From IMG/VR virus record IMGVR_UViG_2529293249_000005: a stretch of 14,532 bases of DNA. One strand, given 5' to 3'. The translations under genes and the position numbers were made by a program. Source of the stretch: a virus. Lineage: Duplodnaviria > Heunggongvirae > Uroviricota > Caudoviricetes. This document shows, in pieces, positions 1 through 14,532 of this stretch (the stretch's first letter is position 1; every line of letters begins with the position of its first letter). The notes beneath the pieces were generated by a model that did not search any database, had not been told where the DNA came from, and saw nothing but the letters and a program-made list of their open reading frames with translations.

Positions 1-263
1 GGAGAGAAGTCTTTCAGGCCAAGCTGCTTACGATAGGCATCCCACCAACGGGAAAGAAGCTGGTAACGTCCGGCCGCTGTTGATTTGAGTTTGGGGTTTA
101 GCGTGACAAGTTTGCGAGGGTGATCGGAGTAATCAGTGAATAGCTCTCCGCCAACAATGACGTCATAACCATGATTTCTGGTTTTCTGACGTCCGTTATC
201 AGTTCCCTCTGACCACGCCAGCATATCGAGGAACGCCTTACGTTGATTATTGATTTCCACCAT
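1..263 (-). CDS. R: Endolysin R (lambda-type lytic transglycosylase), N-terminal part only; gene continues past the left edge of the window
   Basis: Minus-strand translation from ATG at 263 gives [62 protein letters not shown]..., which I recognise as lambda R. Start overlaps the S stop by 17 nt as in lambda. ORF is shorter than the track threshold so I translated it by hand. Confidence 0.9.
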
Positions 264-570
264 CTTCTACTCCGGCTTTTTTAGCAGCGAAGCGTTTGAT
301 AAGCGAACCAATCGAGTCAGTACCGATGTAGCCGATGAACACGCTCGTTATATAAGCGAGATTGCTACTTAATCCGGCGAAGTCGAGAAGGTCACGAATG
401 AACCAGGCGATAATGGCGCACATCGTTGCGTCGATTACTGTTTTTGTAAACGCACCGCCATTATATCTTCCGCGAAGGTACGCCATTGCAAACGCAAGGA
501 TTGCCCCGATGCCTTGTTCCTTTGCCGCGAGAATGGCGGCTAACAGGTCATGTTTTTCTGGCATCTTCAT
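247..570 (-). CDS. S: Class I holin S (lambda S107/S105 type)
   Basis: 107-aa [25 protein letters not shown]... matches lambda S as I recall it. Met-Lys-Met dual-start motif (antiholin from Met1 at 570, holin from Met3 at 564). Sits immediately upstream of R. Confidence 0.95.
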
Positions 571-1024
571 GTCTTACCCCCAATAAGGGGATTTGCTCTA
601 TTTAATTAGGAATAAGGTCGATTACTGATAGAACAAATCCAGGCTACTGTGTTTAGTAATCAGATTTGTTCGTGACCGATATGCACGGGCAAAACGGCAT
701 GAGGTTGTTAGCGCAACCCCCTGCCACCCGCTTTCACGAAGGTCATGTGTAGAAGGCCGCAGCATAACTATCACTGATGAATTCAGGATAGCCAGAGGCT
801 ACGGCTCAGTTTGGGTTGTGCTATTGCTGGGCGGCGATGACGCCTGTACGCATTTGGTGATTCGGTTCTGCTTCCGGTATTCGCTTAATTCAGCACAACG
901 GAAAGAGCACTGGCTAACCAGGCGCGCCGACTCTTCACGATTATCGACTCAATGCTCTTACCTGTTGTGCAAATAAAAAAAGCCACCGTTGCAACTTAAG
1001 AGTCACTAACGGCAGCTTACATCT

Positions 1025-1537
1025 TTAAACGGTATGATATTTCATTCTGGCTGCCTCAAAAGCCGCAGCGGCAAGTTCGGCAGTGTCATGGTATCCAAGG
1101 TTAATACACTTTCCAGACGCATTAATTCTTGCTCTCCATTTCCCGTACTTAGCATCCCAAGACACGCCACGGTATCCAGATTTATTATTCTTCTGAATTT
1201 TCCTGTTTTGCATATTTTCGGAATGAGTGACAAGACGAAGATTTGATATCCGGTTATCTGTTCTTACCCTGTTGATGTGATCAATAAAACCATCGGGCAT
1301 GGTGCCATAAACAATCAACCATGCCAGTCTGTGAGCAGGGTATGCTTTACCATTAATCATAATCATTAAATACCCATCAGAATTTATTGATGAGCATTTC
1401 TTGAAAGCAAAACGAGAGTTCCATGTCAAAGTGGTCCTCTCTCTCCCCTGCCTCCATCTCCAGTGAAAGTCGCCTGACGATGGATTGTAATCAACAACAG
1501 AAAGCACCATTTCTGGCGTTAATTTTATTTCTTTCAT
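1025..1537 (-). CDS. HNH endonuclease with C-terminal AP2-type DNA-binding domain (homing-endonuclease-like)
   Basis: 170-aa ORF. HNH core ...HINRVRTDNRISNLRLVTHSENMQN... followed by an AP2-like segment SGYRGVSWDAKYGKWRARI...GYHDTAELAAAAFEAA. Lies between the late terminator and S. Family call from motif recognition only. Confidence 0.7.
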   Translation of the reverse strand: MKEIKLTPEMVLSVVDYNPSSGDFHWRWRQGRERTTLTWNSRFAFKKCSSINSDGYLMIMINGKAYPAHRLAWLIVYGTMPDGFIDHINRVRTDNRISNLRLVTHSENMQNRKIQKNNKSGYRGVSWDAKYGKWRARINASGKCINLGYHDTAELAAAAFEAARMKYHTV

Positions 1538-1658
1538 CGCTTTACCTTAGGGATAGAGCCTGTTCGCGTAGATATGACAGCCAAGAGCGGAGCGATGTTT
1601 CCACCACCATATCTCAGGCCCATATCACTAAGACTCTTGTTTTGATTGCACGCGAATG

Positions 1659-1683
1659 CAAAAAAGCCCACAGGAGGTGGGCT
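1659..1683 (-). terminator. Intrinsic terminator downstream of the late promoter (tR'-like)
   Basis: On the minus strand: GCCCACCTCCTGTGGGC hairpin (plus 1666..1682) followed by TTTTTT (plus 1660..1665). About 50-60 nt downstream of the putative late promoter. Confidence 0.55.
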
Positions 1684-1724
1684 TGTGATGGTTGCTGAAT
1701 GCAAAAGCAGCAGCATATGTGAAT

Positions 1725-1754
1725 ATTATGGCTAAATGGCTAATTGCATGTCAA
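1725..1754 (-). promoter_or_regulatory. Putative late promoter pR' (with Q-utilisation site expected nearby)
   Basis: Minus strand TTGACA (plus 1749..1754), 18-nt spacer, CATAAT (plus 1725..1730). The -35 lies in the 3' end of the Q ORF and the -10 just past the Q stop. Confidence 0.45.
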
Positions 1755-2250
1755 GGTTTTTAACAGCAACATGCTTAACTTTCTCAACACGTTTACGCAT
1801 TTTGAAAGCATTTTGCATTGGCTGGTACAAAACAAATAATGACGCTTTCAGGATGTCGTCAATTTCGTTTCTACAGGTTGCCAGTGAAGGTTTTCTCCAT
1901 CCCTCGCCACCACGTCCACACATCTTGCGTGGCTTTGCAGTCGCGTGATAGTAGGATGCAATTGCTCGCTTAGATGAACCATGAGCGTAGTAGCTGAGGA
2001 GGATGCCAAAGGCTTTCTTGTCAATGTACATGACGGAATCGACGACCTGAGAAATCAACATTCCATCATCATCATTGCACATTGGCCTTGTCATAACTCT
2101 TCCCGGCTCTACGCTCTCCATGAACTTCGCTATTACGCTGCTCATGCGCTTTTCCAGACGACCTGAATAAACCCATGCGCCCCACAGTTCAAGCCAGCCA
2201 TTCAGCCACTCATGCTGTTCTTTGGTGAGGTTTAGTTCTCTTATGCCCAC
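1732..2250 (-). CDS. Q: Late-gene antiterminator Q (non-lambda Q family)
   Basis: 172-aa ORF directly after ninI and directly before a promoter-plus-terminator unit, the canonical Q position. Sequence does not resemble lambda Q as I recall it. Assignment rests mainly on synteny. Confidence 0.6.
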
Positions 2251-2912
2251 GCGCCTTCTCCCTGTACCTGAATCAATGTGAGATTTCCGCAGAACACTGC
2301 GCCGGTATCGATATACATCTGGTTGGAAAACTTGAGTGGTTTCACTGCTGGCGTATGACCAAAGATGAACGTGTCCGCGCCTTTGATTTCTTTCACGATC
2401 CCGTCTTGTGAGTTGCTGATTCGTTCGCGGTTCCAGATTACCTGCTGATGATCAACTGGCTTTCCAAACTCGTATTTATCACAAGGATAATCGGCGTGGC
2501 AGATGACATATTTTTTACCTTTGCTCACCAGTTCGATGATTAACGGAAGTTCACCTGCTTTATGGGCAAGAGCTTTAGCCAGAATTTCTTTGTCGTAATC
2601 GAGATTAAAGAACCAGCCACCGCCATTAAGCAGCCAGTGATTGACGTTTCCACGCTCTGATAAGCCATCAATCATCATTTGCTCATGGTTTCCACGTACA
2701 GCTCTGAACCAGGGGAATGTGATTAATTCCAGGCATTCGACGTTCTCTGTACCGCGATCAACCAAATCGCCAACCGAGATAAGCAGGTCTTTTTTGGTGT
2801 CGAATCCTATCGTCTCCAGTTTTTTCATCAGGTTCGTGTAGCATCCGTGCAGATCGCCAACTACCCAAATATTTCGGTATTTGCTGCCATCAATTCTTTC
2901 GTAATAGCGCAT
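2241..2912 (-). CDS. ninI: Ser/Thr protein phosphatase NinI (lambda phosphatase)
   Basis: Track ORF 2241..2987 contains [28 protein letters not shown]...GDLVDRG...GNHE..., the lambda PPase sequence and metallophosphatase motifs. Start placed at Met26 (ATG at 2912) with GGAG upstream; the first 25 codons of the track ORF are treated as read-through. Confidence 0.9.
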
Positions 2913-3096
2913 CTCTTTCACTCCATCCGCGATGAACCATGAGAACGTCGTTGACGATGGCGTGCATTTTCCCGTCTTTATCATCAACGTATTTTCTGAC
3001 CGTACCGCGACTACATTTCAGTCTGCGTGCTACTTCTGTCTGGTTTCCGTATGCTTCAACGAGCATGTCTGGAATGGTTTTTACTGAGAACGTCAT
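2890..3096 (-). CDS. ninH: NinH (Fis-like DNA-binding protein)
   Basis: 68-aa [42 protein letters not shown]... matches lambda NinH as I recall it. Start overlaps the ninG stop (ATGA). Confidence 0.9.
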
Positions 3097-3704
3097 GCGG
3101 CCTCACTTCTGCTGTTTCGCAGGTCTTTGAGTTTCTGCTGATACTCCGCCTTGATGGCCCTGCACTCTTCGACAGTCCAGCGATGGCGGTTATGGTTTGA
3201 TTCGATTTCGTCTACTGCTTCCTGCCCGATGCGGCTAATCAGTTCGACGCGATACGGAACGAGATTCCCGCTTTTGTGCTGGTTGCACACCACGCATTGC
3301 TTGTGAATATTGCGTTCATCAAATCGGAGTTGAGGTGCCGCAGCAGTTGTCCGGTAATGTCCGGCATCCCACTGAGCAGACGTGAGCGTTCCGCACGAGA
3401 TACATGGTAAGTCGCGGTCTCTTTCTCTGATGAAGGCGTTTACGGCTTGTTGGGCTTGTTTAATCCAGTAACTGCGTGGCTTTAAGGCGAGTTTTCGAAT
3501 CTTAAGTTTATCTTTCTGTTTCTGCTCCTCTCGTCGTCGTTTCTTCTCTGCTGCTTTTTCCGCTTTTTCGCGTTCTTTGCTTCGTCGTTCGAGTGCTATC
3601 TTGGTTCCACACTCTGGAGAGCACCACCACTGATTAGCGAATGCAGGGTGAAACCATTCCCGACATTCTTCGTTTTTACATCGTCTTCGCGCTGGTTTAG
3701 CCAT
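3093..3704 (-). CDS. ninG: NinG / Rap recombination endonuclease
   Basis: 203-aa [36 protein letters not shown]... with a Cys-rich N-terminus, matching lambda NinG. ATG overlaps the ninF stop. Confidence 0.9.
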
Positions 3705-3873
3705 CGTCTTCTTCCTCGTACATTGAGCTATTCGGATCGCTCATCAGTTCTGCACAGCAGTGCTCACACACGTGAACTTCCAGCACATGCAGCTTCTGAC
3801 CGCAGTTAGCGCACGTTAAAGCCCGCTCGACGCTTTCTTTCTGGTATTGAAGGGATTGGGATGGGCTAAGCAT
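3697..3873 (-). CDS. ninF: NinF
   Basis: Hand translation of the minus strand from ATG at 3873: [58 protein letters not shown] (58 aa), matching lambda NinF. Absent from the ORF track because it is under 60 aa. Confidence 0.85.
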
Positions 3874-4237
3874 TATTGGCGTCCTGCATCATGAGAAAGA
3901 CAATCATGGCGGCGCGGAGGGGATTTTCATGTATAGCTCGCTTAGATTTACAGTAGGCCACACCGCGTGCACCCCACTCGTCTTCATCGAGATTGATAAT
4001 GCTAATCCTGTATTTTTCAATAATCGGCCATGCGTCTGCTGGGTTTGCGCATGGGTTAAAGGATCCGCGCTCAACTTCTACTTCAACTGCGTCTCCGTTT
4101 ACAATGTCTCCCTCAAATGAGACAAACACCATATCGCCATTCTCACCTTCTTTGTAATCCGGTGATCCGTTATGAATGGCTTCGAATACCGCCACGTTAA
4201 TTTCAAAATCACTTAACTGTGAATAATCCATTGTCAT
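3866..4237 (-). CDS. Hypothetical nin-region protein (possibly NinX-like)
   Basis: Track ORF 3866..4273; start placed at the internal ATG at 4237, which overlaps the ninE stop as ATGA and has GAGG upstream. Acidic ~123-aa protein [24 protein letters not shown]... Not a lambda gene. The NinX naming is a guess from position between ninE and ninF. Confidence 0.55.
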
Positions 4238-4410
4238 TTCCTCGCACGATGTCTTAGCCACCGGATATCCCACAGGTGAGCCGTGTAGTTGAAGGTTTTT
4301 ACGTCAGATTCTTTTGGGATTGGCTTGCGTTTATTTCTGGAGCGTTTCGTTGGAAGGTATTTGCAGTTTTCGCAGATGATGTCGGTGATACTTCGTCGCT
4401 GTCGTCTCAT
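4234..4410 (-). CDS. ninE: NinE
   Basis: Track ORF 4234..4455 contains [58 protein letters not shown], matching lambda NinE. Start at Met16 (ATG at 4410) overlaps the ninB stop as ATGA. Confidence 0.85.
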
Positions 4411-4817
4411 TCGTACCTCCTGTCGGTAAATCTGACACCCTGACCAATAGCCCATGCTGTCGTGTACTCAATCAGACTTGCCATACGCTTCACGCTCATC
4501 TGCGCGCTACTTTCGCGAATGTTGACGTATTCGCCTTCAAGCCCGGGCAAAACATCAGCTTCCTGCTTTGTAGCCACTGCATGACCGCTGATCAACAAAA
4601 CCTTCCATTGTTCCGGTTTTAACCATTTGTCGCGCCACTGAACTTGCCTAGCGATATCTGCGACCATCGCGTGAAATTTTGCGTTCTGGTCAAGGTTGCG
4701 CTTGTAGTCAGTAATGCGGATGGTGACTGGCTTGTCTTTATCGAGTGGTGTTGCGAGGATGGCATTTATTGCAGCTTGCTGTTGTTGCTTAGTTCGGAGG
4801 AAGATTGTTTGCTTCAT
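4407..4817 (-). CDS. ninB: NinB / Orf-family recombination mediator
   Basis: Track ORF 4407..4865; start at Met17 (ATG at 4817) preceded by AGGAG. Contains ...[22 protein letters not shown]..., the conserved core I recall from lambda NinB (RSLDQNRKLW...SRQVEW). Confidence 0.8.
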
Positions 4818-4819
4818 CG

Positions 4820-5137
4820 TTACTCCTTCACTTTGACTCCAACAGCGCGAATCCGTCCTTCGCATTCACTAATTGCGTCGTTATAACCAAATGTGACCCC
4901 ATCCTCGAAATCGGTAGAAAATGCCTCACGCTCTCTTTTTCCAGGACACTCAATCTCGATAGCTGCTCGCGATGCCTGCCACGTTTGCCAGTGGCCTTGA
5001 ACATCGTCCATCACGTATTGACCACCAATATCACCACTGCCAATTTCATGGTGATTTTCAGGGTAACGGATAAGGTCTGAAGATTCGCCTCCACGTCGCA
5101 ACCAACTTTCTTCAAACTGCTTTCTTGATTCGTCCAT
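4820..5137 (-). CDS. Hypothetical protein (acidic, 105 aa)
   Basis: 105-aa ORF with GAGGG about 9 nt upstream of the ATG at 5137. Its stop is followed immediately by the ninB ribosome-binding site. No family recognised. Confidence 0.55.
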   Translation of the reverse strand: MDESRKQFEESWLRRGGESSDLIRYPENHHEIGSGDIGGQYVMDDVQGHWQTWQASRAAIEIECPGKREREAFSTDFEDGVTFGYNDAISECEGRIRAVGVKVKE

Positions 5138-5154
5138 CGATACTTACCCTCAGT

Positions 5155-5361
5155 TCAACTCACAAAACGCCACGCCATTTTTGCTACAGCGACAGGCATA
5201 ACACCGATAATCACCCAGACAAATGCAGCGCCAAACAACGTATACCATGGATCTTTACCGTCATTCACAAGGCGAATGTAGCTATGCAGAACAATAAAAA
5301 ACGTCAGAAGAATCCATCCAACGCCAACGCATTTGAGTGCGACGAGCATAAACTCAGCCAC
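5155..5361 (-). CDS. Small membrane protein (two predicted transmembrane helices)
   Basis: 68-aa ORF with a GTG start at 5361 and GGAG 8 nt upstream. Two hydrophobic stretches (VALKCVGVGWILLTFFIVL and LFGAAFVWVIIGVMPVAV). First gene after the tR2-like terminator. Confidence 0.45.
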   Translation of the reverse strand: MAEFMLVALKCVGVGWILLTFFIVLHSYIRLVNDGKDPWYTLFGAAFVWVIIGVMPVAVAKMAWRFVS

Positions 5362-5376
5362 GATTTACTCTCCCCC

Positions 5377-5408
5377 AAATAAAAAGGCCTGCGATTACCA
5401 GCAGGCCT
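5377..5408 (-). terminator. Intrinsic terminator after the replication genes (tR2-like)
   Basis: On the minus strand: AGGCCTGC-tggtaatc-GCAGGCCT perfect 8-bp stem (plus 5385..5408) followed by TTTTTATTT. The plus strand has no T-run, so it is unidirectional. Confidence 0.65.
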
Positions 5409-5437
5409 GTTATTAGCTCAGTGATGTAGATGGTCAT

Positions 5438-7318
5438 TTAATACTCCGTCACGTTTTCCTGTCGCCACGCCTCGTCATATTCCGATTTCGGCATATTGGC
5501 GATGTAGCTATATGGCGATCCTGATTCAAGTTGCAGGAACTGGTGCGATTGCTCGTCAAGGAACAACGGGACACCACCTTCCCAACCTTCGCCGTTACGT
5601 TGTTTTTCAAGCATCAAAACAGATGCCGGAGATGCCAGTAGCTGTTCGTCCTTCTCTGACATCTTTTCACCACTCTGAACTCTCTGTAACGCTCTCTCGC
5701 GAGCCTTGTTACGCCAGATGATGAAAAGGTTGTCTGTCAGGTCTGTTATCGCTCCAGAGCCTTTTACGTCCATTTTCCCGGTTGGTTTTTCTTCGCTATC
5801 TCCTTTTCTGGAGTGAGTAACGAGAATGACGTGGGAGTTTGTTTTGTTTTTGAAGTCACAAATCGAGTCAACAAATGCTTTCTGCCCGTTATAGTCATCG
5901 TCACCTATGCCGCATTTCATCAGGCTGTCGATGATGAATAACTGGATGCCGTATCGGCGGCGAGCGTAGTCGAATATTTCGATCAGCCTGTCGGCTTTCG
6001 CCGTTCCGGTCAGGCCAAACACCCAAAGTCTTTCGTCATAAAATTTAAATGCAGAGTCAATTTCCAGCACTGGCGGCATCTTGCAGCACGTCGCCTGACG
6101 GGTAAGGCGCTTAAGGAGAATACCAGGCTTCAGCTCAAGTGACGCGATGCACGTCTTCACACCCTGACGCATTGCCTCAAGTGCCATATGCCCGACAACC
6201 TCCGTTTTTCCGTGACCGTTCACACCATTGACCAGCGTCAACTCTGCCTCACGGAACTGGAATTTATCTGCCAGAGATTCCCACGGTGGATTAAACAGAT
6301 ACTGCTGCTTGCCGTAGAAAGCGTTGATAGTGTCCTGGTAAAACTCTCGCGCACTGTAGAGTTCTTCAGGATCGAAGTAGGATGCCGTGCCGATGTACTG
6401 CCAGATTTCATCCTCGGTAACACCGTTCATCAGGCATTCGTTGATGTCTTTGTACGGCAGAGTAACAAGACGGCAACGATGTTCACCGAGTCGGCTTGCG
6501 ATTTCCCTTGCGGCTTCACGACCAACATCATCAACGTCCATCGAGATGAATATTTCCTCAAACCTGTCGAGGTTGTGATACTCAAACTCAATCCACTGTT
6601 GCTTAGCGCCTTTCCCGCCACCAAACGGCACGGATAACGCCGAGATGCCGTATTGCGCATAGCTCATACAATCAATTTCGCCTTCGCAAAGTACAACCGC
6701 CCTCACGCCAGCGTCCAGAGCCTGCCATCCAAACAGACAAGGTTCGCAATCACCTTCTGCCATAATGACTTTCTTCCCGTCCGGTCGCTCAGTGCTGATT
6801 CGCTTGACCTGCAACAACTCACCATCGCGTTTGTACGGAAGCACCAGTGCATCAAGTTCTCGTTCTCCATTCCACACCTTGCCGCTGACAACCTCGTAGC
6901 GCTTTACGACTTCTGGCGATATGCCACGCGATTGCAGGTACTCAAGATGGGATTCTGTTCTGGTAACGTAGCGGGCGATTTTCTTGCGGTCAGGTCTGGA
7001 GAATTTCTTCTCACGTTTGGCATCGAAATGGTGATCGTCATCCTTGATTCCGAGAAAGGCTTTCGCTTCCTGCATAGCCTGATGCAGGTTAATTCCACGA
7101 CATGCCATCCACAAATCAAGCATGTCACCGCCGTCTCCCTCAGCGAAATCAGCCCATTTTTTCTTGCCGCTAAGGTTGACCTTAAGGCTGTTTCCCTTGT
7201 CACCGTTGACGTTACCGGCAACCCACTCATGCCCCTCTTTCTTGCCGTTTGGCAACAGGTGCGGAGCCACCCTGTCAACCTGCGCCCAAAGCAGGTCACT
7301 GAGTTCACTTGGAGTCAT
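5438..7318 (-). CDS. Bifunctional replication protein: toprim primase fused to DnaB/RepA-family helicase (T7 gp4-like architecture)
   Basis: 626-aa ORF. Toprim signatures (VVLCEGEIDCMSYAQYG, ISMDVDDVG), then Walker A (LVNGVNGHGKTEVV) and Walker B (QLFIIDSLMKCG). GAGGG precedes the ATG at 7318. Occupies the lambda P position but is not P. Confidence 0.8.
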   Translation of the reverse strand: MTPSELSDLLWAQVDRVAPHLLPNGKKEGHEWVAGNVNGDKGNSLKVNLSGKKKWADFAEGDGGDMLDLWMACRGINLHQAMQEAKAFLGIKDDDHHFDAKREKKFSRPDRKKIARYVTRTESHLEYLQSRGISPEVVKRYEVVSGKVWNGERELDALVLPYKRDGELLQVKRISTERPDGKKVIMAEGDCEPCLFGWQALDAGVRAVVLCEGEIDCMSYAQYGISALSVPFGGGKGAKQQWIEFEYHNLDRFEEIFISMDVDDVGREAAREIASRLGEHRCRLVTLPYKDINECLMNGVTEDEIWQYIGTASYFDPEELYSAREFYQDTINAFYGKQQYLFNPPWESLADKFQFREAELTLVNGVNGHGKTEVVGHMALEAMRQGVKTCIASLELKPGILLKRLTRQATCCKMPPVLEIDSAFKFYDERLWVFGLTGTAKADRLIEIFDYARRRYGIQLFIIDSLMKCGIGDDDYNGQKAFVDSICDFKNKTNSHVILVTHSRKGDSEEKPTGKMDVKGSGAITDLTDNLFIIWRNKARERALQRVQSGEKMSEKDEQLLASPASVLMLEKQRNGEGWEGGVPLFLDEQSHQFLQLESGSPYSYIANMPKSEYDEAWRQENVTEY

Positions 7319-7422
7319 GATTCCCTCAGATTGAGATTTTTAAACCAGAAATCGACAAACGAAATACTTAACCAGCCGTGGTTATAACCAGCGACCAGTA
7401 GCGATTTGATTTTTGATTTCAT
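7315..7422 (-). CDS. Small ORF (35 aa) bridging the O-like gene and the primase-helicase
   Basis: Hand translation: MKSKIKSLLVAGYNHGWLSISFVDFWFKNLNLRES. ATG at 7422 lies 3 nt after the O-like stop, with AGGTGA upstream. Its TGA stop overlaps the primase-helicase ATG (ATGA). Fills the gap exactly. Confidence 0.35.
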   Translation of the reverse strand: MKSKIKSLLVAGYNHGWLSISFVDFWFKNLNLRES

Positions 7423-7425
7423 GGT

Positions 7426-8286
7426 TCACCTGTCGAAAAACACGTAGCCAGTTTTCGATACGGTGATTGCGGATGATGGTTTGGATTGTGGTTGAATAGT
7501 TTCTGGCTTCTCGTCGTTCCAGCGCTGACCGTTCAGGTAGCTCGATGGTAACAACCTGTCGAATCCGAACTGCTTACCATTCCTGCATGCGATGTCTTCT
7601 GCTAGCATCGTGGCAAACTCGCTTGCCGTACCCCTGGTAGTTTTACGCCATTCCCTGAACTGTGTTCTGAATGCCGAAGCTGCGTTTTTCTTCCCGGCTT
7701 TCCGCATGCCTGCACACCAGAATATTTCCTCGAATGCCTTGTCGGTTTCTTCGTGACGGTCAGGTGATTTTTCACACTCCGTCCGAACACTTTCGGACAT
7801 AGTGTTTTTATTATTTCTTTTTTCTTTTGTAATAGTTTCTTTTGTGTGTCCCTGTTTTGGTGACAGCGCTGTCACCGTTTTGGTGACACTTTTTGTCACC
7901 AATGCAGTGACATTATCACCAGAGTAGTGACACCCTTCGATTTGCCATTCCTCGATGTTCTTGTTAGGCCCGATTTGCTGGCCTTCGCGAAGGATAACCT
8001 TCATCGCGATAAGCTCATTCTTGGCCTTGTTTACCTTCTGTCTTGGCAGCCTGGTAATTTGAGCTAACTGACTATCAGAGATGCGATCCATCTTTTTACC
8101 GTAGCCGTATGTTTTACGGCATATGGCGTGGGCAACCTTGCTCTGATTTTTCGTTAAATCTGCGCCGATAAGCTCTTCATACAGGGCATTTGCAAGACGG
8201 GTATAACCATCTTCAACTTCTGCCACACGACGCTCCACAGGCCGTTGTGAAGGCCTTAAATGTGTTACGGTTGCAAGATTACTCAT
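7426..8286 (-). CDS. Replication initiator, lambda O-like N-terminal domain with a non-lambda C-terminal domain
   Basis: 286-aa ORF. N-terminal third (...[60 protein letters not shown]...GPNKNIEEW) parallels the lambda O N-domain as I recall it. C-terminal half is unrelated to lambda O. AAGGAG precedes the ATG at 8286. Confidence 0.8.
7800..7935. repeat. Putative replication origin inside the O-like gene: iteron array plus AT-rich region
   Basis: GGTGACA / TGTCACC units recur at about 7859, 7882, 7906 and 7927 (roughly 21-24 bp spacing), including an 18-bp perfect palindrome GGTGACAGCGCTGTCACC (7859..7876). AT-rich stretch 7800..7850 follows. Same arrangement as ori-lambda inside O. Confidence 0.65.
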
Positions 8287-8433
8287 GACCTTTCTCCTTC
8301 TGCATCAGCTTCACTTTTTCCAACTCAGCCCGGAATCGACCAGGCTGCTTGAAGCTGGACAGGAAGCGATCACGTAGTATGTGTTTGTGAATTTTGTCCT
8401 GGTAAGGACTGAGTTGTTTTGTCATAATGACTC

Positions 8434-8502
8434 CTGTGGATTGATCCAGTCTTTCTACATCAGGCCTCGAAGAATTCGCCGTTCTTCGGGGCTTTTTCTT
8501 TT
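8434..8502 (+). ncRNA. Putative oop-like antisense RNA ending inside the cII 3' end
   Basis: Plus-strand CATAAT at 8422..8427, then a 9-bp stem hairpin (8466..8490) followed by a T-run (8493..8502). That gives a ~70-nt transcript antisense to the cII 3' end, as for lambda oop. The 5' end is inferred. Confidence 0.35.
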
Positions 8503-8741
8503 GTCAGGTAATCGGCAAGCCGCTTAGTCAATTCAGCCATTTCATCGTCTTCGATTCCGTATTCCAGAACAGCAAGCATCATGCTTACCTGCGAGAAGAA
8601 ACCATTCTTCCATCGGCTTACCTGATATTCAGGAACCCCCATTGCTCGAGCGAATGTCTTCTGCCCCATCAGTGCCAGTTTGTTCAGCAAGGCCGACTCG
8701 ATGCGAGCCGCTTTCTTGCTTTTAGTTGCAATAGTACCCAT
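8460..8741 (-). CDS. cII: CII transcriptional activator (lysogeny establishment)
   Basis: 93-aa [33 protein letters not shown]...VSRWK...[17 protein letters not shown], clearly homologous to lambda CII ([16 protein letters not shown]...ISRWKR...LLAVLEWGVVDDDMARL). Coordinates taken from the ORF track. Confidence 0.85.
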
Positions 8742-8750
8742 AGATAATTT
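8716..8750 (+). promoter_or_regulatory. Putative PRE with CII binding site (TTGC-N6-TTGC)
   Basis: Plus-strand TTGC (8716..8719), 6 nt, TTGC (8726..8729), overlapping the cII start, with a possible -10 (TAGATAAT) downstream. Points toward cI and antisense to cro, as in lambda. Confidence 0.5.
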
Positions 8751-8817
8751 CCTTAATGATTAGATAGAGTTGGCTTCGCAAAGAAACGCAAAACCATAGA
8801 GATTTGTTTCTGGTAAT

Positions 8818-8849
8818 GCCCTTTTTCAGGGCTGGGATGTGTAAGAGCG
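8818..8849 (-). promoter_or_regulatory. nutR (boxA and boxB)
   Basis: Minus strand between cro and cII reads CGCTCTTACACATCCCAGCCCTGAAAAAGGGC: boxA followed by the boxB hairpin GCCCTGAAAAAGGGC, as I recall lambda nutR. Confidence 0.8.
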
Positions 8850-8857
8850 GGAATGTC

Positions 8858-10210
<1,353 letters not shown>

Positions 10211-10259
10211 TCCCCACCTCAATCTCGATAACCAAAAACAAACTATTTTTCATTTAAAA

Positions 10260-10332
10260 ACAATGGAGTTTGTTTTTCACGCCCCTTTTTACAATATTTC
10301 TTGTTTACAACATACAATCTTTCTTGTAATTT
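10260..10332 (+). promoter_or_regulatory. 434-type left operators (three sites) with putative PL
   Basis: ACAA-N6-TTGT sites at 10260..10273, 10291..10304 and 10314..10327. Candidate PL -35 TTTACA (10304..10309) and -10 TAATTT (10327..10332) pointing toward N. Confidence 0.7.
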
Positions 10333-10372
10333 TAAGCCATCAGCAGGACGCACTGACCACCATGAAGGTGAG

Positions 10373-10402
10373 GCTCTTAAAAATTAAGCCCTGAAGAAGG
10401 GC
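10373..10402 (+). promoter_or_regulatory. nutL (boxA and boxB)
   Basis: GCTCTTAAAAATTAAGCCCTGAAGAAGGGC: boxA then the boxB hairpin GCCCTGAAGAAGGGC, as I recall lambda nutL. Confidence 0.8.
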
Positions 10403-10670
10403 AGCATTCAAAGCAGAAGGCTTTGGGGTGTGGTGAAGCCAGCTAGTCACTGGCAAGTGCTTACCTACTGTTGAGCGGTGAAGAGCTCCCAACGCTAGCA
10501 ATAGCGTGGACGAGATGGGGAGCCGCGGGCGATAAGGCCGCCATAACGCGCACGTTGTCGCATGGAAAAATCGCTGGGGTGCCGGTTATACCCCTCCGAA
10601 TGAGACTCAACAAGCTGGAGCTAGACTACCAGCCACCACACCACCAAAGCTAACTGACAGGAGAATCCAG

Positions 10671-10997
10671 ATGGATGCACAAGCACGCCGCCGCGAACGT
10701 CGCGCAGAGAAACAGGCTCAATGGAAAGCAGCAAATCCCCTGTTGGTTGGGGTAAGCGCAAAACCAGTTAACCGCCCTATTCTCTCGCTGAATCGCAAAC
10801 CGAAATCACGAGTAGAAAGCGCACTGAATCCGATAGACCTTACGGTGCTGGCTGAATACCACGAACAGATTGAAAGCAACCTGCAACGTATTGAGCGCAA
10901 GAATCAGCGCACATGGTACAGCAAGCCACGCAGTGAAATGGGTGTGACTTGTGTTGGTCGCCAGAAAATGAAATTAGGCAGCAAACCACTTATTTGA
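10671..10997 (+). CDS. N: Antiterminator N (lambda type)
   Basis: 108-aa ORF MDAQARRRERRAEKQAQWKAANPLLVGVSAKPVNRPILSLNRKPKSRVESALNPIDLTVLAEYHEQIESNLQRIERKNQRTWYSKP..., near-identical to lambda N as I recall it. AGGAGA precedes the ATG. Confidence 0.95.
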   Translation: MDAQARRRERRAEKQAQWKAANPLLVGVSAKPVNRPILSLNRKPKSRVESALNPIDLTVLAEYHEQIESNLQRIERKNQRTWYSKPRSEMGVTCVGRQKMKLGSKPLI

Positions 10998-11005
10998 GGT
11001 GATAT

Positions 11006-11257
11006 ATGGAATTTCATGAAAGTGCGATTTGTGATTTTCGCGCTAACGCAAATTCAGTAAAACCACAGCCAATTGCAGTTCTTTTTAAAACAATGGGGGC
11101 GTGGGCTGTTTTATGCTTCGCCGCTGACGACACTGACGCAAGAATGGCAATAGGCCAAGAGATGGAGATGGACCCGACAAACGATGAATTCATAATTTAT
11201 GGCGCTCCATCTAATTACTTACTTGATACCTGCAACATTTACAACAAGGCTGCCTGA
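11006..11257 (+). CDS. Hypothetical acidic protein (83 aa) immediately downstream of N
   Basis: ATG at 11006 lies 9 nt after the N stop, with GAGGTG 4 nt upstream. No recognisable family. Only the C-terminal NKAA resembles the end of lambda Ral, which I judge too weak to call. Confidence 0.55.
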   Translation: MEFHESAICDFRANANSVKPQPIAVLFKTMGAWAVLCFAADDTDARMAIGQEMEMDPTNDEFIIYGAPSNYLLDTCNIYNKAA

Positions 11258-11316
11258 TGGTGGCCTTTATTTTTTGGCCGTAAATAATTTCATGCTTATT
11301 ACAATCAAGGGGATAT

Positions 11317-11766
11317 ATGGAAGAACAAGCAAACAAGATTCTCGTAGAACTACTGCAAAAAGCCAGCAATGGAATAGACATGGCTGTTTCATTCAGCCAG
11401 GCGCAGATTCCTGATGTTGTTCATCAGTTGCTGCTATGGAATATGGTTGACAGTCTGATTAAAACATTAATAGCCATTCTAACAATCCCACTGGTTTTCT
11501 GGTTTATGAAGAAGCAGTGCCGAAGAGTTGAGACAGGTAAAATCGGTGATGAAGGATATTCATGGGAGAAGGGAAATCCCAAATACAGGCCGACAATGGT
11601 TTGGGATAGCAAAGGTGATATTAATCTTCTTATCATGCCATTAGTTGTAGTTTTGGCTCTGTGGGGGATTTTTATTATTAGTGCAGTAACCAATATGACA
11701 TGGTTAAAAATTTTGCTGGCTCCAAAGCTTTACCTTATCGAATATGCAGCATCATTGGTTAAGTAA
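11317..11766 (+). CDS. Membrane protein with two transmembrane helices (possible superinfection-exclusion protein)
   Basis: 149-aa ORF with AAGGGG before the ATG. Hydrophobic helices LIKTLIAILTIPLVFWFM and INLLIMPLVVVLALWGIFIISAVT. In the sieB/ral slot of the PL operon. The functional guess is from position only. Confidence 0.55.
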   Translation: MEEQANKILVELLQKASNGIDMAVSFSQAQIPDVVHQLLLWNMVDSLIKTLIAILTIPLVFWFMKKQCRRVETGKIGDEGYSWEKGNPKYRPTMVWDSKGDINLLIMPLVVVLALWGIFIISAVTNMTWLKILLAPKLYLIEYAASLVK

Positions 11767-11770
11767 TTTC

Positions 11771-11797
11771 AGGCCGCATAGTCGGCCTTTATTTTTG
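11771..11797 (+). terminator. Intrinsic terminator after the membrane-protein gene
   Basis: AGGCCG-catagt-CGGCCT hairpin (11771..11789) followed by TTTATTTTT. Confidence 0.6.
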
Positions 11798-11823
11798 GCA
11801 TAAACAACAGAATAAACACTGCA

Positions 11824-11855
11824 CTGTGTATTCATTCCAACGAGTGAATACACGG
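11824..11855. repeat. Perfect inverted repeat / strong hairpin between two terminators
   Basis: GTGTATTCA (11826..11834), 10-nt loop, TGAATACAC (11845..11853), extendable to an 11-bp stem with flanking bases. No T-run follows on the plus strand. Confidence 0.5.
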
Positions 11856-11915
11856 AGCAATGTCGCTCGTAACTAAACAGGAGACGACTTGTTCTGATTA
11901 TTGGAAATCTTCTTT

Positions 11916-11940
11916 GCCCTCCAGTGTGAGGGCCTTTTTA
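11916..11940 (+). terminator. Intrinsic terminator upstream of cIII
   Basis: GCCCTC-cagtgt-GAGGGC hairpin (11916..11933) followed by CTTTTT. Confidence 0.55.
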
Positions 11941-12005
11941 TATGCATACCAATAACGCTTCACTTGAGGCGTTTTCGTTATGCAATCAAACAGAAGGAGC
12001 ATCCT

Positions 12006-12176
12006 ATGCAACAGTTCGCTATTGCAGGGGCGGCATCGGTTCGCCCTTTCAACCCGATTTTATCGGTACAGCATTCACGAAAAAACATTTTAACCGGAGC
12101 AGACTTTAAACAACCAAGAATGAAAAGTTTGCTCGAAAAGCTTTGGGATATTTTGAAACAACAAGGCCGTCCATGA
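12006..12176 (+). CDS. cIII: CIII-like protein (FtsH/HflB inhibitor)
   Basis: 56-aa product MQQFAIAGAASVRP...PRMKSLLEKLWDILKQQGRP. Parallels lambda CIII at both ends (MQYAIAGWP... and ...LIDILNQPGVP). AAGGAG lies 6 nt upstream. Track ORF 11901..12176 is a longer read-through. Confidence 0.55.
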   Translation: MQQFAIAGAASVRPFNPILSVQHSRKNILTGADFKQPRMKSLLEKLWDILKQQGRP

Positions 12177-12331
12177 GTTTTACAGATAACTGGTCAGACG
12201 AAGAATTCATTCGTCAGATGAAAGATTTAATCGGTAACGAAGGAGATATTCATGTCACTTGCAACCACAGTGAAGGAGAGCAAGTTACAGAGACGCATGT
12301 ACACGCAGAAAGCTCTCTGGTATCGCCATAA
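12173..12331 (+). CDS. Small hypothetical protein (52 aa) in the kil position
   Basis: ATG at 12173 overlaps the cIII stop (ATGA). Product MSFTDNWSDEEFIRQMKDLIGNEGDIHVTCNHSEGEQ... No recognised family; kil analogy is from position only. Confidence 0.4.
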   Translation: MSFTDNWSDEEFIRQMKDLIGNEGDIHVTCNHSEGEQVTETHVHAESSLVSP

Positions 12332-12430
12332 TGGTGACCGCGAAGGAATGCGGGTATGCCTTAATTTGTCCCGAGTCGAAGTATTAAATCAGCGTTATTT
12401 CCTTGGGCCGTGTCCATTCTGAGGTGAATT

Positions 12431-13138
12431 ATGGATTTGAATAAATTCGATGAGCCATTCAGCCCTGAAGATATCGAATGGCGAATACAGCAAAGCGGTA
12501 AAACACGCGATGGCAAGGTGTGGGCTATGGTGCTGGCTTATGTCACGAACCGGGCAATCATGAAACGCCTTGACGATGTTTGTGGCAAAGCAGGATGGCG
12601 CAATGAATACCGCGATATTCCCAACAACGGCGGCGTTGAATGCGGCATATCAATCAAGATTGATTCCGAATGGGTAACCAAATGGGATGCTGCTGAAAAC
12701 ACGCAGGTAGAAGCCGTCAAAGGTGGTCGTTCCGGTGCAATGAAGCGCGCTGCTGTTCAGTGGGGAATCGGTCGGTATCTGTATAACCTTGAGGAAGGTT
12801 TCGCACAAACATCTCTCGATAAAAAGCAGGGATGGCACAGGGCAAAACTCAAGGATGGAACAGGATTTTACTGGCTCCCTCCATCGCTGCCGGGATGGGC
12901 AATCCCAGCATCAGATAACAAACCATCACCAGAAAATACCAACCAGAAATCTCCATCGGTTGACTGCGAGCAAATCCTGAAAGACTTCAGCGATTATGCG
13001 TCAACAGAAACTGACAAGAAAAAACTCATCGAGCGTTATCAGCGTGACTGGCAATTAATGGCTGGCAACGAGGAGGCGCAGGCTAAATGCGTTCAGGTAA
13101 TGAACATCAGAGTTAACGAACTAAAACAGGCGGCATAA
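12431..13138 (+). CDS. Rad52/22-family single-strand annealing protein (Sak-like recombinase)
   Basis: 235-aa ORF with ...VEAVKGGRSGAMKRAAVQWGIGRYLYNL..., which I recognise as the Rad52-type annealase core. GAGGTG before the ATG. Directly followed by ssb. Confidence 0.7.
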   Translation: MDLNKFDEPFSPEDIEWRIQQSGKTRDGKVWAMVLAYVTNRAIMKRLDDVCGKAGWRNEYRDIPNNGGVECGISIKIDSEWVTKWDAAENTQVEAVKGGRSGAMKRAAVQWGIGRYLYNLEEGFAQTSLDKKQGWHRAKLKDGTGFYWLPPSLPGWAIPASDNKPSPENTNQKSPSVDCEQILKDFSDYASTETDKKKLIERYQRDWQLMAGNEEAQAKCVQVMNIRVNELKQAA

Positions 13139-13600
13139 ATGGCAAGCAGAGGCGTAAATAAGGTGATTATCCTTGGTCGGGTAGGACAAGACCCGGAAGT
13201 TCGATACTCACCATCAGGTACAGCGTTCGCTAACCTGACAATAGCCACGTCAGAACAATGGCGAGATAAAAATACTGGCGAGCAAAAGGAATTGACTGAA
13301 TGGCATCGTGTTGCTGTATCCGGGAAACTGGCTGAGGTCGTGGGGCAGTATGTGAAAAAAGGTGATCAGATTTATTTCGAGGGAATGCTGAGAACCAGAA
13401 AGTGGAAAGACCAGTCAGGGCAAGACCGTTACACAACCGAGGTTCATGTCGGAATTAATGGCGTGATGCAAATGCTTGGCGGCATTGGCGACAGCAAACA
13501 ACAAGCAGCCAGCAGGCAATCACAGAAGCCACAGCAGCAATCATCACCAGCACAACACAACGAACATCCTATGAACTTCGACGATGAGATCCCATTTTAA
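13139..13600 (+). CDS. ssb: Single-stranded DNA-binding protein
   Basis: 153-aa [47 protein letters not shown]...TEWHRV..., an OB-fold SSB. Gln/Pro-rich tail ending in the acidic tip FDDEIPF. ATG directly abuts the annealase stop. Confidence 0.92.
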
Positions 13601-13615
13601 TCATTGGGAGAAAAT

Positions 13616-14083
13616 ATGATCACTTGCAAAAAATGTGGAGAGAATAAACCACCTAATGGTTTTTATCCTAGAAATAAGGTGTGCAAGGAATGCACTAAAA
13701 AACGAGTAACTGAATATCAAAAAGGAATAGGAAAGCTAATACATAATAATGCTTGTAAAAAATATAACAAAAGCGAAAAGGGCAAGGTTGCATTAATCAA
13801 AGCAAGAGAGAACTATCTGGAATCTCATCGCCAAAGACAGCAAGCAAGATGGTCAGTCAAACGAGCAATTAAATCTGGTAAGTTATGTAGACCAACAACG
13901 TGTCAGAAATGCAACAGCAAATGCCACCCAGACGCTCACCACTGCGATTACAGTAAACCTCTTGAAGTGATGTGGCTATGCAAAGCATGTCATGTTGAAT
14001 GGCACAAGCACAACAAGCCAATATATCCAGACGAGGAACCAGTAACTCTCCCCTTCCCTCGTCACGCTATTCACGCAATTTAA
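13616..14083 (+). CDS. Zinc-ribbon / HNH-like nuclease
   Basis: Track ORF 13604..14083; start at ATG 13616 with GGGAG upstream. N-terminal CxxC...CxxC ribbon (CKKCGEN...CKEC). C-terminal His-Me finger-like motif CQKCNSKCHPDAHHCDYSKP...WLCKACHVEWH. Confidence 0.55.
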   Translation: MITCKKCGENKPPNGFYPRNKVCKECTKKRVTEYQKGIGKLIHNNACKKYNKSEKGKVALIKARENYLESHRQRQQARWSVKRAIKSGKLCRPTTCQKCNSKCHPDAHHCDYSKPLEVMWLCKACHVEWHKHNKPIYPDEEPVTLPFPRHAIHAI

Positions 14084-14096
14084 TCAGGAGAAAATC

Positions 14097-14393
14097 ATGC
14101 CAGCGCCTCTGTATGGTGCGGATGACGCGCGCCGCTGTTCCGGCAATTCCGTATCGGAGGTGCTGGATAAATTCAGGAAAAACTACGACCGGATAATGTC
14201 GCTACCGCAGGAAACGAAAGAGGAAAAGGAATTTCGCCATTGTATATGGCTTGCAGAGAAAGAAGAACGCGAGCGAATTTACCAGACATCAATCCGACCA
14301 TTCCGCAAAGCCACATATACCCACTTCCCTGAATATATCGACCCGCGCCTGCGTAATTACCGCTCACGTTATGGCGCTATCAGTAATGACTGA
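14097..14393 (+). CDS. Hypothetical protein (98 aa)
   Basis: ORF with AGGAG 7 nt upstream of the ATG. Charged, Arg/Glu-rich. No family recognised. Confidence 0.5.
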
Positions 14394-14403
14394 GGAATTT
14401 ACC

Positions 14404-14532
14404 ATGAGAGGACTTGCATACAATCCCGGCATTCTTCCGGCAGAAATGATTATTCGCCAACGCGTAAAGCCAATGCCATCGAGAGAGGAATTGCTTAAGA
14501 GAAATTCTTTTCCTTCAGTGAATCAAAACAAA
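14404..14532 (+). CDS. Hypothetical protein, 5' part only; continues past the right edge of the window
   Basis: ATG at 14404 with GAGGAA upstream. Open frame [43 protein letters not shown] runs to the window end. Confidence 0.4.

Follow-up and report, generated by a model that had tools for sequence, protein, structure and literature searches.

A putative late homing-type HNH-AP2 endonuclease cassette in the Q antitermination leader of a lambdoid prophage

Results

Gene order between Q and the holin gene

The window, i.e., the whole stretch of 14,532 nucleotides analysed here, is lambdoid prophage DNA and is 100% identical to positions 3231105-3245636 of Escherichia coli DETEC-E601 (NZ_CP116176). 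Its late-control genes lie on the minus strand in the order NinI-like phosphatase, Q, late promoter pR', an ORF of 170 aa and holin S. The features of the region are as follows:

1732..2250, minus strand: Q antiterminator gene, 172 aa, Sf6/HK75 type (Pfam Phage_antitermQ, E 1.1e-25)
1725..1754, minus strand: late promoter pR', overlapping the end of Q; 11/12 match to the consensus, homologous to the annotated pR' of HK75 and Sf6
1730..1745, minus strand: candidate Q-binding element of two 8-bp direct repeats, proposed from the sequence
1021..1724, minus strand: segment of ~704 bp that is extra relative to Sf6, HK75 and Huey (alignment)
1712..1717, minus strand: TATGCT, candidate sigma-dependent pause element, proposed from its offset
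1658..1684, minus strand: predicted first intrinsic terminator, tR'B (terminator scan, fold)
1535..1659, minus strand: conserved leader of ~125 nt from the T-tract to the ATG (alignment, RNAalifold, pair counts)
1025..1537, minus strand: ORF of 170 aa, predicted HNH(N)-AP2 endonuclease (Pfam, AlphaFold2 model, Foldseek)
975..1018, minus strand: predicted second intrinsic terminator, tR'A (fold; annotated as tR' in HK75 and Sf6)
247..570, minus strand: holin S of the lambda family with a dual start, the next gene of the late operon (Pfam Phage_holin_3_1, E 2.4e-30)

The order of the cassette is the candidate Q-binding repeats with the pR' -10, a start region of the phage 21 type, terminator 1, the leader, the HNH-AP2 gene, terminator 2 and S-R-Rz. 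In the preliminary description, which was made from the sequence alone, an HNH gene had been assigned to the late-operon leader between Q/pR' and S, and the neighbouring genes identified with Pfam bear this out. The gene had also been placed between tR' and the holin. This is correct as far as the interval from Q to S is concerned, but the gene sits between two terminators and the resident tR' is downstream of it, because the insert brings its own terminator and the tR' of the insert-free allele resumes after the stop codon.

No tRNA genes were found in the window with ARAGORN; in Sf6-type relatives, tRNA-Asn and tRNA-Thr follow tR'. Between the second terminator and the S leader, the minus strand has a long inverted repeat (GTAAGAGCA…TGCTCTT) at 880-960, and at the equivalent position HK75 and Sf6 have tRNA genes or tRNA-like remnants.

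The HNH-AP2 protein

The ORF (1025..1537, minus strand) is intact, starts with ATG and has a Shine-Dalgarno sequence, AAGG, 8 nt upstream. Pfam domains were recognized at residues 66-110 (HNH_3, E 2.1e-18, 66.1 bits against a cut-off of 24.8) and at residues 120-167 (AP2, E 1.6e-8, 35.1 bits against a gathering cut-off of 33.3). The AlphaFold2 model of the 170-aa protein has a pLDDT of 91.8, and its AP2 part consists of strands at 125-150 and a helix at 153-167. In the Foldseek search of this model, the top PDB match was I-HmuI (1u3e; E 9.6e-4, prob 1.00), and the next matches were plant AP2/ERF domains, e.g., AtERF1 (1gcc; TM 0.68 on the target, rmsd 1.7 A). The HNH nuclease with an AP2-like tail that had been read from the sequence is thus supported by both profiles and by the fold matches.

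Inactivating substitutions at the HNH catalytic residues were sought in an alignment of 24 homologues, and the catalytic set was found to be complete. Residues D86, H87, N89, N99, L100, R101 and N111 are invariant in this alignment, H69, N95 and N108 are at least 90% conserved, and the window protein has all of them. The DH...NLR...N motif aligns with that of I-HmuI, with D86, H87, N99 and N108 matching up. The characters of an HNH_3/I-HmuI-like His-Me finger, i.e., beta-beta-alpha-metal with the Asp-His base, the Asn and the metal-ligand Asn/His, were all found, and so were those of an AP2/ERF domain, i.e., a three-stranded sheet on a C-terminal helix and a profile match above the gathering score. 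The dN/dS ratio was 0.22 against a lineage with 96% identity and 0.04-0.07 against a lineage with 76% identity, and the gene is under purifying selection. A pseudogene reading was rejected on the complete catalytic residues together with these ratios.

Judging from sequence and model, the protein appears to be an active I-HmuI-like HNH ('HNN') nuclease fused to an AP2 DNA-binding domain. HNN plus AP2 is the architecture of free-standing phage homing endonucleases, and HNN-AP2 genes have been described as free-standing, mobile-looking genes of phages (PMC2248197). In I-HmuI of SPO1 (PDB 1u3e), the best structural match, the D-H...N-L-R...N catalytic motif matches residue for residue; however, I-HmuI is an intron-encoded HNH homing/nicking enzyme with other C-terminal DNA-binding modules, whereas the window protein is free-standing, has an AP2 domain and shares ~20% identity with it. 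The HNN-AP2 endonucleases of Xanthomonas phages Xp10, Xop411 and OP1 and of Felix O1-like and T5-like coliphages have the same two-domain architecture and the same boxes HRLAWL, P, DH, DNR, NLR and EN (PMC2248197), and with 42-45% identity they are the nearest relatives in cultured phages apart from HK629. They are found at varied sites in lytic phages, whereas the lineage of the window is tied to the putatively Q-dependent late leader of temperate lambdoid phages. The gene as such is ordinary: HK629 and RefSeq already label it 'HNH endonuclease', and genes of this kind are common in phages.

HK97 gp74 is an HNH protein that stimulates cutting by the terminase. The HNH protein of the window also belongs to a tailed phage and would be expressed late, and it could be considered a DNA-packaging accessory of the same kind, yet such a role is highly improbable. 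The HNH family is a different one (HNH_3/I-HmuI-like plus AP2), the gene lies between Q and S and does not adjoin the terminase, it is found in phages with lambda-type (HK629) and with Sf6-type terminases, and most relatives with the same packaging genes do not have it. Genes of the HK97 gp74 type adjoin and co-vary with one terminase/portal module, and this was not the case for the HNH-AP2 gene. The packaging reading was rejected on gene context and on the varied packaging modules.

Comparison with insert-free relatives

The two junctions were placed to the base in a five-way alignment of the window and HK629, which have the insert, with HK75, Huey and Sf6, which do not. In the insert-free allele (…CCATTTAGCCATAAT TAGAAG GTAAGCTGCCGTTAG…), the promoter -10 is followed by six bases and the annotated tR' hairpin, and the empty site in HK75 and Sf6 can be written as …CCATAAT/TAGAAG/GTAAGCTGCC…. 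The window and HK629 have …CATAAT ATTCACATATGCTGC…(~704 bp)…TAAAGAT GTAAGCTGCCGTTAG… instead, i.e., ~704 bp (1724..1021) replace the 6 bp TAGAAG of Sf6, HK75 and Huey. The left junction (1725/1724) is directly after the pR' -10, so that the start-site region of 6 bp is replaced, and the right junction (1021/1020) is 4-8 nt past the stop codon and 8 nt before the Sf6/HK75-type tR'. When HK75 was used as the query, the match in insert-bearing genomes broke at its positions 158/165.

In Sf6, HK75, Huey and CUS-3, the Q gene and the S leader are ~98% identical to those of the window and the HNH ORF is missing. Since the gene is absent from close relatives with near-identical flanks, the insertion that had been supposed in the preliminary description is confirmed as an indel polymorphism. 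It had, however, been given a junction at 705..720 and a lambda-like S leader from ~705 onward, and neither was recovered: the alignment with the insert-free phages sets the right junction at the position given above, and the similarity to lambda (96.7%, BLAST) already begins at 981, in the T-tract of the second terminator, and continues downwards from there. The mosaic joint with lambda (window 975-981) falls exactly at the terminator T-tract, and lambda is aligned from its position 44775 onward, which we take to lie immediately beyond the tR' annotated in lambda itself. It seems that modules are bounded by the T-tracts of terminators.

Late promoter, Q and terminators

The late promoter has a -35 TTGACA (1754..1749), an 18-nt spacer and a -10 CATAAT (1730..1725). 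The 8-bp direct repeats AATTAGCC and ATTTAGCC abut the -10, the 21-type promoter has CATTGAGC and AAATGAGC, and across loci the type of repeat co-varies with the type of the Q C-terminal part. Residues 1-93 of the window Q are identical to crystallised Q21 and the C-terminal part is diverged (phmmer against PDB 6jnx/6p18). The designation 'Q21-type' was rejected for the window Q: crystallised Q21 matches the 162-aa Q of the IMG/VR loci L052-L054, and the window Q is a relative of the Sf6/HK75 type.

TATGCT lies 7 nt past the -10, at the same distance as TAAGCT in the allele without the insert; the concept of the sigma-dependent pause element (SDPE) and its position are those of 10.1101/651190. 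Both tR'B and tR'A are predicted as terminators. The former has an 8-bp GC-rich stem (AAGCCCAC/GTGGGCTT), a 5-nt loop and T6 in the terminator scan, and the leader including tR'B folds at -21.5 kcal/mol (z -3.3), with a small hairpin between TATGCT and tR'B. The latter is a 17-bp hairpin followed by T7 (-20.2 kcal/mol, z -3.2). The parts of a Q-dependent late cassette, i.e., a Q-binding element (QBE), an SDPE and a terminator before the late genes, are all found at sequence level.

In Hafnia phage yong1, which has a 21-type leader with neither an HNH gene nor tR'A, the late promoter is directly followed by a sequence with ~80% identity to the 65-nt start region with the first terminator. In L052-L054, the 65-nt unit follows the 162-aa Q, which is one residue off crystallised Q21, and its own promoter, and therefore the part 1724..1658 of the insert is a leader of the phage 21 type. 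In the insert, the initial transcribed region and the first terminator correspond to the leader found behind a Q with 99% identity to Q21, as in the Q/pR' cassette of phage 21, whereas in the window this leader is joined to a promoter and a putative QBE of the Sf6/HK75 type. From these comparisons the late-control region of the window is a natural chimera, in which an Sf6/HK75-type promoter with its repeats is joined at the -10 to a 21-type start region and terminator (cf. L052 2230-2330). It was reported that the Q21 binding element is a direct repeat with two 8-bp subsites within -40..-1, and that Q21-loaded complexes were obtained with -40..-1 of pR'21 and an artificial cassette with the pause element at its native position (bioRxiv 10.1101/651190). 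Since the Q21 template needs -40..-1 and an SDPE in place (10.1101/651190), the chimeric pR' should, by analogy, still load the window Q. The chimera bears on the question of how modular Q loading sites are. As the insertion is not clean and a second late leader is carried along, the insert could have been built by ordinary/illegitimate recombination between two Q-type phages.

The constitutive pR' of a lysogen should make an RNA of ~55-60 nt that ends at the first terminator (window 1658-1718). The equivalent short pR' transcript of Stx phages is reported to be a regulatory sRNA (PMC7547250). The promoter scan gave no promoter-like site inside the cassette leader (minus strand, 1660-1538), and the cargo gene is not preceded by a sigma-70 promoter of its own as a moron would be.

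In HK629, the hexamer tctacg (L001 2190-2195; window 1572-1567) is labelled 'putative late promoter pR'' in GenBank. This label is not credible, as the hexamer lies inside the conserved leader and is a poor match to either consensus hexamer. In HK629, the sequence homologous to the pR' of the HK75 and Sf6 annotations lies 170 nt upstream of tctacg and overlaps the end of Q.

The conserved leader

The leader (~125-137 nt; window 1659..1535; L008 1946-2090) has a hairpin TTGCA-TTCGCG-TGCAA, a helix CAAGAG/CTCTTG and a CATCGC that is complementary to the GCGATG containing the HNH start codon. With the 17-mer TCTACGCGAACAGGCTC and a second independent pattern, it was found in about 100 IMG/VR stretches (L066-L173), in approximately half of which it is not next to an HNH gene of the window type. 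It also precedes KilA-N proteins (Pfam E 2e-17), a 220-aa family and other HNH-AP2 lineages, and it was seen truncated before another gene; in every case a different hairpin plus T-tract terminator is located just upstream of it. The leader remains 88-97% identical when HNH lineages are compared in which synonymous divergence has reached saturation. As the leader also precedes KilA-N genes, the cassette format is not nuclease-specific.

Covariation was analysed in 21 distinct sequences. Two pairs of the 5' hairpin (NNGCA-UUCGCG-UGCN'N') show compensatory changes, the helix C[A/G]AGAG/CUCU[U/C]G has one compensatory pair (A:U in 13 sequences, G:C in 8), and CAUCG[C/U] pairs with the start region [G/A]CGAUG in 21/21, with a single compensatory change. 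In the leader helices 98% of the cells were paired, vs 20-60% in slid controls. The covariation score was equalled in 0/500 shuffles, and since the changes track two or three clades the number of independent covariation events is small. A scan of metagenomes with a loose pattern gave mostly chance matches (10 of 120 were real by nhmmer), and the leader alignment is therefore shallow. Neither leader type matched any family in Rfam.

A long irregular stem proposed by RNAalifold was not adopted because of its lack of double compensations, and the shorter, compensated helices were counted instead. Similarly, a 60-aa ORF (1716..1534) that overlaps the HNH start (ATGA) is considered non-coding, since in-frame stops are present in Pantoea L061 and E. 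coli L063 and the nucleotides are conserved.

It is proposed only tentatively, from the sequence comparisons, that the leader may be an undescribed cis-regulatory RNA of enterobacterial phage cassettes. As a translational gate or switch, the leader could keep the expression of toxic or selfish cargo low; as a portable linker, it could equally well serve for the exchange of cargo genes, and it may do both. It may represent a new conserved RNA element common to different phage cassettes.

Distribution and diversity of the insert

HK629 alone encodes the HNH-AP2 protein among 50,697 phage records. The insert was detected in 41 of 5426 complete E. coli genomes with at least 99.2% identity (two copies truncated and one on a plasmid) and in 39 IMG/VR loci. 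Spacing was checked in 47 loci (8 E. coli, 39 IMG/VR), and the layout and the site were the same in every one. Upstream of the insert these loci represent at least three contexts (ninH/rusA, ninI, ninG), and downstream at least five, among them tRNA-Asn/Thr, lambda-type or P22-type holins and a TerB/nanS-type region. The insert-free allele is represented in hundreds of E. coli genomes and, in IMG/VR, in at least 120 loci; the insert is present in ~8% of comparable E. coli late regions. Presence and absence at one fixed site in homologous genomes, as in a homing gene, was therefore observed. A scan with the exact leader 31-mer and a protein pattern gave no match in the species-representative genomes.

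Ten copies of the insert showed 0-9 differences in 707 positions and their Q genes 3-16 in 526, i.e., diversity is approximately four times lower in the insert than in the adjacent Q gene. When the alleles of Q plus promoter (526 bp) were compared, the mean pairwise differences were 11.7 among the 38 insert-linked alleles, 12.9 among the 85 insert-free alleles and 12.7 between the two sets. There was no association of insert status with Q allele (96/500 in label permutation); one Q allele was found both with and without the insert, and the nearest neighbour was insert-free for 26 of the 38 insert-linked alleles. No co-conversion tract was visible in the left flank within these adjacent 526 bp. 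The cassette is young, and the backgrounds across which it has spread, or onto which it was recombined, are older and diverse. The low diversity together with an unlinked flank fits homing and fits a recombination-driven sweep as well.

The cassette might on the other hand be a moron-like accessory module that is shuffled by homologous recombination, with the nuclease serving the phage, e.g., by nicking host or competitor DNA late or by exclusion, and with no homing involved. This explanation is less likely than homing, even if several of the results agree with it. The flanks are conserved substrates for recombination (Q on the left, tR'A and the S leader on the right), the Q alleles are fully shuffled relative to the insert, the gene is under strong purifying selection and has stayed in the same slot for long, and the same leader is found before KilA-N genes, which do not encode nucleases. 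Nuclease genes are reported to mark recombination boundaries often (PMC10448857). However, the low diversity of the insert relative to its flank and its presence in ~8% of late regions suggest recent spread rather than neutral shuffling. Moreover, no promoter is detectable in the cassette, unlike in classic morons, and the domain architecture is that of homing/nicking enzymes.

The plasmid pCDF6_2 (178,896 bp; L011 2481-3716) carries the whole Q-HNH-tRNA-lysis region. Truncated copies were seen in E. coli NCTC9112 (L005 2501-2761) and in the PhiR12 phages (PV340549-PV340554). In these copies, the leader is present and the HNH ORF ends after its first 68 nt, from where unrelated DNA leads to a nanS-type esterase region.

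Diverged homologues in the same position

Homologues with 62-76% identity were found in two metagenomic lineages, Pantoea anthophila and E. coli, and all are located directly after a Q of the Q21 family and before the lysis genes. In L063 and L064, which have a 21-type context, the leader, the HNH gene and its own terminator are inserted in a yong1-like empty site, precisely where the tR' T-tract ends. The location between tR' and the holin that had been given for the window is therefore right for these loci and wrong for the window itself. In a Pantoea phage whose Q is different, the HNH gene is likewise followed by a tR'A-like hairpin, which may thus belong to the cassette or to the recipient.

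Because such homologues occupy the same slot, the HNH lineage has long resided in this niche, besides being inserted sporadically. It had been stated beforehand that a gene conserved as a resident in related phages would speak against insertion; the 62-76% homologues do point to long residence in the same slot, but the gene is still inserted sporadically. Since these homologues persist under strong purifying selection, a function useful to the phage is possible, in place of a purely selfish one.

In E. coli WCHEC115106 (L006 2470-2600), the 21-type leader/terminator is fused at GGCTTTTTT to the sequence that follows tR'A and there is no HNH gene. This allele is probably a deletion between the two terminators, a natural variant by loss of the cassette. 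If such deletions occur, as this strain indicates, the polarity could also be the reverse: the HNH arrangement would be ancestral, and the short pR'-TAGAAG-tR'A leader would be a deletion in which the 3' terminator of the cassette was kept as tR'. The tR'A-like hairpin after the HNH gene in three diverged lineages, including the Pantoea phage with a Q21-type Q, agrees with this, as does the finding that the 21-type leader accompanies several QBE types. Such a history is nevertheless unlikely. Alleles without the insert are much more frequent and vary more, and the insert copies are nearly identical. A simple deletion via the microhomology TA[T/A]GCTGC would keep ATTCACA, not TAGAAG, and in Hafnia phage yong1 the 21-type leader exists with neither the HNH gene nor tR'A.

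Discussion

A homing-type or late-expressed nuclease would be the most reasonable reading of the locus as far as the sequence goes. More specifically, a free-standing homing-type endonuclease cassette, expressed late under Q, is favoured with a probability of roughly 55%. In the lysogen, the constitutive pR' transcript would halt at terminator 1, and the nuclease would be silent because the transcript stops there. After induction, Q would load at the pause site and RNA polymerase would pass both terminators, with the nuclease as the first late product after Q read-through. The pairing of the leader helix with the start codon may throttle translation of the nuclease further. The most likely target for nicking or cutting by the nuclease would be a related phage or prophage in the same cell, either at its insert-free allele or in DNA nearby, and repair from the cassette-bearing genome would copy the cassette in (homing). 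Of this scheme, we infer the start site, the pausing, the Q dependence, the cleavage specificity and the homing.

The interval between pR' and S in lambdoid phages is known to hold stx and other cargo, which is silent in the lysogen and expressed on Q read-through. The window cassette is in the same slot and would follow the same logic; unlike in the case of stx, its cargo is a nuclease that lies upstream of the resident tR' and has its own leader and terminator. The logic of the stx slot is dealt with in PMC7547250.

Homing endonuclease genes of T-even phages are restrained by terminators, RNA processing and hairpins that sequester the RBS (PMC2988022). Among these, mobE and others resemble the cassette, as predicted from its sequence, in being intergenic, free-standing HNH genes with terminators, RNA structure over the start and late expression (PMC2988022). 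However, mobE belongs to another HNH subfamily and its homing is proven, whereas the window cassette would depend on Q antitermination and its homing is putative.

On this evidence, the small, seemingly selfish HNH-AP2 gene is integrated into the Q antitermination leader in an unusually tidy way. HK629 or the window prophage, taken against HK75, Sf6 or Huey, would make a clean pair for homing, with flanks of at least 98% identity and an empty site that is exact to the base, and such a pair would let homing be tested in temperate lambdoid phages.

The nin region of related prophages has more HNH_3 or HNH-AP2 genes (L014 1163-1672, L016 495-1061, L061 959-1549, L063 1776-2297). One of these nin-region genes overlaps the start of Q, and such phages collect several nuclease genes.

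Follow-up and report, generated by a model that had tools for sequence, protein, structure and literature searches.

A known lambdoid replication module that joins an O-like initiator and internal origin to a T7 gp4-type primase-helicase in place of lambda P

How would a lambdoid phage start its DNA replication when an O-like initiator, with an origin inside its own gene, is paired with a primase-helicase in the place of lambda P? In lambda, host DnaB is borrowed through P and host DnaG is used. The question is raised by a 14,532-nucleotide stretch of DNA from a virus of the class Caudoviricetes (IMG/VR record IMGVR_UViG_2529293249_000005; hereafter the window, meaning the whole stretch), in which an earlier note, made from the sequence alone, had described a replication module of two genes and had implied that their pairing was new. 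The observation itself is confirmed and its interpretation partly supported. A lambdoid (P22-like/lambda-like) prophage is the source of the module, which belongs to the early-right region and represents a type whose first annotation was in Salmonella phage ES18; its three genes encode the initiator with its internal origin, a 35-residue protein and the primase-helicase that replaces lambda P (Table 1). The initiator and primase-helicase ORFs both lie on the minus strand; the 35-residue ORF between them, and also a palindrome in the initiator gene, had been missed.

The module is already known and ordinary: its recognition at the sequence level dates to 2005, and it is named in phage annotation libraries. 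The ES18 record AY736146, which accompanied Casjens et al. 2005, already labels the initiator gene O-like, places an 'ori similar to lambda ori' inside it, and goes on to the small gene 60 and to a 'putative primase/helicase; similar to phage T7 gene 4'. This is the same interpretation and leaves no room for the implied novelty. Later papers treat the ES18 type as one among the lambdoid replication module types (PMC2629481, PMC10307801). The module is present in 298 of 5426 complete Escherichia coli genomes (about 5%) and at 208 IMG/VR loci, occurs commonly in prophages of E. coli, Shigella and Salmonella, and its carriers include ES18, epsilon34, Sf101, mEp043 and the Stx 'Eru5' phages. In the literature, we found neither a biochemical or genetic test of the module nor an account of how its proteins work. 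Here, we propose such an account from the domain identities, the anatomy of the origin, the pattern of co-inheritance and the recombination breakpoints, which were observed directly. As a whole, this explanation, with an initiator acting at its iterons, a C-terminal domain that recruits the phage's own primase-helicase, and a modular build, is in our view likely to be correct.

Table 1. Features of the replication module, with positions in the window and residue numbers in the respective protein.
Feature	Position	Strand	Basis or remark
Intrinsic-terminator-like hairpin and T-run	5385..5408	-	30 nt past the primase-helicase stop codon
Primase-helicase, 626 aa, T7 gp4/Twinkle type	5438..7318	-	Pfam, phrog and structure-sequence matches
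Hexameric-helicase (RecA-like) domain, aa 355-594	5537..6256	-	AAA_25, DnaB_C, T7 gp4 alignment
Toprim catalytic core, aa 209-296	6431..6694	-	Motifs EGEID, DvD, KDinE; Toprim_2; T7 gp4 alignment
Primase-helicase N-terminal domain, aa 1-100	7019..7318	-	DnaG zinc-binding-domain fold without zinc ligands
35-aa ORF (MKSKIKSLLVAGYNHGWLSISFVDFWFKNLNLRES)	7315..7422	-	Homologue of ES18 gp60; phrog_21848, E 1.1e-24
Replication initiator, 286 aa	7426..8286	-	O-like origin-binding N-domain, iteron-encoded linker, non-lambda C-domain
Initiator C-terminal domain, aa 158-286	7429..7815	-	phrog_33384, E 1.7e-88
Palindrome, 14-nt arms, 4-nt loop	7774..7805		Inverted repeat directly after the AT-rich stretch
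AT-rich stretch	7806..7846		A-rich on the coding strand; presumed DNA-unwinding element and recombination junction
Iteron array, four 19-bp dyad-symmetric units TGTCACC-N5-GGTGACA	7847..7932		Repeat and shuffle analysis; units at 7847-7865 (2 mismatches), 7870-7888 (0), 7894-7912 (1), 7914-7932 (2)
N-terminal origin-binding domain, aa 1-115, Phage_rep_O	7942..8286	-	Pfam, TIGR01610

The N-terminal domain of the initiator is lambda O-like, as had been claimed: it matches Phage_rep_O in Pfam (E 1.2e-37 over aa 20-114; 128.8 bits against a cut-off of 28.7) and TIGR01610 phage_O_Nterm (E 1.7e-30; 105 bits against a cut-off of 45.5), and the protein's identity to lambda O, 49%, is confined to aa 1-157. 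Past aa 157, BLASTP against lambda O gives no match, and hhalign assigned a probability of 0.1% to a match between the profile of the C-domain family and the C-domain of lambda O, i.e. no homology was detected, in keeping with the earlier statement that this half of the protein is not lambda O. Likewise, no homology to the C-domain of P22 gp18 was detectable and no Pfam family was found for the domain, which has a conserved core at approximately aa 182-259 (7510-7743) and, beyond it, a tail that is likewise conserved, and whose AlphaFold model, of low quality (pLDDT 58), resembled no solved fold.

The putative origin lies inside the initiator gene, where, in gene order, the iterons are followed by the AT-rich stretch and the palindrome. 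Within each iteron the half-site spacing is always 12 nt, and the start-to-start distances between units are 23, 24 and 20 nt; with up to three mismatches the window contains six matches to the unit, four of them clustered at the array, against 0.56 expected, and none of 200 shuffled sequences reached six. The half-sites GGTGACA and TGTCACC had been correctly seen and placed in the gene, but in the wrong register, as the array starts at 7847 and not at 7859. In number, unit length, dyad symmetry and place in the gene the units resemble the four lambda iterons annotated in NC_001416. The adjoining stretch, which accounts for the AT-rich DNA noted earlier at 7800..7850, has 83% A+T compared with 53% for the window, the GC content going down to 17.5% at 7800-7839. 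As single-stranded DNA, the palindrome is predicted to fold into a hairpin with an energy of -11.9 kcal/mol (z = -6.4), a stability that 0 of 200 shuffled sequences equalled; the palindrome is kept in ES18 and, with changes, in Stx2a_F451, and moves together with the C-domain/helicase half. The repeats could be mere coding repeats, with the true origin elsewhere, since they are in frame and encode a 16-residue V-T repeat linker. We consider this very improbable: a peptide repeat would need neither dyad symmetry at the DNA level nor a fixed half-site spacing, each N-domain type has its own dyad repeats at the same gene position (lambda iterons in ES18, GGGGCAGGAGCTGCCCC in F451, TGTCACC-N5-GGTGACA in the window), and the AT-rich stretch follows the repeats as in ori-lambda. 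An iteron origin within the initiator gene is the reading that we carry forward.

The absence of a P-type loader, also stated earlier, held in tblastn searches, in which lambda P (best E 0.25), P22-type gp12 (best E 1.9) and DnaC-like genes were not found anywhere in the window (all E > 0.2); nor did the window contain an alternative helicase or loader of the P, DnaB-like or DnaC-like kind. Instead, the domain searches that the earlier note had proposed matched Toprim_2 (E 3.1e-12) and AAA_25 (28.0 bits against a cut-off of 27) in the initiator's 626-aa downstream partner, with DnaB_C at 23.8 bits staying under its cut-off of 27. The protein further matches phrog_239 'DNA primase/helicase' (E 1.9e-171) and, over aa 191-539, the T7 gp4 structures 5ikn, 6n7i and 1q57 (E ~5e-23) as well as Twinkle (6e-14). 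It belongs to the T7 gp4/Twinkle branch of RecA-type hexameric helicases and is not DnaB proper; the earlier description of a Toprim primase with a hexameric-type helicase fused to it is supported. The helicase domain has Walker A (GHGKT) and Walker B (IIDS) motifs, the His motif and an Arg-finger; these, as GxGK[ST], Walker B, His and Arg-finger, and the Toprim motifs EGEID, DxD and KDxNE align with those of T7 gp4, and the catalytic motifs of both domains are nearly invariant across 60 distant relatives (35-54% identity).

In the N-terminal part of this protein, residues 26-143 match TIGR01391 dnaG, and the AlphaFold model of the N-terminal domain (pLDDT 92) resembles, in Foldseek, the DnaG zinc-binding domain 1d0q_A (TMt 0.65, rmsd 3.3) and 2au3 (E 1.4e-6). 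A Cys/His zinc ligand set was not found in it, there being one Cys in aa 1-190, and two CxxC/H motifs are present in none of 103 full-length family representatives; the zinc-less domain is, however, strongly conserved, with the motif W-DFA-G-GD-LDLW. In T7 gp4 the zinc-binding domain is needed for template-directed priming, and a fold without the ligands therefore means that primase activity is not assured. The 626-aa protein might then be a replicative helicase only, its primase part being inactive or having another role, and the phage would still need host DnaG. Two facts about its relatives fit such a reading, which we regard as unlikely: metazoan Twinkle has lost both the zinc ligands and primase activity, and a form of T7 gp4 without the zinc-binding domain makes no template-directed primers. 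The arrangement would resemble that of P22, in which the DnaB-like gp12 works with host DnaG (PMC8022706). On the other hand, the acidic Toprim residues are intact and nearly invariant in the 60 distant relatives and, together with the conservation of a zinc-less domain for which a DnaG fold is predicted with high confidence, argue for selection on a working primase. Moreover, Toprim primases without a zinc finger, such as RP4 TraC, are active. We favour a protein that would be both helicase and, probably, primase.

The third gene of the module starts 3 nt past the initiator stop codon, and its end overlaps the primase-helicase start codon (ATGA). Its product is identical to ES18 gp60 in 34 of 35 residues (97%). 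The ORF was found in 44 phage records, lies between the initiator and primase-helicase genes in every record whose context was examined, and is preserved in length and frame at approximately 49% identity. Downstream of the module, the terminator-like hairpin has an 8-bp stem with six G-C pairs followed by TTTTATTT; it is a consensus match only.

The earlier reading of a module swap is well supported by the sequences of natural recombinants with breakpoints at 7810-7814. Lambda, PhiR12_4, ES18 and the window's phage form a natural 2x2 set. Lambda combines its N-domain with its own C-domain and P. PhiR12_4 has an O protein whose aa 1-157 are 100% identical to those of the window's initiator (DNA 99.8% identical from 8450 down to 7814) and whose remainder is a lambda-type C-domain, 100% identical to lambda O, and it also encodes a P protein that matches lambda P at 97% identity. 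In ES18, a lambda-like N-domain (93.5% identity to lambda O) and lambda-type iterons precede the window's C-domain (95%), gp60 (97%) and primase-helicase (94%). A third N-domain type, HTH_36 with GGGGCAGGAGCTGCCCC repeats, is found in Stx2a phages, and a fourth, the DnaD-like phrog_1701, in Fraca and CharmingMan, where the C-domain (52-55%), the 35-aa ORF (~49%) and the primase-helicase (60%) have diverged jointly. The C-domain thus occurs fused to four N-domain types, and the 35-aa ORF and primase-helicase follow each time. Identity to PhiR12_4 stops at 7814, and identity to Stx2a_F451 starts at 7810. Judged from these sequences, one exchangeable unit would consist of the N-domain and iterons and the other of the C-domain, palindrome, 35-aa gene and primase-helicase, with their joint in the AT-rich stretch.

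From this pattern we infer that the C-domain is an adaptor to the primase-helicase, although the link between the two is correlative. More remote versions of the C-domain core (37-44% identity) stand next to a DnaC-like loader in Skulduggery and next to no recognisable helicase in the Vibrio phages D68 and PVA1, and Vibrio phage 1.239.O has a 60%-identical primase-helicase after a DnaD-like initiator without this C-domain or the 35-aa ORF; a primase-helicase of this kind is therefore not the only partner of the core fold. These contexts would also fit a C-domain with a general role (oligomerisation, single-stranded DNA binding or contact with a host factor), its co-inheritance reflecting physical linkage, as adjacency of C-domain, 35-aa ORF and helicase alone favours joint transfer. 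The helicase would then load itself on melted AT-rich DNA or on a transcription-generated R-loop, as T7 gp4, which is loader-independent, can. We think this explanation improbable. Two independent recombinants have their junction in the same 5 bp, precisely where the N-domain/iteron half gives way to the C-domain, and in ES18 the DNA is similar again from 7859, which is the same edge of the array; in the 2x2 set the type of C-domain always matches the type of partner, in parallel with the established rule in lambda that the O C-domain contacts P; and the joint divergence in Fraca and CharmingMan, to 50-60%, points the same way. A C-domain acting as adaptor remains our preferred reading.

Among the closest known systems is the ES18 module, with genes 59, 60 and 61 in the same order and spacing and the origin annotated inside the initiator gene; the type is also found in epsilon34, g341c, vB_SosS_Oslo and the Anderson typing phages STMP5/17. 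The window carries its defining parts, namely the phrog_33384 C-domain, the phrog_21848 gene and the phrog_239 primase-helicase (94%, 626 aa), and from 7859 to 5434 it is 88% identical to ES18 DNA. It differs in its iterons, those of ES18 being lambda-type (ATCCCTCAAAACGAGGGA), and in its N-domain, which is only 48-49% identical to those of ES18 and lambda O. mEp043 and Sf101 (99.2-99.3% identical over 98% of 5300-8400), vB_EcoP-720R6 (98.2% over all of 5300-8400), SEN22 (91.7%) and E. coli prophages show no material difference from the window, and in mEp043 the proteins match the window's at 100% identity. Most such records leave the 35-aa ORF unannotated, and the origin is unmarked in all annotations shown.

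With lambda O/P the window shares the Phage_rep_O domain, the four dyad iterons and AT-rich stretch in the gene and a place after cII in the early-right operon; in contrast to lambda, it has an unrelated C-domain, lacks P and ren, and carries the 35-aa gene and the primase-helicase in P's place. T7 gp4 and Twinkle have the same domain order, from zinc-binding-domain fold to Toprim primase to RecA-type hexameric helicase, and T7 gp4 is 25-26% identical to the window's protein over aa 195-538; the latter differs in lacking the Cys4 zinc ligands. Unlike T7, the window belongs to a temperate phage, contains no DNA polymerase gene and has its primase-helicase adjoining an origin-binding initiator, whereas in T7 it is transcription by the T7 RNA polymerase that drives initiation. 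P22 gene 18/gene 12 provides an O-like N-domain (45% identical) and likewise the phage's own helicase rather than a P-type loader, but gp12 is DnaB-type and has no primase domain. Assignment of the window to the P22 type was rejected on the gp12 search result and the Toprim primase of its downstream protein. The Stx 'Eru5' region (Stx2a_F403/F451, phi24B, Min27; Fagerlund et al. 2022, PMC8951638) has the C-domain (96%), the 35-aa ORF (71%) and the same primase-helicase, its DNA being 96-98.6% identical from window position 7810 onward; it differs in an HTH_36 N-domain with other repeats and in a primase-helicase split by a 342-aa intein in the P-loop. The Eru5 type is defined by an HTH_36 protein as the first gene upstream of cI and this primase as the second (PMC8951638). 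The window was rejected as an Eru5 region, as its initiator is Phage_rep_O and not HTH_36 and only the C-domain and primase-helicase are shared.

In the proposed model, based for its first step on homology to lambda O, the initiator N-domain would bind the four 19-bp dyad iterons in its own coding sequence, and the resulting O-some-like complex would strain the adjacent 41-bp AT-rich stretch. In the second step, for which domain co-inheritance and the conservation of catalytic motifs are the grounds, the C-domain would not recruit a P-DnaB complex and would instead recruit the phage's T7 gp4-type primase-helicase, either directly or via the 35-aa protein; the helicase may then assemble on the opened DNA, unwind it and probably prime for host DNA polymerase III. 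Judged from sequence, independence from host DnaB and DnaG, as suggested in the earlier note, is plausible, and the altered sensitivity to defences that it also suggested is speculation. A bolder version, which we offer tentatively and rate as rather doubtful, is that the C-domain and the 35-aa protein form a dedicated portable loading adaptor coupling any origin-binding domain, of which four types are seen, to a self-contained primase-helicase, with priming via the zinc-free DnaG zinc-binding domain and the 35-aa protein as helicase-loading cofactor; the prophages, including Eru5-type Stx2a phages, would then be independent of host DnaB, DnaC and DnaG.

As a discovery, the module carries little weight. 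The 2x2 set is, however, a ready-made experiment for telling the part of an O-type initiator that selects the origin from the part that selects the helicase system, and the 35-aa protein and the primase domain without zinc pose small questions that are within reach of simple biochemistry. Clinically relevant Stx2a phages of the Eru5 type replicate with this C-domain, 35-aa gene and primase-helicase, and in these phages the rate of replication affects toxin output.

The window (14.5 kb) covers the early region of a lambdoid prophage of the P22-like kind; the minus-strand early-right operon carries a replication module composed of an O-like initiator with an origin inside its gene, a 35-aa open reading frame (ORF) and a primase-helicase. 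This module is already known: it corresponds to gp59-gp60-gp61 of phage ES18, whose record (AY736146) notes the similarity of gp59 to lambda gpO, places an origin of replication 'similar to lambda ori' within the gp59 gene, lists gp60 as unknown, and calls gp61 a 'putative primase/helicase; similar to phage T7 gene 4'. The replication genes of epsilon34 match those of ES18, and the resemblance of the epsilon34 initiator to lambda gpO is limited to the N-terminal region (PMC2629481). The Anderson typing-phage paper (PMC10307801) counts the ES18-type module among three replication module types of P22-like phages, and in Stx phages the 'Eru5' type is defined by this primase-helicase (PMC8951638), a study according to which nothing is known about Eru-phage replication proteins; a literature search on phi24B, the primase-helicase and dnaB/dnaG returned no functional study of the module. 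Over the module region, mEp043 and Sf101 are 99.2-99.3% identical to the window, vB_EcoP-720R6 98.2% and SEN22 91.7%, and the module is found in 298 of 5426 complete E. coli genomes and in 208 IMG/VR loci. A degraded prophage remnant is ruled out, as the ORFs are intact and identical to those of the isolated phage mEp043 and the catalytic residues are conserved.

Features of the window around the replication module
Feature	Position	Strand	Remarks
N and Erf/Abc2 recombination region			opposite side of the window
cI-type repressor	9177-9809	plus
cro-like gene			listed between the cI-type repressor and the cII-like activator
cII-like activator	8460-8741	minus
Hairpin (14 pairs) with T-run	8462-8494	plus	antisense to the 3' end of the cII-like gene
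DUF2740 gene	8279-8425	minus	48 aa; overlaps the initiator start codon
Initiator	7426-8286	minus	286 aa
Iteron units	7847-7865, 7870-7888, 7894-7912, 7914-7932		inside the initiator gene
A+T-rich stretch	7806-7846		41 bp, 83% A+T; past the iteron array in the direction of transcription
Palindrome	7774-7805		adjoins the A+T-rich stretch
35-aa ORF	7315-7422	minus
Primase-helicase	5438-7318	minus	626 aa
G+C-rich hairpin with T-run	5385-5408	minus	30 nt past the primase-helicase stop codon
NinB and other nin genes, Q, holin			after the terminator-like hairpin

The G+C-rich hairpin behind the primase-helicase gene is likely the terminator of the early-right operon ahead of the nin genes. The strong terminator-like hairpin antisense to the cII-like gene sits where lambda has the oop RNA terminator, and an Rfam scan of the whole window, this hairpin included, gave no family above its threshold. 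The DUF2740 gene is named 'tail protein' in PHROGs and RefSeq, which is implausible at its location.

The initiator consists of two dissimilar halves. Its N-domain (aa 1-157) is 49% identical to lambda O and matches Phage_rep_O (Pfam, aa 20-114, E 1.2e-37), in line with the lambda O-like DNA-binding domain proposed in the earlier note. The C-terminal half had been described as unlike lambda O, and this holds: there is no similarity beyond aa 157, and hhalign of the C-domain family profile against the lambda O and P22 gp18 C-domains gave a probability of 0.1% each, with a profile shallow enough (Neff 1.9) for very remote homology to escape. Pfam (E up to 1) has no match for the C-domain, and its AlphaFold model is poor (pLDDT 58; 63-82 for a three-helix core alone, from a 12-sequence alignment), with a best E of 2.6 when compared by Foldseek with the PDB. 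When the C-domain was used as query in two large searches for homologues, nearly all hits were near-identical E. coli and Salmonella proteins, with little diversity; the hits did include two N-domain fusions, to PF04492 and PF13730.

Intragenic iterons and A+T-rich DNA, also claimed earlier, are present, but the repeats are better read as four 19-bp dyad units, TGTCACC-N5-GGTGACA, with a constant half-site spacing (12 nt per unit) and a variable spacing from unit to unit. The dyad pattern lies far above chance, with six matches against 0.56 expected, a count reached in 0 of 200 shuffles, and the G+C content drops to 17.5% at 7800-7839. The lambda record, with four annotated iterons followed by A+T-rich DNA, shows the same layout. 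As single-stranded DNA the adjoining palindrome folds into a strong hairpin (-11.9 kcal/mol, z = -6.4). It accompanies the C-domain/helicase half; in the Stx2a phage F451 its stem differs by a single compensatory base-pair change and a single mismatch. The palindrome could belong to the origin or reflect a constraint on coding. Among HTH_36-type initiators with the same C-domain, the count of GGAGADR peptide repeats varies (protein P0083 versus P0061), probably reflecting a variable iteron copy number in an intragenic origin.

The swap of replication modules suggested in the earlier note is borne out by a natural 2x2 set of four phages. Lambda combines an N-domain and iterons of lambda type with a lambda-type C-domain and downstream P. 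PhiR12_4 has the window's N-domain (aa 1-157, 100% identical) and iterons (DNA 99.8% identical from 8450 to 7814; the DUF2740 gene thus goes with the N-domain half), joined to a C-domain that matches lambda O aa 156-299 at 100% identity and followed by P (97% identical to lambda P) and ren. In ES18 the iterons are of lambda type, the N-domain shares 93.5% identity with lambda O, and both are joined to the window's C-domain (95%), followed by gp60 (97%) and the primase-helicase (94%). The phage of the window joins its own dyad iterons to a C-domain of phrog_33384 type, the 35-aa ORF and the primase-helicase. The same downstream set also occurs behind two further kinds of N-domain: an HTH_36 N-domain with its own repeats, GGGGCAGGAGCTGCCCC, in Stx2a phages such as F451, phi24B and Min27, whose DNA identity to the window starts at 7810, and a DnaD-like N-domain in Fraca and CharmingMan. 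Both recombination joints, 7810 and 7814, fall within the A+T-rich stretch.

Across these combinations the iterons always accompany the N-domain and the partner system always accompanies the C-domain. In the lambda O/P system the N-domain recognises the origin and the C-domain brings in the helicase system, and the pattern is that expected if the same division applies here. Co-variation was tested on GenBank phages, the best 80 of the 208 IMG/VR loci being uninformative as all had the same module, and the association of the C-domain with the helicase is a correlative one. Downstream of C-domain core relatives (37-44% identity), Pseudomonas phage Skulduggery has a DnaC-like loader, and Vibrio phages D68 and PVA1 have no recognisable helicase gene; in Vibrio phage 1.239.O a 60%-identical primase-helicase follows a DnaD-like initiator without the C-domain and without the 35-aa ORF. 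The core fold thus also serves other partners, and the specific helicase contact may lie in the conserved C-domain tail or involve the 35-aa protein. In 1.239.O, gene 47, two genes upstream of the primase-helicase, carries GenBank-annotated 'CRISPR spacers' (849-914 of comparison locus L092), which may be other direct repeats, possibly iterons.

As the earlier note had stated, the downstream gene is not a P-type loader. Lambda P, P22 gp12 and DnaC-like genes are all absent from the window, and the downstream protein does match Toprim_2 and AAA_25/DnaB_C, as well as phrog_239 'DNA primase/helicase' (E 2e-171). Its assignment to the DnaB family needs correction, since by sequence the helicase part falls in the T7 gp4/Twinkle branch and outside DnaB proper: aa 191-539 match solved T7 gp4 structures (E ~5e-23) and also Twinkle, and all T7 gp4 catalytic motifs are present in the alignment, both for the primase (EGEID, DxD, KDxNE) and for the helicase (GxGK[ST], catalytic Glu, Walker B, His, Arg finger), in columns that are nearly invariant among 59 relatives of 35-54% identity. 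This alignment with SF4 enzymes rules out a P4 alpha-type or D5-type (SF3) primase-helicase. In the Stx2a phages F451, phi24B and Min27 the same protein is 968 aa long and contains a 342-aa intein (Hint plus LAGLIDADG homing endonuclease) in the Walker A loop (GHGK|T), at ~6646-7671 of the F451 locus (L087) and also in L050 and L055; the insertion point corresponds to 6207/6208 of the window, whose copy is intein-free.

Pfam (E up to 1) has no match for aa 1-190 of the primase-helicase. The first 100 residues (7019-7318, minus strand) are confidently predicted by AlphaFold (pLDDT 92) to fold like the DnaG zinc-binding domain (Foldseek: 1d0q_A, TMt 0.65, rmsd 3.3 Å; Aquifex DnaG 2au3, E 1.4e-6), and this DnaG-like domain has no zinc ligands, with a single cysteine in aa 1-190. 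Within the family (2742 clusters at E < 0.001), two CxxC/H motifs occur in 0 of 103 full-length representatives of 50%-identity clusters, which instead have in common the N-terminal motif W-DFA-G-GD-LDLW. In the main rival reading such a primase, lacking zinc, has no activity and the phage still needs host DnaG, as with P22 gp12; we consider this unlikely, as the strong conservation of both the Toprim residues and the zinc-free domain argues against it.

The 35-aa ORF begins 3 nt past the initiator stop codon, overlaps the start codon of the primase-helicase and appears to be translationally coupled to both neighbours. Judged by its conservation, it is a real gene: it corresponds to ES18 gp60 (phrog_21848, E 1e-24), is present in 44 phage records, in the same place in every record whose context was examined, and has the same length and frame even where allele identity is 71% (Stx2a phages, epsilon34) or ~49% (Fraca, CharmingMan). 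Pfam (E up to 1) has no match for it, and many related phage records leave it unannotated. In some IMG/VR copies of the module the 35-aa ORF and the primase-helicase are separated by ~490 bp of additional DNA (L010 ~4500-4990; also L013, L028, L034, L075), encoding an HNH-type homing-endonuclease-like ORF of ~160 aa.

The observation in the earlier note is, as a whole, confirmed, and the structural part of its interpretation supported. From the domain identities, origin anatomy and co-inheritance we infer a most likely mechanism in which the initiator would bind the four iterons and open the A+T-rich DNA, and the C-domain, possibly with the 35-aa protein, would recruit the phage's own primase-helicase, which would unwind the DNA and probably prime it for the host polymerase; replication may then be independent of host DnaB, DnaC and DnaG. 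Of some remaining interest in this known module are the part played by the 35-aa protein, the primase domain that lacks zinc and the natural chimeras, which are ready material for studying how an O-type initiator picks its helicase system.

Follow-up and report, generated by a model that had tools for sequence, protein, structure and literature searches.

The interval just downstream of the antiterminator gene N in lambdoid phages is a 'hot spot' for accessory genes, and at the locus described here it raises a simple question: do two small genes that adjoin one another in that interval constitute a single exclusion system, or are they separate passengers? In the window (the whole 14,532-nucleotide stretch of phage DNA that was analysed) the genes encode an acidic protein of 83 residues (orf83) and a membrane protein of 149 residues (orf149). 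A sequence-only reading had interpreted them as one two-gene cassette, with a layout resembling that of toxin-antitoxin or abortive-infection modules and a possible relationship to SieB. The analysis reported below leads to a different answer: the two are, very probably, independently shuffled accessory genes rather than a paired cassette, and the locus is an ordinary mosaic hot spot that offers one modest lead. Here, finding a small, presumably soluble protein beside a small membrane protein within a defence hot spot does not amount to evidence for a two-gene system.

The features of the locus are as follows.

10671 to 10997, plus strand: N antiterminator gene, lambda type (Pfam N36 at 3e-25; phrog_271)
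10986 to 11005, plus strand: boundary CCACTTATTTGAGGTGATAT, made up of the end of N, its TGA stop and the Shine-Dalgarno sequence of the next gene
11006 to 11257, plus strand: orf83, acidic 83-aa early-left gene (phrog_2471)
11246 to 11275, plus strand: intrinsic terminator of the ral type between orf83 and orf149 (9-bp stem, 4-nt loop, TATTTTTT tail)
11262 to 11274, plus strand: left-hand copy of the 13-nt direct repeat GGCCTTTATTTTT, one of the two that flank the orf149 module
11274 to 11302, plus strand: weak sigma-70-like match, TTGGCC, 17 nt, TATTAC (8 of 12 consensus positions)
11317 to 11766, plus strand: orf149, predicted two-helix inner-membrane protein (phrog_3054)
11771 to 11798, plus strand: intrinsic terminator closing the orf149 module (-9.7 kcal/mol), holding the right repeat copy at 11784 to 11796
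11916 to 11973, plus strand: two more terminator-like hairpins, the first at 11916 to 11933

Much of the anatomy first proposed for this locus is borne out. Both open reading frames are real, conserved genes, as judged from end-to-end PHROG matches (E = 1.4e-61 over 83/83 positions for orf83 and 1.6e-62 over 137/137 positions for orf149, each to a PHROG annotated as 'unknown function') and from purifying selection (dN/dS 0.08-0.14 for orf83 and 0.23 overall for orf149). The product of orf83 is indeed acidic (pI 4.24, with 12 D/E against 5 K/R); its ATG lies 9 nt past the N stop (TGA, 10995-10997), and a Shine-Dalgarno sequence, GAGGTG, overlaps that stop. The orf149 product carries two hydrophobic helices, at approximately residues 38-63 and 103-125; a gap of 59 nt separates the genes, and a hairpin with a T tract (11771-11788) follows the second of them. 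Both genes lie within the early-left operon at the sieB/ral hot spot, with orf83 in exactly the interval that corresponds to sieB-ral of lambda. A search of Rfam gave no match anywhere in the window.

What the earlier interpretation missed is a further terminator, a 9-bp hairpin with a UUUAUUUUUU tail (11246-11267, -13.9 kcal/mol, z = -2.3) that straddles the orf83 stop codon and separates the two genes. A near-identical hairpin follows ral in lambda, and the same hairpin follows ral in Sf6. Because this intrinsic terminator stands between orf83 and orf149, their anatomy does not make them one transcription unit. Nor did the locus give any indication of co-transcription from a promoter upstream of orf83: that gene lacks a dedicated promoter and is coupled to N, and the predicted terminator stands behind it.

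Conserved adjacency, as would be expected of a toxin-antitoxin or abortive-infection module, was likewise not found, either in complete genomes (23 with the pair) or in viral contigs (5/78). Among 5,426 complete E. coli genomes, orf83 is present in 400, the orf149 allele of this window ('allele A') in 130 and the junction between the two in 23, corresponding to 6% of orf83 carriers (23/400) and 18% of allele-A carriers (23/130). The gene immediately upstream of allele A in 78 viral contigs is N in 32 cases, ral in 14, sieB in eight and orf83 in five. Familiar phages illustrate each gene alone: VT2-Sakai, mEp234 and HK106 carry orf83 without the membrane gene, while HF4s, Sf6 and SPN9CC carry the membrane gene without orf83, and the orf83 relatives seen in prophages of Citrobacter and Klebsiella stand behind N, unaccompanied by a membrane partner. 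The families also differ in size by more than 20-fold (19-22 clusters for orf83 versus 465 close clusters for orf149), and neither protein matched any defence family in PADLOC-DB.

The proposal that the two genes make up a single exclusion module of the abortive-infection or toxin-antitoxin kind, in which a soluble regulator and a membrane effector are expressed in the lysogen, is thus largely refuted by distribution, and we regard it as very improbable. It draws on the fact that the genes adjoin on the same strand in an exclusion hot spot, on the character of their products (one small, acidic and probably soluble, the other small and membrane-embedded), and on the recurrence of the pair in Gally/LF82 and in the 23 E. 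coli genomes. These points are outweighed by the strong terminator between the genes, by the rarity of their adjacency, by the disparity in family size, by the occurrence of each gene alone in many phages (virulent ones included), by the absence of PADLOC matches and by the behaviour of a Gally lysogen in LB stationary phase, where neither gene rises above the prophage background. The two are instead, very probably, unrelated accessory genes, each mobile in its own right within the early-left (pL) operon of lambdoid phages, and neighbours here by chance. Their co-occurrence is rare, yet not zero, and a facultative interaction between them would be compatible with these counts.

Taken by itself, orf83 belongs to a narrow, enterobacterial family; the gene is identical to orf20 of VT2-Sakai and to gp31 of Gally, and a second, profile-based search for relatives added four clusters and no annotation. 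Scans of Pfam, NCBIfam and PADLOC found no match for orf83 or orf149. The AlphaFold model of orf83 is poor (pLDDT 52), and its residues 22-40 are borderline hydrophobic (1.68 in a 19-residue Kyte-Doolittle window). Both ends of the gene carry the marks of mosaic exchange: the last ~60 nt of N travel with orf83, such that Gally, HK633 and VT2-Sakai have the same N 3' end despite differing N alleles, and orf83 terminates on the last four codons of ral (NKAA), followed by the stop codon and the terminator. The gene fills the slot of sieB and ral in lambda. Its location upstream of the first terminator would place it on the N-independent immediate-early pL transcript and, with translation probably coupled to the end of N, its product would be made at the earliest stage alongside N. 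The product would most likely be small and soluble, and directed at the host or at host defences.

A more specific form of that idea would make orf83 a counterpart of Ral in function, or some other anti-restriction or anti-defence protein, produced together with N from the outset. Counter-defence genes tend to be the first that a phage expresses, as exemplified by Ocr of T7, and the immediate-early position, the small acidic product and the strong purifying selection on orf83 all fit such a role; so does its occupation of the position of ral, with which it has the final codons, stop and terminator in common. However, that common 3' end is a recombination joint rather than protein homology: orf83 gave no match to the Ral family (PF11058), which lambda Ral itself matched at 1.6e-48 as a control, and beyond the joint the two proteins have no similarity. 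Nor, apart from its own PHROG, does orf83 resemble anything else in the Pfam, PHROG, PADLOC and NCBIfam scans, and its relatives carry no annotation. With 12 acidic residues among its 83, it falls far short of the charge of DNA mimics, and it is coupled directly to N, whereas ral of lambda lies beyond sieB. Some contigs carry an N-type gene, then a gene resembling gp36 of Sf6, then orf83, and others N followed by ral, which does not amount to a pattern of exchangeability. An anti-defence function of this kind is therefore considered unlikely, at perhaps one chance in several. The gene is carried by Stx2 phages of E. coli O157:H7 (as orf20 of VT2-Sakai), and if its product is made together with N, then its target may matter for the biology of Stx-phage induction.

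The lead that the locus offers is orf149. Relative to lambda and VT2-Sakai, its module is a 522-bp single-gene insertion in the ral terminator: two copies of GGCCTTTATTTTT (11262-11274 and 11784-11796) lie 522 bp apart, and the single copy in lambda and VT2-Sakai represents the empty site. The GC content of the module is 39%, versus 46-50% in its flanks. The terminator behind orf149 is kept behind all members of the family in lambdoid phages, and its homologue is labelled tL2A in the Sf6 record. The inserted module comprises a leader, the reading frame and its own terminator. The leader is absent from 46 of 77 allele-A loci, many of which join orf149 straight to the end of N; the junction CCACTTATTTGAGGTGATAT, which precedes orf83 in the window, directly precedes orf149 in many of these leaderless loci. 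In lambda-like prophages, orf149 is also found together with rexAB, sieB and ral.

Such an anatomy invites comparison with the 'morons' of lambdoid phages (a concept developed with HK97 and HK022, and extending to bor and lom of lambda), for which discrete presence or absence between collinear relatives, together with a dedicated terminator, serves as the criterion; both are found for the orf149 module. Like those elements, it comprises a single gene with its own terminator, is present or absent as a unit and is richer in AT than its surroundings, and it is inserted at a terminator and flanked by a 13-nt repeat. Unlike them, it has a candidate promoter that is weak and often absent, its expression in lysogens is low and condition-dependent, and members of its family are also found in operons of virulent phages.

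A promoter had been proposed from the letters of the intergenic gap. The elements themselves are there (TTGGCC at 11274-11279, 17 nt, TATTAC at 11297-11302), but they agree with the consensus at only 8 of 12 positions and were not reported by a consensus scan; the candidate would also leave a leader of only about 7-9 nt. A promoter-like element is found in 31 of the 77 allele-A loci, where the -35 hexamer is TTGGCC in 16, TTGTCC in 14 and TTAGCC in one. Published RNA-seq data for E. coli LF82, a lysogen of Gally, are compatible with weak activity of the candidate: the Gally homologue of orf149 is at background in LB stationary phase (PMC9928086, tables S1/S4), and in other conditions it reaches about 8-12 times the level of N, still about 11-fold below the repressor (PMC9928086). 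Its log2 value is about 7.0 in conditions B6, MB1 and MB6, and in B6 the corresponding values are about 4.0 for N and about 4.85 for the gene downstream of the homologue (PMC9928086). Transcription of orf149 would come mainly from pL read-through during lytic growth, with expression in the prophage at most weak.

A substantial body of homologues can be assembled around this gene. The family, for which Pfam has no entry, comprises 465 close clusters and, at 50% identity, 2,584 representatives (about 2,600), and includes gp34 of Sf6, gp30 of Gally, gp37 of HF4s and gp220 of phi92. Its hosts are phages of gamma- and beta-proteobacteria, both temperate and virulent, the virulent carriers being phi92-like phages, the N4-like FSL SP-058, and phages of Vibrio and Pseudomonas; in a Vibrio myovirus the gene lies antisense between tail and head genes. 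Two defined positions recur, after N and after the Rz spanin gene. No family recurs among the genes downstream of family members (38 genomes), and this, together with the occurrence in virulent phages, is taken as support for a stand-alone function. One distant relative is found among a run of small hypothetical genes.

In these proteins the two ends are conserved, and between them lies a hypervariable membrane hairpin of two helices. For orf149 the dN/dS ratio is 0.10 in the N-terminus and 0.09 in the C-terminus, as against 0.75 in the second helix, and the hairpin is freely exchanged between the conserved ends. An N-terminal helix of ~40 aa and an amphipathic C-terminal helix of ~21 aa, both conserved, may lie on one side of the membrane. 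The acidic N-terminus and the basic flank after the first helix suggest that the N-terminus faces out, yet the C-terminal helix is net basic, so the positive-inside rule is ambiguous for this protein. Searches for a relative of assigned function in Pfam, PADLOC, NCBIfam and the PDB gave none. When 144 diverse members were compared with Pfam, the 25 most frequent of 86 matching families represented scattered chance matches to unrelated membrane families (each matched by no more than five of the 144), and holin, antiholin and T4 Imm families were not among them, while the window's own holin, used as a control, matched PF05106. Sequence profile searches of the PDB returned generic helical membrane segments exclusively, with a best E value no better than 0.6. 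The AlphaFold model of orf149 is weak (pLDDT 63), and fold searches with models of such confidence (pLDDT 52-63), which are weak tests for that reason, returned nothing from the PDB and only uncharacterised homologues from BFVD. The family profile gave no match to P22 gp17, SieA, SieB, ea10, Ral or gp33 and gp36 of Sf6. No functional study came to light in literature searches on the PHROG identifiers, the locus tags and related terms.

The suggestion that this might be a SieB-like protein does not survive comparison with the SieB family itself. The two occupy the same hot spot just downstream of N, and SieB of lambda and P22 (PF14163) is likewise a small accessory protein with two N-proximal hydrophobic helices. 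In contrast, orf149 gave no Pfam match to PF14163 at E <= 1 (controls with lambda and P22 SieB scored 1e-29), SieB proteins scored at least 0.14 against the family profile, and a profile-profile comparison with hhalign returned a probability of 0.3%. In lambda, P22, SPN9CC and CE0007a, sieB and N lie on opposite strands and sieB runs against pL; the P22 record gives it a mapped promoter of its own as well as an Esc start within the gene. The strand of orf149, on the other hand, is that of N, and it is read in the direction of pL. The C-terminal domain of SieB is soluble and ~100 aa long, whereas orf149 has only its 21-aa helix, and both genes occur in the same prophages. Membership of the SieB family was rejected on profile, strand and coexistence. 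P22 gp17 (PF17420), which is annotated as exclusion-related, takes an equivalent position as the last gene before the terminator upstream of c3, but is a soluble acidic protein of 103 aa unrelated to orf83 or orf149.

Several functional readings of orf149 then have to be weighed. In the one that we favour, it would act by itself in the infected cell, at the inner membrane, and would protect at the level of the envelope or exclude superinfecting phages much as T4 Imm does. T4 Imm (PF14373), SieA of P22 and gp15 of HK97 are, similarly, small, stand-alone, early inner-membrane phage proteins; they have no sequence similarity to orf149 and the comparison is one of analogy only. Searches of Pfam, PADLOC, NCBIfam and the PDB found no homology that ties orf149 to exclusion, and an exclusion or protection role is put forward tentatively, at less than even odds. 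The best joint explanation, independence of the two genes combined with such a role for orf149, is given slightly better than even standing. A narrower variant, in which orf149 is a true moron, expressed in the prophage from its own promoter and protecting the lysogen by conversion or exclusion much as SieB or SieA would, seems rather doubtful. In its favour are the promoter-like leader, gene and terminator inserted relative to lambda, the expression of the Gally homologue in LF82 B6, MB1 and MB6, above its neighbours in B6 (PMC9928086), and the antisense insertion in the Vibrio myovirus. Yet the promoter match is weak (8/12, with a leader of about 8 nt), the promoter-like leader is missing from 46 of 77 allele-A loci, expression is about 11-fold below that of the repressor, the LF82 study itself credited Gally with no moron in LB (PMC9928086), and homologues from strictly virulent phages have no lysogen in which to act.

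The gene order elsewhere in the family points in another direction, namely to a late, lysis-related role rather than exclusion. In 11 of 38 bacterial-genome loci the family member is the last gene of the lysis cassette, tightly coupled to the Rz spanin gene (after Rz/Rz1, with a 4-7 nt gap or an overlap, behind endolysin and holin). Could orf149 be a regulator of lysis timing, antiholin-like or envelope-stabilising, that modulates the breach of the inner membrane? The lysis cassette is the sole recurrent functional neighbour; a hypervariable hairpin is what one would expect of a holin partner; and the size and two-helix architecture resemble those of small regulators such as N4 gp62 (PMC12642591) and of class II holins and antiholins such as P21 S, which share two transmembrane helices within about 110-150 aa. 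Those proteins, however, have no homology to orf149, which possesses a long conserved N-terminal helix, and N4 gp62 was rejected as its counterpart, being a different gene (PMC12642591). Family members also lie in early operons far from lysis genes in both lambdoid and virulent phages, and none of the 144 members compared (25 most frequent of 86 families) matched a Pfam holin family. The same allele (99.6% nucleotide identity) is found with two unrelated types of holin, the lambda S type in the window (PF05106) and the P21 S type in CE0007a and S1-CAM-02-A (PF04971), and on this ground a holin-matched antiholin was rejected. A role in lysis timing thus appears improbable, though not negligibly so.

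A broader conjecture, to which we would likewise assign a low probability, is that the family represents an unrecognised, widespread class of phage inner-membrane effectors, in which the conserved N- and C-terminal juxtamembrane helices may block the entry of superinfecting DNA or gate lysis, and the swapped hairpin may set specificity or escape; if so, intragenic cassette exchange in this family would record an arms race among phages. The lead itself is a very large, uncharacterised family of membrane proteins with an unusual intragenic mosaic, in which the ends are conserved and the membrane hairpin is exchanged; it is present in tractable phages (Sf6 gp34, lambda-like E. coli prophages, Gally and phi92), and a function for it would annotate thousands of phage genes at once. 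Beyond the orf149 module, the hairpin at 11916-11933 lies in sequence common to the window and lambda, upstream of ea10.

The window is a lambdoid prophage (100% identity with E. coli DETEC-E601) whose + strand carries, in order, a repressor that we take to be of the phage 434 cI type, a 158-aa ORF, N, orf83 (the 83-aa ORF), orf149 (the 149-aa ORF), a terminator cluster, and the arf-like, erf and ssb genes.

Features downstream of the 158-aa ORF (window positions, strand)
10671-10997, +, N, lambda-type antiterminator (Pfam N36, 3e-25)
11006-11257, +, orf83, pI 4.24 (phrog_2471)
11246-11267, +, intergenic hairpin, 9-bp, with UUUAUUUUUU tail (-13.9 kcal/mol)
59-nt orf83/orf149 gap, +, promoter-like TTGGCC-17 nt-TATTAC
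11317-11766, +, orf149, hydrophobic helices at residues ~38-63 and ~103-125 (phrog_3054)
11771-11788, +, hairpin and T tract 3' of orf149, a terminator

The sequence-only reading of this region was largely correct as a description: orf83 is acidic and begins 9 nt past the N TGA behind a strong Shine-Dalgarno sequence (GAGGTG) that overlaps that stop, orf149 possesses the two hydrophobic helices attributed to it, and a terminator follows. The single feature overlooked was the hairpin at 11246-11267, which straddles the orf83 stop and separates the two genes. Both are real genes, belonging to catalogued but uncharacterised families already present in well-known phages: each matches end to end a phrog with function listed as unknown (1.4e-61 for orf83, 1.6e-62 for orf149), and dN/dS is 0.08-0.14 for orf83 (compared with its Citrobacter and Klebsiella prophage relatives) and 0.23 overall for orf149 (53 distinct allele sequences).

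Interpretation of the locus as a two-gene cassette in the sieB/ral hot spot, perhaps SieB-like, survives only with respect to the hot spot. Phages that differ in their N allele have the same stretch ahead of orf83, made up of the final ~60 nt of N, the stop codon and the Shine-Dalgarno sequence (boundary sequence CCACTTATTTGAGGTGATAT). At its other end, orf83 has its last four codons (NKAA), stop codon and ensuing hairpin in common with ral of Sf6 and, almost, with ral of lambda, and thus takes the place of exactly the sieB-ral interval. In both lambda and VT2-Sakai, the sequence that the window has 3' of orf149 comes directly after the ral/orf83 terminator; the window therefore holds a 522-bp insertion (leader, orf149 and terminator), flanked by a 13-nt direct repeat, GGCCTTTATTTTT, at 11262-11274 and 11784-11796. 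Two E. coli prophages correspond to lambda plus this insertion (cI-rexA-rexB-N-sieB-ral-orf149-ea10-cIII-kil-gam-bet; orf149 99.6% identical), so that orf149 is additional to, rather than a substitute for, sieB and ral. The arrangement is ordinary lambdoid mosaicism. An inverted repeat 3' of the orf149 terminator (TGTATTCA-N10-TGAATACA, 11827-11852, +) is conserved in lambda, Sf6, HK633, VT2-Sakai, SPN9CC, Gally (a prophage of E. coli LF82) and HF4s.

The adjacency of a small, presumably soluble protein and a small membrane protein had suggested a toxin-antitoxin or abortive-infection pair, a reading that the distribution of the genes renders highly improbable. Searched at a query coverage of at least 80%, 5,426 complete E. 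coli genomes yielded orf83 in 400, this orf149 allele (allele A) in 130, and a match to a 321-nt probe spanning their junction in 23. Immediately upstream of allele A, in 78 usable IMG/VR contigs, lay an N-type antiterminator in 32 (with one farther off in 10 more), ral in 14, sieB on the opposite strand in eight, a gene like Sf6 gp36 in four to five, and orf83 in five. The membrane gene is absent from most of the 56 phage records that contain orf83 (including VT2-Sakai, as orf20, other Stx2 phages, mEp234, HK106 and HK633); it stands directly after N in HF4s, after ral in Sf6 (gp34) and beside a bona fide sieB in SPN9CC. Relatives of orf83 in Citrobacter and Klebsiella prophages (70-73% identity) have N before them and other small genes after them. 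The orf83 family comprises 19-22 clusters, exclusively enterobacterial, and that of orf149 465 close clusters and 2,584 representatives at 50% identity (E <= 1e-3). These are two independent genes, not a pair. In HK633 (L005, 3001-3676) a one-base difference abolishes the orf83 stop, yielding an annotated 129-aa fusion ORF, and all that is left of the membrane gene is 58 aa from the C-terminus of the SPN9CC-type allele; both genes are decaying there.

What is worth keeping as a lead is the orf149 family, for its size, its distribution and the mosaic within the gene. In an alignment of 144 diverse members, conservation is seen in the helices at either end, an N-terminal one (..LLxKAxxGxDxAVxFxQAQIPDVxxQLLxW) and an amphipathic C-terminal one (WLKIWLAPKLYLIEYAASLVK); between them lie, in order, helix 1, a loop that ranges from about 9 to 74 residues, and helix 2. 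When orf149 (149 aa) is compared with Sf6 gp34 (L003:2434-2856; 140 aa) and SPN9CC_0015 (L011:3001-3366; 121 aa), identity is 92-96% over the first ~120-135 nt and 78-88% over the last ~70 nt, whereas the central membrane hairpin is unalignable (~20% amino-acid identity) and varies in length; the gene is itself a mosaic, with like ends and an unlike centre. Regional dN/dS across the 53 sequences is 0.10 for the N-terminal 40 codons, 0.13 for helix 1, 0.25 for the loop, 0.75 for helix 2 and 0.09 for the C-terminal 23 codons; both terminal helices are under purifying selection, and the hairpin is under relaxed or diversifying selection. Charge statistics are mixed (N-terminus acidic, 825 D/E versus 276 K/R; the eight residues following helix 1 basic, 282 versus 68; C-terminus mildly basic) and favour, without deciding, an external N-terminus and a cytoplasmic loop. 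Searches of Pfam (with 144 members), PADLOC, NCBIfam and, by sequence or fold, the PDB gave no match to the family; the AlphaFold model of orf149 is all-helical and of low confidence (pLDDT 63). The proposed kinship with SieB was rejected by a negative SieB test in which the positive controls worked.

Members of the family are present in 173 phage records. Among the carriers are virulent phi92-like myoviruses (as gp220), the N4-like FSL SP-058, and Vibrio and Pseudomonas phages; in these the gene belongs to early or replication-type operons and frequently closes them, and one Vibrio myovirus has it antisense between tail-completion and head-closure genes. Across 38 loci from species-representative bacterial genomes (gamma- and beta-proteobacteria), just two kinds of upstream neighbour recurred: Rz/Rz1 spanins (11 loci, behind endolysin and holin, in most cases 4-7 nt away or overlapping, with three looser) and N/Nun-type antiterminators (about five). 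No downstream neighbour recurred. The product of orf149 is a membrane protein that stands alone, with no conserved partner. In the window, allele A shares the prophage with a holin of the lambda S type (PF05106); two other prophages combine it with a pinholin of the P21 S type (PF04971). Such variation argues against a holin-matched partner.

Being upstream of the first terminator, orf83 should belong to the N-independent, immediate-early pL transcript, and N-antiterminated transcription would reach orf149, which two terminators flank. The promoter proposed for the gap is present as a motif, but it agrees with the consensus at only 8 of 12 positions, would give a leader of ~7-9 nt, and was not returned by a consensus scan. 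Its TATTAC leader occurs in 31 of 77 allele-A loci (-35 element TTGGCC in 16, TTGTCC in 14, TTAGCC in one); in the other 46, many of which fuse orf149 directly to the end of N via the boundary sequence, it is missing, so the promoter is no intrinsic part of orf149.

Over 1,305 nt, Gally and the window share 97.3% identity (orf83 100%, orf149 about 95%). In RNA-seq of the LF82 lysogen in LB stationary phase, the homologues of both genes were at prophage background (PMC9928086, S1/S4 tables), and the authors' classification of Gally as moron-free relies on those data only (PMC9928086). In condition B6 the log2 values were 7.1/7.0 for the orf149 homologue, 5.7/6.1 for orf83, 3.9/4.1 for N, 4.8/4.9 for the gene downstream of the orf149 homologue and 10.5 for the repressor (PMC9928086), a pattern compatible with weak, condition-dependent, N-independent transcription, or one that could reflect differing mRNA stability. 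In the other four conditions, GALLYPH_30 (the orf149 homologue), GALLYPH_31 (orf83) and GALLYPH_13, _14, _15 and _17 are well over background (PMC9928086, S1 Table).

Tentatively, we favour for orf149 a role in envelope-level protection of the infected cell, or superinfection exclusion, for which T4 Imm would be the analogue. Expression probably falls in lytic development, apparently early in lambdoid and virulent phages and late where the gene follows Rz. That last position, behind the lysis genes, is what recommends a role in lysis timing, which the early operons elsewhere leave doubtful. A moron expressed in the lysogen might account for the B6 values, and is unlikely, expression from the prophage appearing weak at most. 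For orf83, our best guess, itself rather improbable, is an immediate-early factor aimed at the host or its defences, in the slot of ral.

Three other ORFs merit mention. The 158-aa ORF (9734-10210, +; phrog_2651, function listed as unknown) occupies the rexAB slot between repressor and pL. Its likely start is an internal Met, with a resulting N-terminus that resembles a signal peptide, and it seems to be of one type with Sf6 gene 38 and HK633_047. Its position suits co-transcription with the repressor in a lysogen better than that of orf83 or orf149 does, and it is therefore a candidate exclusion or conversion gene. A 170-aa ORF of homing-endonuclease type (1025-1537, -), with HNH-like and AP2-like motifs, sits between a putative Q (1732-2250) and a lambda-type holin S (247-570), the slot that holds stx in Stx phages. 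Finally, a strongly hydrophobic 68-aa ORF (5155-5361, -) adjoins a 626-aa ORF (5438-7318), a putative primase/helicase.
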